A DNA stretch of 64,000 nucleotides from the IMG/VR virus record IMGVR_UViG_3300013382_000005, one strand, 5' to 3'. This stretch comes from an uncultured virus (IMG/VR IMGVR_UViG_3300013382_000005). Its lineage: Duplodnaviria > Heunggongvirae > Uroviricota > Caudoviricetes. Shown piece by piece: positions 1-64,000 of this stretch; the first letter of the stretch is position 1, and every line of letters starts with the position of its first letter. The notes below the pieces were generated by a model. The model did not search any database and was not told the origin of the DNA. It saw only the letters and a program-made list of their open reading frames with translations. The position numbers and the translations under genes were made by a program.

Positions 1-773
1 TCTTTTGAGATTATTGGTTCATGCCTGCCTTGATACTCTTTACCTTTATATATAATAACTCCAGTGTTACTTTTCCGTTTTAGTATCTGTGATACAAGGC
101 GGTCATATTTTAAGTTAAATATATTAGCTATTCTTTGCATAGAATAGCCCTTCAGATAAAGATTATATATTTGCTCTACTGTCTCGGCATCTTTATTTTT
201 AACTAATATGCCCTGATTTTGATCATAGTCGTACCCAAATGGTACTATTCCTCCTCCCATCCAGTATCCATCCTCAACTCGTTTTTGCATACCATTACGA
301 GTTCTTTCATAAATATTCTCACGTTCAAGTTGCGCAAAGACAGAAAGGATCCCTATTACTGCTCTGCCGAAAGGCGTAGCAGTATTAAAACTTTCACTAA
401 TAGAAATGAAAGCAATTCCATTAGGAATAAAAATATCTTCTATTAAATGAAGTGTGTCTTTCTGCGACCTACTTAATCTATCTAATTTATATACAATCAC
501 ATGGGTTATATCATGCTTCTCTGCATCAAGAATCATTTTTTGCATTTGTGGACGCTCTAAGGATCCTCCAGAATATCCGTCATCTATATAATATTCTATA
601 CTTTCTGGAGTTGTCGGCATTGATTTTGCATATGCAGTCAGTTTTTCTTTTTGAAAATCAATGGAATATCCTTCTTCTGCTTGTGCATCTGTAGACACAC
701 GAGCATATAATGCCAACTTGATATGGTCACCATTGTTTTCCTGGTCGATTTTTATCATTTTGCTTCTTTTCAT
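1..773 (-). CDS. Large serine recombinase (integrase), truncated at the window edge
   Basis: Missing from the ORF track because it runs off the edge. Manual translation from ATG 773 (RBS GGAAGGG) gives LYARVSTDAQ...YIDDGYSGGSLERP...VYKLDRLSRS...FAQLERENIYERTRNG...VPFGY, i.e. a resolvase catalytic domain followed by a recombinase domain. Confidence 0.93.
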   Translation of the reverse strand, partial: MKRSKMIKIDQENNGDHIKLALYARVSTDAQAEEGYSIDFQKEKLTAYAKSMPTTPESIEYYIDDGYSGGSLERPQMQKMILDAEKHDITHVIVYKLDRLSRSQKDTLHLIEDIFIPNGIAFISISESFNTATPFGRAVIGILSVFAQLERENIYERTRNGMQKRVEDGYWMGGGIVPFGYDYDQNQGILVKNKDAETVEQIYNLYLKGYSMQRIANIFNLKYDRLVSQILKRKSNTGVIIYKGKEYQGRHEPIISK

Positions 774-808
774 AGATTTCAATCCCTTCCAATGTATATC
801 AATAAAGT

Positions 809-864
809 AAAACTATGCCGCAATATAGTCATGAAAATACATGATTATATTATAGCATAGTTTT
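809..864. repeat. 56-bp imperfect inverted repeat, candidate attP site
   Basis: 25-bp arms AAAACTATGCCGCAATATAGTCATG and CATGATTATATTATAGCATAGTTTT (4 mismatches) flank AAAATA; the centre is 836/837. Lies directly upstream of the recombinase. Confidence 0.6.
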
Positions 865-877
865 TGTGTATAGTCAA
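849..877 (-). promoter_or_regulatory. sigmaA/sigma70-type promoter for the recombinase
   Basis: TTGACT (877-872), 17-nt spacer, TATAAT (854-849). Confidence 0.75.
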
Positions 878-883
878 TACATA

Positions 884-1063
884 TTATGAAACTTTTATAT
901 TATTTCCATTTCTTCCATACTTTACTCCAAGCATAACATTTTTTAATTGCTCGTTGCTTTGTAAATGAGTGTTTGCATATTCTATTAAATCATTTAGCTC
1001 GACTTGTTTCCCATTTAAAAAACGCGTTATAGTAATATTCGATTTGCTCTCATTATTATTCAT
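884..1063 (-). CDS. Small hypothetical protein (59 aa)
   Basis: ATG 1063 with RBS AGAGGA; reads MNNNESKSNITITRFLNGKQVELNDLIEY...; below the ORF-track length cutoff. Confidence 0.55.
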   Translation of the reverse strand: MNNNESKSNITITRFLNGKQVELNDLIEYANTHLQSNEQLKNVMLGVKYGRNGNNIKVS

Positions 1064-1245
1064 TCTTTTATCCTCTTTTATATTTTAGTTTTATATATCT
1101 ATTATAACCATTACTTTATCAGCTATTCGCTGAATCGATACAACCAAAAACGTTACAAAATATTCATCACCTTCTTAAATGTATATTGTATATTAAATCA
1201 CTCGCTTTTATATTATTCATTAAGTTATCAATCGTTTATAGTTAT

Positions 1246-1255
1246 AGTAATATAT
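1246..1255 (+). promoter_or_regulatory. Putative late promoter motif AGTAATATAT
   Basis: Related motifs recur before late gene blocks at 8917, 11718, 16043, 21950, 26979 (+) and 53406-53413 (-). Confidence 0.5.
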
Positions 1256-1305
1256 TTCTTAGAAAAATAACTTTCAAACTTTCAATATAGAAAGGATTTT
1301 ATAAA

Positions 1306-2040
1306 ATGGCTGAAAAGAAAACTATAGATCTTGACCAGCTTAAGACTATACTAGAACAAGTAGTATCATATATAGATAGTAAAGCCAGTGACTCTGGTTC
1401 TGTATATAGTGCAAATACTACTGTTGCTGCTGACAATACTTCTACTATAGTATGTCCATTAACAGAACCATTAAATGAATCTAGTCTTATATATCAAAAT
1501 GGTATTTTAATTTCGAGCGGTACACATTATACATTAAGCGCAGATAAGAAATCAATCAGTCTTGTAGGATATACTGCGCAAAAAGATGATATATTTACTT
1601 TTATAACTAAATCTACTGGAGTAGATATAAAACTTAATGCCACTGCCTCTAACGTTACAATTCAAAATAAAAACTCATATTTTGATGGAGCAACAGATGT
1701 AGAGTCTGCATTAAATTCAATAGGCGGTAAATTAAATGGTGGAGTAGTTTCAAGTGTTAAAGTAAATGGAACAGCAGTTACTCCTGATTCAAGCGGCGCA
1801 GTAGATATTCCTTCTCCTACGATTAAACTAAATGGTACCGCTATAACTCCTTCTACAGATGGTACAGTAAATATAAAGAATGTAGTAACTACTGCTGGTA
1901 CTGTTATGACTGGTAATCTTGTAGCTAAACCAGATAGCTCTGGCAACCATGTTAGAAACATAGCTGTATATTCAAGCACAGATGGTCTCCCTACTACTGG
2001 AAATGATGGAGATATTATACTTGTCTATGCTGACTCTTAA
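1306..2040 (+). CDS. Virion/tail-fibre-associated protein
   Basis: 244 aa, RBS GAAAGGA. Has VKVNGTAVTP repeats and a C-terminal GTVMTG...VRNIAV...GNDGDIILVY motif shared with the 4357 and 9392 genes. Confidence 0.7.
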   Translation: MAEKKTIDLDQLKTILEQVVSYIDSKASDSGSVYSANTTVAADNTSTIVCPLTEPLNESSLIYQNGILISSGTHYTLSADKKSISLVGYTAQKDDIFTFITKSTGVDIKLNATASNVTIQNKNSYFDGATDVESALNSIGGKLNGGVVSSVKVNGTAVTPDSSGAVDIPSPTIKLNGTAITPSTDGTVNIKNVVTTAGTVMTGNLVAKPDSSGNHVRNIAVYSSTDGLPTTGNDGDIILVYADS

Positions 2041-2057
2041 TAAAGATAGAGGTAAAA

Positions 2058-4322
2058 TTGCTTATGCGCGATGGATTTACCAAAGCAGAATATCTTGAAT
2101 TATCAGGCAAAGAATATATAAATACTGAATTTACAGTGAGTGGTAAATCTCGTATTGTCCTTGATTGTATGCAGCTTGATACATCTGCGACTTTTTGCTT
2201 TTACTGTACACGTACTACTGCTAGTGGTACAGATAAAAAATCTAATACATTATTTTATATCAAAGATAGTGGATATCGTACTGACTATTATGGCACTTCA
2301 AAAACTACATCTGGATATTATACAACGTCAAATTCAAGATTTATAATAGATAATAATCAGGGTATTGTTAAAATAGGATCTGACTATACTGTCTCAATGA
2401 CTACGCTATCTGATAAATCAGCTAGTGCACTATTTTTAGGAGCAAGTTATGTTTGCAATACTGGTCGAACTACAGAACTTAATAATTATGCAAAATTAAG
2501 AATTTATAGTTGTCAAATTTATGATGATAATTCTACTTTAGTAAGAGACTTTGTCCCATGTCTTGAAGAAAGTTCTGGGCATATAGGATTATATGATCAA
2601 GTAAACGATCTATTTCATAGACCAATTGGATCTGGAAATTCAATATTACAGATTTCAAATCCCATTAATGGCAATATAAGAATTAATAATACTTTTAAGT
2701 CTCTTGCTAATGGATATATAAATATAAATGGATCATATAAGCCAATAATAGAATCCTATATATTTAAGAATGAAAAATATACTAAACTTGATTATATACA
2801 ATCTAATGGAATACAAAAAATAGATACAGGAATTAAGCCTTCTGATGATCTTGTAACTACTGTAGATTTTCAATGTCTATCTGATGGAATTACTGATAAT
2901 TGTATTTTTGGCTCTTCTTGGACTATTAATGGATATCTTTTTAATGCTTATCAATCTGGCGGAGGATTAAGATGGCATTATGGTGGAGTACAAAAAGACG
3001 TTAGCATAGATGCTACTACACGTATTACTGCTTCATGCTCAAAAGCCGGTATTACAGTTAACGGAACATCATACACTTTTACTCCTACAGGAACTAATAG
3101 TACAAATAATATTTATATATTCTCTACTCCTGACGTTGAAAGTATTAGGGGTGCTGGAACAGAAACTACTTATAATGGACGCTATAAGCTTTATAGTTTT
3201 AAAATGGTTAAAAACGGAGTGACTATAAGAGACTATATTCCTGTAAAACGCAATTCTGATAGTATGATTGGTCTCTATGAACAAATAGAAGGTAAATTTT
3301 ATTGTAGCGATTCTTCTATTGAAGATAAAATTCCTTATGCAAATAGATCTTGTATAGAAACCACCTATTCTGATAGCGATCATAATACTAATGCCAAATG
3401 GATTTATAATAATAGTAGTAATTACGCTAGTAATGCAAAATTGTCTATGACCTCTAGTGGACTATTAACTGGAATAGCAGAAATTCTTGAAGCACATGAT
3501 GCTAGTGATGCAAATAAATTTGCTAAATATAACTATGATTATGGCTATGCTGAGCCACATCATAATTTACTAGCATCTGATTGTACGCTATCATCAATTA
3601 CAATTACTAATTCCTCTGGTACGGAAATAGCTTCTAGTAATCCTACAATATCTATTGATGATAATCATAGAATGCATTTTAGTATTACTTCATCTGCATT
3701 AGTATCAGCAGCTGCTGAAAAATATACCTTAACTATTACAGTAACAAGAAGTTCAGTAACCTGTAAATTTGAAATTCCAATAACTAAGATAGATACTACT
3801 AAAAGATATTTTAGCGGCAATGATACAACAAATACTGTAAATTATCTTAGACTTGCAAAAATATGTGATAATAGAACTATCACGTGTAAAGGATTTGTCG
3901 CAGAAGTTCTTAAACCTACTTATACAGTTACTTCTAAAGTATCTGGAGCATCTTATGGATTTAATTTAGCGTCTGATGGTTATTATACTTCGAGTAATAA
4001 TGGAGTAAATAGCTCTGCGTCTGTTTGTCGCGTAAACTTTACTAATAATACTGGAGCTGCCTATACTGTTACATTCAACTGTATAAACTATGCAGAAGCA
4101 AATTATGATTATGGTATTATAGGTAAAATTAATACAGTGTTAAGTACAAGTAGTTCTGCTGACAGTACATATACTAAATCATTTAAAGGTAGTTCATCTT
4201 CTAGTGTGCAAACTGTCACTCTTTCTGTTCCAACTGGAACATCATATGTTGATATTAAATATCTTAAGGATAGCTCACAACATTCTAATAATGATTCTTT
4301 TAAATTTAAAATTGTTCTCTAA
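2058..4322 (+). CDS. Tail fibre / receptor-binding protein with two tandem lectin-like modules
   Basis: 754 aa with a duplicated module (EYLELSGKEYINT...LVRDFVP...GLYD and DYIQSNGIQKIDTG...IRDYIP...GLYE) typical of Firmicute phage tail proteins; internal YININGSYK motif. Confidence 0.7.
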   Translation: MLMRDGFTKAEYLELSGKEYINTEFTVSGKSRIVLDCMQLDTSATFCFYCTRTTASGTDKKSNTLFYIKDSGYRTDYYGTSKTTSGYYTTSNSRFIIDNNQGIVKIGSDYTVSMTTLSDKSASALFLGASYVCNTGRTTELNNYAKLRIYSCQIYDDNSTLVRDFVPCLEESSGHIGLYDQVNDLFHRPIGSGNSILQISNPINGNIRINNTFKSLANGYININGSYKPIIESYIFKNEKYTKLDYIQSNGIQKIDTGIKPSDDLVTTVDFQCLSDGITDNCIFGSSWTINGYLFNAYQSGGGLRWHYGGVQKDVSIDATTRITASCSKAGITVNGTSYTFTPTGTNSTNNIYIFSTPDVESIRGAGTETTYNGRYKLYSFKMVKNGVTIRDYIPVKRNSDSMIGLYEQIEGKFYCSDSSIEDKIPYANRSCIETTYSDSDHNTNAKWIYNNSSNYASNAKLSMTSSGLLTGIAEILEAHDASDANKFAKYNYDYGYAEPHHNLLASDCTLSSITITNSSGTEIASSNPTISIDDNHRMHFSITSSALVSAAAEKYTLTITVTRSSVTCKFEIPITKIDTTKRYFSGNDTTNTVNYLRLAKICDNRTITCKGFVAEVLKPTYTVTSKVSGASYGFNLASDGYYTSSNNGVNSSASVCRVNFTNNTGAAYTVTFNCINYAEANYDYGIIGKINTVLSTSSSADSTYTKSFKGSSSSSVQTVTLSVPTGTSYVDIKYLKDSSQHSNNDSFKFKIVL

Positions 4323-4356
4323 TATCCTATTCTTAATTTGAAAGGAAAATTTCATA

Positions 4357-4983
4357 ATGGCACAACCTAAAATAATAGCTAGTTTGTCTAAGCTAGAACA
4401 AGCCGGGTTTATAGATGGCTCAGTATATCTTGGAGATTTGCGAACTACTACTTGTCTTGATTCTATAATGTCAAATGGATTATATTTATTTACTGGCGGC
4501 ACAACAACTCCTACTGACACTACAGGATCATATTTATGGTGTTTATCTATATATTCATCTAAAGATAAAGGAACCAATATAATACAAGTAGCAGAAAGAT
4601 TTAATACTGCCAGCGATTCTAAAAGACTTTTATTCTCAAGACAATATAATTCTTCTACATGGTCTGCATGGTTTGAAGGTGGTGGAGGAGGATCTATTGA
4701 ATGTGATACTGCAACATCTACTACGTCTGAGAATCCTCTTCAGAATAAAGTAATTACTGCTGCTCTCGCAAAAAAATCAGATACAGGTCATACTCATAGT
4801 CAGTATGCTACTACAACAGCTTTAAATAATAAACTTGATAAATCTGGTGGTACACTAACTGGACAATTAGTAGCACAGGCTAATACTAATTATACAACTT
4901 ATCAAGTGCGCAATATAGCTCTTAATACTACTGCTGCTACACCTACTGGTAATGGAAGTATTTTGGGCGTTTATACTGCGTAA
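4357..4983 (+). CDS. Tail fibre protein (knob-like domain plus fibre repeat); paralog of 9392-9910
   Basis: GLYLF...IIQVAE...RQYNSSTWSAW knob-like segment, KLDKSGGTLTG repeat, C-terminal YQVRNIAL...NGSILGVY. Confidence 0.7.
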   Translation: MAQPKIIASLSKLEQAGFIDGSVYLGDLRTTTCLDSIMSNGLYLFTGGTTTPTDTTGSYLWCLSIYSSKDKGTNIIQVAERFNTASDSKRLLFSRQYNSSTWSAWFEGGGGGSIECDTATSTTSENPLQNKVITAALAKKSDTGHTHSQYATTTALNNKLDKSGGTLTGQLVAQANTNYTTYQVRNIALNTTAATPTGNGSILGVYTA

Positions 4984-5029
4984 TTATAATTATAGAAAAT
5001 TACATAATAAATAAAAGGAAACAATAATA

Positions 5030-5733
5030 ATGCCTATATATACGAATGTGGGGGGGGCTCTAAAAAGCTCTCCTCCGTATATAATAACAATAACGGTGTA
5101 TCTAAAACACATTCTAAAATATATGCTAATATTAACTCAAGCAACAAAATAATATTTGAAAAAGAATATACGTGGGCAAAATATACTTGGAAATATAGCG
5201 GTGAAACTGACTATAGCTCTGTGATAAACTCTTCAATAAATGGCATAAATGAATTTCCAAGATATGGTGGTAAAATTTATCGATCTTTCCAAGTTAATGG
5301 AAAAAGAATTGATTTTCTAAATGAAGTTTCGTATTCTTTTGGTACCGACTATTGTACAATTGATGGATGTACTATGAAAGCAGGCAGCGGAAATGTCACT
5401 GGTACTTTTCCAAGCGGATGTAGTAATGGTGGTGGTCGTACCATCAATGTTTCTGGATATTATACAAACTTGCCTTATAACGGTGCCAATGAAGGAGGAG
5501 AAATAATATCAATTTGGATTGGTGATGATGGAAGCGACTCAACAGAAGTATATGTACAAGACATATATCTTGTTACAAGATATAAATGGATTCCAGATAA
5601 AGTTGAATATGTAACATCTACTAATAGAAATGCTTATACAGAAAACAATACAACTATAAATGTAAATAGTGCTTATTATTACACTAGCACCACTTATTTT
5701 CCATATAATCCTACGTATAGATTCTTAGGCTAA
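5030..5733 (+). CDS. Putative tail-tip/receptor-binding protein, poly-G phase OFF (G8)
   Basis: ATG 5030 (RBS AAAGGA) reads MPIYTNV, then G8 at 5050-5057. Adding one G joins it to the 5221-5733 frame (VGGGSKKLSSVYNNNNG...; 234 aa). Confidence 0.75.
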
Positions 5734-5764
5734 AAATAAATAAAATCAAAAGGTGTAATATTAT

Positions 5765-6442
5765 ATGCCTATCTATACAAACATAAATGGAAATTCCAAA
5801 TCAATTTCCAATTTATACGATAATATAAATGCAGCAAGAAAAACCAATAGTACTGCTTACGCAAATATAAATAATAGCAGTAAAAAGATCTTTCCTGTTG
5901 AGCAAACAGTATACACTTGGAATAGATACGTTTCTTATGTATCTGATACTCAATCTACTAGGACGTACACAGATGGCGACTTTGGTTCTTATGTAGGAAA
6001 TTCAGTCAGGCTTTCAGCACCTGGAAAATCTACAATAACTGCTTACTCAAGCTATTCTTTCTCTAAAGAAACTGGCTTATATACGCTCACTGGAGAAAAA
6101 ACATTTACATGCCAATATTATAATAAATCAAACATTGAGTGGAATCCATCTAATTCTGAGACGCAATTGACCAGCATGTATATGCCATATGAAACAAATA
6201 GTGGAATAATAGGTTTACGTCAAATAGCAAAATTCCATTATCCAGATGCTGCTGATAGCAGTTTTTATTATCTTTATTCTCACAAGCAACGTAAATCGTC
6301 TACTACTTACACATATACATATTCTTACAAATATGATGGTACAGTAACAAGTACTAATCCAAATGCTTATAGTACAGGAAGCACATCCAGTTATACAAGT
6401 TCAAGTGATAGTGATATTAGAACTGTATATGTAAAATCATGA
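5765..6442 (+). CDS. Putative tail-tip/receptor-binding protein, no poly-G tract (intact)
   Basis: Starts MPIYTNINGNSKSISNLYDNINA, paralogous to the N-termini of its neighbours; Y/S/T-rich body. Confidence 0.75.
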   Translation: MPIYTNINGNSKSISNLYDNINAARKTNSTAYANINNSSKKIFPVEQTVYTWNRYVSYVSDTQSTRTYTDGDFGSYVGNSVRLSAPGKSTITAYSSYSFSKETGLYTLTGEKTFTCQYYNKSNIEWNPSNSETQLTSMYMPYETNSGIIGLRQIAKFHYPDAADSSFYYLYSHKQRKSSTTYTYTYSYKYDGTVTSTNPNAYSTGSTSSYTSSSDSDIRTVYVKS

Positions 6443-6459
6443 TAATAAGGAAAATATAT

Positions 6460-7324
6460 ATGCCTATGTATTGTAATGTTGGGGGGGCAGCAGCAATTCT
6501 CTTCCCTGACTTCAAATTTGAATGGCGCGTCTAAACCATTAGATTCAGCCTATACTAATATAAATAACGTTCAATCTAAAATATTTCCTGAAGAACAGCA
6601 GCTCGTAAGATTAAGTGAACTTACACCTGGAAGAATTATTTGCTTTGATACAACATTATCTGGTATAAATAAGAAAACAGATTTTATAGTCCTTGGACCT
6701 TCTAAAGAAGGTGACACGATATTATGTTTACAAAGATATGTGTATTATGCAAAACGTACTTTCAATAGTGTTAGCACCTTCGCAGATTATGAAGGGTCGA
6801 ATGTTGATACATATTTAACAAGCACAACAGAACAATCGAATTATAAATCAATGTTGTCAGAAATCGCTTGCAGCTGTCTTATGACAACAACAATAACTAC
6901 TTATTGTTATGGATATTCAATACCTGGCATTGGATATGAAGTTCCATCATCAACTACAAATATATCTAGAGACATCTTTTTAATGTCTTACACAGAAGCA
7001 GGTTTTACAGATTCTACTTTAGCAATTGAAGGCAATTCATATCTAGATGCTTTAAAAACTGCAACTAAAACAACTGTAGATAATGATGCGAGAAAAGCAA
7101 TTACCGAATCCGGAAAATTTAATTCTATAGATACTAACCATTGGTGGCTAAGATCACAAAAAAATATATCTGGTGAAATGCCATTGTGTAGAAGAATAAA
7201 TGAAGATGGTAGTACATCATCTGATTCACCAACTGGTAAATTATTTGTTCGTCCAATTCTATCTTTTGATCCTGATACCATAGTAAATAGTGCACCTATT
7301 ACTGCTGTTCTAATAGGCAAATAA
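6460..7324 (+). CDS. Putative tail-tip protein (DUF6273-like), poly-G phase OFF (G7)
   Basis: ATG 6460 (RBS AAGGA) reads MPMYCNV, then G7 at 6481-6487. G6 or G9 restores the 6476-7324 frame. Contains RDIFLMSYTE...WWLRS...VRPIL. Confidence 0.75.
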
Positions 7325-7352
7325 TAAATCATAATATAGGAGTCTTTTAAAT

Positions 7353-8153
7353 ATGTCTATGTATTCGAATATTGGGGGGGGGTAATCTCAGCTTCCTTCT
7401 TTACTAACTAATATAAATGGATCATCAATATCTTTAACTTCAGCATATAGTAATATAGATGGAATATCAAAACAGATATTTCCTTCTAAAGTACCATTAA
7501 GTAGTATTAATGCAGGTAGTATTGTACAATTTAATACAACTTTATCTGGATCTGATAAACCAACTGAATTTATAGTACTTGGAAAATCTAAGGCTGGAGA
7601 TTCTATTTTATTATTACAAAAATATGTATACGAATCAAGAGTATTTCATAATACAGATGTTTCAAGATATTCTACATCTGATATAGATGAGTATCTTTCT
7701 AATTCTATTGCAGAAGAAAAATGTTATAGAATAAAAATACTCAATGCAGTAAATAATAAGTATTTAATCAAAACTGTTATAGACTCTTGTTCCTTCACCA
7801 CTATTGAATATGTTAAGCTTTCTAGAGATATATTTTTGATGTCACAAAAAGAAGCGGGTTTTACAAGTGCTACACTTGATGAAGGCAATTCATATTTAGA
7901 ATCTTTAAAAGCCGCATTTAAAACAAGTACAGAAACAAAAGCACGAATAGCTACAACAGAATCTGGTACTTATTGTTATTGGTGGCTAAGATCTCCTTAT
8001 AATTCTTCCAATGTTGCAGTAATTGATGATGGTGGATATAGCAATGGTCGTAAAAGTTCATATGATCAAGCTTACATTCGTCCCGTCTTATCTTTTGATC
8101 CAACATTATTAGTAGATATTTCTTCAACTATACCAACCATAATAGGAAAATAA
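7353..8153 (+). pseudogene. Tail-tip paralog (DUF6273-like): in-frame G9 tract followed by a premature TAA
   Basis: ATG 7353 (RBS AGGAG) reads MSMYSNIGGG, then TAA at 7383-7385. The same frame stays open to 8153 (SQLPSLLTNINGSS...WWLRSPY...IRPVLSFD) and is collinear with the 6460 gene. Confidence 0.75.
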
Positions 8154-8187
8154 TTTAAAAATTTAATAATAAGCAAAAGGAAACAAT

Positions 8188-8884
8188 ATGAGTATATATA
8201 TGAATATTGGGGGGGGGGTCCAAACTACTCTCATCCATTAATATGAACAAAGACGGATCAAGCAAAAAATTATCAGCTTGCTATGGATATATTCAAGGTA
8301 GTAATAAAAATCTATTAGAAACAACTTATGTATGGTATAAGTATGTTCCAAACTCTTGGAAAGATACTGCTGGAACAAATACTACATTTACTCATACAGA
8401 TACAGATTATAGAGCATGTAGTATTTGCGGCGGACATCACTATTATACTAGTGGATATTTATCTCTTTCTACTGGAGATAAATTATATTCGTCATATGGA
8501 TTTGATACAAAAACTGGATTATATTATGGCATAGGTTCTTCTAAAACATATTCCAGTTCAAATCCAGATGGTAATTCTTATTATTATTTTAGTTCTGGAT
8601 ATCATTGTTTATATAAAGTTGGCTCTTATCAAGACCTTGGCACAAATGAACATGGATGGAATAACGGTAGCGGCTGTACAATAGAATCATATCGTTTTGC
8701 AACTCCATTAGTAGATTATAAATCTTCTCCATACACGATACTTACATCAACAAATCAATACGCATATTCAGCTGGTGGTGGCCAATATCACAGATGTCAT
8801 AGTTATGATCCAAATGATGGAGCAAATAATGATAAGATGGAATATTATGACGGCTATCTTATAGAATATAAAGGTAAAATTTAA
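8188..8884 (+). CDS. Putative tail-tip/receptor-binding protein, poly-G phase OFF (G10)
   Basis: ATG 8188 (RBS AAAGGA) reads MSIYMNI, then G10 at 8209-8218. Removing one G gives IGGGSKLLSSINMNKDG... (231 aa). Confidence 0.75.
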
Positions 8885-8972
8885 AATTCGATATTATATT
8901 GTTTCTATAAATCAAGCGTAATATATACCTATAGAAACAAAAAATAATAAAACTATGAGGTCAATAAAATAA

Positions 8973-9365
8973 ATGAATAAAATAGTTTTTTCAAATGGCG
9001 AGATTTTCGATTCTTGTTCTTATCCAATTGAAATCGAACCACCAATATTCTCTAAACAAATTCTTGTAAATGGAATAAACAGAGATTATCTTCGTATAAC
9101 AATTAATAATACAACTTATGAAAAAGTTAAGGCTAATTTCGTCAATAACGCTACTTATGTTATAAGACAGTTTGATCTTGATGAATCTGGTAATGAACTT
9201 ACTACTTATACTGATTTCGATTGGTCTGAGTATTCTGTTGCCGGAGAAATTGTAGATCATAGAGATGGTAGATTCACAGTTTATATGGCAAAGCCTAATA
9301 ACTATGAAACTGCTGTAGATAATCTTATAGCTGATTCTATCATGGCTGACGAAATCGAAGCTTAA
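8973..9365 (+). CDS. Hypothetical tail-associated protein
   Basis: 130 aa ORF with RBS GAGG in the tail fibre cluster. Confidence 0.65.
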   Translation: MNKIVFSNGEIFDSCSYPIEIEPPIFSKQILVNGINRDYLRITINNTTYEKVKANFVNNATYVIRQFDLDESGNELTTYTDFDWSEYSVAGEIVDHRDGRFTVYMAKPNNYETAVDNLIADSIMADEIEA

Positions 9366-9391
9366 ATACAATAAAAATACAATAATTCCTA

Positions 9392-9910
9392 ATGACTATA
9401 CAGAATTTTTTTAATTCTCCTATTGACTATAGTAAGTCATTAGGGGACATAAGAACAACTTCAACTTGTGCAGATACGGCTACTTCTACAGGATTCTATA
9501 TATTTGTTGGTGGCACAGATTCTCCTACTGATACTAATGGATCTTATAACTGGGTTCTTCAGGTTATGACTGATAGAGTAGATGTAATTCAGATAGCTGA
9601 AAGAATAAGTATTAGTACAGAGAGAATAATTTATGTGCGCTCTTATCATGATAATACATGGACTGGATGGATAAAAAATTCAGTAACCTGTGATAGTATA
9701 CTCTCTACAACAAGTACTAATCCTATTCAGAATAAAACAGTCACAGAAGCTATAAATACAAAGTTTAATACCTCTGGTGGTACATTTACTGGCAAGGTAA
9801 TTGCCAATAGCAACACTGATTATACTACATATCAGATTCGCAATATAGCGTTATCTACAACAGCAAGTACTCCTGCCAAAAACGGAGATTTAATAGGAGT
9901 TTATTCTTAA
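9392..9910 (+). CDS. Tail fibre protein; paralog of 4357-4983
   Basis: LGDIRTT...GFYIFVGGTDSPTDTNGSY...GGTFTG...YQIRNIAL...NGDLIGVY aligns with the 4357 product. Confidence 0.7.
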   Translation: MTIQNFFNSPIDYSKSLGDIRTTSTCADTATSTGFYIFVGGTDSPTDTNGSYNWVLQVMTDRVDVIQIAERISISTERIIYVRSYHDNTWTGWIKNSVTCDSILSTTSTNPIQNKTVTEAINTKFNTSGGTFTGKVIANSNTDYTTYQIRNIALSTTASTPAKNGDLIGVYS

Positions 9911-9971
9911 TCAAGTGCAAAAAAACATTTTTCTTAAACAAAACACAATCTATATAATGGAGATATAAAAT

Positions 9972-10547
9972 ATGCTTTCAATTAATGCTGCTTCAGTATC
10001 CAGACTTTATCAGCAGTCTAATTATGACAAGACAATTCCCGAAAAGGCATTCTATAAGAATAAGATTACTGCTGATGAATATTTTGAAATCGTTGGCGAA
10101 AAGTTTGTTGAGACTCTTGAAAAAGCAAAAGAGCTTAAAATAAAGGAATGCGACAGAACTTGTTCTGAAAACATCACTAATGGTTGTGATGTTAAACTCA
10201 CTGATGGTACAACTGAGCATTTTGCTTTAACAGCCGAAGATCAGATCAATATTGCAACTGCTCAGAAGGCTGTACAGGCTGGCGCAACTGCATTCCCCTA
10301 TCATGCTGATAATTCTCTTTGTAAGATGTATTCAGCAGCAGACATTCTTACTATTATAAATACAGCTACTGTTCATAAGACATATCATACGACTTATTTT
10401 AATCATCTTAAGGTATGGATTAACAGATGCACAACCATTGCTGAAGTAAATGCAATATCTTATGGCACACAACTTCCAGATGACTTAAATGATAGTTTAA
10501 ATACTATTGTTGAAGCAATGAAGCAGATGGTTAGTGTTTCTGCGTAA
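9972..10547 (+). CDS. DUF4376-like tail fibre assembly-associated protein
   Basis: LEKAKELKIKE...HFALTAEDQINI...YHADNSLCKMYSAADI pattern. Confidence 0.6.
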   Translation: MLSINAASVSRLYQQSNYDKTIPEKAFYKNKITADEYFEIVGEKFVETLEKAKELKIKECDRTCSENITNGCDVKLTDGTTEHFALTAEDQINIATAQKAVQAGATAFPYHADNSLCKMYSAADILTIINTATVHKTYHTTYFNHLKVWINRCTTIAEVNAISYGTQLPDDLNDSLNTIVEAMKQMVSVSA

Positions 10548-10581
10548 ATTAATATATATTAAAATACAGGATTGATTTAAA

Positions 10582-11613
10582 ATGCAAAATAAGACAACCA
10601 ATTTAAATCCGAATCATACAGATGTCGATACTTCTTCTTATGAATCAGCAAATGATATAATTGCTTCTAGTAGTTGTTCTTGCGATAAAGATGAAGCAAA
10701 AACAATCAGAGAATTAAGAGACACTGTTAAGAAGAATGCAGAAAGCATTACGAAAAATACTTCTGACATATCTATTAATACAGCTAACATTGATGCTGCA
10801 ACAAAAAGCATTGAAGTTGCTAATACGACGATTGAAACAAACAAGAAGAATATTGATACTATAACTAAGAAGTCTGAAGATACTGACAAAACTATTAAAG
10901 AGATTACAAACAATCTTAGTACAGCTACAGATACTATCAAAACTGTAAAAACAGAGTCTGATAAAAAGATTGATGATCTTACAAATACAGTCAAAAAGAA
11001 TGCAGAATCTGAGAAAAAAGATATAGCTAAATGTAGTAGGCGTAAAATAGCAGTTGAATGCATTCCAGAAAAATCTTTTTATACTGTACATGGAAATGAA
11101 GTTAGAGTTGTAATTCCTTCTGACACAAAATGGGGCAAAGATCAAATTGGCTATAATGAAGAACAGAATCAAGAAAATTATTTATGCTTAAAATATTATG
11201 CTCCAGATAATGCAGTATATTTAAGACAAGCATTAGATACTACTATTCCTGAAGATAAAGCATATTATTCGTGTGATGTTGGAGAATCTTTCCATACCGA
11301 AAAAAATAGCGGTCTTAAATATGGTTGCTATTGGATTGCTATGACTAAAAGAGATAGCGATGGCAATACAATCTATGCTGGCTTTGACTCTGGTACAGAA
11401 GCTAACAACTACAAATACCGTGGCTGCTTTGTAACATATGAGTTTTATGACAAAGATAAAAAAATTATTGCAAAAGATCTTATTCGTCTCAATCTTGTAA
11501 CTGATGATTGTATAAAGAATTATAAGCCTTGGTATATGAATGAATATATATCTAAAGAATATCTTGAGTCTGACGAAGGTAAGGCGTATCTTAAAGGACT
11601 CCTTGGATTATAA
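10582..11613 (+). CDS. Coiled-coil virion-associated protein
   Basis: 343 aa with a heptad-like N-terminal half. Confidence 0.6.
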   Translation: MQNKTTNLNPNHTDVDTSSYESANDIIASSSCSCDKDEAKTIRELRDTVKKNAESITKNTSDISINTANIDAATKSIEVANTTIETNKKNIDTITKKSEDTDKTIKEITNNLSTATDTIKTVKTESDKKIDDLTNTVKKNAESEKKDIAKCSRRKIAVECIPEKSFYTVHGNEVRVVIPSDTKWGKDQIGYNEEQNQENYLCLKYYAPDNAVYLRQALDTTIPEDKAYYSCDVGESFHTEKNSGLKYGCYWIAMTKRDSDGNTIYAGFDSGTEANNYKYRGCFVTYEFYDKDKKIIAKDLIRLNLVTDDCIKNYKPWYMNEYISKEYLESDEGKAYLKGLLGL

Positions 11614-11630
11614 TATAAGTTAATATATAC

Positions 11631-11672
11631 ATACCGTTATTTTTAGTTATATAAGAATAACGGTATTTTTTA
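11631..11672 (+). terminator. Rho-independent terminator
   Basis: ATACCGTTATT...AATAACGGTAT stem followed by a T-run. Confidence 0.6.
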
Positions 11673-11792
11673 TTTATTTAATTTAAATTATTCTGTAAAA
11701 AGATAAGAATTTGATTACAGTAATAAATACATTGTAGACAAGCAAAATGCTTATCTAACAAATTTATAGAATATCGAAAGGAAAAATTCGAT

Positions 11793-13685
11793 TTGGCTAT
11801 TATAGGTACTTTTCATTTACCTTCTGGCATGAGCCAGAACGATGAGACCGAGCTTCGCAATCTTATTGCTAAGGGCGGTATAGTTGATATTGCAAATAAG
11901 CAGATTGTCATTAAGAATGGCTCTGCTGATGACGCAGAAACTTTATTTACTATTCCGATCACAGAAATTCCGAAGCTTATGAGCGGCGATGCTTCTTCTG
12001 TTGGTACTACCGTTACTGTCAGCGATGATGGTAAGATTAAGGTTGATATCAAAGATGAAGTTCTTACTGACGCCGATAAGGATGTCGCTTCCGGCCTTGC
12101 TACTCTTGATGCTGATAAAAACCTTGTCCAGGCTGCAAAAACTTATGCTGGCGGCACTGGCACGATTAAAGAAAAGTTTGATACCACTGATACTGCAATT
12201 CAGGGTATTCAGACCACTCTTGCTGGCTTAACTGGTGCATACGTTTATATTGGTAAGATTGATTCCGATGCGCCTACTGCTGAGGAACTTACTGCTAAGG
12301 CTACTGAACTTCTTGGTGAAGGCAAAACCCTCTCTGTTGGTCACGTTATCGTTGATAACGCTGGCATTGAGTGGTGGTATGATGGCACGACATGGGTTAA
12401 CCTTGGTCAGACCATTATTACTGTTGCAACCAAGGACGTTGCCGGTGTTGTTAAGGGCAGCGATGATGTAGAGATTGCAGCTGATGGCACTCTTACTGTT
12501 AAGCATGCTGCTGATGCTACAACTCTTAATGGTGTAGCAGCTGATCAGTATGTTACTAATACAACTCTTAACGAACTTGTTAAGATGCCTATCGTTTATA
12601 GCTTAACTGCTACTCTTGATGATGCAGATGCAGATAAGCTTGCTACAATTACTACTCCTAAGTCCAATGATATTGCAATTATTGTAAGAGCGGACGGTGG
12701 AGTTACATATTCAACTGTTTCGTATATCTACTACGATGAAGAGTGGCATGCTCTCTGTGGTAAGGTAACTGCTGATGATGTTCTCTTCACTTCTGATATC
12801 ACGCTTGCTGGCGATTATACTGCTGTCGGTAACATTAAGCTTGCTTCTGGTAAGTTTAATGCAAAGGGTAAGACTCTTTCTCAGATTATGACTGAGATCT
12901 TCACTAAGAAGCTTCAGCCTAAGATTACTGCTAGTCCTGCTGTTTCTGGCTTCGCACTGACTGGTGCTAAGGCGGTTGAAGCTGGTACTAAGCTGTCTTC
13001 TGTTTCATTTGGTACTGCAAAGCTTTCTACTGGTTCTTATACTTACGGTCCTGCTACTGGTATCACTGCTAAGACATTCTCTGTTCAGCGTGTAACCAAT
13101 AATACAGATCTTAATGTTGTAGTTGCTACAGCAGCTTCTGGTACTGATGATAATTCAGGTAATGGATTTGTTATTGGCGATCAGGCTGGCGATATTAATT
13201 CGCTTAAGTATACTGTAACTGTTGGTTATGATGCTGGTGCAGTTGCTAAGGACAACCTTGGCGGTGAGTCTTCTCCTAAGGTTCAAATTACTGCTGGTAC
13301 TAAAACACAAACTACTGCTGCATATACTCCTTTCCGTAACGCTTTCTATGGCACACTTGCAAATGAGTTTGACCATACCGCTAGTACTGCCGCAGATACA
13401 ATTAGAAGTCTTACCAAAACTGGCAAGGCACTTTCTAAGGGCAATTCGTTTGTAATTAATGTCCCCGCAGATGTTAAGTCTTGTGTATTCGCATATCCTG
13501 CTTCTCTTCCGACTGTTTCGAGTGTTATTTACAAGGAAGGTATGAACTCTGATGTCAAAGACACGTTCGATGAATATGAGCTTACAGTTCCTGGCGCTAA
13601 TGGATATACTGGAATAAAGTATAGAGTCTTTGTCTTTAATGCCGCTGGTGGTATTACTGCTCGTACCTATACTGTTACTATATAA
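11793..13685 (+). CDS. Virion structural protein (fibre/decoration-like)
   Basis: 630 aa, TTG start with RBS GAAAGGA; A/T/G/D-rich; WWYDGTTWVNLG and ATKDVAGVVK fibre-type motifs; strong codon bias. Confidence 0.7.
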   Translation: MAIIGTFHLPSGMSQNDETELRNLIAKGGIVDIANKQIVIKNGSADDAETLFTIPITEIPKLMSGDASSVGTTVTVSDDGKIKVDIKDEVLTDADKDVASGLATLDADKNLVQAAKTYAGGTGTIKEKFDTTDTAIQGIQTTLAGLTGAYVYIGKIDSDAPTAEELTAKATELLGEGKTLSVGHVIVDNAGIEWWYDGTTWVNLGQTIITVATKDVAGVVKGSDDVEIAADGTLTVKHAADATTLNGVAADQYVTNTTLNELVKMPIVYSLTATLDDADADKLATITTPKSNDIAIIVRADGGVTYSTVSYIYYDEEWHALCGKVTADDVLFTSDITLAGDYTAVGNIKLASGKFNAKGKTLSQIMTEIFTKKLQPKITASPAVSGFALTGAKAVEAGTKLSSVSFGTAKLSTGSYTYGPATGITAKTFSVQRVTNNTDLNVVVATAASGTDDNSGNGFVIGDQAGDINSLKYTVTVGYDAGAVAKDNLGGESSPKVQITAGTKTQTTAAYTPFRNAFYGTLANEFDHTASTAADTIRSLTKTGKALSKGNSFVINVPADVKSCVFAYPASLPTVSSVIYKEGMNSDVKDTFDEYELTVPGANGYTGIKYRVFVFNAAGGITARTYTVTI

Positions 13686-13715
13686 TGAGAATAGGATATT
13701 TGGAGGTAAATAACA

Positions 13716-15251
13716 TTGGCTATTAATGATAGTAAATTCTCTTTCTTAGGATTCCCTATGGGTTTCAAGCGCGACCTTGCGTTTGCCCTTGATAGATCCT
13801 CTATATTCTATTCTTATGAAGATGCTGTAAAGTATGCAAAAGGTGATGTAACTAATCCAGACTCACGCAATCTTTGTGCTACTTCTTATATCGGTCAGAT
13901 TATTTCTGTTCTTACTGTTTCTGGTGATTCAGTTACCAAGGCAGAAATTTATAAGATTGATAAGGATAGGACTCTTGCTTCTCTTGACAGTATGCCTCTC
14001 GATGGCACTTCTGTTACGACTATTGATGGCAAGCTTTCACTTGCTGGATTTGCCGCCGCTGAAAATGGCGCGCAGCCTAAGGTAACTGTTGATAGCGATG
14101 GCAATCGTACTATTACATGGGCTGTTCCTGATACTACGACTGTTGAAGGTCTTCAGACTACTGTTGATACATTAAAGACTGATGTTGACGCTCTAAAGAC
14201 TACTGTCGGTGGTGCTGAGTCTGGTCTTGTTAAGGATGTAGCAGATCTTCGTACTGATGTCGATAAGACTGATGGAAAGATTACTGATGCACTTAAAGGT
14301 TATGTAAATAATGCAACTTATGATGCAGATAACCTTAAGCTTACTCTTCCTATGGTTGATGCTGATGGCGCAGATAAGACTCTCGTTATCAATCTTCCTA
14401 AGGATAACTTTGTAAGATCTGGTCGTTATGAAGCTGCTTATAAGTCTGCCGAAGATGCAGATCCTATTGCTGCTATCATTCTTACTGTTGGTAATGGTAC
14501 TGATTCCAGCGAAGTTGTCATTCCTGCCACTTCTCTGATTGATACTTATGCTGCTGATAACTCTGGTAAGAAGGCAGTTACTGTCACCATCACTGATAAC
14601 AATAAGATTTCTGCGGCTCTTGAACTTGCTGCTGATACGATTCTTTCTATTAATGCAGACGGCAAGCTTACTATTGATACAACTGCTATTTATACAGAGA
14701 TCACTAATAAGCATAAGGAAAATGCGGACGCAATTGCCGCTCTTTCTGAGTCGACTACAACAGAACTTACTGCTGTAAAAGCTGCTCATAATACTCTTGA
14801 TACTGCATTCAAGGCTCATACGCATAATGGAACTGATGCTCCGAAAGTTAGTTTCGATGATCTTGCTGATGTTCCTACTGATCTTGTTCATACCAAAGAT
14901 CTTACTGATGCAGTTGCTAACGCAAAGACCGAACTTAATACTGAGATTGCTAAAAAGCAGGATCAGGTTCTTATTAAGACAGTTACTCTTGCAAAAGCTT
15001 CTTGGACAAAGAATGCAGATACCGGCATTTATTCATATAATGTAGCTCTTACTGGTGTTGCAGATAACTGTGTTATCGATATTACTCCTGCTACAAATGA
15101 TGATGGTACCGCAGCTCTTGATGCTCATATTAAGCAGGTTCTTGTTGATCATATCGCTGATGGTTATGTTGTAATTGAAGCTGGTGCTGAACCTTCTGCT
15201 GATATTACTGTCAACATTGCAATCATTCCTTCTGTAAAGACTCTCGCATAA
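13716..15251 (+). CDS. Virion structural protein
   Basis: 511 aa, RBS GGAGG; FKRDLAFALD...SYIGQIISV N-terminus, coiled coil, C-terminal VTLAKASW...PSADITVNI. Confidence 0.7.
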   Translation: MAINDSKFSFLGFPMGFKRDLAFALDRSSIFYSYEDAVKYAKGDVTNPDSRNLCATSYIGQIISVLTVSGDSVTKAEIYKIDKDRTLASLDSMPLDGTSVTTIDGKLSLAGFAAAENGAQPKVTVDSDGNRTITWAVPDTTTVEGLQTTVDTLKTDVDALKTTVGGAESGLVKDVADLRTDVDKTDGKITDALKGYVNNATYDADNLKLTLPMVDADGADKTLVINLPKDNFVRSGRYEAAYKSAEDADPIAAIILTVGNGTDSSEVVIPATSLIDTYAADNSGKKAVTVTITDNNKISAALELAADTILSINADGKLTIDTTAIYTEITNKHKENADAIAALSESTTTELTAVKAAHNTLDTAFKAHTHNGTDAPKVSFDDLADVPTDLVHTKDLTDAVANAKTELNTEIAKKQDQVLIKTVTLAKASWTKNADTGIYSYNVALTGVADNCVIDITPATNDDGTAALDAHIKQVLVDHIADGYVVIEAGAEPSADITVNIAIIPSVKTLA

Positions 15252-15264
15252 ATAAAGACTCAGA

Positions 15265-15645
15265 ATGATATCGACTTATTTTAATCTACCAGCTATTGAC
15301 AAAACTTCTTTATTAAAGAATGATGATAGCTTTATTTCAGAATTGTCTTTTGAATTAAAAGCGTCTAATGCGCCACAAGCTACAATCTCTTCTTTAGTAG
15401 ATAGTACAATATGCGAGGCTAATGTATATATAGTTGATACATTCGATAATAATGCTACAATAAGTATTGGTACATCTGCTGACAGTTCCGCAATTATGTC
15501 AGCAGATGATATTGATGCTCAAACATCTGCCCAATATTGCAATGATAGTTTACTGTATAACGTAACATCTCCATTAATAATTAAACTTACTGGAGCACCT
15601 GCGTCTGGTACAGCATTAATTAGTTTAAAGTTCTATAGATCGTAA
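15265..15645 (+). CDS. Hypothetical structural protein
   Basis: 126 aa ORF in the operon. Confidence 0.6.
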   Translation: MISTYFNLPAIDKTSLLKNDDSFISELSFELKASNAPQATISSLVDSTICEANVYIVDTFDNNATISIGTSADSSAIMSADDIDAQTSAQYCNDSLLYNVTSPLIIKLTGAPASGTALISLKFYRS

Positions 15646-15666
15646 TAGGAGGATACATAAATTACT

Positions 15667-15933
15667 ATGCCAAACATTTTTAAGAAGCTTAATGGCGTAA
15701 TCAATAACGTATTCTCCATTGGCTTAAAAAATAATAAAACAACCTTTACGTCTACTGCTGCTAAATTAGCTATAGATAAAGGGATAGATGTCGGAGCAAA
15801 TAAAATACAAAGTTCTGCCACGCCAAATGATCAGAACGATGTAGTAAATGTCGCTTATGTATCTTCTCAAATAACTGCAAACAAGGTTAAACTTACTTAT
15901 GATGCTACTGCTAAAAGTTTGACCATTAGTTAA
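15667..15933 (+). CDS. Hypothetical structural protein
   Basis: 88 aa, RBS AGGAGG; PNDQNDVVNVAYV fibre-type motif. Confidence 0.6.
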   Translation: MPNIFKKLNGVINNVFSIGLKNNKTTFTSTAAKLAIDKGIDVGANKIQSSATPNDQNDVVNVAYVSSQITANKVKLTYDATAKSLTIS

Positions 15934-15966
15934 ATCAATATTTCTCCTTTTTCAATATAGATTTTA

Positions 15967-16018
15967 GGCATATCACAGCAAATATATTATTGTATATTTG
16001 CCTTTGATATGTCTTTTA
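15967..16018 (+). terminator. Hairpin terminator
   Basis: GGCATATCA-CA-GCAAATATA...TATATTTGC-CTT-TGATATGTC followed by TTTT. Confidence 0.5.
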
Positions 16019-16087
16019 TTTATTTTTATGCACGAAACATAACAGTAATATATTTTTAGATATTAACTAAATAAAGGATGTGATTTT

Positions 16088-16468
16088 ATACCTGCACAAG
16101 AATCATTATTATATAGCTCAACAGACGAAGCTATATATCCAATAACTACTTCTACTGCTGTATATATGGCAAATGGAAACACTATAGATTCAGAAATTAA
16201 AAATAAGAGCGAAAAACATATAGCTACGCTCGTAACACTAAAAGCTAATAACTGGAATAAGACAAATAAATCTTATTCTCTGTCTCTTAATGGTGTTACT
16301 ATTACAAATACTATTTTTGTAAGTCTTCATGATCCAATAAATCAGGCATCTAAACAAGCATTGTATAAAATATCTGTAGTTAGTCAATCAGATAGCAATT
16401 TACAATTCAATTGTAAGGTTGTGCCCTCCGAAGATATTACATTAGATGTAGTTATTTTAGGATCTTAA
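16088..16468 (+). CDS. Hypothetical tail protein, probable ATA start
   Basis: The frame is open upstream of ATG 16166 through ATA 16088, which follows RBS AAGGATGTGA. The extension adds an IYPITTSTAVY motif. Confidence 0.55.
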   Translation: MPAQESLLYSSTDEAIYPITTSTAVYMANGNTIDSEIKNKSEKHIATLVTLKANNWNKTNKSYSLSLNGVTITNTIFVSLHDPINQASKQALYKISVVSQSDSNLQFNCKVVPSEDITLDVVILGS

Positions 16469-16492
16469 AAAATATATAAAAGGAGAAAAATT

Positions 16493-18397
16493 TTGATTAT
16501 AGATAATCTCAGTTTATATTCTTCAGCCGGTCAATCTTCAGATTCTGGAAATTCTTCTGGTTCACAATATACGAATAATAAACCAGCATATTTAAATAAT
16601 AAAAATAATTATGTAATCGAAGATTTCCGTGATGCTAAAAGCATACAAAATATGTTTATAGACAAAGATGGATGTCTATGTAAAAGAAAAAGCACATACA
16701 AAGTCACAAATACAGTAGGATTAATTGATGTCACTGAATGTGTAATTGATGGCGCAAAGATTATATTCTATCTTGATACCAGCCTGAAACTATATAAATG
16801 TATTTATAATGATGCTTTAGGGAAATATGCAAGTCCTGTTTTTTGTGTCACAATTCCAAGCAGCGACGTAAAAACAAAAGAAAATATAAAATTATTCTTC
16901 TGTGATAATAATTTATATATTGTAGGTGGCGGAATATATTATAAATATTTATATAAAACAGCGATTACTTCTGGAAGTACAGATGCTTCTAAAGTTTTAG
17001 CTGGTTTGGCAAATACTGCCTATATTCCACTTATAAAACGAGGCGGTATAAGTAACAAAACAGGACAACCTTATGAAATCAGGAATGTTTTGACAAAACA
17101 GGTCAGAGTGACCCTCAACACCTCAACCAGCACCTCCGTCTACTGGCTCGGCAAAGGCATCGAGTCGGTCGACAAAGTCATCTACGGCGGCACCGTGATC
17201 ACCGACTGGACATGGGAGGCATTCATCTACAACACGTCGCTCACCTTCACCCGCTCCTTTGACAACAACAACGAAGAGCCGCTCGAGGTCTGGTACACAT
17301 TAAAAGATGAAGATACAAATTACCAAAACATAATTAATGCATCTAATGTATCTGTATTATCATATAATAGTTATAATTTAATCTGTCTATATAACTCTAA
17401 TTCATTAAATATATCACATAACAAATTATTAACTGAGTCTGATAAAGTTGACTATTTCAAATCAGGTTCTAATTTATATGTATCATTACATTTAACCGGC
17501 AATATTCTCAACATCATTCCATTAGCTAATAATAAATTTGCAGTTATAACAGACACAAATATCACTATATGTAGTATTCATCATTTGCTTGATACTGAAA
17601 CAAATCAGTATAATTATACTGCTGAATCAGATTATATTATCAATGATTTAAATATATTATATAACTCGAAATCAACAGGATGCGAAAATACTATATATTG
17701 CACATTGAATAACTATAATATTGGAATTATTAAAATCGATCCAATATATAATAAATATACTTATTCTATTGTTGATTTAAGTGAATTGTATGATACACAT
17801 GAGTATAGTACAGAACTTTATAAATATAATGGAATATATTATAATACGCAAGAAAATCATTTACATATATATGGGGACATAGAACTCGTATATGATTTAA
17901 ATTATAATACAGTTTATATTTATACTGGATCATTACACGCACGTGATAAAATTGTAGCTGATGATGTAATTGTTGATGCTTCAACAATAATACAAATATA
18001 TAATGGGCAATATGGTATTGATAATGATACATTTTATACCGGAAGTTATGAGAGTAAATATTTAGATCTTGGCAATCCAACTGTAACTAAGATCATAGAT
18101 TCAATAAGCACAACAGTTGAAAAATGTAAGTCTACGAATACAGCTATAAGTTCTGTTGTAACTATTGTTCCATCTACTGATATGAGTACTATTACAAGAA
18201 GTTCTTGTACATCAGACATCACAAATGCTGGAGTCAATGTTCCAATTGTGTCATCTAGCAGTGTTGATAGTTTAACAGCTAATAGTATATCTATCAAGGT
18301 TTCATTGCCTTCTAATATTTATAAGTTATATAATATAATTTTCAAACGCACTTTGTCTACAAGCTTAATGGACAGTAATACGGGCACTTCAAATTGA
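16493..18397 (+). CDS. Large tail/virion protein containing an in-frame GC-rich patch
   Basis: 634 aa, RBS AAGGAG; 17101-17290 is about 57% GC by manual count. Confidence 0.7.
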   Translation: MIIDNLSLYSSAGQSSDSGNSSGSQYTNNKPAYLNNKNNYVIEDFRDAKSIQNMFIDKDGCLCKRKSTYKVTNTVGLIDVTECVIDGAKIIFYLDTSLKLYKCIYNDALGKYASPVFCVTIPSSDVKTKENIKLFFCDNNLYIVGGGIYYKYLYKTAITSGSTDASKVLAGLANTAYIPLIKRGGISNKTGQPYEIRNVLTKQVRVTLNTSTSTSVYWLGKGIESVDKVIYGGTVITDWTWEAFIYNTSLTFTRSFDNNNEEPLEVWYTLKDEDTNYQNIINASNVSVLSYNSYNLICLYNSNSLNISHNKLLTESDKVDYFKSGSNLYVSLHLTGNILNIIPLANNKFAVITDTNITICSIHHLLDTETNQYNYTAESDYIINDLNILYNSKSTGCENTIYCTLNNYNIGIIKIDPIYNKYTYSIVDLSELYDTHEYSTELYKYNGIYYNTQENHLHIYGDIELVYDLNYNTVYIYTGSLHARDKIVADDVIVDASTIIQIYNGQYGIDNDTFYTGSYESKYLDLGNPTVTKIIDSISTTVEKCKSTNTAISSVVTIVPSTDMSTITRSSCTSDITNAGVNVPIVSSSSVDSLTANSISIKVSLPSNIYKLYNIIFKRTLSTSLMDSNTGTSN

Positions 18398-19326
18398 AAA
18401 ATATAAAAGAATTACTTAATATTGAAAAAATACTTGAACCTCTCATAAATAAGAAGTCAAGTAGTAAAAAAGTAAATGTTCAAAATGCATCTATTGTTCA
18501 ATATGGATCTACAGATAATACACCTACTGTTGAACGTGCTAAAGTACCTATTCTTCAGATGTATGCTAGACAAGATGTTCATAACGATGCTGCGCCAAAT
18601 GACAGTACTACAAAAACAACAGAATCTAAGTTTTACCCATTAGTATCAAGTGATGCTGTTGTTGTTGATTCTATAAAATATATTAGAATGCTTGAATGGT
18701 GCAAATCAATTATATCTACTTATGGAATAAAAATTGGACTTACTCAGGATCAAATTAATTCCTATTTAAGTGAATGCGAAAAAGACATTTCAAGCGAACA
18801 ATCTATCGATGTTTACAATATTCATGATATATTTGCCCCAATTGATCGTACAATAGAACTAGTCGAAGAATTATATAATGTTGTTAGCAATCATTCTAAT
18901 CATTCTTTAACGTATGATTTAAATGAAAACTTTGATATATCAAAAGACAAATGGAATAAAGCCTCGTCTAATAATTTGTTAGAATATTATACATATAATG
19001 TAGATATATCAAGTATGTTATATGCCGTAAATAATAAATTAATAACTGACGACAATTCAAATACAAATCTAGATCTATCTTTTGCCATCAGTTCATATGA
19101 ACAATGCACCAGCGACTATAAAACGGTTAATACATCAGATATATTAACAACAGCAGACATACAATCTAGCAATATTGAAAATATACTTTTATTTTCTGAA
19201 TATGGTATAACTAAAATCGACGAAGATATACAAAATAATACCATTACTATAATGTCAAAAAAACATCCAGATAAAGATATAAAAATCAATGTTGCAATTA
19301 GTGCCAGAATTATAACTTCAAAATAA
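18394..19326 (+). CDS. Hypothetical protein
   Basis: 310 aa ORF overlapping the previous stop codon. Confidence 0.6.
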   Translation: MKNIKELLNIEKILEPLINKKSSSKKVNVQNASIVQYGSTDNTPTVERAKVPILQMYARQDVHNDAAPNDSTTKTTESKFYPLVSSDAVVVDSIKYIRMLEWCKSIISTYGIKIGLTQDQINSYLSECEKDISSEQSIDVYNIHDIFAPIDRTIELVEELYNVVSNHSNHSLTYDLNENFDISKDKWNKASSNNLLEYYTYNVDISSMLYAVNNKLITDDNSNTNLDLSFAISSYEQCTSDYKTVNTSDILTTADIQSSNIENILLFSEYGITKIDEDIQNNTITIMSKKHPDKDIKINVAISARIITSK

Positions 19327-19330
19327 TACT

Positions 19331-19765
19331 ATGATTAAAAGAATATTAAAGCCAATTATATTATTCAATATTGGCGGAACGGTATATGTTTTTATGGAAT
19401 TAACTTTTCGTGGGCGATCTCATATTGCAATGTATTTCGTTGGTGGACTAGCATTCTTAATGATAGGATTCATAAATGAAATTAAACCATTAAAAACATT
19501 GCCGTTATTCTATCAGTCTATATTGGGAAGCCTTATAGTAACTTCCCTTGAATTGATTTTTGGCTATATCTTTAATATAATTCTTAAATGGGATATCTGG
19601 GACTATAGCAACTTGCCATTTAACTTTCATGGACAAATATGTTTGCCATTTTCAATCTTATGGATCTTTGTGAGTTTATTTGCTATAGTCTTAGATGATT
19701 ATGTAAGATATAAATTATTTGATGAAAAAAAGCCCATATATACATTTTTCAGTAAATATTTTTAA
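19331..19765 (+). CDS. Membrane protein, CmpB/DUF1113-like (often annotated putative ABC permease)
   Basis: Four hydrophobic segments; ELTFRGRSH...WDYSNLPFNFHGQICLPFS motif. Confidence 0.7.
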   Translation: MIKRILKPIILFNIGGTVYVFMELTFRGRSHIAMYFVGGLAFLMIGFINEIKPLKTLPLFYQSILGSLIVTSLELIFGYIFNIILKWDIWDYSNLPFNFHGQICLPFSILWIFVSLFAIVLDDYVRYKLFDEKKPIYTFFSKYF

Positions 19766-19788
19766 TCGAATGGGATGGCGATAATAAC

Positions 19789-20850
19789 TTGAATATAAAT
19801 TTAGAAGGCGATCTCGGTTCTATCACTCAAATCGATTTCGAAAATTTTCTTAAAACAAATTATGGTATAGGGAATACAATGCCTATGGCATTACCAACAT
19901 TCGATTATACCAAACATAAGTATCCATATTGTGTTTCATACACAATTGATAATCAACTACATTATTTATTTACTTGCGAATTTTATGATTCTTTTTCTAA
20001 ATATAAGACCTATTATCTTATAAGTACAGAGGCAATAATAGATAATACTGATGAACCAGATATTCCTACAATTTATTATATAAAGAGTAGATATCTTAAA
20101 CCTATATCTGGTATAGCGAAAGGTATATGGACTGATTGGTCTACAGAAGATCCTTATACTTATAACTTCCTGCTTGCTTGCGGTGGAGTCAGTAGTGGAA
20201 GTGATAGTTCTGGCGGAAGTAAAATTACTCTTAAAATTTGGAATACTCAAACTGAATTTGAAAAAAGCAGTATAGATCTTACGATAAATAAAATTATCCC
20301 AAGTATTTTGTGTTCTTCTGAAGACTCATCTTTCTTTGGAATGAATATGAATGAGCTATATCTACTTGAAGACACTTCTGTTCCCATATATGTACTACGA
20401 CTTACTACAACAAATAGCGATGGCACAGTAAATGTCGTAGATGACGACACTATTCTTGAAAAACAAACACAAGAAATTGCATGTTACTTAAAGTGGTTAT
20501 GTCAAACAAACCAGCAACAATCTGCATACGCTTATGCTACTTTGTATATAAACGATGCTGATTTGCAAGCACTCTACAATCTTGCCCTTGAAGATTATAA
20601 ACAAGATAATCCTAATGCAACAGAAGACGAAATAGCAGCGCAAGAAGAAGAATTTCAAAAACAAATGTCACAAATCAAAGAAATGGACCAATTCAATTCT
20701 TTGTTACTTATTGAATACTCTTTAATTGAAAATAAAACATCGGTAACAGTAATTTCTTCTTCATCTTCTGGTTATGGAAATGTAAGAGCTGATACAAGTT
20801 CTAAAAATTCTGGTATGTGTTATGAAGTTCTAATGCCACCTACACAATAA
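19789..20850 (+). CDS. Hypothetical protein
   Basis: 353 aa ORF. Confidence 0.6.
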   Translation: MNINLEGDLGSITQIDFENFLKTNYGIGNTMPMALPTFDYTKHKYPYCVSYTIDNQLHYLFTCEFYDSFSKYKTYYLISTEAIIDNTDEPDIPTIYYIKSRYLKPISGIAKGIWTDWSTEDPYTYNFLLACGGVSSGSDSSGGSKITLKIWNTQTEFEKSSIDLTINKIIPSILCSSEDSSFFGMNMNELYLLEDTSVPIYVLRLTTTNSDGTVNVVDDDTILEKQTQEIACYLKWLCQTNQQQSAYAYATLYINDADLQALYNLALEDYKQDNPNATEDEIAAQEEEFQKQMSQIKEMDQFNSLLLIEYSLIENKTSVTVISSSSSGYGNVRADTSSKNSGMCYEVLMPPTQ

Positions 20851-20862
20851 TAACAATACAAT

Positions 20863-21051
20863 ATGCAAAATATAATATTTTTTAATAATAAAAAATGTCT
20901 TTTGTTTTTCAATAAAGCAAAACACAAAGTATTAGAAACCTGTATGTCAGTTAATTCTCATGGATATTTAGCTCAATTTACGCATGATGATTTAAATCAG
21001 TATACTCATGATCAGATTTATAATGATACCAAAATAAATACAAAGGGGTGA
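20863..21051 (+). CDS. Small hypothetical protein (start may be 20944)
   Basis: FTHDDLNQYTHDQI short repeat of the kind seen in phage tail regions. Confidence 0.4.
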   Translation: MQNIIFFNNKKCLLFFNKAKHKVLETCMSVNSHGYLAQFTHDDLNQYTHDQIYNDTKINTKG

Positions 21052-21057
21052 TATATA

Positions 21058-21483
21058 TTGCCTGAATACACACAGCATTATAATTTAACTAAACCGTTAA
21101 AGACAGAAAAATATTTAATCGATGATGTTTGCAATAATAATGCTGACAGAATTGATAGTGAATTATATAGTCGTGCAAACAAAGTTAAAAATGCTACGGC
21201 TAATAATATTCCATTATTAACTGCTGACGGTAACATTATTGATAGTGGTAAAAACATATCGAGTATATCTAATGCTTTTATGATATCAACAATGCCTACC
21301 CCATCCGAAGACAACAAAGGATTATGTTATATGTATATTGGAAGCGATACGCAATATGAAACCGGAACGTTTTATAAATGTGTTTATGATTCAACTTCCA
21401 AAACATATAAGTGGGAAAAACTGTCGATTGTTGGCATAAACTACAGACCATTAAGACAAGTGACAGCCATTCCAGGAATTTAA
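21058..21483 (+). CDS. Tail-fibre-like protein
   Basis: YTQHYNLTKP...NNNADRID N-terminus and LTADGNIIDSG motif. Confidence 0.6.
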   Translation: MPEYTQHYNLTKPLKTEKYLIDDVCNNNADRIDSELYSRANKVKNATANNIPLLTADGNIIDSGKNISSISNAFMISTMPTPSEDNKGLCYMYIGSDTQYETGTFYKCVYDSTSKTYKWEKLSIVGINYRPLRQVTAIPGI

Positions 21484-21519
21484 CTATATAAAAATAAAAT
21501 TAGAAAGTAGATTTATGCC

Positions 21520-21876
21520 ATGAAAGATTATTTACCTGCTATATTAAGTTCAGCAGTGCTTGTTTCTTTAATTGAACTTTTTAAATTTCTCTTGTCAAGA
21601 GTATTTCAAAAAAATGATGCCAAAAGTTCAAGACAGACTGTCTTTGAAGCGCAGATCAATAAAGATATATTATCCTTAAATACTGCACTTCAAATGTCTC
21701 TACGTAATGAAATCAGACAGCTTTGTAGAAGATATATCAGAGAAGGAGAAATAGATTTTGATGAACGCGGAGACTTGCTCGAACTTCATCAAGCATATCA
21801 TAATCTAGGCGGGAATGGCAATCTTGATACTGATATGAAAACAGTAAAAGATTTACCGTTAAAGAAAAATTATTAA
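21520..21876 (+). CDS. Holin-like membrane protein
   Basis: N-terminal transmembrane helix and AYHNLGGNG motif common in Firmicute phage holin-like proteins. Confidence 0.55.
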   Translation: MKDYLPAILSSAVLVSLIELFKFLLSRVFQKNDAKSSRQTVFEAQINKDILSLNTALQMSLRNEIRQLCRRYIREGEIDFDERGDLLELHQAYHNLGGNGNLDTDMKTVKDLPLKKNY

Positions 21877-21882
21877 GAACAT

Positions 21883-21927
21883 AAAAAAGGCTCAGGTGTG
21901 TATAATCACATTCTGAGTCTTTCTTTT
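21883..21927 (+). terminator. Rho-independent terminator
   Basis: AAAGGCTCAGGTGTG...CACATTCTGAGTCTTT followed by a T-run. Confidence 0.6.
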
Positions 21928-21998
21928 AGTGGATTATATTTGCTATTCACAGTAATATATTTTTAGATTTAAATCCAGGCAGAAAGGACAACACATAC

Positions 21999-24837
21999 AT
22001 GTCTAATGGTGCCGATAAATTAAACGGACATTTTTCACAACGTCTCTTGAATGAGGAATTATATTCCCTTCATAAGATAATTGAAAATATTAATTATGAT
22101 GAACCATCAGAACCAGATGCATCAACAAACGGTGCCTTATGGCGTGATGGTGATAATTTAAAATATTCTGACGGCAATAAATGGAATCCTCTCTTTAAGA
22201 GTAAGTTTGCAATTATTGACGATATTTCTTCTCCGACACAGCCTATTAATCCAGTATATAATCAGTTATGGATTGATAATGGCGTCATTAAATATTATAA
22301 TGGATCATCATTTGTAGTCTTAAAAGCAGATACGGCTGATACTCAAACAAATACATTTGATTATTATAATTATATACTGATTCATTGCTTGAAGCAATTC
22401 GGAGAAAATTATTCTTCCGGTACTGCCACAGCATCATATTTTTCTAAGACTATAAATTCTCAGGAATGGCAGAAGACTTCTTCTGATGCAGTATATTCTT
22501 ATACAATACTTCAATCAGAATATCAGATGCAAAATGATATAGGATATCTGATTACTACTGATATATCTAGTGGCAACAATACTGCTTATAAGCAACCACT
22601 TGATGATACTGAATATCAGATATTTATTGATGCTCAAGGCAATATTACAATTTATGTAAATGAACTTAGAGATGTAACAATCAATCTTATTGGTAAGGAG
22701 TCAGCATCTGGGACTTCTGGCTCAAAAATAAATACTTATCTTGTTCCTAATGCAAACAATGACAGAATCTTCTTTGATGGCATAGAGACAGACAAACATA
22801 CAAAATATAATGATGTTACCATGATGATAGACCCTAAAGATATAGGATCTGCAAATGTTTCACTTGCACATGTAGATGGTAAATATCTTAGCGATATAAA
22901 ACAAAACATAGTTCTTGTGTCACAAGAGTCTCCATATGTCAATATAAAAGAAGAATATCAGAATACTAATACTGAGTATTATATTTATAATGCCAATACA
23001 AAGCAGATGCAGCTCATGATTAAATATGAGATAGCACCTGATTATATTGTTATACCAAATGGTATTATGCTTACTAAGAGCGCACTCAATAAATATCTCT
23101 CTGCTGATATGCAGAAGACGTTTGTTGTAGCTGTCACATTCAGTTTTAAATCATTTAAAACCAAAGGTACTCTTAAGTATTATACCAATACAATTGAAAA
23201 TGTTGAAGATGGCATTCCAATTCCAGATACAACAATCACAGCTAATAATTCATTCTTACTTGTAGATAACGAATATACAAAGTCATTTACAGTTACTAAT
23301 AATAAATTATTTATTTCAAATTATACTGGGAAACATAAAATAGTTCTCATCAAATGCGATAAAAAGCATGCGTTTGATTCTATAACCCATAATGAAGATG
23401 GAATTGTAACAATATCCAAACAAATTCTANNNNNNNNNNCTTTGTGTCAATAATTATTATTATACCAAGGATGATTTGACTTATAATTCTGCTTTACAGC
23501 TTTATACGTTCGATATGAATTATCTTAACGTTCAATATTTACATATTATTGAATCTAAAGATTTATTCATTAAATCAGGTATTGTAGATGAATCGAATAA
23601 TATTATTTGCTCATATACAGAAGTTCCTTTAGATAATGATTATCTATTGATTTTAAATAACGAATTATGTGATAACAACTTTATTATAAGGAGCAAAACA
23701 TCCGGCGCATTATATAGCAAATATATAAGCGAAGGCAAACGCTATTTGCTTTTTAAGTCTTCTTCAACTGGGTTTGCAATCAACACAACAATCTCTTCTT
23801 CAAAGATTTATATAGACAAGTTTGATAATTTACTTACTTATGTTGATGGTACATTAACATGTAATACACAACAAGTAAATTTAACTCATCCAGAATATCA
23901 AGATCAAATTGTTTTGAATGATCAAAACCAATTTGGTTTATATGACTCAATAAATAAGACTACCACATCAATAAGTAACCAAAAACTCATTGATGCTTTA
24001 TCAAGCGTATTATTTAATACTTATTCTATAGATAATCAAACTATAAGCTTTGATAATGCTAATAATAAGTATACAGGAAAGAGATATGCTATCTATGCTT
24101 ATAGCTATGGCAATAGCGTCGAAAAGAAGATTATAACTGGCGAAATCAATGATCCTTCTAATACTGATGGTGTTTATTTTTTAAATGGTTCCGATCAATA
24201 TACTCTTGGCGCAAATGAGTTATCTATATATATTAATGGCATAAGGCAGTATCCAGGAACATACACAGAGCTTAGTCCAATAAGTTTTAGTCTTGAAAAT
24301 CCTACAGACTCTGTTATAACTTATGTAATTGAACCACTCGAAAACCAAGAAACTATTTCTTATGAGTATTGTATCATAGATAAAGACAATAGAATCAAAG
24401 GATATAAAAATACTTATGCTACTGATAGTATCTTGTCTAATGGATTTATTAAAGTTTTCAAGAATGGAGTAAGATTAAATAATTCAGAATATTCTATCAA
24501 AAACTCATTCACTATTCAGTTTGAAGAGGCTACAGATGATGATGTATTCTTAATTGAATCTCGCAACGATTATTCTGTTCGCGAAGCTATTCTGCCAGTA
24601 CAATTTGATACAATTAAATGGCTCGCATACAACAATTATGATGGGTATGAAATACCTGATGATCTTATACTCAGCAGAGATTCTATATTAATATATCTTA
24701 ATGGATTATTAGTAGGAGATAATTCTTGTTATATACTTGATAGAGCCAATAATACTATAGCGCTTGATGAACAAGCAAGAACACTATTAGACCTTAATAC
24801 TAAGGATAATGGTTTTATAACTTTTGAATGGAGATAA
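21999..24837 (+). CDS. Large virion structural protein; one gene spanning the N-gap at 23430-23439
   Basis: Immediately after the gap the sequence reads LCVNNYYYTKDDLTY in the frame of the 23476-24837 ORF. Repeated IYINGIRQ / VFKNGVRL / IYLNGLL modules. Confidence 0.65.
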
Positions 24838-24847
24838 ATAATTTAAC

Positions 24848-26965
24848 GTGAATACAAAAATTTATCCATCTAATATAGATCTTGATAAGTTATCTGAAGC
24901 GCTTATCAATGATTATGAATTCAATCATGGAGACAAAACTGATGTAACTCATGTCGATGGCGTAGATTCTAAATTCATCGCAAAAGCAGCTACAAGAACA
25001 GTCGATGGAACAGAACTCCTGATTAAAGATAGACAAACAGTAGAAAGCGCACTGTTTTTACATAATACAGATACCGATACTGCAATCCCGGCATCTGATG
25101 TTGTGACGAAAGAACAATTCAAGACTTCTTTAAATGAGACTCTTGATAATTCTCAGTCTAAAACCAATAGACATATTTCTGACGAAATGATATCTGTGCG
25201 TTCAGAACTCTATGCTCTGATAAGTAGCTTATCCAAGAAAGGCATTCTCTCAAACTATTATGCAGAAAATGGTTTCCTGGATCCATTTGCTACTTATGAT
25301 AAGAGATGTGCTATTGAGGATATTTGCAGCATAGCGCAAACTGGAACAATATCGGCAGGTTTTACACAGCATATTTACATTTCTAAAGATGACGCAGCAA
25401 AAGTTCAACCTGGATTCTATTATATAGTAGAAAAGACTTTCGCAGACAAAACTAAGTTGTACGAAGTAGTCTTTATACAGAGCTGCACCAATTCGGCAGA
25501 CAATGATTTAATTGATTGTACTGTTTATGATATTGATATGTCTGATGTTGGCCTGAACCTAAAGAATAAAAGTGATCTATATACAGAAATGCCTACTATG
25601 ATTCTTAAATCAATTCATGGGCAATATGTAAATAATACTTTTTCGTTCTCTAAGCCAGATACATTCGTTGAAACTGGCAATATAAATGAGATAAGCTTTG
25701 ATGACGACTCATTAACAATTAGTGTTCCTACAGTAGATAATGATGAGAATCCTGCATTTGCTTTCTCATTCAGGGTTCCTGCCAATAAGGCTGGCGTATT
25801 AAAATCCCTTACTGTATATGGCACAATCGATGGTCAAGCATGTGACTTAAGATGCTATATTCTCAAAGATGATGATAAAACTTCTGTAAATGCTCAGAGT
25901 CTTGATGAAAGATTTATAGCCGGAGATGAAACTATTATAGGTAGATCTAGGCAGGTATTCCTCTCTTCCCTGACCTCTTCTGAAACATGGAGTGTAGATA
26001 ATAAGATCACCTTCACCTTTGCTGATGAAATAGATGGCAAATATAAAATAAGCCTTGAAAATGAAACATATCTTATTGTTATTGTGAAGACTAATCCTGA
26101 AGCAACTGGTATCTGGAAGTTCTTATTCTCAAGAAACCCTGCTTCTGGAAATGATGTTCAGACTTATAATAAAGCCTATACTTATCATAGAAATGCAGCC
26201 GGACAATATGTCTTTGATGAAAAGGCATATAAATATGACCTTATGTACTCTATTATCACTGAGATAGTATTAAATGAAAAAGAAGTTGGTTATACCAATG
26301 GACTTTATACTTCTCAGGAATTCAATATGTACAATAAGGCTTCAGATATAGCACTTGCTATGACAATCAGTCGTGAAGGTTTATTCCGCGTCGCAAACAA
26401 TGCAACGATTAATGGATCTAATAATGATCCTATCGTTATTGAATTAGATACTGGATGCAAAACATTAAATTCTAATACTCTTGGATATAACTATGGTATA
26501 AAATCCGGAGATACAATTGTTATTGGTAATCAAATTCTTACAATTAAAAAAGAGAATTCAGATAATCGTATTTTTGTAAACGAAGATAATATCTCTGTAA
26601 CTGCATATGATAAGGTATATAAAGTTGGATATAAGCCATATATTATGTTGTATCGTAAGGGTTCTGATGGCAATGATATTATAGATACATATCCTATGTA
26701 TCTTGATTCTGTTGCAGACAATCCTGAGCGTACAAACGAAACTGCATCAGATAAACTCATATTCAAGGTTAAAGATATAATCAAGCATCTTCCTACTTTC
26801 AATGATACATCTTTTGATAAGGTATATTATAAAGGTAAAATAGCTATTGCATGGAACTCAACAGCTCCTGAGCAATACTTTGCAGAAGGTGAGTATTCTA
26901 ACAATAATTTTATAGGCAGAATTTACAGTCTAGTAATATCTGGATCCAATATTTTAGGGTTATGA
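24848..26965 (+). CDS. Large structural protein (tail/baseplate region)
   Basis: 705 aa ORF in the late block. Confidence 0.65.
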   Translation: MNTKIYPSNIDLDKLSEALINDYEFNHGDKTDVTHVDGVDSKFIAKAATRTVDGTELLIKDRQTVESALFLHNTDTDTAIPASDVVTKEQFKTSLNETLDNSQSKTNRHISDEMISVRSELYALISSLSKKGILSNYYAENGFLDPFATYDKRCAIEDICSIAQTGTISAGFTQHIYISKDDAAKVQPGFYYIVEKTFADKTKLYEVVFIQSCTNSADNDLIDCTVYDIDMSDVGLNLKNKSDLYTEMPTMILKSIHGQYVNNTFSFSKPDTFVETGNINEISFDDDSLTISVPTVDNDENPAFAFSFRVPANKAGVLKSLTVYGTIDGQACDLRCYILKDDDKTSVNAQSLDERFIAGDETIIGRSRQVFLSSLTSSETWSVDNKITFTFADEIDGKYKISLENETYLIVIVKTNPEATGIWKFLFSRNPASGNDVQTYNKAYTYHRNAAGQYVFDEKAYKYDLMYSIITEIVLNEKEVGYTNGLYTSQEFNMYNKASDIALAMTISREGLFRVANNATINGSNNDPIVIELDTGCKTLNSNTLGYNYGIKSGDTIVIGNQILTIKKENSDNRIFVNEDNISVTAYDKVYKVGYKPYIMLYRKGSDGNDIIDTYPMYLDSVADNPERTNETASDKLIFKVKDIIKHLPTFNDTSFDKVYYKGKIAIAWNSTAPEQYFAEGEYSNNNFIGRIYSLVISGSNILGL

Positions 26966-27038
26966 GATTACGTAGATAAGTAATATAAAGGGTAGTTAAA
27001 TTCAAAAATCTTTGAAAGGCTACCCTTTATTTTAATAT

Positions 27039-28421
27039 ATGGATTTTAATAATTTCAATAATATAGATTATAAACTTCTTAAAAATCTTGCAAACGCAAA
27101 AAAGAATCATCAGATATTTTTATCCTGGGACGAGATTGCACATAAATGTAATATTTCATCTGGCGAAAAAGCAAGACAAATTTCAAGACAAAAATATATG
27201 CTTGATCTTGCTTATGCTTCAGACATTATAAATGACAAGAATGAATCTTTAGAACCTATTGACTTAAGTCATAATAATATTGATGATATTATAGAAAAAG
27301 AATCATCAAATGAAATTCATGGCGATGGTTCTCAAACTGATACAAAGATTCTTGAGCTATCTGAAGAGGATAAAAAGTCTCCAGATGCATTACTTAAGAA
27401 GCATGGATTTAATCCTGAAAAATTTGAATTAGTCAATGCAAAAAACTCAGTTTGGAATGCACAGGTTAAAAATGGCGCGACCAAAACACTATACTCTAGT
27501 AAAATAACTGTTAAACCTCGCACAGATACATTATCTCTCGAAGCATTCAAAAATGACTTTGCCAATTTTGCAATAAATTATAGCCCTGATTATAACATCA
27601 ATAAAATACAGAATGATTCTGACAACCTGCTTGAAATCAATATAACTGATTTGCATCTAGGTAAGTTATGCGACAGAGAATTAACAGGAACAGATTATAA
27701 TACTGAGCTTGCTACATCTCTATTTAAAAATGTCATAGATAGTATACTTGCAGAAACAAGTGGATATCAATTCAATAAGATCCTGTTTGTTTTCTCTAAT
27801 GACTTCTTTAACTATGATACGTGTAATTATACAACCACTGCTGGTACTCCTCAGGAACATGATTCTCATTGGCAGAAGCTTTTCCAGGATGGCTGTCATC
27901 TTCTTGTTGATGCTATAGATAAACTTTCACATATAGCTCCTGTTACGACTCTATATATAGGTTCTAACCATGATAGGCAAAGCGCATATTATCTCTCTTG
28001 TTATCTTGCAGCATGGTTCAGGAACAATCCTAATGTAACAATAGATAGCTCATATATGTCTCGTAAGCTTGTTAAGTGGGGTAAGTCTCTTATTTACTTC
28101 ACTCATGGAGATATGCCTAAAAAGAATCTTAATGGTATTATAGCAAGAGAGTTTCCTAAGGAATGGGGAGAGTCCCAGTTCAGAGAGATTCATGCAGCGC
28201 ATTTCCATAGCGATCAGTCTATTATAGAAAGCTGCGGAACCATATGTAGATTTCTTCCTACTGTTACTGGTACTGATGTATACCATTATGAAAATGGATA
28301 TACGGGTGCCCTTACTAAAGTTCAGAGCTTTATCTGGAGCAAAGAATATGGATTAAAAAACATTATAAATACCAATGTAATATACAATCATGAGTATAAA
28401 CCAAATAAATTTGAATTATAA
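27039..28421 (+). CDS. Calcineurin-like metallophosphoesterase with N-terminal HTH-like segment
   Basis: TDLHLG, NDFFNYD, GSNHD, THGD and AHFH motifs. Confidence 0.85.
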   Translation: MDFNNFNNIDYKLLKNLANAKKNHQIFLSWDEIAHKCNISSGEKARQISRQKYMLDLAYASDIINDKNESLEPIDLSHNNIDDIIEKESSNEIHGDGSQTDTKILELSEEDKKSPDALLKKHGFNPEKFELVNAKNSVWNAQVKNGATKTLYSSKITVKPRTDTLSLEAFKNDFANFAINYSPDYNINKIQNDSDNLLEINITDLHLGKLCDRELTGTDYNTELATSLFKNVIDSILAETSGYQFNKILFVFSNDFFNYDTCNYTTTAGTPQEHDSHWQKLFQDGCHLLVDAIDKLSHIAPVTTLYIGSNHDRQSAYYLSCYLAAWFRNNPNVTIDSSYMSRKLVKWGKSLIYFTHGDMPKKNLNGIIAREFPKEWGESQFREIHAAHFHSDQSIIESCGTICRFLPTVTGTDVYHYENGYTGALTKVQSFIWSKEYGLKNIINTNVIYNHEYKPNKFEL

Positions 28422-28426
28422 AATAT

Positions 28427-29572
28427 ATGGCTAATAGAATTGATAATATCGAATCATTATTAGACAATCTTGTAAGTGATGCCAGCTATTCTCTGAATAG
28501 CGACATCACTTATCAATTAAAATACATGGAGAGTCAAAAATATAATGATGATTTCGATAAAATATATGAAAGATTAAATAGACTATATGAAAAGACAAGA
28601 CTATTATACGAATTAAGCGATAATATAGAATATTATCTCAAAGAAAATATAAATGAAATTAATTCTAAAATAAATGAAATCATCAGAAGTATTGAAGCGC
28701 AAAGAGATACTCTGAAACACAGTTCTGATACAGTTATAAATGTAAACTTCAATAATCAATATAATACGGACTTTATAGACAGAGATGGCACAGCCATTGA
28801 TAATAAAGCTTATATAAAAGATAGCGTACTAACATTGCCTCCAATTACTTCTAATGAGATCAAAATTAACGAAGATAATATCTCCGTAAATACCTACGAT
28901 CAATATAAAATCTATAATTTAGCTCAATACAATAGTTTAAATATAAATGGCACATACAGAACAATATATGTTTCTACATCTCCTATTGATATAAAAGAAA
29001 AGGTTACAATCACATTTTCAGAGCCGATAAAAATGAATCAATTATCTTTAAAACTCTCCAACAGTGATTTTGATAATTTATATTATATAACAGAAGATGC
29101 AAGGATATTAGTTAAAGACATATCGAGCACTTTAGCCACAAAATATATCAAAGGTATTGAATTCGATATATATTGTCTCATTCCTAAAATTGAAATATTT
29201 ACTGTTCCAACCACTACAAATACAGATTCATATCTACATATAAATAAACCAGATGATTATGCTAATCTGTTCTTCAGCGCCGTAAACGAATTCACACAAA
29301 ATAAAAATGAGTATGATATTATGGCTAATAAATATTATACTGATAATAATACTACGTCTACATATTCTTCTTATAATCTTTCTGGAACAAGCAAAATAGT
29401 TCTGAATGAAAATGATTTTAGATCAGATACAGGATATTGGAACGATGACCAATCGCTTGAACGACATTCCAATGATCCTGAATCATATGAGCAAAAGAAT
29501 GGCGCGTATATATACGGCAATCAATACCCAACAATAGAGACCGCAACAATCTACGGAAAGAAGAGTTTATAA
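28427..29572 (+). CDS. Putative structural protein
   Basis: 381 aa with an N-terminal coiled coil. Confidence 0.6.
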   Translation: MANRIDNIESLLDNLVSDASYSLNSDITYQLKYMESQKYNDDFDKIYERLNRLYEKTRLLYELSDNIEYYLKENINEINSKINEIIRSIEAQRDTLKHSSDTVINVNFNNQYNTDFIDRDGTAIDNKAYIKDSVLTLPPITSNEIKINEDNISVNTYDQYKIYNLAQYNSLNINGTYRTIYVSTSPIDIKEKVTITFSEPIKMNQLSLKLSNSDFDNLYYITEDARILVKDISSTLATKYIKGIEFDIYCLIPKIEIFTVPTTTNTDSYLHINKPDDYANLFFSAVNEFTQNKNEYDIMANKYYTDNNTTSTYSSYNLSGTSKIVLNENDFRSDTGYWNDDQSLERHSNDPESYEQKNGAYIYGNQYPTIETATIYGKKSL

Positions 29573-29575
29573 TTA

Positions 29576-29755
29576 ATGAGCCAATTTAATAATAATACAT
29601 CTATTTTATGTCAAATACTTGATAGTATGAAAAGAGTAAAAATTACTGTAGCTGCAAAAATAGATGAGCTACAAGCAGATGATAGAATTGCATTAACTAA
29701 AGATCAAGCATTAGATCTTTTAGGGTTCGATAAGAAAAAGTATAAAATAATATAA
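29576..29755 (+). CDS. Small hypothetical protein (59 aa)
   Basis: MSQFNNNTSILCQILDSMKRVKITVAAKIDELQ...; fills the gap between its neighbours. Confidence 0.55.
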   Translation: MSQFNNNTSILCQILDSMKRVKITVAAKIDELQADDRIALTKDQALDLLGFDKKKYKII

Positions 29756-29769
29756 GGTGGTGCTATTAA

Positions 29770-31257
29770 TTGGCATTATCAATATTCAATAAAAAGCAAA
29801 GTACTACAACTACTGCTACAAAAAGCACATCAGCTACTAAAGGATCAATTTCTTCTAATTCAGCAGCCGCAAGAGCCGCAGCTGCTAATGCTGCCAAATC
29901 TAATTCGTCTAGCACTACTACAACAAAGAATACGACTACATCTGCTACTAAAACTACTGCATCTAATAAGAATAGTAATTCGTCTAAATTCTCTCAATCA
30001 TCTGGATTAACAAAAGCAGAACAAGATGAGTTAAATCAATTAACATCAATGAATCTTGATAGTAAGCTTGAAGCTGCTCAAGACCATAATGCATACCATA
30101 CTGTTACTAATCAGTATAAAGAATTAATAGCAAGAAGAAATCAGCTTGAAGCAAAAGGTGGTATTGCTTCTACAAATACTACTGCTAATTCATTTATGGA
30201 TGGCTCTATTGCTACTTCTTCTGGTAACAATAAATATGACAAAGCAAAAACGTCTCCTGGACAGCAAACAGCTCCTGATCATATTTCAAAAGAATTTGGC
30301 ACTTCCCTTGCTGCATCTGGAGCCGGTAATACTGTCGACGTTGTAGATGAGAATGGCAAAAAGATTGCAAGCTACAATACATCTAAATACTTTAATATAA
30401 AAAAGGGAGATCAAATAAAGTCTGGAGATATAGTTCAGTATGGTGGTGTATCTTATGTTTATAATTCAAAGACAGGACAATTTGATCGTCTTATGGATTA
30501 CAAAGATACAAATACCATTACAACTAAAAATGGCAAAGATGAAGTTCTGTATAGTGAACAATATGAAGATGCTAATGGTAATCTGAGATATAGAATAGTA
30601 GTTAAAAGCAGAAAACAACAAACAACTACAAGTACAGATACATCATCATATATTCCTTCATATACACCTAATCCAGATCCTCCTGCACCTAAGCCTCCAG
30701 CCATACAATATAAGGATATAAAAAGATATACGTATGGTTTTGGCATCGATTCCCTAAAAATATCTTATAATAAAATAACTGATACAGCTTGTTTTGTTTC
30801 AGATAAGATATTTATTGGTGATATAAACGATTCTAATTATATTTCAATCGATGCAAATGATTATCATCCAGAATATACTTCTATAGAATATTATATAATC
30901 GATGGCAGCAAAACTGTCCCGATTCTGAATCGTAATACAACGTATATAGAGCATGAGCTTCTCTTCCCTAATATGTCAACCAGGTTCAGTATAGCTGATA
31001 ATAGTGCATATACTATTTATAAAAATTTTCAAATAACAAATCTCAAGCTTGATGAAATAGATTTTACCGATAAAAATATAAAGTATACTATTTCGTATAA
31101 GCCTGTTGTTACGCAATATAAGCCTGAAAATAAATATATAAGCATAAAAGTAATCCTGCGTAAATATCAGGATGACGTAAGTTCGCCATATATAAAGTAT
31201 ATCAATGTTGTCAAGACGGGAGGAGGTTTACTGTGGCAAGATATATCACAGATATAA
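29770..31257 (+). CDS. Putative structural protein with S/T/A-rich N-terminus and Pro-rich linker
   Basis: 495 aa; contains PSYTPNPDPPAPKPP. Confidence 0.6.
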   Translation: MALSIFNKKQSTTTTATKSTSATKGSISSNSAAARAAAANAAKSNSSSTTTTKNTTTSATKTTASNKNSNSSKFSQSSGLTKAEQDELNQLTSMNLDSKLEAAQDHNAYHTVTNQYKELIARRNQLEAKGGIASTNTTANSFMDGSIATSSGNNKYDKAKTSPGQQTAPDHISKEFGTSLAASGAGNTVDVVDENGKKIASYNTSKYFNIKKGDQIKSGDIVQYGGVSYVYNSKTGQFDRLMDYKDTNTITTKNGKDEVLYSEQYEDANGNLRYRIVVKSRKQQTTTSTDTSSYIPSYTPNPDPPAPKPPAIQYKDIKRYTYGFGIDSLKISYNKITDTACFVSDKIFIGDINDSNYISIDANDYHPEYTSIEYYIIDGSKTVPILNRNTTYIEHELLFPNMSTRFSIADNSAYTIYKNFQITNLKLDEIDFTDKNIKYTISYKPVVTQYKPENKYISIKVILRKYQDDVSSPYIKYINVVKTGGGLLWQDISQI

Positions 31258-32690
31258 AAAATAAATATATCGAGAATTTATCTGCATATAATTTAGCAGA
31301 TCGTATGCAGGAACTGTTAAGTGATGATGCAGAAAACAAACCAATATACAAGCCACTCCTGGCTCATGAAGATGAAGAATCCAAAGTTAAAGAACACAAC
31401 ACAATGCTTTATGAGATGTGCCTTGATATCAATGGACTCAACAGTGACCTGAGTGCAACAGCAGTTGAATATTATGATTTAATAAATCAATATACTGGCA
31501 CATTCGAAGATATCTATAACAAGCTCAAACAAGCCTTTGAAGTGCAAACAGATATAAATATGTTGTGCAAAGCCTATTCCAATTTCAACAATGTAATTGA
31601 TATAGACAACGAAACATTCGAAGGCATAAAAACAAATTCTATAACAAATAATCTGTTGCATCTGAATTGCAATACACTGTCTGAATCTAAATTATCTGTA
31701 TCTAATATAACTGGTAATGGATATGCTGGCAATCAATATGTCTACGATACTGAAAACAAAAAGTATTTAATCGATACTATAAAAACCGCAGATCCTAATT
31801 ACTTAACAGATGATGTAGCAAATCAATATTTTGAATATTCAAGACTTGTAAGCAGTGATATAAACAATTCTGGGCTGTGTACGGATGTAAATAATGACAC
31901 AAACAATGCAAGATGTACTATTTATATGCAGTCTGGCTCTATATTCAATATTCTTTACATATCTTCAACCCAGAAGAATTTAAGAATAATAGATATGCAT
32001 TATTCATTAGATGGCGCAGCATATAAAGAAATTCCCGATTTCCATAATTTTGATTTTAATAACAGCGATAATCAATATACTATAAATAACTATATTTTGA
32101 ATTCAGGCATATTTAATATCCCTGATTCCAAATATGTTAAAATAACATTTGAATCTAATGATTATAGTGCAAACGAAACCATTGCTTGCCAAGTTAAAAG
32201 CACTAATGCCTCTAAAGTATCTGAGACTACAACAATCTTAAATAACACTCAGAGATATACTATAAAGATTAATACAATAAAGGCATTCAGGAATGTATAT
32301 GAACAGACTAATACTATAATCAGTAAAGATATAGTCTCCAGCTCAAACTATAATAAGATAAATAGCATGGCAATATTTGATAATGAATATATCCCAAATA
32401 TAGAATTATCAGAGAATAATGAATATAGTGATTATATTAAATATTTTCTTATAATCAATGATACTGAATATGAAGTTATTCCGATCAATAGGAATATAGA
32501 TAATAGAAACGAATCCAGAAAGAAAATAATAAGAATAGCTGATGGGTTGAGTACATCAAACTATGTTGAATATATAAGTGAAGATATAAAGAATGTAAAA
32601 TTAAAAATTGTATTGAATAGAATTAATGAATATAATTCTCCATATATATCTAATCTGAAGTTATTAGTATCAGAAAGTAGTGGTGTTTAA
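31233..32690 (+). CDS. Putative structural (baseplate-region) protein
   Basis: 485 aa, RBS GGAGGAGG, GTG start. Confidence 0.65.
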   Translation: MARYITDIKNKYIENLSAYNLADRMQELLSDDAENKPIYKPLLAHEDEESKVKEHNTMLYEMCLDINGLNSDLSATAVEYYDLINQYTGTFEDIYNKLKQAFEVQTDINMLCKAYSNFNNVIDIDNETFEGIKTNSITNNLLHLNCNTLSESKLSVSNITGNGYAGNQYVYDTENKKYLIDTIKTADPNYLTDDVANQYFEYSRLVSSDINNSGLCTDVNNDTNNARCTIYMQSGSIFNILYISSTQKNLRIIDMHYSLDGAAYKEIPDFHNFDFNNSDNQYTINNYILNSGIFNIPDSKYVKITFESNDYSANETIACQVKSTNASKVSETTTILNNTQRYTIKINTIKAFRNVYEQTNTIISKDIVSSSNYNKINSMAIFDNEYIPNIELSENNEYSDYIKYFLIINDTEYEVIPINRNIDNRNESRKKIIRIADGLSTSNYVEYISEDIKNVKLKIVLNRINEYNSPYISNLKLLVSESSGV

Positions 32691-32692
32691 AA

Positions 32693-33904
32693 TTGAATTC
32701 TCTAAAATATGAAGATATGATAAAAAAATACCACTATTATAAGAATGTGGTAATAAAAGATTATATCAAAAAAGGAATCTACCCAAACAACTCTCAAATA
32801 GAATTAGCTATAAATAGAATTGATTTGGCATTACCAATTCTACAGGATTATAATATTCATGAAGGCAGCAAGTTTAATACTTATCAATATAATAAAACTC
32901 TGACTCAGATATATACAGATTTATTATATCTGTATGAGTTAACCTATGATGTTACAGTTACACGTTTGAACAAATTCAAATCTTTTTTGGATACTTATGT
33001 TACGGACTTAAATAATAAAGCCAATACCTACTATAAGCGAGCCTTGATTGAAAAAAATAGCACGGCATTGGGTGATACAATTTTGTATGAAACAAATATA
33101 GTCCCAACAATAAATAATAATAGATGTATTATAAATTTTAATAGAGAATTTGAACTATACAAAGGTTCGAAGCTTGCTTGCTTTTTAAATGCTGATAGTA
33201 TCCAAGATGATGATGTCATATTTCAATTTACTGACATCGATTCAGGCGATGAATACTATGGGACAGTATACAATGACAATCAGTACTCTTTTGATGTGCC
33301 TGGAACTTTAAAGGCTAATCTTTATAATATAACCTTTGACGAAAATACAAAACTCGATTCAAAGACGACATTGTCTTTATCTGGATCTGATTATAATGTA
33401 AATAATAAATATAAAATCTATAGTGGCAAAAATAAAATGCTTATCAGGAATAAAGAGACTGGCGAATGCACAGTAGCTGATATTCCAATCAACACTACAT
33501 ATCATGTAGATTCTCATAGCTTTATAGAATTTTATATTATTGATGGCGACAATTTAACATTTACTTATAACCAGAAGCCTTTAAGCGCGAATTTTAAACT
33601 CACAAACAATACTATAGATACAAAAATAAATAATCATGTATTTTTAGAGTGTGATAGCGATTTTGCGTTTAGTATAACCTTAAACCAAGGCACAATATAT
33701 GCCTACAATAATCAATCTATATATAACAACAGTTCAGAATTAATTATAAGCAATGAACATAAATTACATGATTTTATTGTATATGAGTATGCATTAAAAG
33801 ACAATACTGCAAATTATAACATCTCTGTGATTATCAATAATATTCAGAATACCCAATTTCTAATAGACAATATAGCAATAAAGGAGCTGCTGCCAATAAA
33901 ATGA
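32693..33904 (+). CDS. Putative structural protein
   Basis: 403 aa ORF. Confidence 0.65.
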   Translation: MNSLKYEDMIKKYHYYKNVVIKDYIKKGIYPNNSQIELAINRIDLALPILQDYNIHEGSKFNTYQYNKTLTQIYTDLLYLYELTYDVTVTRLNKFKSFLDTYVTDLNNKANTYYKRALIEKNSTALGDTILYETNIVPTINNNRCIINFNREFELYKGSKLACFLNADSIQDDDVIFQFTDIDSGDEYYGTVYNDNQYSFDVPGTLKANLYNITFDENTKLDSKTTLSLSGSDYNVNNKYKIYSGKNKMLIRNKETGECTVADIPINTTYHVDSHSFIEFYIIDGDNLTFTYNQKPLSANFKLTNNTIDTKINNHVFLECDSDFAFSITLNQGTIYAYNNQSIYNNSSELIISNEHKLHDFIVYEYALKDNTANYNISVIINNIQNTQFLIDNIAIKELLPIK

Positions 33905-34116
33905 TTTTATATAATATGCGGTATCGCGGCCCATTAGAGTATGATAAATTTACTTACAATATATTTCAGTTCGTAAATTATGCAAAGTATTATTCTGACA
34001 AGACAAAAGACGCCGACATGTCAAAATTGGTTAAGGATTTCGACGCTATCTACCAAAGCACCATTAATCTTGCAGAACAAACTTATCTTAAATATATAAT
34101 GGATTGCGAGGACTAA
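33901..34116 (+). CDS. Small hypothetical protein
   Basis: 71 aa, ATGA overlap with the previous gene; RYRGPLEYDK. Confidence 0.6.
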   Translation: MILYNMRYRGPLEYDKFTYNIFQFVNYAKYYSDKTKDADMSKLVKDFDAIYQSTINLAEQTYLKYIMDCED

Positions 34117-34120
34117 AAAC

Positions 34121-35251
34121 ATGCTCCCAAAATTAGACTCTTCTGAGTTAAATGATATATTTATCTCTGCATACGATAGAGTAGATAAAAGGATATCTGA
34201 ATATTATGATATTCTCGACGAGATTACAAAAAAGAACAAAATCATTACTTATGAAAATGATTATATGAAAAAGACTTTAGAGTCATATAATCGCACTGAA
34301 GACTTAGGTAATTATAAGAACCTGTTATTAAGAGACGCATTAAATACGCAATTTGAAAAATATGGATGCACTATACATCCTAAATTTACAAATGTACCCA
34401 CAAATGTATTTAATCTAAAAACAGCTTCATCAGACCAATATTATTTCAGAAATGATGCAGATGTATCTATTAATGATAGCGACCTTGATAATTATAATGA
34501 AGATTACAAAGACATACTTAAACATGATTCTCTTACAAAGAAAATCTTTTTCAAAGAATTTTCTTCAAACGAGATTACAATAAAAATAAGTCTTCCAGAT
34601 CAATCCAGACAACTTGGCCCTACCACATTCAATTGTATTGAGTTCGACTCTTTCTTAAATGGATCATACGATGTCACTAGCATGATTATCGGCAATGCCC
34701 TTGACGAAACATATCCAATCAATTTAATTGAAGGAACAAATTATATTAAAAATGCTGGCAGGTTCAGGATTGCTTTATCTGAACGTTATAACTTCCAGGT
34801 TATTATTATTAAATGTAGACTACATTATTCTGTAGAAACAGTAAATGGAACTATGTATCCATTCGGATTAAAGCATATATATTTATATAATGCGAATTTC
34901 GATCAGTATACAGTAACCGCAACTGATAATATTAAAAATATATCTTCTTATGCGATCTGTAGAATGACTTTGCCTATTGGCACAGAATTAAATTCTATAA
35001 ACCAAAAGGTAAAAATTAAGACATTATATGGATCTGAAGAAGTACTATGTAAAAATTATGGCATAGAATTCTACGCCAATTATTTTAACGAAAATAAATT
35101 ACAATTAGCTACCAGTGAAATAGATGAATTATCTTTTGCTGGCAACTTCAATGAGTTTTATGTCAAAGTTCCTTTAATAGATTTTGGACTCAATGACAAA
35201 GTTTATAATCGGTCATTAATTGGTATCGGAGTTAATTTTACAACTAGATAA
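34121..35251 (+). CDS. Putative structural protein
   Basis: 376 aa, last gene of the + strand block. Confidence 0.65.
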   Translation: MLPKLDSSELNDIFISAYDRVDKRISEYYDILDEITKKNKIITYENDYMKKTLESYNRTEDLGNYKNLLLRDALNTQFEKYGCTIHPKFTNVPTNVFNLKTASSDQYYFRNDADVSINDSDLDNYNEDYKDILKHDSLTKKIFFKEFSSNEITIKISLPDQSRQLGPTTFNCIEFDSFLNGSYDVTSMIIGNALDETYPINLIEGTNYIKNAGRFRIALSERYNFQVIIIKCRLHYSVETVNGTMYPFGLKHIYLYNANFDQYTVTATDNIKNISSYAICRMTLPIGTELNSINQKVKIKTLYGSEEVLCKNYGIEFYANYFNENKLQLATSEIDELSFAGNFNEFYVKVPLIDFGLNDKVYNRSLIGIGVNFTTR

Positions 35252-35280
35252 AAAAGAGGTGGCGCAAAACCACCTCTTTT
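35252..35280. terminator. Bidirectional terminator between convergent gene blocks
   Basis: AAAAGAGGTGG-cgcaaaa-CCACCTCTTTT. Confidence 0.85.
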
Positions 35281-35283
35281 ATT

Positions 35284-35520
35284 TTATCTAAAATCAATCT
35301 GATTTATGATATCATCTAAATTGCGCTTATTCCAGATGATATCATACTTATCAGGCTTTGTTCTTTTGTCTATAAGTTTCAAGCCACATTCAGGACAATA
35401 ACTGAATACTTTATAATTGCTTGGATATAGACTTGAACCTATGCGATAGGTATACGAGCATTTAGGACATATGGCATATACACCAGCATCCTTCATGAAT
35501 TTTTCAAAGCGCCAAACCAT
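35284..35520 (-). CDS. Small zinc-ribbon protein
   Basis: CPKC...YCPECG. Confidence 0.65.
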   Translation of the reverse strand: MVWRFEKFMKDAGVYAICPKCSYTYRIGSSLYPSNYKVFSYCPECGLKLIDKRTKPDKYDIIWNKRNLDDIINQIDFR

Positions 35521-35777
35521 TATACTTCTCCATCATATAAATGATATGCGTCCATTACTTCCTTTGCCCAGTAATCGCAATCATAATGCCATATATAATA
35601 TATCATATCTTTATCTGCTTCGTCTACTAGACTCATCAGATATGAATGACGTAAAATATGTTTGGCTTCTTTATATGGTATACAATATGTTTCAGAGATT
35701 GTTTCAGCAATAGCTTTAAATGTTTCTCTGAAAATAATTCTATTATATATCTTTCTTACAAGTTTTGAGAATTTCAT
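35520..35777 (-). CDS. Hypothetical protein
   Basis: 85 aa, overlapping neighbours in the operon. Confidence 0.55.
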   Translation of the reverse strand: MKFSKLVRKIYNRIIFRETFKAIAETISETYCIPYKEAKHILRHSYLMSLVDEADKDMIYYIWHYDCDYWAKEVMDAYHLYDGEV

Positions 35778-36150
35778 CGCGAGTTATTTTAGAGCAACAT
35801 GGACATCTATCTTTTAATTCTGATAAAGCATTGTACGTTTCTTTATAATTAGAAATGATCCTGTAATTCTCTTCCCCTGTTTTCTTATATCTAACACGCT
35901 CAGCAACAATATAGAACATTTCAGGCATGGAAAGATCACGCCATTCAACCATTTCATATCGATCAGTATTGGTATTGATCTTTGTAAGCTGACCTGGATA
36001 ATTATCAATGCAATCCAGATACTCATCTTTTGAAGCATCGTATTTTCTCTTAGGCTCTTCAATCCAATGCTTACGCACATATTCTTCTAATGCAGGGCAA
36101 TACATAGTGCCATTCTTAATATTATTTAACATATAATATACCTTTCTCAA
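35743..36150 (-). CDS. Hypothetical protein (likely start 36132)
   Basis: 135 aa ORF with C-terminal RCPCC. Confidence 0.55.
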   Translation of the reverse strand: MRKVYYMLNNIKNGTMYCPALEEYVRKHWIEEPKRKYDASKDEYLDCIDNYPGQLTKINTNTDRYEMVEWRDLSMPEMFYIVAERVRYKKTGEENYRIISNYKETYNALSELKDRCPCCSKITRDEILKTCKKDI

Positions 36151-36189
36151 TATATTTTTTAAATTTATATATTCTTCTAAATATATTTT

Positions 36190-37083
36190 TTAATGTTGTG
36201 TCATAGTAACAGCATTCTTACCAGATTTTCTAGTACGTTTAATTGTTTTAGGATCTATCTTATAATACGCGCAAACCTTCTCTAAACCCTTACGTCGTTT
36301 AGAATTGATTGTATTTAAATGTAAACCTAGCTCATGAGCAATCTGATTATCATTAAGATTTTCAAGATAATATTTAGCAAATATTTTACGCTCGAGTTTA
36401 GTTAAAGTCTGGAATGCTTCATTACAGTAGCCGTCAATCCATTCTTGTGAAAGTAAACCGGTTTCACTCTCATAATATTTATCTTCATATAATTCAGAAG
36501 AATCGTCTTTCATAGTCTCAACGCTATATTCTGATATTTTATATCCTATGTTTAACGGATTCTGAAATTGCTTTTTTATATGCCGAGCTAATTCAAACTT
36601 ATAACTATTGTTTACATAAGCACAGAAATTTTTTCCAACCTGCTTATATCTCTTAGCTACTACTAAAAATAACATTTGTAAATCAATCATGATCTCTTCT
36701 GGATCATTTTTGCCATATGCTTCTTTAATAAAATTAAATGATTCATATATTGATTTACGATACTCAGCCGTTTGTTTTTTTCTGTGTAACGCATTTAATA
36801 ATGCCCTGTCATTTATAAAGTTGCCAACGAAATCCTTGGCTTCTTTATCATTCCAATTAATTGTACCGGTAGTTATTATAATTAGATATTTTTTAAATAA
36901 AGGATAAAACTGTTTAATAAGTTTTTCAGCAGCTTGTTTACCTATTTCTACTATTTCAGGATCGTTTTTGCATTCGTCCTTAAATTGTTTTTGGTAGTCG
37001 AGTACCCACTCTTCTATTTGCTGCCATTCTTGTTGCTTATGTTTAAGAGTTAACTCTTCATACTGTTGTGGACAGTTATTAAT
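36190..37083 (-). CDS. Phage sigma-70-like factor, probable ATT start (297 aa)
   Basis: Region-4 HTH: LTKLERKIFAKYYLENLNDNQIAHELGLHLNTINSKRRKGLEK. The frame is open for 131 codons upstream of ATG 36690 with no ATG/GTG/TTG (includes AAEKLIKQFYPLFKKY, region-2-like). RBS AGGTG lies 7 nt before ATT 37083. Confidence 0.7.
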   Translation of the reverse strand: MNNCPQQYEELTLKHKQQEWQQIEEWVLDYQKQFKDECKNDPEIVEIGKQAAEKLIKQFYPLFKKYLIIITTGTINWNDKEAKDFVGNFINDRALLNALHRKKQTAEYRKSIYESFNFIKEAYGKNDPEEIMIDLQMLFLVVAKRYKQVGKNFCAYVNNSYKFELARHIKKQFQNPLNIGYKISEYSVETMKDDSSELYEDKYYESETGLLSQEWIDGYCNEAFQTLTKLERKIFAKYYLENLNDNQIAHELGLHLNTINSKRRKGLEKVCAYYKIDPKTIKRTRKSGKNAVTMTQH

Positions 37084-37171
37084 ACTAATACACCTATTAC
37101 TGAGACTTCTTGGCTCGTTATTTGTTATCTTTAGTAAGCTTTATATTAGTATCTTTAGTTAATATTTTAGA

Positions 37172-37375
37172 TTACAAATCTGTTGTATCCGCTCTAAAGC
37201 AATGGTAATCATCACAATAACCACAGTCTCTGACTTGATTATTATGAAACTTATCATTGTATAAACTACATGCTATTGGTTCTGTTTTTACATAGTCTTC
37301 TGTATCTTCATTCGCATGGATACAATATATGCAAAAATCACAGCATGGGATACAATCTCCGTTGCATAGAATCAT
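37172..37375 (-). CDS. Small Cys-rich protein
   Basis: CIPCCDFCIYC...CGYCDDYHC. Confidence 0.6.
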   Translation of the reverse strand: MILCNGDCIPCCDFCIYCIHANEDTEDYVKTEPIACSLYNDKFHNNQVRDCGYCDDYHCFRADTTDL

Positions 37376-37377
37376 AA

Positions 37378-37893
37378 TTATTTGGTTTTGGCTTTATCCT
37401 TTTTGCTCTGTTTCCGGCGCTTATCTAATTCCTCTAACGTACACCATTCCTGAGTTACACTATCATACGTTATAAGATATAACTCAATATCTGGATATTT
37501 AGAGTCGAATAATTTTCTTTTAATGGCAAAATCAGCAGTTATAAATCCTTTAGTATCTACAAGATAAAAGTCTGTTTCTTTATCAGATCTATAGATTTTA
37601 AAATCTGCTATATATTTTGTAGCTCTGTATTTTTTACCGTACTTTTCATATGGCTGAATGAGAATAAATTCTGGCTGCAATTCAAAGTGATCTATTTCTT
37701 TATGATCTCGGAGGTCCTTAAGATATTGGTAATATCTACTCTCTAAAATAGAATCAAATTGAATATCGTCTATAACTACTTTTTTATTGCCTAATTTTGA
37801 CTTAACAGTCTTAATTTTTTCAGTCTGCGAACTCTGATTCGTAGTCTGAATTGATTCGCTCGCTTTTGTTCTTTTTCTTCGTATGAATGCCAA
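37378..37893 (-). CDS. DUF1064-family PD-(D/E)XK endonuclease
   Basis: KKVVIDDIQFDSILESRYY...FELQPEFIL...YIADF...VDTKG. Confidence 0.8.
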   Translation of the reverse strand: MAFIRRKRTKASESIQTTNQSSQTEKIKTVKSKLGNKKVVIDDIQFDSILESRYYQYLKDLRDHKEIDHFELQPEFILIQPYEKYGKKYRATKYIADFKIYRSDKETDFYLVDTKGFITADFAIKRKLFDSKYPDIELYLITYDSVTQEWCTLEELDKRRKQSKKDKAKTK

Positions 37894-38011
37894 CTAATTC
37901 TTTAAGATCTATTGAATTTTCAATCAATAAATCTTCTTCCTGGTCTTCATCCATTGATATCGATTTATCTATATCCTTAGTATACTCAGGCATATTATTC
38001 TTGGTCTCCAT
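37820..38011 (-). CDS. Small acidic hypothetical protein
   Basis: 63 aa, overlaps both neighbours. Confidence 0.4.
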   Translation of the reverse strand: METKNNMPEYTKDIDKSISMDEDQEEDLLIENSIDLKELVGIHTKKKNKSERINSDYESEFAD

Positions 38012-38303
38012 AAGCTATAATCCAATCCTCTGTTATCATATCATAAAAATTCGGACTCCACCCAAAGATATACTTATCATTATCTGAATCAATAAGTAAT
38101 AGACCATTATATGCATCTTCAGACAGTGCATACTTAGAATATTTATTAAGTAAATTAATTGCGATATCATTGCCATTTAAAAGCATTACAACACAATTAA
38201 TTCCCTGTCTCTTCCATGAAGCACGGGTAAATACATATCCATTGTCTTTCATCAGCACCAAGGCAGATTTTATATCATATAGTTTTTCAAAATTTTCCGG
38301 CAT
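37995..38303 (-). CDS. DUF2829 / Tad2-like protein (candidate Thoeris anti-defence sponge)
   Basis: ALVLMKDNGYVFTRASWK...GWSPNFYDMITEDW matches the AL..MK.G..V.R.GW / W.PS..D.LAEDW family pattern. Confidence 0.65.
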   Translation of the reverse strand: MPENFEKLYDIKSALVLMKDNGYVFTRASWKRQGINCVVMLLNGNDIAINLLNKYSKYALSEDAYNGLLLIDSDNDKYIFGWSPNFYDMITEDWIIAYGDQE

Positions 38304-38328
38304 AAAACTTTTCCTTACTATTATATTA

Positions 38329-39051
38329 TTATTGATTCTGATACCAATATCTACAATACATTTTACCTTGGCAGTTTGAACACATTATGTTTTCTCTGGG
38401 GTAAAAATATTTTCCTGCTATAGCATTGCCAATATTATAAATCGAAGAAGTAAGGCGTTTAAAATCTTGCTCTCCTCGATACGTATAATAACTCTTATTG
38501 CTTTTAGTACTATAAATATGAATACCATCAATAGGCTGCTTATATAATTCATTGAATGCATAAGCATCTATCGTATATTTAAGATAAGTTTGAATAGAGT
38601 ATTCGTCGAACTCCTTATCCGTAAAATTAGGATAAAAGAGCTCGACTTTTTTCGTTTCTGGATCTACTAATATCTGATCGATATTTCCTTGCATCACTAC
38701 ATTTTGTACATTTATAACGTATGGAATACTAACACCGCCAACAGCAATCCTATTATTCTGAGCCCAAGTTGCAAATGTTACGATCTTTTGCCATCCGGAT
38801 ATATTTTTCTTTTCGTCGACTATATCTTTATTATCGAGGCAAATAGTATTCCACTTACGTTGTAATTCTTTGAATGTAGGAATCATACCATTGTATAATC
38901 TTGTAAGAAAATATTTCATAACCTGAGTTATAAGCTTATGTTGTGTTCTATGATATGGAATGTTAATCTTATTTATATTGCGCAAGGCATATAAAACCGG
39001 ACATTCCATATAATCATAAAACTGTTGCTCAGATATTTTTATGGTATCCAT
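38329..39051 (-). CDS. PD-(D/E)XK-fold, Cas4/AddB-like Fe-S protein
   Basis: N-terminal YMECP, GNIDQI, and C-terminal CSNCQGKMYC (1+3 Cys pattern). Confidence 0.6.
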   Translation of the reverse strand: MDTIKISEQQFYDYMECPVLYALRNINKINIPYHRTQHKLITQVMKYFLTRLYNGMIPTFKELQRKWNTICLDNKDIVDEKKNISGWQKIVTFATWAQNNRIAVGGVSIPYVINVQNVVMQGNIDQILVDPETKKVELFYPNFTDKEFDEYSIQTYLKYTIDAYAFNELYKQPIDGIHIYSTKSNKSYYTYRGEQDFKRLTSSIYNIGNAIAGKYFYPRENIMCSNCQGKMYCRYWYQNQ

Positions 39052-39058
39052 ATTTTAA

Positions 39059-39526
39059 TCAGAGGACTTTCTCTGCTTCATTACGAAGAGTTTCTACAAT
39101 AAATCTTGCTGTAGAAAGAATAGACTGAGGAGTATCAGGCTGCGGTCTCACACCAGGAACTGCTGACATTTCTCCGAACTGAGCCTCAATAGACTGGAAC
39201 AAAGGAAGTCTGTATTCTTCTGGCACACCCTTCTCCTCGAGAAACGGATCCAGCTTCTCACGAGCCTTAAATACATCATAGAAATTATTATCATTGATGT
39301 ATACATTATGAAGAAGAGCTGCCATTAAAAGAATATCAACATAGACAAGATGAGTATTCTTGTCACGTATGAGTCCTCTGTTTTCGAGAAGCTTATAGCA
39401 CCAATGAGCAACATCGTTTGCTATACTCTTCTTTTCATCAGAGACATTCTCCATTTCATAGATTTCGTTAATCTGATTACGGAGATTTTCGTTATTGATT
39501 AGATCAATAGCATTTGTATCAAACAT
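39059..39526 (-). CDS. HD-domain-like protein (degenerate)
   Basis: DILLMAALLHNV, with HN in place of HD. Confidence 0.5.
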   Translation of the reverse strand: MFDTNAIDLINNENLRNQINEIYEMENVSDEKKSIANDVAHWCYKLLENRGLIRDKNTHLVYVDILLMAALLHNVYINDNNFYDVFKAREKLDPFLEEKGVPEEYRLPLFQSIEAQFGEMSAVPGVRPQPDTPQSILSTARFIVETLRNEAEKVL

Positions 39527-39812
39527 AATTTATTTTCCTCTCAAGTTGATTTGTGTAGTCAAAAGACTTAAACCGAATCTGTCTGTTTTTAAAATCATTT
39601 ATTTCTGGACGAATAACCATTTTATTGACAAGATCAGATTTGTGCAGACGAGTATTGCACAAATTTATTTTTGTGCTTTCATCTCTACACTTAATACATT
39701 CAGAGTCATAATCATTATAGTTTCTACAACCATAACAAATAGGACACTGAATATAATTAACGCATTTAATTTTAAAACCTCTGACGTCATGAGGTGTTTT
39801 TTGTTTTTGCAT
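39519..39812 (-). CDS. Cys-rich hypothetical protein
   Basis: True start is probably ATG 39812 (RBS AGGAG), because the ORF-track start falls inside the promoter. CPICYGC...CIKC. Confidence 0.6.
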   Translation of the reverse strand: MQKQKTPHDVRGFKIKCVNYIQCPICYGCRNYNDYDSECIKCRDESTKINLCNTRLHKSDLVNKMVIRPEINDFKNRQIRFKSFDYTNQLERKINYV

Positions 39813-39911
39813 TTTAAGTATTCTCCTAAAAACAAAAAACGAGCATAAATATACGCTCGCTATCTTCTTAGAATAGGATTTATCTTTAGTGAAAATATAA
39901 GTTATGTTTTT

Positions 39912-39940
39912 ATTATACCACAATAAAATCATTTTGTCAA
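39912..39940 (-). promoter_or_regulatory. Consensus sigmaA promoter with extended -10
   Basis: TTGACA, 17-nt spacer ending in TGG, TATAAT; A-rich UP element. Confidence 0.85.
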
Positions 39941-39971
39941 GTATTTTTTAAAATAATTTTATTATAGTTGA

Positions 39972-40045
39972 TAATGACAGCGGGATTCGAACCCGCAATA
40001 AATGGTTTTTGAGACCATCTCGTATACCTATTCCGACATGTCATC
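39972..40045 (-). tRNA. tRNA-Leu(CAA) with a short variable loop
   Basis: Acceptor stem GATGACA/TGTCATT; D arm TCGGAATAGGTATACGA; anticodon arm ATGGT-CTCAAAA-ACCAT; T arm GCGGG-TTCGAAT-CCCGC; discriminator A; no encoded CCA. Confidence 0.85.
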
Positions 40046-40051
40046 ATAAAA

Positions 40052-40070
40052 TGGGCGTATAAAACGCCCA
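40052..40070 (-). terminator. Hairpin closing the TnpB RNA region
   Basis: TGGGCGT-tttat-ACGCCCA followed by TTTT on the minus strand. Confidence 0.55.
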
Positions 40071-40080
40071 AAAGCACAAT

Positions 40081-40203
40081 GTTAATTACTTATTATATTT
40101 AAATCAGGAGATTCCAATTGCTTACTATCTACGATAAATTGCACCAATTGTTTATTATATCAGGCTTGTATACCAATTGTTTATCAAATAATCAATTAGT
40201 TAT
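40081..40203 (-). CRISPR. Non-canonical mini array: 13-16 nt repeats with 16-19 nt intervals, downstream of tnpB
   Basis: Repeats ATAAACAATTGGT (40184-40172 and 40155-40143), GTAAGCAATTGGA (40125-40113), and degenerate ATAAGTAATTAAC (40093-40081) and ATAACTAATTGAT (40203-40191). The period is 29-32 nt for the last four copies. Confidence 0.55.
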
Positions 40204-40366
40204 AATATCGTAATAATAAACTTATAACTAGAGTATTTATATTCTAATAAAAATAAATAGAATCGAAGTTCAATCGATAAATCTAAAATCTATCTCCTTC
40301 GCCTCTGTTATATCATCGGACGATTGGCAACGCCCGCTCATTATCCAGAATATATCCGGATAATAT
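40191..40366 (-). ncRNA. Putative omega-RNA (reRNA) scaffold of TnpB
   Basis: Structured non-coding region 3' of tnpB: hairpin ATTATCCGGA/TCTGGATAAT, GCGGGCGTTGCCAATCGTCCG segment, terminal TAGTTATAA...TTATAACTA stem. Confidence 0.6.
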
Positions 40367-41611
40367 TTATTTTTCAAATACTGGGTTCTTTTCTCCAGAG
40401 ATCCATTTAGTACCTAACAATTGAATATTCATAGCACCAACCCTATCGTCATTAGAATGATAACCACAACTACATATATATTCATGTGTATCATGGTGCC
40501 TATGGTCTTTATTTATTGTACCACATTTAGGACATCTCTGAGAAGTATATTGTGCCTTAACCTTAATAACTTCTGATTGATTCTCGTGAGCTTTATAAGT
40601 CAAAAACTGTTCCAATTGATAAAAACTCCACGAACGAATATTATTATTAAGTTCTTTTGATTTATTTATATTATCAAAAGACACGCCAGTTAAATCCTCC
40701 AGAACAAATAAAGTATTTGGACCATATGTCTGTACGAGTGTCTTAGAGATCCGATGATTAACATCAGACATCCAACGGTTCTCTCGCCCGGACAGCCTCT
40801 TTAATACTTTTTTAGCTGCTCTGGTATTTTTAGATTGTATCTGTCTTCTTGTTTCTAAAAATTTATGTCTCTTATATGCGATCTGTTTACCTGATATAAA
40901 AGTCGTCTTCTTATGGTCGTCATAAATAGTTGCCAAGAATCGTAATCCTCGATCTATGCCAACAATATGACTAACATTTTCTTTGGTAAACGCATCTATA
41001 TTCTTTGTCACAGGGATATGTAAATACCATATCTTCTTAAGCCTTACTAATTTGCCTGTACCAAGCGTCCATTCATCATTTAAATAAGAGCCAAAATGCT
41101 TCTTTTCAAAAGACATTTTAGCTCTTTTATCTAATGTAGTAAGACTGATCATTGTGCCATTATCTAAAAGACTATAATTGCTTCCATGTATTAAATCAGC
41201 TTGTAATCTTGCAAAATATATCGGCTTTTCAATCCATTCAAGTGTACGCTTTTCGTATTGCCATTTACCATTTTCATCTTTATATTTATATGGCTTTTGT
41301 GCTAATTGAGATTGCAGTGTCTTATATCTTGCTGTAACAGTCCTGAATGTTGATTGAACCATTTGCGAATTAAGATTAAATTTACTTCGTATATCATAAT
41401 ACAAAAGCTTATTTAACTTCAATGGCCTTAATTCAAAACCATTGTTAAATATATATTCAGATACATAATTACATACCTTTCTATATTCTTCGCACATTTC
41501 TTCAAAACTACGAATCTGATCTGCATCTGGATACAATCTAAGCTTTATAGTTTTAGTAAAAGACATCTTTGCAGGTGCCTCTGTTTCATTATTTATTTCT
41601 TCTACGTTCAT
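40367..41611 (-). CDS. tnpB: TnpB RNA-guided endonuclease (IS200/IS605 family)
   Basis: N-terminal TIKLRLYP HTH; RuvC-I GIDRG; RuvC-II VLEDL; WSFYQLEQFLTYKA; YTSQRCPKCG...CSCG zinc finger; RuvC-III NDDRVGAMNI. No tnpA nearby. Confidence 0.93.
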   Translation of the reverse strand: MNVEEINNETEAPAKMSFTKTIKLRLYPDADQIRSFEEMCEEYRKVCNYVSEYIFNNGFELRPLKLNKLLYYDIRSKFNLNSQMVQSTFRTVTARYKTLQSQLAQKPYKYKDENGKWQYEKRTLEWIEKPIYFARLQADLIHGSNYSLLDNGTMISLTTLDKRAKMSFEKKHFGSYLNDEWTLGTGKLVRLKKIWYLHIPVTKNIDAFTKENVSHIVGIDRGLRFLATIYDDHKKTTFISGKQIAYKRHKFLETRRQIQSKNTRAAKKVLKRLSGRENRWMSDVNHRISKTLVQTYGPNTLFVLEDLTGVSFDNINKSKELNNNIRSWSFYQLEQFLTYKAHENQSEVIKVKAQYTSQRCPKCGTINKDHRHHDTHEYICSCGYHSNDDRVGAMNIQLLGTKWISGEKNPVFEK

Positions 41612-42051
41612 TCCATTTTTATCCGAAGCTTACAACGATGTTCGTAGCAATACAAAAGAAGTTCCTTAAGACTCTTAAAATCGTTCTCTTTATCTTCCAT
41701 GTACCTGAGAAGGTTTACACCAATATATTCACCATCATCATTAGCTATTAAATCATATATCTTTTTACAAGTACGATTAGACATCTTACTTTCTTTTTTA
41801 GAATTGAACAAAAAAAGATATATATCGAAATCTTTAGCGCGCGACGGATTATCTAAAATATACTGTGCGATTTTATCTTCATATTCTTTGATCTCATCAA
41901 AATTATTAAATATCAATGCATTGTTAAATCTAGCATATAATATACCAAACTCTTTATTGTATTTATCTGCAATATATGCTCTTAATGCTCGAAAGCAACG
42001 ATCATCACAATAAAAAGAAGCTGGGGCTTTATTTGCATACATTTGTACCAT
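41608..42051 (-). CDS. Hypothetical protein
   Basis: 147 aa; its stop overlaps the tnpB start (ATGA). Confidence 0.6.
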   Translation of the reverse strand: MVQMYANKAPASFYCDDRCFRALRAYIADKYNKEFGILYARFNNALIFNNFDEIKEYEDKIAQYILDNPSRAKDFDIYLFLFNSKKESKMSNRTCKKIYDLIANDDGEYIGVNLLRYMEDKENDFKSLKELLLYCYEHRCKLRIKME

Positions 42052-42455
42052 TATTTTTTCTCTCTTACAGTATAGATATTTCCATTCTGATTTATAATCT
42101 CATAATGCTCATTGAAATCATTGAATTTTACTTCGTCACCAATTATAATATCATATACGGTTTCTTATTTTTCGTTATTAAGCTTATCAAAATATGTTGG
42201 AGCAATAATTACAGACAACATTATTGATACAAATACTCCTACAATAATAGCTATTTTACACGAATCATTATTTATATTTGAATCAATAGATGTATCCTCT
42301 AGTATTGATAGAATTATAAATTCTAAAATCAATACCAAAAAAGTAATTATCATTAGAGTTAAGATGAATGTTATCACATGATCTTCTAATGATACACTAC
42401 CTGTTTCTTGTTGCTTTGTATTTATAATCCAAATGCCTTGTATTAAACTATCCAT
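42051..42455 (-). pseudogene. Membrane protein gene with a premature TAA at 42167-42165
   Basis: After TAA the frame continues ETVYDIIIGDEVKFNDFNEHYEIINQNGNIYTVREKK to a stop overlapping the next ATG (TAATG). Confidence 0.55.
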
Positions 42456-42467
42456 ATATATATCCTA

Positions 42468-43784
42468 TCAATAAGAAATGGCATCATACTTAGCCTTATC
42501 TTGTTCTGACACTTCAATCATCTTAGAAAACTCAGGGAAGAAATAACAATAGCTTTTACCTTTATAAGAAGAAGCTTTATTTTTTGCCCAGGCAATTTCA
42601 ATAACTGGCTGCTTTTCTCTCTGATTTTCAGGAAGATTCTGCTGATCTGCACGAGTATAACAAACATTTGCAGATTGTCCCTTTTTGCCTACTTCATTAT
42701 AAAGCAAGAATACAAGTGTTGCTTCATATACATATTCTGAAGTATCTTTAAGGTCATCAAGGCAAGGCTTTCTATCCATTCTGATCTTGTTTAAATGTCT
42801 TGAACCAAAGACTGGTATATGGAATTCAGTCGCCCAATCCTTACATGTCTTAGCAATAAGCTTATGCCTATCGGTATCAGACTGAAATCTTTCATTTTTA
42901 AATCTTAAATCATCAAGTGCATCTATAGCGACTATAAGATTATAATCGTCGCCATACATAGCCTTAACATAAGTTACCATAGATTGAATACACTTATAAA
43001 TATCTTCAGCAGATGTTATACCATCATTATTATCTTTAATCTGAAAACAATTAGCATTATTTATAAGCTTCTTAAGCCCTGCTTCTCGCTTATCAAGATA
43101 ATCTTTATATTGACTCTTCTTAGGATCAGTATCATTAGCCTTTTCATATAATTCTTTATATGTATAAGGTTTAGCACTTGCAGATATCGGGATATTTTGA
43201 ACCATAGAAATAACTCTAGGTATTACAAGCTGTTTGCTATCGTCAAGAGAAAAATATAAACCTACCAAATGATTTTCTTTACAAGTGCAGGCATCATATA
43301 ATACATTTGTCATAAGAGCTGTCTTACCGGCGTTGCTCTCAGCCGCAAAAAGATAAAGACCTTCATCTAATCCTTCAAGTTTCTTCTGCATAAAAGGAAA
43401 ATGCGGCAACTGATATCCAGACTTCTTATTCCAAGCAATCTGGTCAAATGTATTATAAGCATCTATAGCTGCTTTAACTGGGTCTCCGTCTGGCCCCACC
43501 AATATATTATCTTTATTATCAGGGTCTAAATCAGACTCCTGATTAATATCTACAACAGGATTTAAATTCACATCCTGACCGATATTATTTTTTCTATTTT
43601 CTATTGCTTCGTTAATCTTCTGCTCTTTATCAGAATCAGATTCATCAAGCTCGAGATTATCATAAGATATATCCTCTTCATCTGAGTCTGATTCTAAATC
43701 AAGAGATAAATCGAGATCCTTATCAGACGCTTCTATATCGTCATCAAAAGGATCTGGCAGATCAAAATCATTAAGTTTGCTCAT
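42468..43784 (-). CDS. dnaB: DnaB-like replicative helicase
   Basis: Walker A AAESNAGKT, YFSLD, AIDALD, DLKDTSEYVYEA, AKNK; acidic N-terminus. Confidence 0.85.
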   Translation of the reverse strand: MSKLNDFDLPDPFDDDIEASDKDLDLSLDLESDSDEEDISYDNLELDESDSDKEQKINEAIENRKNNIGQDVNLNPVVDINQESDLDPDNKDNILVGPDGDPVKAAIDAYNTFDQIAWNKKSGYQLPHFPFMQKKLEGLDEGLYLFAAESNAGKTALMTNVLYDACTCKENHLVGLYFSLDDSKQLVIPRVISMVQNIPISASAKPYTYKELYEKANDTDPKKSQYKDYLDKREAGLKKLINNANCFQIKDNNDGITSAEDIYKCIQSMVTYVKAMYGDDYNLIVAIDALDDLRFKNERFQSDTDRHKLIAKTCKDWATEFHIPVFGSRHLNKIRMDRKPCLDDLKDTSEYVYEATLVFLLYNEVGKKGQSANVCYTRADQQNLPENQREKQPVIEIAWAKNKASSYKGKSYCYFFPEFSKMIEVSEQDKAKYDAISY

Positions 43785-43810
43785 ATTTTTCTCACATAAA
43801 AATTTATATA

Positions 43811-44830
43811 TTAACGATAGTACTTACATTCAACGCCAACACAATATCCTAATTCTCTTATAGATCGGCAGCCATAACCCTTCCCTGCATTATGTTCTTT
43901 CAATGCACTGGTTATAACTGCTTTTATTTCTCTATTTCCTAATCTGGGAATATTATGGCTATTCCATTCTGTAAGTGCTTCACTTATTTCTTCTTCTGTT
44001 TTTCCTGATTGTGCCAATGCTGATGCAATAATTATACAAGTATTATTACGATTGCCTTGCTGAGATCCTGCCTCTATCATATTCATGATACATTGAGGAA
44101 TCTCAAAATTACCTCTATTAGCTATGGAACGCTGCTTAGAATACTCTGCTTTAGACTCCTGCCATATAGATTTAAATTTATCTATAGCTTTCTGAACAGG
44201 CTGAGCCTGACTTTTCTTTATAAATAAAAGTTTAGGTTTCTTCGCATATTCTCGCAGACCATCATAAGATAAACTCATTAGCTTATCAAAATCAATCGGG
44301 ACTTTATATAATCCTGTCTTACAATTAATAGAATTTACCATTCTAAATAATCTCGATTTGTCATATATTTTAAGATCAGTAGTTTTATAACTTATTATAT
44401 TTTCTAGAATATAAGAAGTCATAGATTTATACTGCTGATTTAAATTCGCTCTGAATTCTTTAATGCCAAATACACGCTGGTCGACAAGAATATGAAATCC
44501 CTTACAACCGGAAAAATATATATTAATAGATTCTTTTGGTATATCGCACTGAAATCTGAGGAAAGAATATATCTGCCTCAAATCATACTTAAGAATCTTT
44601 AAATTATCATCATTATCGAGTTGATAGTCAAGATCTATATAATATGGACCAAACAATTTCGCCGTATCTCTATCTTGACTATCATACTGATAAGCTGAAA
44701 TATAACAATCTTTATTATGAAACCTATTTCTTATTGTTTCAGCTTCATCAGGAGTTATAATGATATTTCGCGTAAAAATATTATTGCCATTAATGTTTAG
44801 CATTCCTCCGCCTTCACAATAAGTTGGCAT
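43811..44830 (-). CDS. AEP-type primase with C-terminal PriCT-like domain
   Basis: YYIDLD, FSGCKGFH, IYDKSRLFR, GNRNN...WNSHN..L...EI. Confidence 0.8.
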   Translation of the reverse strand: MPTYCEGGGMLNINGNNIFTRNIIITPDEAETIRNRFHNKDCYISAYQYDSQDRDTAKLFGPYYIDLDYQLDNDDNLKILKYDLRQIYSFLRFQCDIPKESINIYFSGCKGFHILVDQRVFGIKEFRANLNQQYKSMTSYILENIISYKTTDLKIYDKSRLFRMVNSINCKTGLYKVPIDFDKLMSLSYDGLREYAKKPKLLFIKKSQAQPVQKAIDKFKSIWQESKAEYSKQRSIANRGNFEIPQCIMNMIEAGSQQGNRNNTCIIIASALAQSGKTEEEISEALTEWNSHNIPRLGNREIKAVITSALKEHNAGKGYGCRSIRELGYCVGVECKYYR

Positions 44831-44841
44831 AATAAATCCTG

Positions 44842-45504
44842 TTACCTCCAGACTATTTTATTTGTATTATTTAAAGCCAATTCGCTTTGTATTGATTTTA
44901 GATATTCAACAGTAGTATATAAACAATCTTGAATGTCAAGAATTGTATATACTCTCATGCCTTGATTAAATGCATCATCGATAAGAGTTAAAACTATATC
45001 TATTGCATTTAATCCGCACTTCTTAAATTGATCTGTATATGTTTTAATAAGATATTTGATTGCACCAATTTCTTTATCTTTAATTATAATGTCAGAATCA
45101 ATATTAAAAACGCCGCAAAAATAATTCAATACATCTTCTTCGCTATATTTAATTTTCATTTCTATAGCGTTATTAGAGCTTATAACATCTCCAGAAAATA
45201 TGTCTACAACATTTGCATTATTGCTTAAATGCAATTCACTATGAAGATAATATACATTCTTTTCGAGCAATGAATCCTTCCATAAAGAATCAGATAGATC
45301 TTCAAAAGTTAAATGTTCATTATCAATTACATTGTCAATAGATGCTTCATATTCTATTGTATTTATAATATCTTTTTCGTCGATATTACCATCTATAAGA
45401 TATTGAATTACTTTATTTGTTTGAATCAGATTATCATCTTCATGATCAGGAACACATCCTAATAACTCATAAAAATAATTAACCAAGTTGGAATTCTTGC
45501 GCAT
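44842..45504 (-). CDS. Hypothetical replication-operon protein
   Basis: 220 aa, between dnaE and the primase. Confidence 0.6.
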   Translation of the reverse strand: MRKNSNLVNYFYELLGCVPDHEDDNLIQTNKVIQYLIDGNIDEKDIINTIEYEASIDNVIDNEHLTFEDLSDSLWKDSLLEKNVYYLHSELHLSNNANVVDIFSGDVISSNNAIEMKIKYSEEDVLNYFCGVFNIDSDIIIKDKEIGAIKYLIKTYTDQFKKCGLNAIDIVLTLIDDAFNQGMRVYTILDIQDCLYTTVEYLKSIQSELALNNTNKIVWR

Positions 45505-47479
45505 AACTCTCTTTTTCTAAATTAATTGAATTTACAATAAAGGTATTTTGGTCAGATTTCTTACCAGATATAGAATATATATTATTCGTATTATATAACG
45601 ATACAGTACTTCTATATTTTGAATATGTACTGGAGAATATAAGACATCTTATAATAGAGTTTTCAGAGTTAAAATCTAAAAATGCCATCATTTTACCTTT
45701 TTTATCAGGTCTCTCCGTAAGTTTATCTATTGAACCATATAAAGTTACTGTGTCACCAATAGCAGTATTTTCAAAAGTGGATCTATAAGTCAGATTTAAA
45801 CCAAGATACTCAGTTTCATATTGCATACAATTCATTCTGGTATATGGTCTCATAGACATAATTGTCAAAGGATCTGTATCTGGCAAAGCTTTAATTTCTG
45901 ACAGCTTCCCAATAAGCTTATGCCTATCTTTCTGTTCAAAATCAAAACATCCAGCAAGAATCAAATTACTTAAAACATTCTTCTTAACAAGTCTATGATC
46001 TGTTTTATTATAAAAATCTATAAATGAACTATATGGTTTATGATTTAAGATTTCAGGGATTGCGGCATTACCTACTCCCTTAATTGCACCTATACCAAAA
46101 TATATTGTATCATCTTTAATAGTAAAGAGCCTATTAGATATATTAATATCAGGAGCTTTAACTTCTATATCCATGTCTCTTGCTATATTTACATATCTAT
46201 AGATTTTATCCTGATCATCTTGCATACTAAGTAATGCAGTCATAAATTGAATAGGATAATGAGTCTTAAGAAATGCAGTTATATAACCGAGATATGCATA
46301 ACACATAGCATGAGATTTGTTAAAGCAGTATTCTGCGAAGCCCATAAGCAGATTAAAGAAGTTATCCATCTGCTCATATGTATATCCACGCTTTAATGCA
46401 CCATCAATCTCATCACCATATTGCCTTTTAGGATCATACCAAGGCATTGAGTTATCATCATGCCAACCTTCTGGTCCTTCCTGATTTATCTTACCATAAA
46501 TCATCATTCTACGTAGCATAGCAAGTTTATCTTTCTTCTTTTTACCAATAATTTTTCTTACTATACTATCTGACTGATTAGCATTAAAACCACAGACTTT
46601 AACACTAATAGCCATTACTTGTTCCTGATAAATGATTGCGCCGTAAGTATCCTGAACTATATCTAAAGTTTTAGGAAGCGGCTCAATTAACTCTTTCTTA
46701 CCATTCTTTGTATCATTATACTGTTCATCAAGATGTGCTTGAAGAGGCCCTGGTCTACAAATAGCATTTAATGCACCGATATCATTTATATTATCTGGTT
46801 GCATATCTCCTATAGTATGCTTAAACAGATCTGATTCAAGCTGAAACAATCCATCAGTTTTCTTATCTCTAATAAGAGAATAAGTATCTGGATCTGCCAT
46901 CGAATTAACTATATTATAAACATTATAATAGTTATATTTAGGATTTATTAATTGCATCGAAAGATCAATAACGTCTAAGTTACGAAGCCCTAATATGTCG
47001 AACTTGACAAAATTAGAGCTTTCAAGTGTTGGTCCTTCGTACAAAGTGACGGCAGTACCATCAACATATCTCATCGGTACATAGTCATANNNNNNNNNNT
47101 CAAGGACTCCAGATGCATGTACACCTAAATTACGAGCATTACCCTCAAATTTTCTTGCATATTCAAATAATTTAGGATACTTATTTTCAAGTTCTTTATA
47201 TCGCGCATAATTGTCCTGATCTATTTTATCTTCAGAATCTTTCCATGCATCTATATCTTTAAACATAAGATCTGGTTTATCAGATATCTCATCTATCTGT
47301 TTTGTCAGCGCATTAACTTCACTTACAGGTATTTCAAAATACCTGGCCACATCCTTAAGACCAGACTTAATACCAAGAGTTGTAATAGTTCCTATAGACG
47401 CAACAAAATCTATACCATAATAATCTTGAAGATACTTAATAACATCCTGACGTCTTGTGTATTGGAAGTCGAGATCGAT
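45479..47479 (-). CDS. dnaE: DNA polymerase III alpha (DnaE), exon 2
   Basis: Begins IDLDFQYTRRQDVIKYL; contains GVHASG, KFDILGL, GLFQLES, RPGP, IIYQEQVM, FNKSHA, HhH and OB fold. Includes the N-gap at 47090-47099. Confidence 0.93.
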   Translation of the reverse strand: MDLDFQYTRRQDVIKYLQDYYGIDFVASIGTITTLGIKSGLKDVARYFEIPVSEVNALTKQIDEISDKPDLMFKDIDAWKDSEDKIDQDNYARYKELENKYPKLFEYARKFEGNARNLGVHASGVLXXXXYDYVPMRYVDGTAVTLYEGPTLESSNFVKFDILGLRNLDVIDLSMQLINPKYNYYNVYNIVNSMADPDTYSLIRDKKTDGLFQLESDLFKHTIGDMQPDNINDIGALNAICRPGPLQAHLDEQYNDTKNGKKELIEPLPKTLDIVQDTYGAIIYQEQVMAISVKVCGFNANQSDSIVRKIIGKKKKDKLAMLRRMMIYGKINQEGPEGWHDDNSMPWYDPKRQYGDEIDGALKRGYTYEQMDNFFNLLMGFAEYCFNKSHAMCYAYLGYITAFLKTHYPIQFMTALLSMQDDQDKIYRYVNIARDMDIEVKAPDINISNRLFTIKDDTIYFGIGAIKGVGNAAIPEILNHKPYSSFIDFYNKTDHRLVKKNVLSNLILAGCFDFEQKDRHKLIGKLSEIKALPDTDPLTIMSMRPYTRMNCMQYETEYLGLNLTYRSTFENTAIGDTVTLYGSIDKLTERPDKKGKMMAFLDFNSENSIIRCLIFSSTYSKYRSTVSLYNTNNIYSISGKKSDQNTFIVNSINLEKESYAQEFQLG

Positions 47480-47879
47480 CTTTTCTCGCTCTATGTCACC
47501 ATAGAGAATAGACTATATCTTAACCACCAGCATACAAATTATATTTTGTATCTGAGAGGTTTGTCATGCTTCGGGTAATACACCACCCCTACGTTCCTTT
47601 GAACTAGTCGTTGAACTTTTCATGTATTATATATATAATACATGCTTAGCTGCTGATTAACTATTATAAAACCATGCTTAGCTGCTGATTAACTATTATA
47701 AAAATACTTAATGTTTCCACATATATCAAATCAATTATTTTTTCTACTTTCGTGACCATTTCTATTTACAATATTATGGTTGATTGATTATTAAGCTTTC
47801 CCAGCAATTCATGACACTTAACACCCAGTGTTCCCACTAGGCTCGACTGTGTTTTCATAATTATATAATTATGAATCCA
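47480..47879 (-). ncRNA. Group I self-splicing intron (400 nt, no homing endonuclease) in dnaE
   Basis: The 5' exon ends in U (GAU) and the intron ends in G. Core elements: P AATTGCTGGGAA, Q AATCAGCAG, R TTCAACGACTA, S AAGATATAGTCT; P3 TGTCATG/CATGACA. Splicing restores SSPPD-IDLDF in frame. Confidence 0.92.
47641..47703. repeat. 32-bp tandem duplication inside the intron
   Basis: CATGCTTAGCTGCTGATTAACTATTATAAAA(C) occurs twice. Confidence 0.9.
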
Positions 47880-49394
47880 ATCTGGAGGTGAGCTTCTATC
47901 TTCTGTCAAAAATCTTTCGAATGATAAATTATATTCCATCGGATCTATATTCGAAGTTATTTGTAACATATAAAGACAAAGGCTTCCTGCTGCTGATCCT
48001 CTTCCTGGACCAACTGCAATTTTATTGCGTTTACAATAATTTACATAATTATAAACGCACAGAAAATAAGGTACAAAGCCCTTTTTCTTAATGACTCTTA
48101 TTTCTTTATAAAGTCTCTTAAAATACTTATTTATATCTATATCTGGATGGTTCTTCTTATATTCAAATAATCCGCTTAAACATAAATGCTCAAAATAAGA
48201 AGTTCTTGTATATCCTTCTGGCACTTTAGTTTCTGGAAACAAAGGTATTGATGAACCAAGTTTAATATCTTCTATTTGATCAGCTATATAATTAGTATTC
48301 GCAAGAGCTGCTTTAACAGTATCCATATAATGATTCATTATATTTTCATCAGTAGAAAACATATCGTTACTACACATTGTTTCATACTGTATCGTAAAAT
48401 AATGAATCATCTCTTCATAGCTCCGAACCCAATAATCATTAGAATAAACCATGTTATTCTTAGCATCGTAAACATCCGTATCTTCATCTTCAGAAGAGGC
48501 GTTTTTAGGAACATAATTTATTGTGCGCCCCATACCCATATTAACTAATACGGCATGATCTGCATGATCAGACTGCATAGCATAATGAATATCATTGGTC
48601 GCAATCATCTTAATATTATGCTCTTTAGCATACTTCATCAAGAAGAAATTCGTAAGATGCTGTTTAGTTATATTTAACGGCTGAATCTCAAGATAAAAAT
48701 CATCACCAAACAACTCATGGAAGTCTTTTATAGTAGATATGGCCTTACCATAATTACCGTTTATAATCATCTGTGCAAAATACGATCCTACACAGGCAGT
48801 ACTACATATAATTCCTTCATGATATTTCCTAAGAAGATTCAGGTCGCAATGATATCTACCATTATATGTACAATACTTAGCAGACTCAGATTGAATCTTA
48901 ACAAGATTCTTCCATCCTGTCTGATTCTTTGCAATCAATATAAGATGATAACTCTTTGTATTATACTCATAGTCACTTAAAAGTTCGTGAAGATCTTTCA
49001 TTGGAACTTTTTTCTTCTTACGTCTTTCTCCAGGTTTCCCTTTCTTTTTTAATGGTTGTTCTAAATCAAGGTAAGCAGCATCAAAATCAAAACCATTTTC
49101 AGGCCCTAATTTTCTAGCTTGTTCTTTCGCCCACTCTAATCTGTCTTCGGCAGATTTAGATAAGATAGACATATCTGGAGTATAATAAGCTTCATATCCA
49201 AGAATGGGTTTTATACCAGCATCTTCACATGCACTTTTAAACTGAGGTATACCTAACAAATGATTATGGTCAGTCAGAGCCATAGCTGTCATGCCAAGTT
49301 CTTTTGCTCTTGCTACAAGTTTTGTAGGAGAGCTATATCCATCCAGCAAAGAATAAGAAGAATGAACATGGAGATGCGTAAAATTCTTATCCAT
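47880..49394 (-). CDS. dnaE: DNA polymerase III alpha (DnaE), exon 1 (PHP domain)
   Basis: HLHVHSSYSLLDG, ALTDH, TNDIHY, GPGRGSAAGSL, FERFL...SSPPD. Confidence 0.95.
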
Positions 49395-49406
49395 ATTATC
49401 TTTATA

Positions 49407-51101
49407 TCAACACTTTATAATGTTTTTAATTTTCATTGTATATTTATTTCGATTTCTGAAATCAGGAACTATACTGCCATATAGATTAACCTTTGTCTTA
49501 TTAATCCTTTTGTCTTTTTCATTCCAGATCCAGATATCTTTAATTTGATTATTTTTTACAAATTTATATTCTATATTTAATGGATTATTCTTTGAGCAAT
49601 GACTACTTAAACAATAAACATCTTTTAAACAAAATACTGGATCATTATTAAATGGCATAAAACCATATGATCTATAGAATTCTTCACTGAAATTATCATA
49701 ATTGATTTCGGCATCATAAATCAGTTCATCAGACTGTTGTATACAACTATCATCATAATTTGAAAACTGATTAATGATATAAGAATCTAAGTCATTAATA
49801 AATATTTCAAGATTTTTATTATCTGATGGCATTGCAAATCCAGCAGCATACTTATGACCGCCAAAGAAGCTTATAATTCCTTTTTCGAGCTCTTGATTTA
49901 AAACTTCTTGAGTATCAAGACAAATATATCTATCGTTGACTCTTATAGATCCCACGAACAATTTATCTTCTGTTTTTGTGACTGCAAAAGCAATTGGTAA
50001 TAATTCATACTCTTGAATTGCTTGTGTAGCAACAACTCCACAAATGCCAGAATATTCTTTATCTAATACCATACTAAATGTATGCTGATCCAACCAATTT
50101 ATCGGATAAGACTCTATCTTTTCTTTAATTAGCTTTTTAGCAGACTTAGTTAAATCTTTGCGCATGTCATTTAGATCTACAATTTCATTGATTATGTCAT
50201 CGCATTCAGTTTCATCTTTAGTTATTAATAACTTATAAGCAAGTTGAATATTGTTCATGCGACCACAAGCATTTAATTTTGGTATAATATCAAATTTTAG
50301 ATCATTAGGATAAAGATTGTTTGTTAGACCACAATACTCAATTAATTGGTTTAATCCAGTACTTATTGTTTGACCTGTGTTCATAATATCTATACCATAT
50401 CTTACAAGTGCGATATTTTCTTCTGTAAGTTCCATCATATCAGCCAATATACCAAGAGCAACAAAAGGTAAATATCGCATCATATTATATTCATCATACA
50501 AACTTGTAAGAATCTGGCATACTTTATAAACCACTTCACAACCACATAAATGATAATTGGATTCATCTTTATCTGGACCATGTGCATCTACAATTAAACA
50601 ATCAGGGACAGTTTCTTTAGATTCATGATGATCCAGAACTAATGCTTCAATATTATTTTCTTTTAATAAGTTGATTTGATCAACACAAGTTATACCATTA
50701 TCTACTGTTATAACTAATACTGGAGTATTAGTATTTTTATGTCTAGCTATAATATCTTGGCAAGTCTTTAGGTTTAATCCATAACCATCAGATCTGTTTG
50801 GGAATAATAATTCTACTTTGCCAGTAGATTTTTTGTCCAAAACATCTTTGATTATATAGCCAGATGTCAAGCCATCGACATCATAATCAGCATAGATATA
50901 GATATAAGAAAAATTGTTATCACAATATTGTTTTATTAACTTCGCAGCACTTTCTGCATTATGTAATTTATTCGGACTTCTGACACTGAGAAATTTTGCA
51001 TATAATACATGATCAATCTCAGTATCAGAATAACCTCTGTTTTTCAGTAGTGTTGTTACAAGCGAATAATCTATATTTTTATCATCAAATGTCATAGTCA
51101 C
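49407..51101 (-). CDS. recJ: RecJ-like ssDNA exonuclease (DHH/DHHA1)
   Basis: YADYDVDG, ITVDNG, LDHH, PKLNACGR, GGHKYAAG. Confidence 0.9.
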   Translation of the reverse strand: MTMTFDDKNIDYSLVTTLLKNRGYSDTEIDHVLYAKFLSVRSPNKLHNAESAAKLIKQYCDNNFSYIYIYADYDVDGLTSGYIIKDVLDKKSTGKVELLFPNRSDGYGLNLKTCQDIIARHKNTNTPVLVITVDNGITCVDQINLLKENNIEALVLDHHESKETVPDCLIVDAHGPDKDESNYHLCGCEVVYKVCQILTSLYDEYNMMRYLPFVALGILADMMELTEENIALVRYGIDIMNTGQTISTGLNQLIEYCGLTNNLYPNDLKFDIIPKLNACGRMNNIQLAYKLLITKDETECDDIINEIVDLNDMRKDLTKSAKKLIKEKIESYPINWLDQHTFSMVLDKEYSGICGVVATQAIQEYELLPIAFAVTKTEDKLFVGSIRVNDRYICLDTQEVLNQELEKGIISFFGGHKYAAGFAMPSDNKNLEIFINDLDSYIINQFSNYDDSCIQQSDELIYDAEINYDNFSEEFYRSYGFMPFNNDPVFCLKDVYCLSSHCSKNNPLNIEYKFVKNNQIKDIWIWNEKDKRINKTKVNLYGSIVPDFRNRNKYTMKIKNIIKC

Positions 51102-53096
51102 CTTTGATAAAGATATTATATTCTCTTATACGACGCTGTACTAACGGTTCAAGTTTCTTACTCTTTTTAATACCATTTTCATAATAAGAATAGTAAATGC
51201 CATTATTTGTTATAGCATTATAAAATTCGGTCATATTTACCTTTGTTTTATTGATAATGTAATTAGCAGCAGCCTGATTGACAGCCTTACGTCCACCACA
51301 ACTACAAGTAAAACAAACAAGTGCGTCTAACTCACATTGAGTAATCATTGTAAATACATTAAGATTTCTCATAGCAGTTGTAACTACTTTTGCTTTAGAC
51401 ATAGCATCATTCTTTAAAAGCTCATACGCTTTTTCCAATGTAATTGGCTCCTTAAAGTTATCTGTAGGAAGAATCTGATGCCCAAAACCTATAGAATACA
51501 TTTGCTTACCAGTTTGAGGATCTAATCCATCTTTATATCTTGTAGGCTGAAAACTTTCATAATCAGCCATAACTTTAATGATTTTATCCGAAGGGATATA
51601 TACTCCTGCTGAATTAAGCTTTGGTTTTTCCATTGGTCCTTTAGGAAGATACTGGTCTTCTATATCAAATATACTTTTAGGATTCAATTCATAATCCTCC
51701 AAATTATCATAAGAATTGTCTGTTGATTGCAGCATACCTTCTATTTTATATAAAGCAATATCAGGTTTTTGTTCTGATAAAGGAGTTTCTGCTTCATTAA
51801 TAACATCGCTTTTCTTAATACGTTCATCTGGCTGTCTAACCTTTTGAGACAATTTAGAATATTGGTTTGTATATTTATCTACTTTTATATTTTCCAATGC
51901 AGAATCAATATCTATCCTTGAAGATTGTGTATCATCAACTATCAACGATGAATTCAATATAGTTGGATCAAGATATTCGGATTCAGGCAAATTATAAACC
52001 TGTCCTTCAATTGGCTTNNNNNNNNNNNNNNNNAAATATCATTTACTAGGTTATCGTCTAAGCATCTAATGCATAAATACTTATCATAAACAGATTGTCC
52101 ACCATAATAAACGCAGTTTATATTGACTCTAGAAGATAATCTATGAAGATATCTAATATTTGGAGCCATAACATTTTCAAGCTTTACAAGTCTTTTCTCT
52201 GTCGCTTTAGATAGTTTGTCAATCGTCTCAACAAGCTCGAGCATTTTTGCTGCGCATAAAACAGACTCTTCATTTGTTGGCATATTAGATTTAAGTCTAT
52301 CTACAGCAACATTATCTAAAACAACCTGAGGAGTATGTTTTTCTAGCCTGTAAATATATTTATCTGTATTATATGGCTCCGAACTATTTGGTATGGTACC
52401 TTTATTCTCTTTAGTAATCTTTAAAAGGCTATCAATATTATAATTTTTAATTTCTTTTTCATAGTCCTTAGTAAATAATGCAGGAGAACTAGTAAGATCA
52501 TTATAGATTGGCTCATACTTACCATTTAATTCAGAAGTATATTGAATATTAGATTCAGTTTTTGAGTCAGTAGCACTATCTGTCTGATTTTTATTATTTA
52601 CATAGCTTTTATCTGAAGTATCTCTTGTAAATATATCAGAAGGTTTATAGTCACCAACAGTATTTGGAATATCAAAGACCATTGATGGTTGTATGGCTTT
52701 ATTATTGCTATCTCTTATTTCAAAATGGAGATGAATACCGGTTCCGCCATTTGCCGACCATACTCTACCTGTATTGCCTTCAACACCTAGCACATCGCCC
52801 TTATTAATCTTATCTCCAACACTTACAGCAACAGACTGAAGATGCTGATAATAAACTGTATATCCAGTTTCATTGCCTTTTATTTTTACAAGATTTCCTC
52901 TCGGATGAACCAAATCTATATTATATGAATCTGTAACTGTCTGAACGACAATACCGCTTTCAACAGCTATAACTTCCTTACTGCCATAAGAGACCAGATC
53001 AATGCCATTATGCATCTCAATACCATTGCCAAGATTACGCTTGCCAAATGGAGAAGTAAGTCTATAGCCAGCATTCTTATTAAATGGAGCTATCAT
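51085..53096 (-). CDS. Two-domain lysin: N-terminal M23 peptidase plus C-terminal GH24 lysozyme; one gene across the N-gap at 52018-52033
   Basis: M23 motifs HNGIDL...YQHL...HLHFEI; GH24 motifs YESF...RYKD...YSIGFGH...RRIRE. The post-gap sequence KPIEGQVYN is in frame with the 51085-51990 ORF. Confidence 0.75.
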
Positions 53097-53377
53097 GGTT
53101 TATATACCTTTCTATTAATTAAAGATGCATAATTATTAGCCATAGCCATTTGTTTTAATTTTTGGCGATACTCTTCCTGAGACTGTAAATTAGCAAGATA
53201 GGAATAATCGAATTGTTCATTCTTATATTTATCCATAATCTGCTTATATACTTCTGCTTTTATTATGAGATGATCTTCATCATCTTCATAATACCAGTCT
53301 CCATAAGTAATTAATTCGCCAGAGATACCGCATTTATAAAACTCATTAAAATGAGTATTTCTTTTTAAATATAATAT
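53093..53377 (-). CDS. Hypothetical protein (94 aa), probable ATA start
   Basis: RBS AAAGGCGGTG lies 7 nt before ATA. Reads (M)LYLKRNTHFNEFYKCGISGELITYGDWYYEDDED...; the stop overlaps the lysin ATG (ATGA). Confidence 0.6.
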   Translation of the reverse strand: MLYLKRNTHFNEFYKCGISGELITYGDWYYEDDEDHLIIKAEVYKQIMDKYKNEQFDYSYLANLQSQEEYRQKLKQMAMANNYASLINRKVYKP

Positions 53378-53439
53378 ATCTAAACACCGCCTTTGGTATA
53401 TTTATTATTACTGTTTTCAGAGGCGCGTGAATATGTGAA

Positions 53440-53646
53440 TCAAACAAAGTTTACATGTTTTGAATCAGCTCCAAAACGATCAAACACATAACTTAAAAAT
53501 TCAGGAATTTTAAATACAATAGGCTTATCTATGTCCTTATAAAATGAAATTTCATTTTCTAATCCGTCTACTGTTATATCTTCAAAATCCTCAATATTAT
53601 CTATAACAGAATTAAAAATATTTTGTCTTGCGCTTATAATTTCCAT
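53440..53646 (-). CDS. Small hypothetical protein
   Basis: 68 aa ORF. Confidence 0.45.
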   Translation of the reverse strand: MEIISARQNIFNSVIDNIEDFEDITVDGLENEISFYKDIDKPIVFKIPEFLSYVFDRFGADSKHVNFV

Positions 53647-53672
53647 TAACTAAATAAAAAGGTTATGCAACC

Positions 53673-53870
53673 TTATACAGTTGCATAACCTATAACCTCA
53701 TTATCAAAAATACTTTTATGTTTTTCAAACATAGCAGCTATAATAGGATTAGGGCTGCTTGTTTTGTTTATATATCCAGGATCATATATATTTCCTTCAA
53801 TTTGATACTTAGTTCTTCTGAAGTACTTCTTAGGTTCCTGAATAATATTTTGTGTAATAATATTATGCAT
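53673..53870 (-). CDS. Small hypothetical protein
   Basis: 65 aa; its 3' end overlaps the hairpin AGGTTATGCAAC/GTTGCATAACCT plus T-run. Confidence 0.5.
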   Translation of the reverse strand: MHNIITQNIIQEPKKYFRRTKYQIEGNIYDPGYINKTSSPNPIIAAMFEKHKSIFDNEVIGYATV

Positions 53871-56760
53871 CTATATCTATTGTTTTACTAGATGAATTAT
53901 CATCAATTATATCATCTGCTGATGTATCATCAAAAATGCTATCAAATTCGCTAACATTAGATATATCTTTTGCTTCAGATTCTATTACAGAATCATTTGT
54001 ATTGTTCTTATGATATTCGTCTGTTATAATTTGCTTAAAGCAGTTATCATTAACCTTATATCTGATTCCACTAACTATACTATTTGCTATCTGAGTTAAG
54101 AGATCTTCATTTTCACTGAGTGCCTGAAGCCCCTCTTCACTGAATTTACCTTCAATTGCCATTGATGCCTGAAGCTTAGTAGCCATAAGAGATAATGCTT
54201 GTTCCTGAATCGTATTCTCATAATACAGATAATATACAGATATAGGACGAGTCTGACCAAGTCTCCAGCTTCTTCTGCTTGATTGTCTCATAGTAAAAAG
54301 ATTGTATCCTACTTCATAGAATACGATAGTTGTGAAGTCAAGAAGATCTAGCCCGGTTTCAACAAGAGAAGGATTACACATCATGACATCCAAATTATCT
54401 ACACGATCTTTTATCCATTGCTCTCGATTCTGAGCAGACACAGACGCCTTAAGTACTTCAGTTCTATATCCGTGATCAGTCAGAATCTTTTTAAGGCGTT
54501 CATCCAAATTCACTATATTTGTCCATGTATAATAAATCAGGACTTTCTCACCATTAGCATGCTTCTGCTCAATAATATTAAGTAGCTCTTGCTCCTTAGG
54601 AAGAATAGTTGTTTTATCTGTTATATCAGCAGGAGTTGCTATAATATTATTTGACTCAGGATCTACAACCGGTTCAATGTCATATGGATAATCAGGATAT
54701 GCAGATAGTGTCTTTGTAATACTGCCAATAATCTTCTTATGGCTTCTTAATGCGTCTGCAATCTTATTCTGTACATCATCATAATTTCTTGCCATTTCTT
54801 CTGTCATAGAAACTCTAGTAGGATATTCAGTATAATTTGGCAGACCATCAAGCATATCTGACAGATTAACAAATACTGCATTATCAAGAAGGAACTTTGT
54901 AAATACAAGTGGAGATACACCAGGCAGCTTCTTCGTTATAGATCTTGTCTGTGGTCTATATACATTTAGCTCTTCTGTGAATACATTCTTTACAACACCG
55001 AATGTTTTACTGAATGCATCCTTGCTATTATAATTGAATCCTTCTCGAATCATTGTTTTAGGCATTGTTCTGAATAGCATATAAAATAAGCTATCTGCAT
55101 AACCATTCAGAAGAGTACCGGTAAGACCAATAACCTTGTTCGCTACACTTGCAAGCTGTCCAAATGCTTCTCCCTGAGCTGAATCACCATTATAAAGATG
55201 TAATTCATCTCCGATAGCATAATTAATATACCCCTTATAATACTTACGAATATATTTTGCTATAGGATATCTGGAATAATTAGGCTGAGGAAATTTACTG
55301 CTATTTTCCTGATACTGTTCAATAGCATAAAGAATATTGCTTTCCTGTTTCTTGAGTTTATCAGCATCATTAACCAGACGCTCATGCAATTCATTTAAAC
55401 GATTCTTCTGGAACCAACCATTTGCCCCCAGCTTAATCCAGCCATCATTATTGTCACTGACAGTGACCCAAAGCTTTGTGCCACAATCATGACATTCTTC
55501 ATTCTGGCTAGTCTGCTTACACATATCTATATCGTCTAATTTAGAAGGTGTATAATATCTATCTGATACTTTTTCTTTAGTTTTTATTATCTTACCACAA
55601 TGAGGACATATAAATGCCTTTTTGCTAATGCTATATATTGCATTAGGACGATATTCGTTATCAAGCTTTGCACTCTCTTTAGACATGATCATAAACAGAC
55701 TCTTCTTTTTATGTCTGTCTCTTATTTTAGAATTCAGCTTAATAATGTCATTTACATTCTTAATTATATATGCTTCTGCATTTGGAACATACTTTGTTAC
55801 TTCACGCTGCCACTTATTAACCAAATGAGCAGGACACATTATGACTGCATTGAATCCATCATGCTTTGCAAAAGCATAACAGATACCAAGAGACATAATA
55901 GTCTTGCCACTTCCTTGTTCACCTATAACAAAAGTAGATTTCTTAACCCCTAGTGCATTTATAACAGACTGCATAGTGCATTTCTGTGCATAAAACAAAT
56001 TCATGCCTTCAAAATAACAACTATCATCAAAATCATTTAGTCTGTTATTATATTTATCCTGCCCTGGGATATACTGTGGAACATAAGAAGACTGAATCTT
56101 ATTCGCGAGAATTTCACTATAATTATTTAAATAAGAGTCAAGACCAGTTACACTTTTTATTGTTGAGGTAGCATTAGTATAATTCTCAATGCTAATACTA
56201 TGATTCTTAAGACCATTTGATATTGTGTCAATAATATAGCTTTTCGTACAATGAAATATTTTAAGCTCTATTGGTGGCTCTTTATGATACCTTCTATCAG
56301 TTGTACCTTTCATATCTTCTATATATCCAATAGAAAGCCTATTGTAAAGATACTTTGCCCAATCCTTAATCATTGGGATATCAGTATATTTATTCAAAAG
56401 ATCATAGAACAATTCTGCTCTTTCATCTATAGTCTTATTTTTCTGATATGCAAAGAATAAATTAATAGTTTCACTATTCTTATCTGCATCAATATTATTA
56501 TATTTATAAATAACATGAACAAGATCAGATTTTTCATCTCTATAACGATAGACGTCATAACACTTCTTATCCAAAAATGTTATTTCTCCATAATAAACGC
56601 TATTGAATGACCCTGTTTTCATTTGCGAATTAATTTGGTTTGCAATATTCTGATAAGACACAAAAGATAAATATGCAATCTTATATTTACCGCTCGAACC
56701 AATTAATCCTATAATATCAGCATCAATATTAATTGATGTATTATTTAAATTAATATTCAT
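53863..56760 (-). CDS. Large SNF2/DEAD-like helicase with zinc-binding insert
   Basis: GEQGSGKT, CPHC...CHDC, GDELH, LTGT, TGLDL, RQSSRRSWRLGQ. Confidence 0.85.
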   Translation of the reverse strand: MNINLNNTSINIDADIIGLIGSSGKYKIAYLSFVSYQNIANQINSQMKTGSFNSVYYGEITFLDKKCYDVYRYRDEKSDLVHVIYKYNNIDADKNSETINLFFAYQKNKTIDERAELFYDLLNKYTDIPMIKDWAKYLYNRLSIGYIEDMKGTTDRRYHKEPPIELKIFHCTKSYIIDTISNGLKNHSISIENYTNATSTIKSVTGLDSYLNNYSEILANKIQSSYVPQYIPGQDKYNNRLNDFDDSCYFEGMNLFYAQKCTMQSVINALGVKKSTFVIGEQGSGKTIMSLGICYAFAKHDGFNAVIMCPAHLVNKWQREVTKYVPNAEAYIIKNVNDIIKLNSKIRDRHKKKSLFMIMSKESAKLDNEYRPNAIYSISKKAFICPHCGKIIKTKEKVSDRYYTPSKLDDIDMCKQTSQNEECHDCGTKLWVTVSDNNDGWIKLGANGWFQKNRLNELHERLVNDADKLKKQESNILYAIEQYQENSSKFPQPNYSRYPIAKYIRKYYKGYINYAIGDELHLYNGDSAQGEAFGQLASVANKVIGLTGTLLNGYADSLFYMLFRTMPKTMIREGFNYNSKDAFSKTFGVVKNVFTEELNVYRPQTRSITKKLPGVSPLVFTKFLLDNAVFVNLSDMLDGLPNYTEYPTRVSMTEEMARNYDDVQNKIADALRSHKKIIGSITKTLSAYPDYPYDIEPVVDPESNNIIATPADITDKTTILPKEQELLNIIEQKHANGEKVLIYYTWTNIVNLDERLKKILTDHGYRTEVLKASVSAQNREQWIKDRVDNLDVMMCNPSLVETGLDLLDFTTIVFYEVGYNLFTMRQSSRRSWRLGQTRPISVYYLYYENTIQEQALSLMATKLQASMAIEGKFSEEGLQALSENEDLLTQIANSIVSGIRYKVNDNCFKQIITDEYHKNNTNDSVIESEAKDISNVSEFDSIFDDTSADDIIDDNSSSKTIDIDA

Positions 56761-56780
56761 ATTATTATATCTTTAGTAAA

Positions 56781-58205
56781 TTATACCAGTGTGAGAAGCT
56801 CACCATCTGGTTCAAATATGTTTATACTTACTTTATTTGTAATTATTTCTTCTGATGTCTTAAATTTATCTGATGTTGTAGAAGAAACGTTCTCTTTTTG
56901 TTTTATAACAGTGCCTTTAATAACATGAGCACCTATTGTATTATTATCAGAATCTTTTTCTTCAATAACACCATCAAGACATCCAGACGTTAAAACAAGA
57001 CCAAGCTGTCCTATACTGAAAGGTAATAAAGGTCTTTTTGCTTCAGAAACATTATTATTTGTATCAAATATATCAGTAATAAGATCATGCTTCTCTAATA
57101 TCTGACTTACCATTCCTTCTGTAACAACAGAGCCTCTAAAAATGGGTACGTCATAATTAACCTTACCTACGTAAAACTGTGCAGTTTCAGGATCGTCAGA
57201 TTCAAATTCGTTAAATTTATATAATCTACGAAGTCTATTGAATAGCTCTTGATCTGGCATCTTATCCTTACGCCTGTTTCCTGTAACAATTACCATCTTA
57301 CTATCTGGCATAGTAAAGATATGTACATCTTTAAGATACTTTGCCAATATACTACTTATGTCTTTTGTGAACCTAAAATAATAGGTCATATAAATAAGCA
57401 GCCCATCTGGCTTTATATATTTAAGACTATTAATTAGTCTGTTATATTCATTCTGAAATTTACCAATCTGATCGTTACTATAAAGCAAAATATCTCTAGC
57501 ATCGCAATATACAACATCAAAAACTCCGTTGCTTATTTTGCAATTGCTTAAATTTCCGAGAATATATCGATCATAGATATTATCTACTTTACTTGCTGAA
57601 ATTGAACTTGTACTAAAGTGGCCAAACACTTCATAATTCTCTTTAAGCGACATATCATGGCTAGCGCCTGTAAAACTATATGTTGTGTTGTCCATAACAA
57701 ACAACTTATGCTTACCATAGCCATTCTGAGGTATATGATTAAATATACTACTCACTGTCTTCCATATATCTGCTTTTTCACAATAGTTATCAGATTGAAT
57801 AAGTGGATAAGTATAGTTCATCTTTGTATATGGTTCTTCACCTGACTGAATAGGAGCCAAAATACCAGATAATGCATCAGTATATTCTGCAATTAGATCA
57901 CTATACTCTTCGTCTAATTCATCTTTTAAAAAATCTTTTGATTCATTACTATCGTTATTATATGTTTCAAGATCTTCATAATATCTTTTAGCTCTCTTTT
58001 TTATCCTGTTAAGAACATCAAACTGTTTACGAATCATATTCGTTTTATTAGGATTATAATAACGACTAGTATAATAACAAAATTGCTCTTCCATATAGAA
58101 AAGCATATCATAATAATTATTATAGAATCTATCTATACTTTCAACGATATTTAGATTCTTAGTAATTGCAACTTTCTTTTGAAATTCATCGATAGATCGA
58201 GACAT
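56781..58205 (-). CDS. Methyltransferase-fold (DUF6094-like) partner of the helicase
   Basis: ISNGVFDVVY...LKYIKPDGLLIY; C-terminal PLLPFSIGQLGLVLTSGCLDG...HVIKG; no NPPY/DPPY motif. Confidence 0.6.
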   Translation of the reverse strand: MSRSIDEFQKKVAITKNLNIVESIDRFYNNYYDMLFYMEEQFCYYTSRYYNPNKTNMIRKQFDVLNRIKKRAKRYYEDLETYNNDSNESKDFLKDELDEEYSDLIAEYTDALSGILAPIQSGEEPYTKMNYTYPLIQSDNYCEKADIWKTVSSIFNHIPQNGYGKHKLFVMDNTTYSFTGASHDMSLKENYEVFGHFSTSSISASKVDNIYDRYILGNLSNCKISNGVFDVVYCDARDILLYSNDQIGKFQNEYNRLINSLKYIKPDGLLIYMTYYFRFTKDISSILAKYLKDVHIFTMPDSKMVIVTGNRRKDKMPDQELFNRLRRLYKFNEFESDDPETAQFYVGKVNYDVPIFRGSVVTEGMVSQILEKHDLITDIFDTNNNVSEAKRPLLPFSIGQLGLVLTSGCLDGVIEEKDSDNNTIGAHVIKGTVIKQKENVSSTTSDKFKTSEEIITNKVSINIFEPDGELLTLV

Positions 58206-58259
58206 GCTTAAAATTTTATCACATGTATAACTTATTTTAGTTCTCCATATAATTTAAAA

Positions 58260-58281
58260 AGCCGCGCTTTTAACGCGGCTA
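58260..58281 (-). terminator. Rho-independent terminator
   Basis: AGCCGCG-ttaaaag-CGCGGCT followed by TTTT on the minus strand. Confidence 0.65.
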
Positions 58282-58286
58282 TATTT

Positions 58287-58685
58287 TTATACTTTATCTG
58301 CTTTTTCTTTTGATTTTTCTTTTGCAAGCTCTTCATCAAGTTGCTTATAATTACTGGTGAAAGAATTATAAAGATTCTGTACATAGTCACGTACTGGCTG
58401 ATTCAATATATTCCTAATTGTTTCAGGGAATGTAGCAAGTATTTGTGTCACACAGTAATCCATTCTTTCAGCATTAGTCCAGTTTTGTTTTTGAGCATAT
58501 AAGAATAGTGACTTGGCAAAATCATTAAGCATATCAGTTGTATTTAAAACTGCATTTAATGCTTCTTGCGACTTATTGTCAAGATTCTTATTATATGTTT
58601 TCAAAAAAGTAATTATCATAGTAGTTAAACTGGATATAGCAAAGACTATAAGACAAGCGATACCGATGTAATCAGAAAATTGCAT
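58287..58685 (-). CDS. Membrane-anchored protein, possibly holin-like
   Basis: Single N-terminal transmembrane segment followed by a helical body. Confidence 0.5.
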   Translation of the reverse strand: MQFSDYIGIACLIVFAISSLTTMIITFLKTYNKNLDNKSQEALNAVLNTTDMLNDFAKSLFLYAQKQNWTNAERMDYCVTQILATFPETIRNILNQPVRDYVQNLYNSFTSNYKQLDEELAKEKSKEKADKV

Positions 58686-58701
58686 ATTTTTCTACTCCAT
58701 A

Positions 58702-59016
58702 TTATTTTAATTTTATCGTAGCATTATCCGAAGTATAATTATTCATGCATTCCAAGAAACACTGGTTACATTTATATGTATCACGTTTTTCAACACCCAA
58801 TGTTCTCTGTACATTAAAGCAGCTCTTATTTTTAAACTTATAATTCTTCTGAGCATCTTTTGGAATAAATAATTCGGAAACACATGGATAGTATTTCGAA
58901 TTTATTATTACTCCTCTACCATCTGAATTTATATTATCTGTAAACCGCTTTTTTAATGCTTTTATATTTTCGCCGCAAATTTCTTGCGATAAATATCTTT
59001 TTAGTAGGTTAATCAC
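58702..59016 (-). CDS. Hypothetical protein
   Basis: 104 aa with CNQCFLEC. Confidence 0.5.
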   Translation of the reverse strand: MINLLKRYLSQEICGENIKALKKRFTDNINSDGRGVIINSKYYPCVSELFIPKDAQKNYKFKNKSCFNVQRTLGVEKRDTYKCNQCFLECMNNYTSDNATIKLK

Positions 59017-59266
59017 TGTTAATATTCTTGTCTATTATATCTTTGACTTGATTATAAAGATCGTATGTAAGACACAATCCACTTTTTGTATTAACATATA
59101 CATTACTGTCGTAATTTCGTTTACGAAGTCTTATATCTACATACTTTACATTATCTTTCTCACAAAGACGAATCGCAATTTTTTCAGATTTATTTTTGTC
59201 AAAAGAGCCAAGTTCAGTTTCCTTGTCCCACCAAATTACATCTGAAGACTCTTTCTTTTTAGTCAT
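59009..59266 (-). CDS. PC4/YdbC-like ssDNA-binding protein
   Basis: KYVDIRLRKR...NTKSGLCL pattern. Confidence 0.65.
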   Translation of the reverse strand: MTKKKESSDVIWWDKETELGSFDKNKSEKIAIRLCEKDNVKYVDIRLRKRNYDSNVYVNTKSGLCLTYDLYNQVKDIIDKNINSD

Positions 59267-59269
59267 ATT

Positions 59270-59782
59270 CTATACCTCATGATAACAGTTGTCGCAAAAA
59301 TACTTACCAGAAGCTATATCTTCATTAGCACAATTAAGGCAGATGTTTTTTTCACACTTATCGCATTTAACCATTTCGTCTGGTTTTCTTTTTTCATGAC
59401 ACTGTTCACAGATACAAGTTTCATTTTCTTTTTGTTTTTCAGAGTTATTAGCTATAGCTTTTAATTTAGCAATAGCATCAGCTCTTAATTCTGCTTTAGA
59501 TATACGATTATTGTTTATTGGATCCGAAGTATTGTCATATGACTGACATGTAATTGTCGGCTGTATAGTATTAGGTGGAGTAACGCCTGTAGTAGAAAAT
59601 TTACTATATGCATCAATAGGAGTTCTACTAACAGGAGTGTTAATTGGCATATTCTTATTCTTTTCAATCTTCTTTTTACATCTGCTGATGTCTATAATAT
59701 TGCCATATGTCTTATATATAATACATATATCTGTATTAATGCAGCCTGAGCACACAGAAAGATTATTATTTAAGTCGATCAT
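59270..59782 (-). CDS. Cys-rich zinc-finger protein
   Basis: Multiple CxxC pairs at both ends. Confidence 0.6.
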   Translation of the reverse strand: MIDLNNNLSVCSGCINTDICIIYKTYGNIIDISRCKKKIEKNKNMPINTPVSRTPIDAYSKFSTTGVTPPNTIQPTITCQSYDNTSDPINNNRISKAELRADAIAKLKAIANNSEKQKENETCICEQCHEKRKPDEMVKCDKCEKNICLNCANEDIASGKYFCDNCYHEV

Positions 59783-60363
59783 TATTTTACCTCGAATTTA
59801 GGATCCTGTGGGATAACCTTAAAACCATCAAGAATATATGTACCATTATTTCCTGCTGGAATACTTACAGATCCATCATCGTTAATTGTCATTGCTTCTT
59901 TAATCTTAGTTTTACTTGGTACACGATCCATATACTGAAACAGACAATTATCATCAAGAAACTTATTAATTGCATCTGCATCGTATTCTTCTTTGTTTTT
60001 CATCTTACGCATACAAAGAGATCCTTGAGATAATTTTATTGTCGCACCATTTTTATTATTCTCAAGCCAGAAGTCTCTTAACATATCAGTATACTTATTC
60101 ATAATAAACTGATATTCATTGATAGCATTTGTGCGCCATTTATTTATTCTTTCTGTTTGCTTCTTAATTTCATTATCAGCCGTATCGTTAACTTCAGATA
60201 TATTAAGAGCTAATTCTTTTACTCTTCTGATATAATAATTTGCTTCTTCTTTTGAAGAGATTTTATTGTCTTCAGATGGAATATCTAATTCTTTCTTTTC
60301 TTCCTGATTAAGAAAATCTGCAAGAGAATTTTCAAATGTTTGACCAGTTTGAAGCTTACACAT
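59782..60363 (-). CDS. Mu Gam-like DNA end-binding / nuclease inhibitor
   Basis: ANYYIRRVKEL coiled coil, ERINKW, TIKLSQGSLCMRK, C-terminal KFEVK. Confidence 0.6.
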   Translation of the reverse strand: MCKLQTGQTFENSLADFLNQEEKKELDIPSEDNKISSKEEANYYIRRVKELALNISEVNDTADNEIKKQTERINKWRTNAINEYQFIMNKYTDMLRDFWLENNKNGATIKLSQGSLCMRKMKNKEEYDADAINKFLDDNCLFQYMDRVPSKTKIKEAMTINDDGSVSIPAGNNGTYILDGFKVIPQDPKFEVK

Positions 60364-60387
60364 AAATTTTCCTCTCTTTGATTTTTT

Positions 60388-60984
60388 TTACTTTACATGA
60401 TTAAATATCCATTTACCAAAACCGCCAACATGGAGCCAGCCATTTTGATATCTTTCACTATGTTCACTAGCGTATTGCAAGTAGTTGTCTTTTGTAATTC
60501 CTTCTTCTTTTAATACGGAATTGTCAAACATTTCATCAGTAAGCTTATATTCATCATCTTCTTCTAATAGCAAATCACACACTTTTGCACAATCATCAGC
60601 TTCGACAACGCCATATTTAATGTAAACATATTCTTCAAAACAAGCTAAATATTCACTAGCGTATGCTTCGATTTCAAGATGAAGACGTTCGCTAAGATTA
60701 TCTATATTATTATCTTTTGATCTGTCCCTCATTGAACAATAGATTGAATATAAGCAGCTGCCTGAACAATAACACGTACAAATTCCAGAGTCATCTTCAA
60801 TTAGGCTATCTTCATAGCAAGACATAACACCAGGTACTCCATTATGCTCATATTCATCTTTCCATTGCATTATTTTTATAAATTTCTCAACTGACTCTTT
60901 TGTTCCTCTAACATGTAAAACGTAAGAAGCTTTATTAGCCATATATTTTATTTTTCTCCTTAAATTATTTGCTAGTGTTTGCAA
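60388..60984 (-). CDS. Hypothetical protein (likely start 60942, MANKAS)
   Basis: RBS AGGAG precedes ATG 60942. Confidence 0.55.
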   Translation of the reverse strand: MQTLANNLRRKIKYMANKASYVLHVRGTKESVEKFIKIMQWKDEYEHNGVPGVMSCYEDSLIEDDSGICTCYCSGSCLYSIYCSMRDRSKDNNIDNLSERLHLEIEAYASEYLACFEEYVYIKYGVVEADDCAKVCDLLLEEDDEYKLTDEMFDNSVLKEEGITKDNYLQYASEHSERYQNGWLHVGGFGKWIFNHVK

Positions 60985-62761
60985 ATATTTTTATCAAATC
61001 ACTATCGTAAGCTTCTTTTTTGTTTACGATAGCTTGCTGAATTTCATCGTAACTATCTTTAGCAATAAGCTGATATACAAATACATTCTTATGAGTTGAA
61101 TCTGCACGTTCTATTCTACCATGTCTTTGTGTCTGAGTAGCATAAGATTCTGCAAGATCAAATTCAATTATATACTGAGCAGTAGAAGCATTTGTGCCAG
61201 TTGAACCAGCATCAGACATCAATAATATATTATAAGTCGGATCATCTCTGAACTTAGTATATATATTATCGTATCTGTCTTTATCTGACATCGAGCCATC
61301 AACTTTAGCAATCTTTATATTAGGACCGAATTTCTTAATTATATCCTGTTCTAATAATTCAAGCATTCTTACGTATCTTGAAATTATAATCACTTTTTCT
61401 CCTGATTCAAGAATCTGTAATACAAGATCAAGAGCCAATTCGGTCTTAGGACTCTGATTATGATGTAAAGAATACTTCATTGCATATTTACTATCCGAAG
61501 CTAGCAATAATCTTGGATCATCAGATAATTCCTGTGCAAATGTTTGAAGCATCATTATTTGAGCTTTTATGCTCATATATTCAGGATTATTTTCAAGACT
61601 TTCGTGATTAGTCGTATTCTTAGATAAATTATATTCTTTGTCTTTTGCTTCTTTTAGTTCATCCAGAATTTGATGAATCATAGCATTTTGTTCTTCAGTA
61701 AGCTCACAATATTGTTGTATAACAGTAAGCGATGGCAATTGTTTTGATATCTCTTCTTTTGTTACAACAACTATATTATTCTTATATCTATTAGCAAGGG
61801 TCATGGCATTTTTAACGCCAATAACCCGCCCATAACCTGCATACTTTATATAGTTCTTTGCAAATTGGCTATAAGAAGGAAAAAGTTCTGGCGCAACAAA
61901 ACTATATAATCCAAATATATTCTCAGGGTTGTTACTTATAGCAGTTGCCGTAGCGCCAATTTTATACTTAATATAATTAAATTCATAAGCCGCCTGAGAC
62001 AACTGAGCTTTTCTATTGCTAATCTTATGTACTTCATCTGCAAATATATATTCTATATTTAATGTCTTAAGTTTTTGTGATATTGCCTCGTCTTTTAAAG
62101 CTTCATAATTTAAAATCAATAAATCATATCCATCGAATTGTTGGTTGAATGCATCTTTTGCACTCAACTCATATTCTTTTATTTTCGATTTATATTGTTT
62201 AATTAAAGCTTTATTTTTTGAAATATTTAGCTTCTTGATATCAGATTGTATTTTCTTTATCTTACTTCTATATCCAGATGTAATTTCCGCATTAGATTTT
62301 ATTATGTTAGCCTTAGCTTCAGAGAATTTAGATACTTCATTCAACCATTGTAGTTTCAATGTAGCTTTAACAAGAATGATTCCTATGCTATTAGGATTAA
62401 TAAGCCTATTTTTTTTAAGTTCAAGATAAGCTCCTATGCCTATAATTGTTTTACCGGAACCACATGGAGAAACTAATAATAACTCTTTATGTATTAAAAT
62501 ATCATATATAAGTTTCTTTTGATATTCATAAGGATGAAGTTTTAATTCAGATCCAATAGTATTATAATCTACTTGCAATTCAAACAAGTCTTTTATGTAC
62601 TTATATGAATCGAGCGGACATTCCCATGCACCTTTAGAACCACTCCAGTATTTATTATTTATAACAGATAATTTTTGAGCATATTCTAAATACTCTTCTT
62701 TTGTTTGACCGGCAAAATATATATAACAGTAATTATTCGATTGTATAATTTGTGCCAGCAT
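60965..62761 (-). CDS. SNF2-family helicase
   Basis: SPCGSGKT, NYE, ADEVH, ATAT, SPK, STGTN, QRHGRIER. Confidence 0.88.
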   Translation of the reverse strand: MLAQIIQSNNYCYIYFAGQTKEEYLEYAQKLSVINNKYWSGSKGAWECPLDSYKYIKDLFELQVDYNTIGSELKLHPYEYQKKLIYDILIHKELLLVSPCGSGKTIIGIGAYLELKKNRLINPNSIGIILVKATLKLQWLNEVSKFSEAKANIIKSNAEITSGYRSKIKKIQSDIKKLNISKNKALIKQYKSKIKEYELSAKDAFNQQFDGYDLLILNYEALKDEAISQKLKTLNIEYIFADEVHKISNRKAQLSQAAYEFNYIKYKIGATATAISNNPENIFGLYSFVAPELFPSYSQFAKNYIKYAGYGRVIGVKNAMTLANRYKNNIVVVTKEEISKQLPSLTVIQQYCELTEEQNAMIHQILDELKEAKDKEYNLSKNTTNHESLENNPEYMSIKAQIMMLQTFAQELSDDPRLLLASDSKYAMKYSLHHNQSPKTELALDLVLQILESGEKVIIISRYVRMLELLEQDIIKKFGPNIKIAKVDGSMSDKDRYDNIYTKFRDDPTYNILLMSDAGSTGTNASTAQYIIEFDLAESYATQTQRHGRIERADSTHKNVFVYQLIAKDSYDEIQQAIVNKKEAYDSDLIKIFANTSK

Positions 62762-62767
62762 AACCTT

Positions 62768-64000
62768 TTACTTTTTATTTGACATATTGATAAGATATTG
62801 AGAATCAATCTCATCAATAAATCTGCTCCTTCTTGATGGTTCTTTACATTGTGCCGTGAATATCGGCCTGGATAAAAATAAATACTTTTTGGCTCTTGTC
62901 ATTGCTACATAAAATAATCTGCGTTCTTCTTCTGGATCAGACCTTCCTGGTATAACAAAATCAGTAAGTCCGATCATTATAACGGCAGGCCACTCAAGTC
63001 CCTTACATCCATGCATAGTTGTAAGAGTTACTTTATTGGTTTCTTCTTCATCTGTATCTATATCTAAAGAAGTTATATTAATAAAATCTCTGATATCTAT
63101 ATAAGCTCCTGCTATAGATACTAACTGTAATACATTAGTAAATCTATCTGCGTAAGACTCTGGATCTTCTTTTTGAAGTACAGCTGCATATCCGATATCG
63201 CTTATAATTTTGCGAATAAATTCAGCAGGAGTAAAACTATCTATATCTTGTGTCATCTTTTCAATAAAAGAAGCGAATTCAGATATTTTTTCACTCATCT
63301 TCTTACTGAATAGTTTTTCAGCGCACATATTTTTAAGGCATACTAACATATCAGAACCTATATGCTCATTTACATAAGATTCTACTTTAGCAATTGTAGA
63401 TGGTCCTATTCCTCTTTGTGGAATATTTATGACCCTATTAAAAGCCTCATCATCATAATGATTTATTATGAACTTTGCATATGCTATAATATCTTTAATT
63501 TCCTTGCGCTCAAAAAATGCTATACCATTCTTAATAGAATAAGATATATTATTCTGAATAAGTGCAGTCTCAATTGGCTTACTTTGAGAATTATTTCTAT
63601 ATAAAATTGCAATATCTTTATATTCAAGATGTTGTTTTGTAGTCAAATATTTAATTATATTAACTACATTTTTACCTTCTTGCTCAGGAGAATATTTTTC
63701 GCAATAATATATTTTCTCTCCAACTTCATTTTCAGTAAACAGATTTTTATTACATCTATTACAATTATTATCTATAACAGAAAGCGCACCATTTACTATA
63801 TTCTGAGTACTTCTATAATTCCTATTAAGATGTAGTATCTGCATATCTTTTATAACTTCAGGGATATGAAGTATAGAATCAAGATCTGCGCCACGGAACT
63901 TATATATAGACTGATCATCGTCCAAAAACATACAAAGATTATTATGTTTTGCACTTAATAACTGAAGCAATCTTATATTACTTACACTTGCATCTTGAGA
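62768..64000 (-). CDS. UvrD/PcrA-like helicase, 5' end beyond the window
   Basis: SQD...DDDQSIYKFRGA, NYRST, AILYR, TMHGCKGLEW, EERRLFYVAMTRAK; frame open to the edge. Confidence 0.92.
   Translation of the reverse strand, partial: SQDASVSNIRLLQLLSAKHNNLCMFLDDDQSIYKFRGADLDSILHIPEVIKDMQILHLNRNYRSTQNIVNGALSVIDNNCNRCNKNLFTENEVGEKIYYCEKYSPEQEGKNVVNIIKYLTTKQHLEYKDIAILYRNNSQSKPIETALIQNNISYSIKNGIAFFERKEIKDIIAYAKFIINHYDDEAFNRVINIPQRGIGPSTIAKVESYVNEHIGSDMLVCLKNMCAEKLFSKKMSEKISEFASFIEKMTQDIDSFTPAEFIRKIISDIGYAAVLQKEDPESYADRFTNVLQLVSIAGAYIDIRDFINITSLDIDTDEEETNKVTLTTMHGCKGLEWPAVIMIGLTDFVIPGRSDPEEERRLFYVAMTRAKKYLFLSRPIFTAQCKEPSRRSRFIDEIDSQYLINMSNKK

Follow-up and report, generated by a model that had tools for sequence, protein, structure and literature searches.

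A jumbo-phage tnpB locus with tandem repeats resembling duplicated omega-RNA 3' ends

A canonical IS200/IS605 TnpB takes a single guide from each omega-RNA, and that guide lies at the right-end boundary of the element. How, then, could such a nuclease come to face several candidate guides? The question is raised by an uncultured virus of the Caudoviricetes (IMG/VR IMGVR_UViG_3300013382_000005), from which 64,000 nucleotides, here called the window and part of a 235-kb contig, were analysed: on its minus strand, tnpB and its scaffold are followed by short repeats and variable segments that would offer three to four alternative ends instead of one (Table 1).

Table 1. Features of the tnpB locus, in minus-strand order, with their observed or predicted roles
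Feature	Position	Strand	Remark
tnpB, 414 aa	40367..41611	minus	RuvC D220/E305/D389 intact
omega-RNA scaffold	40191..40349	minus	full-length covariance-model match, 3' end on R0
first scaffold hairpin	40317..40336	minus	6-bp stem CGGGCG/CGTCCG, 8-nt loop TTGCCAAT
pseudoknot acceptor GCCAAT (predicted)	40328-40323	minus	within loop of first hairpin
last-stem 5' strand GTTTATTAT	40213..40221	minus	extended form 40221-40206 pairs with 40136-40120
R0, ATAACTAATTGAT	40191..40203	minus	putative ancestral scaffold end; own hairpin, 40230-40222 with 40205-40197
R1 module, ATAAACAATTGGT	40172..40184	minus	predicted stem strand + pseudoknot strand
S1, 16 nt	40156..40171	minus	varies among close variants
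extended -10-like motif TGATATAAT	40162-40154	minus	S1 3' end + R2 start
R2 module, ATAATAAACAATTGGT	40143..40158	minus	predicted 9-bp stem strand + pseudoknot strand
S2, 17 nt	40126..40142	minus	no change among differences listed in close variants; 3' half adds scaffold complementarity to unit 3
R3 module, ATAGTAAGCAATTGGA	40113..40128	minus	predicted stem strand with two G.U pairs; 5/6 pseudoknot pairs
S3, 19 nt	40094..40112	minus	close variants: substitutions + at least 5 nt of deletions
R4 module, ATAATAAGTAATTAAC	40081..40096	minus	pseudoknot strand decayed; aligns with intact last module RB of sister phage
intrinsic-terminator-like hairpin, then T run	40052..40070	minus	conserved in sister phage
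tRNA-Leu(CAA)	39970..40046	minus	directly after terminator

The tnpB gene and its protein

The gene lies in the replication module of a giant (jumbo) gut phage, whose helicase is about 30% identical to those of Firmicutes jumbo phages, and its start ATG shares bases with the stop codon that closes the preceding ORF (ATGA). The product is an ordinary TnpB: it matches OrfB_IS605 (PF01385) and Cas12f1-like_TNB (PF07282) in Pfam, is 60-64% identical to IS copies in bacteria and is devoid of Cas12-like additions. The nuclease motif that the sequence-only reading took to be intact is indeed so, with D220, E305 and D389 unchanged in seven relatives and aligned with the RuvC motifs of solved Cas12f/TnpB chains. 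The protein collection holds relatives at 94%, 88%, 72% and 69% identity; GenBank phages yield distant matches only, the TnpB region resembling Lactobacillus phage transposases at 65% DNA identity.

If the protein is that of a transposon, where is the transposon? A sister phage carries the same tnpB locus, again in single copy, and the comparison of the two indicates purifying selection (dN/dS 0.17, dS 0.30). In bacterial relatives the left end is preceded by TTCAT; the phage tnpB has no left end and is a fixed single copy without a TAM-flanked insertion, so the transposon ends and the mobility that mark an IS200/IS605 element are lacking here. The repeats do not represent the TAM either, since TTCAT, the TAM of the relatives, is missing from the array. 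The gene would be an immobilised yet intact source of an RNA-guided nuclease retained by a jumbo phage, a view that belongs to the overall explanation favoured below and shares its modest lead over doubt. No Cas family, cas1, cas2 and cas4 included, was found among the 57 non-overlapping ORFs of at least 100 aa in the 64-kb window, 50 of them compared with Pfam and the remaining seven with PHROGs only.

The omega-RNA scaffold and its pseudoknot

A covariance model built from the aligned scaffolds of 29 bacterial relatives matches 40349-40191 over model positions 1-133 of 133 (34.1 bits, E 2.8e-8); over 39500-41000, Rfam reports the tRNA alone. The model finds a single complete scaffold per locus, in the window as in the sister phage, not the two or more that tandem duplication of a whole omega-RNA would leave. 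In both phages it puts the homologous scaffold end at R0, and the other copies are therefore additions. By the same modestly favoured explanation, the scaffold was inherited from an IS200/IS605-type element like that of Megasphaera-type bacteria, whose IS copies have a scaffold homologous to that of the phage over the full model.

In the relatives, the first-hairpin loop is paired with the terminal six bases of the scaffold. The conserved part ends in a hexamer that pairs fully with this loop in 64 of 65 distinct bacterial-type scaffolds, and in 63 scaffolds of this type the pairing hexamer lies 17-38 nt past an ACAAGC anchor. Pairing of the pseudoknot helix reaches 100% across the 29 aligned scaffolds, a figure partly built in because scaffold ends were picked by pairing ability, and two of the six helix pairs have changes on both sides. 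Complementarity predicts that the phage omega-RNA has a pseudoknot of this kind, joining the upstream loop to the bases adjacent to the guide.

To which end does the phage loop fit? Its acceptor reads GCCAAT, as against the GTCAAY type of the relatives; it is complementary to ATTGGT/ATTGGC of the downstream copies and pairs incompletely with R0, in which the strand ATTGAT is mismatched to the present loop. Computed duplex energies with the loop are -8.2 kcal/mol for R1, -7.8 for R2 and -5.5 for R3, falling to -2.1 for R0 and -2.6 for R4; in the sister phage they are -8.8 kcal/mol for RA, -12.8 for RB and -2.1 for R0. Because the changed loop pairs with the downstream copies and incompletely with R0, the comparison supports the reading of each repeat as a duplicated "crRNA-like" module, made up of a last-stem 3' strand and a pseudoknot strand.

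The repeat array

Exact copies of ATAAACAATTGGT occur at 40184-40172 and 40155-40143 and nowhere else in the 64 kb; GTAAGCAATTGGA follows at 40125-40113, and weaker copies, ATAACTAATTGAT at 40203-40191 and ATAAGTAATTAAC at 40093-40081, flank them on the same strand. Successive copies are separated by 6, 16, 17 and 19 nt. Read in reverse complement, the scaffold segment GTTTATTAT (40221-40213) is letter for letter ATAATAAAC, which lies at 40158-40150. The sequence-only reading had anticipated much of this: the minus-strand repeats with intervals of 16, 17 and 19 nt, the reverse-complementary scaffold segment, the match of GCCAAU (40328-40323) to the repeat end AUUGGU and the terminator-like hairpin beyond the array (40070-40052) all recur in the analysis. 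Its proposal that each repeat is a duplicated omega-RNA 3' end, able to supply the last-stem and pseudoknot strands, gains backing from homology to the bacterial omega-RNAs, from a loop re-tuned to the new copies, from the separate array of the sister phage and from close variants in which, among the differences listed, the repeats hold and two spacers differ.

Could such modules arise by chance? Three of them (a 6-bp stem strand plus at least five of six pseudoknot pairs) fall within 139 nt, a number reached in none of 5000 dinucleotide shuffles; since the module criteria were drawn in part from the phage sequence itself, the test is not fully independent, and 39 module-type sites, the array's three among them, occur over both strands of the whole window. 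The array region is AT-rich, so short pairings easily arise. Sixteen nucleotides of unit 3 are complementary to the scaffold, and pairing of scaffold 40224-40204 with S2/R3 (-15.3 kcal/mol) was equalled in 2 of 2000 shuffles. In minimum-free-energy folds the GTTTATTAT stem forms with R2 and with R3, and neighbouring repeats can also pair with one another through a CAATTG core, a competing structure. Tandem Repeats Finder did not report the array, and a type V CRISPR array has regular direct repeats of about 23-38 bp with unique spacers, as against imperfect repeats of 13-20 nt and partly related spacers of 9-19 nt here.

The intervals make short spacers, of 13-16 nt, or 9-13 nt when the repeat unit is taken as 19-20 nt. 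They have YCTGAT in common, and alignment of the units shows a 19-20-nt repeat that was duplicated in tandem and has since diverged; because the spacers are partly related to one another, they look, by sequence, like diverged duplicates rather than acquired segments, and spacer comparison gave no sign of acquisition in the phage array. The sequence-only reading had noticed no exact spacer match inside the window, and a search allowing up to three mismatches agrees: apart from the spacers themselves, neither the window nor the sister loci gave a target. Matches to the 206-kb sister genome were no more numerous than with a reversed-pattern control.

The sister phage, close variants and bacterial relatives

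The sister phage is 90% identical and carries an array of its own. Scaffold, terminator and tRNA are conserved between the two phages, and the array region between them is unalignable save for the repeats. The decayed module differs between the lineages: R4 in the window phage, R1' in the sister phage. Each of these two diverged lineages retains two or more pseudoknot strands that are fully competent. Stem complementarity in the sister phage is weak (-3.8 to -4.7 kcal/mol), RB alone passing the strict module test.

The comparison sample is thin, made up of just two well-separated haplotypes and short contig variants. In close-variant contigs from four of four sequencing runs, the changes, among the differences listed, concentrate in S1 and S3; by the same listing R2 and R3 are unchanged, and R1 has two substitutions that keep pairing (stem G-C to G.U; pseudoknot G.U to G-C). 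In one haplotype loop G40328 is replaced by A, giving a Watson-Crick pair with the last R2 base. The sequence-only reading had proposed that conserved repeats with variable spacers among homologs would speak for a multi-guide array; among the differences listed the repeats are kept and S1 and S3 vary as it expected, but S2 is conserved like a repeat. Close variants of the locus occur in 18 sequencing runs from 8 studies (no RNA run is listed among them), all at shares of at most 0.2.

Is the array older than the phage lineage? Of 57 bacterial scaffolds examined, 46 could be evaluated, and not one of these has a second stem-plus-pseudoknot module within 150 nt. Collection scans gave no match to the repeat-gap-repeat pattern, nothing beyond the sister contig for the scaffold stretch, the terminator, the upstream ORF or the tRNA stretch, and neither a tnpB-less allele nor a third deep lineage. 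The GCCAAT-loop pattern recovered the sister contig and one chance match among viral contigs, and 48 matches in genome_contigs, none adjoining a TnpB relative. The comparison with the bacterial scaffolds confines the array to the phage lineage.

How many ends are used?

The observed homology, repeats, complementarity, pseudoknot covariation and conservation pattern are best explained overall, with somewhat more confidence than doubt, by duplicated omega-RNA 3' ends, a re-tuned loop and alternative registers. The last 16-20 nt of the scaffold, comprising the 3' strand of the terminal stem and the six-base pseudoknot strand, would have given rise, by tandem duplication, to three to four further copies downstream of R0. 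The loop would later have shifted from the GTCAAY type to GCCAAT, fitting the new copies rather than R0, so that the functional 3' end of the scaffold would now lie inside the array. A single transcript would end at the terminator, and its last stem and pseudoknot could close in at least three registers (R1, R2 or R3), every one of which would place another downstream stretch in the guide position. That TnpB in fact uses more than one register is a possibility we regard as doubtful. A shade more tentative still is the proposal that the locus is a natural forerunner of a type V CRISPR array that has yet to split, in which a tracrRNA-like scaffold and crRNA-like modules would be loaded by TnpB in alternative folding registers, or the last module made as a separate RNA from an internal -10 box, giving one nuclease several target sequences.

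Does the phage need more than one end? Slippage may have copied the omega-RNA 3' end, leaving one that works, neutral spares and spacers that are a drifting linker, with one guide per phage; this account is possible, if clearly less probable than the explanation preferred here. The working copy would most likely be R2 in the window phage and RA or RB in the sister phage. Decay of different modules in the two lineages fits one needed end plus spares; so do the interrelated spacers, which diverge about neutrally (at least five substitutions in the 16 nt of S1, against a pS of 0.25 between the phages), and the standard terminal pseudoknot pair that the R2-type module, and not R1, keeps in four of four haplotypes (G.U, G.U, A-U, G-C). 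However, R1 and R2 agree in 13 of 13 nt, and neither pairing part has been lost from R1, R2 or R3. Among the differences listed for the close variants, the two changes in R1 spare its pairing, and R2 and R3 stay the same; two or more fully competent pseudoknot strands persist in both diverged lineages.

Alternatively, the repeats may act as DNA, as promoter or operator sites for a short RNA or for the downstream tRNA-Leu, and match the omega-RNA by coincidence. Their palindromic CAATTG cores are spaced about 30 bp apart and accompanied by a TGNTATAAT box, which is kept in the sister phage and the close variants; a promoter-like TAAACA-18-TATAAT with TG lies at 40183-40154, and the tRNA sits immediately behind the terminator without a promoter of its own. 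But that terminator separates the box from the tRNA, the repeat motif is confined to the array both in the window and in the 206-kb sister genome, and the complementarity between loop and repeats tracks the covarying pseudoknot of the family, down to the phage-specific loop change, all of which makes this reading improbable. With 18 occurrences of TGNTATAAT in the window against 14 +/- 3.6 expected, the motif is not enriched, so the extended -10 box was rejected as evidence by itself. Slightly less likely still is that the RNA is already split, with the internal box starting a short RNA (last complete module, R3 or RB, plus guide and terminator) that would pair in trans with the scaffold as crRNA does with tracrRNA: in both phages a complete module does follow closely on the box, unit 3 has its 16 nt of complementarity to the scaffold and RB has the strongest pseudoknot pairing (-12.8 kcal/mol), yet the box is a consensus match only, not enriched, and its TATAAT letters are equally explained as part of the stem strand.

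Relation to known systems and to the birth of arrays

In the ISDra2 omega-RNA, the loop of the first hairpin forms a pseudoknot with the bases just 5' of the guide (PMC10097598), and the predicted phage architecture matches; the duplicated piece would correspond to the "crRNA-like region" of that structural work (PMC10097598). TnpB of the phage belongs to the same protein family as those of ISDra2 and the Megasphaera-type IS copies; in contrast to these canonical loci, it is followed by three to four additional tandem 3' modules, with a loop re-tuned to them.

Where do arrays come from? Published models derive Cas12 arrays from the guide RNA of TnpB, by duplication or splitting of its crRNA-like end (PMC10097598, PMC10691335), and Altae-Tran et al. 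(2023, PMC10691335) proposed that omega-RNA segments duplicated in series give rise to arrays de novo. The omega-RNA-like arrays that their paper describes beside TnpB relatives repeat the whole omega-RNA (more than 60 bp) and accompany nuclease-dead, RpoE-associated proteins, whereas the phage repeats only the last 16-20 nt and its nuclease motifs are intact. The transposon-CRISPR intermediates called TranC (Jin et al., Cell 2025, as cited and described in PMC13565253 and bioRxiv 10.64898/2026.03.27.714800) likewise have a TnpB-derived nuclease followed by repeats and short variable segments, and are read as a step from transposon guide to CRISPR array. However, their repeats are of full size (32-38 bp, 3-20 copies) and their guide RNA is already split into tracrRNA and crRNA (bioRxiv 10.64898/2026.03.27.714800); in the phage, repeats are 13-20 nt long, array and scaffold remain joined, and spacers match nothing in the sequences searched. 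In Cas12f, repeat:anti-repeat 1 corresponds to the pseudoknot and repeat:anti-repeat 2 to stem 5 (PMC10097598, in comparison with the omega-RNA); the phage module resembles this in its two-part scaffold complementarity and in the order stem strand, pseudoknot strand, guide, but in Cas12f the tracrRNA is a separate molecule and the CRISPR array is regular, and the phage protein is not a Cas12f.

The sequence-only reading had called the locus a candidate TnpB-to-Cas12 intermediate. The term holds as an analogy between RNA genes and not as membership of type V CRISPR, because the protein is an ordinary TnpB, modules R4 and R1' are decayed, S2 is conserved and acquisition has left no sign. In that analogical sense the array looks like the first step of a transposon nuclease growing a CRISPR-like array, and the unsplit-precursor reading, if true, would represent the step that, in published models, precedes the RNA splitting of TranC and Cas12f. 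A literature search outside the 2021 Science OMEGA and 2025 Cell TranC papers turned up no scaffold with short tandem copies of its last-stem and pseudoknot strands alone behind it, which is not proof that none has been published.

Retention of a small, type V-like RNA-guided nuclease by a phage has a parallel in Cas12r-CRISPR of the Thermus Lalka phages, proposed to serve conflicts between mobile elements. According to that preprint (bioRxiv 10.64898/2026.04.20.719267), Cas12r has a true CRISPR array, crRNAs seen by small-RNA sequencing and spacers matching mobile elements; at the phage tnpB locus the repeats are short and imperfect, and the spacers match nothing in the sequences searched. 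Were its copies used, they would amount to a small natural design for multiplexed TnpB, with one scaffold and about 30 nt per added guide, and the first step of array birth would become testable; were they unused, the locus would still be a clear example of a duplication origin, with the pseudoknot loop following the copies.

Modules of the omega-RNA 3' end downstream of tnpB

What are the short repeats that follow the phage tnpB? The structural interpretation supported by the available data is that they duplicate the 3' end of the omega-RNA. In the crRNA-like region, as outlined in PMC10097598, the last stem contributes its 3' strand, which is followed by a pseudoknot strand and then by the guide position; each repeat can be read as a copy of this region because it carries a stem strand and a six-base pseudoknot strand (together, a module) complementary to scaffold and loop. 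Every element described by the sequence-only reading (repeats, intervals, complementary segment, terminator hairpin) is found at the locus. The repeats R0-R4 are separated by 6, 16, 17 and 19 nt, the last three intervals being the spacers S1, S2 and S3; the 13-mer repeat is exact in R1 and R2 only within the 64-kb window, and the scaffold segment GTTTATTAT is indeed the exact reverse complement of the R2 start.

Features of the locus and pairing of the repeats (all on the minus strand; sister phage, a 206-kb viral contig)
Feature	Position	Pairs with GTTTAT(TAT)	Loop duplex energy (kcal/mol)
DNA polymerase III alpha, two ORFs	45479-49394		
 ORF with PHP domain and first part of NTPase domain	47766-49394		
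 ORF with remaining NTPase domain, finger, HHH	45479-47350		
tnpB ORF, 414 aa	40367-41611		
Covariance-model match	40349-40191		
Hairpin, first element past tnpB stop			
Second hairpin, loop with GCCAAT; further scaffold follows	40328-40323 (GCCAAT)		
Scaffold segment GTTTATTAT	40221-40213		
Scaffold segment paired with unit 3	40221-40206		
R0	40203-40191		-2.1
R1	40184-40172	8	-8.2
Extended -10-like box TGATATAAT	40162-40154		
R2	40155-40143	9	-7.8
R3	40125-40113	9 (two G.U)	-5.5
R4	40093-40081	9 (two G.U)	-2.6
Terminator-like hairpin	40070-40052		
tRNA-Leu(CAA)	40046-39970		
Sigma-70-type promoter	39912-39940		
Sister R0			-2.1
Sister R1'			-4.6
Sister RA			-8.8
Sister RB			-12.8

For comparison, 79 metagenome and 18 viral tnpB loci (L numbers) were fetched. 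Bacterial-type copies have a conserved scaffold of ~130 nt 3' of the stop codon; its end is made up of a GC-rich hairpin, whose loop is often TTTA, one or two further bases, and GTTGAC or a variant. Beyond this hexamer, the flanks are unlike from one copy to the next. The hexamer complements the first-hairpin loop and covaries with it: loop GTCAAC goes with GTTGAC, GTCAGC with GCTGAC, GTCAAT with ATTGAT or ATTGAC, and GTCAGT with ACTGAC. It pairs fully with the loop in 64 of 65 distinct scaffolds and lies 17-38 nt 3' of an ACAAGC anchor in 63. In an alignment of 29 scaffolds, pairing in this helix reaches 100% (slid controls, 19-55%), with both-side changes at two of six pairs; scaffold ends were set by pairing, so complete pairing is partly built in, and the independent evidence is the fixed position of the hexamer at the scaffold/flank boundary. 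The helix is the guide-adjacent pseudoknot of the ISDra2 structure, as the latter is presented in PMC10097598. The terminal stem-loop varies in size (loops of 4-20 nt).

Bacterial left ends, ~170 nt upstream of tnpB, start after TTCAT, the presumed TAM, and once after TGCAT (L010-L098); the left-end hairpin of these IS copies is similar to their right-end hairpin. L025 has ~90 nt of additional GC-rich sequence between the tnpB stop and the first scaffold hairpin. Three loci (L050, L058, L059) lack the scaffold and continue into unrelated sequence from ~7 nt past the stop, as truncated right ends. A second complete scaffold, ~1.3 kb upstream of tnpB at L062:1042-1171, is either the terminus of an adjacent element or a guide-RNA cassette in its own right.

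Built from these 29 scaffolds, a covariance model aligns to the window over the whole length of the model (34.1 bits, E 2.8e-8), with R0 as the scaffold end. Its match in the sister phage also stops at an ATTGAT, which identifies R0 as the inherited end. The phage loop GCCAAT has an internal mismatch with R0-type ATTGAT; all six positions pair with ATTGGT in R1 and R2, as the sequence-only reading proposed, and with ATTGGC in sister RA and RB. The bases 5' of the pseudoknot strand in R1-R4 complement GTTTAT(TAT), and the G.U pairs said to be kept in the variant copies are present in R3 and R4. In unit 3 of the ~19-20-nt repeat period, complementarity grows to 16 pairs (-15.3 kcal/mol, matched by 2 of 2000 shuffles). 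Covariance-model homology joins stem and loop complementarity in supporting the claim of duplicated 3' ends.

Three modules within 139 nt pass both pairing tests, a number attained by none of 5000 dinucleotide shuffles (two modules, by 11); 39 sites pass in the whole window on both strands. The repeat motif is confined to the array and does not recur across the genome: elsewhere, it was found neither in the window nor in the sister genome. The expected pseudoknot covariation is seen between loop and hexamer of the relatives; a second module is present in 0 of 46 evaluable bacterial-type scaffolds (57 distinct with 150 nt of flank); the hexamer alone is repeated in 9 of the 57.

Turnover of the array

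The sister phage, represented by three records identical at the locus, has the conserved scaffold, ~115 nt aligning with the window at the repeats only, and the conserved terminator and tRNA. Between the two phages tnpB shows dN/dS of 0.17 and dS of 0.30, so the protein is under maintaining selection; neutral DNA at this dS should still align, and the array must therefore have turned over faster, through insertions, deletions, or gain and loss of units. Since the sister has a related array, one unit shorter, the array predates the split. The best global alignment equates R0 with R0, R1 with R1', R3 with RA, and R4 with RB, leaving window R2 without a clear partner; whether RA corresponds to R2 or R3 is uncertain. 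The units align to a consensus of ~19-20 nt and the intervals are interrelated (YCTGAT is common to S1, S3 and a sister interval), which argues for growth by tandem duplication, not uptake of foreign spacers.

Closer variants came from contigs of four sequencing runs, two labelled pig gut metagenome.

Variation in one bridging contig (run X3), covering 26 of 34 substitutions and all 11 gap letters; substitution counts are minima
Region	Length (nt)	Substitutions	Indel letters
S1 + S3	35	at least 7	6
R0-R4	65	at least 3	1 (inserted at R1/S1 boundary)
S2	17	none among those listed	0
Scaffold	163	at least 3	0

The anticipated pattern of conserved repeats and variable spacers holds for S1 and S3, which vary most, and for the repeats, which align in the sister, but not for S2, in which no change is listed. 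Among the substitutions listed, both R1 changes are pairing-compatible: C40179 to T yields a stem G.U, and T40172 to C a pseudoknot G-C. In another haplotype, loop base G40328 is replaced by A, and this A can pair with the T that ends R2.

One guide or several?

How might the modules be used? The tnpB transcript would continue through scaffold and array up to the terminator. The loop no longer fits R0, so the last stem and pseudoknot would have to close via a downstream module; the 4-20-nt terminal loops of relatives make a long excursion plausible, and in MFE folds the GTTTATTAT stem closes with R2 and with R3. Bases 3' of whichever module closes the fold would occupy the guide position. The intact tnpB, together with conservation of the scaffold and re-tuning of the loop, implies use of at least one module. 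Use of several modules is a tentative and rather doubtful proposal, against which count (i) the short intervals; (ii) S2, which acts as structure and not as guide; (iii) the decay of two modules, each in one lineage; (iv) mutual pairing of adjacent repeats through CAATTG in MFE folds; and (v) the spacers, suspected of targeting other phages or the host, which gave no matches beyond control in the window, the sister loci or the 206-kb sister genome. The main rival, one working omega-RNA end with decaying spare copies, is possible but doubtful. A DNA-level role is improbable: the TGATATAAT box on which it is based persists in the sister phage and variants, but the window shows no enrichment of its motif and the terminator stands between box and tRNA. 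An already split system, with the box starting a candidate separate crRNA-like RNA that carries the last complete module, is very unlikely.

The tRNA-Leu(CAA) gene starts a few bases past the terminator's T run, with no promoter of its own between (40046-40052, minus strand); its expression would require read-through or the promoter-like box within the array. A perfect promoter (TTGACA, 17 nt, TATAAT with TG), kept in the sister phage, sits just past the tRNA, upstream of the next gene.

Relation to known systems

The phage protein and scaffold belong with TnpB/OMEGA; unlike IS copies, the locus lacks a left end and exists as one fixed copy, so that it does not qualify as a transposon. Nor does the usual definition of a CRISPR array cover it, and cas1, cas2 and cas4 were not found among the window's 57 non-overlapping ORFs of 100 aa or more, 50 of them scanned against Pfam and seven against PHROGs. 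TranC systems, called TnpB-CRISPR intermediates, have repeats of 32-38 bp and split RNAs, according to bioRxiv 10.64898/2026.03.27.714800, whereas the phage repeats are shorter and the scaffold is joined to the array. The omega-RNA arrays described in PMC10691335 repeat whole omega-RNAs beside dead nucleases; in the phage, by contrast, a 3'-end module is repeated and the RuvC triad is intact. Both PMC10691335 and PMC10097598 propose that arrays originate by duplication of omega-RNA segments, and the phage locus looks like this step caught in nature.

The tnpB gene and its setting

Thousands of TnpB relatives were found by protein search, the close ones (60-64%) being annotated in their source records as TnpB or transposase, from Megasphaera and Pectinatus. 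The phage protein has OrfB_IS605 and Cas12f1-like_TNB Pfam domains; D220, E305 and D389, invariant in seven relatives and aligned with RuvC motifs of solved Cas12f/TnpB chains, bear out the D-E-D triad of the sequence-only reading. The window is a section of a 235-kb metagenome contig (L004), and gene order around tnpB is identical in the sister phage, which has one tnpB copy and a 90%-identical TnpB. The setting is a jumbo-phage replication module with primase, DnaB-like helicase, Holliday-junction resolvase and DNA polymerase III alpha pieces; the helicase is only ~30% identical to those of Firmicutes jumbo phages in GenBank. The tnpB start codon overlaps the preceding ORF's stop codon in ATGA. 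Alignment with bacterial relatives begins only at residue 16-18 (41566-41611, minus strand), so the true start may be the second ATG (Met16), in which case ~40 nt upstream could be a left-end remnant. The gap of ~415 nt between the two DNA polymerase III alpha ORFs might represent an intron, an intein remnant or an inserted element.
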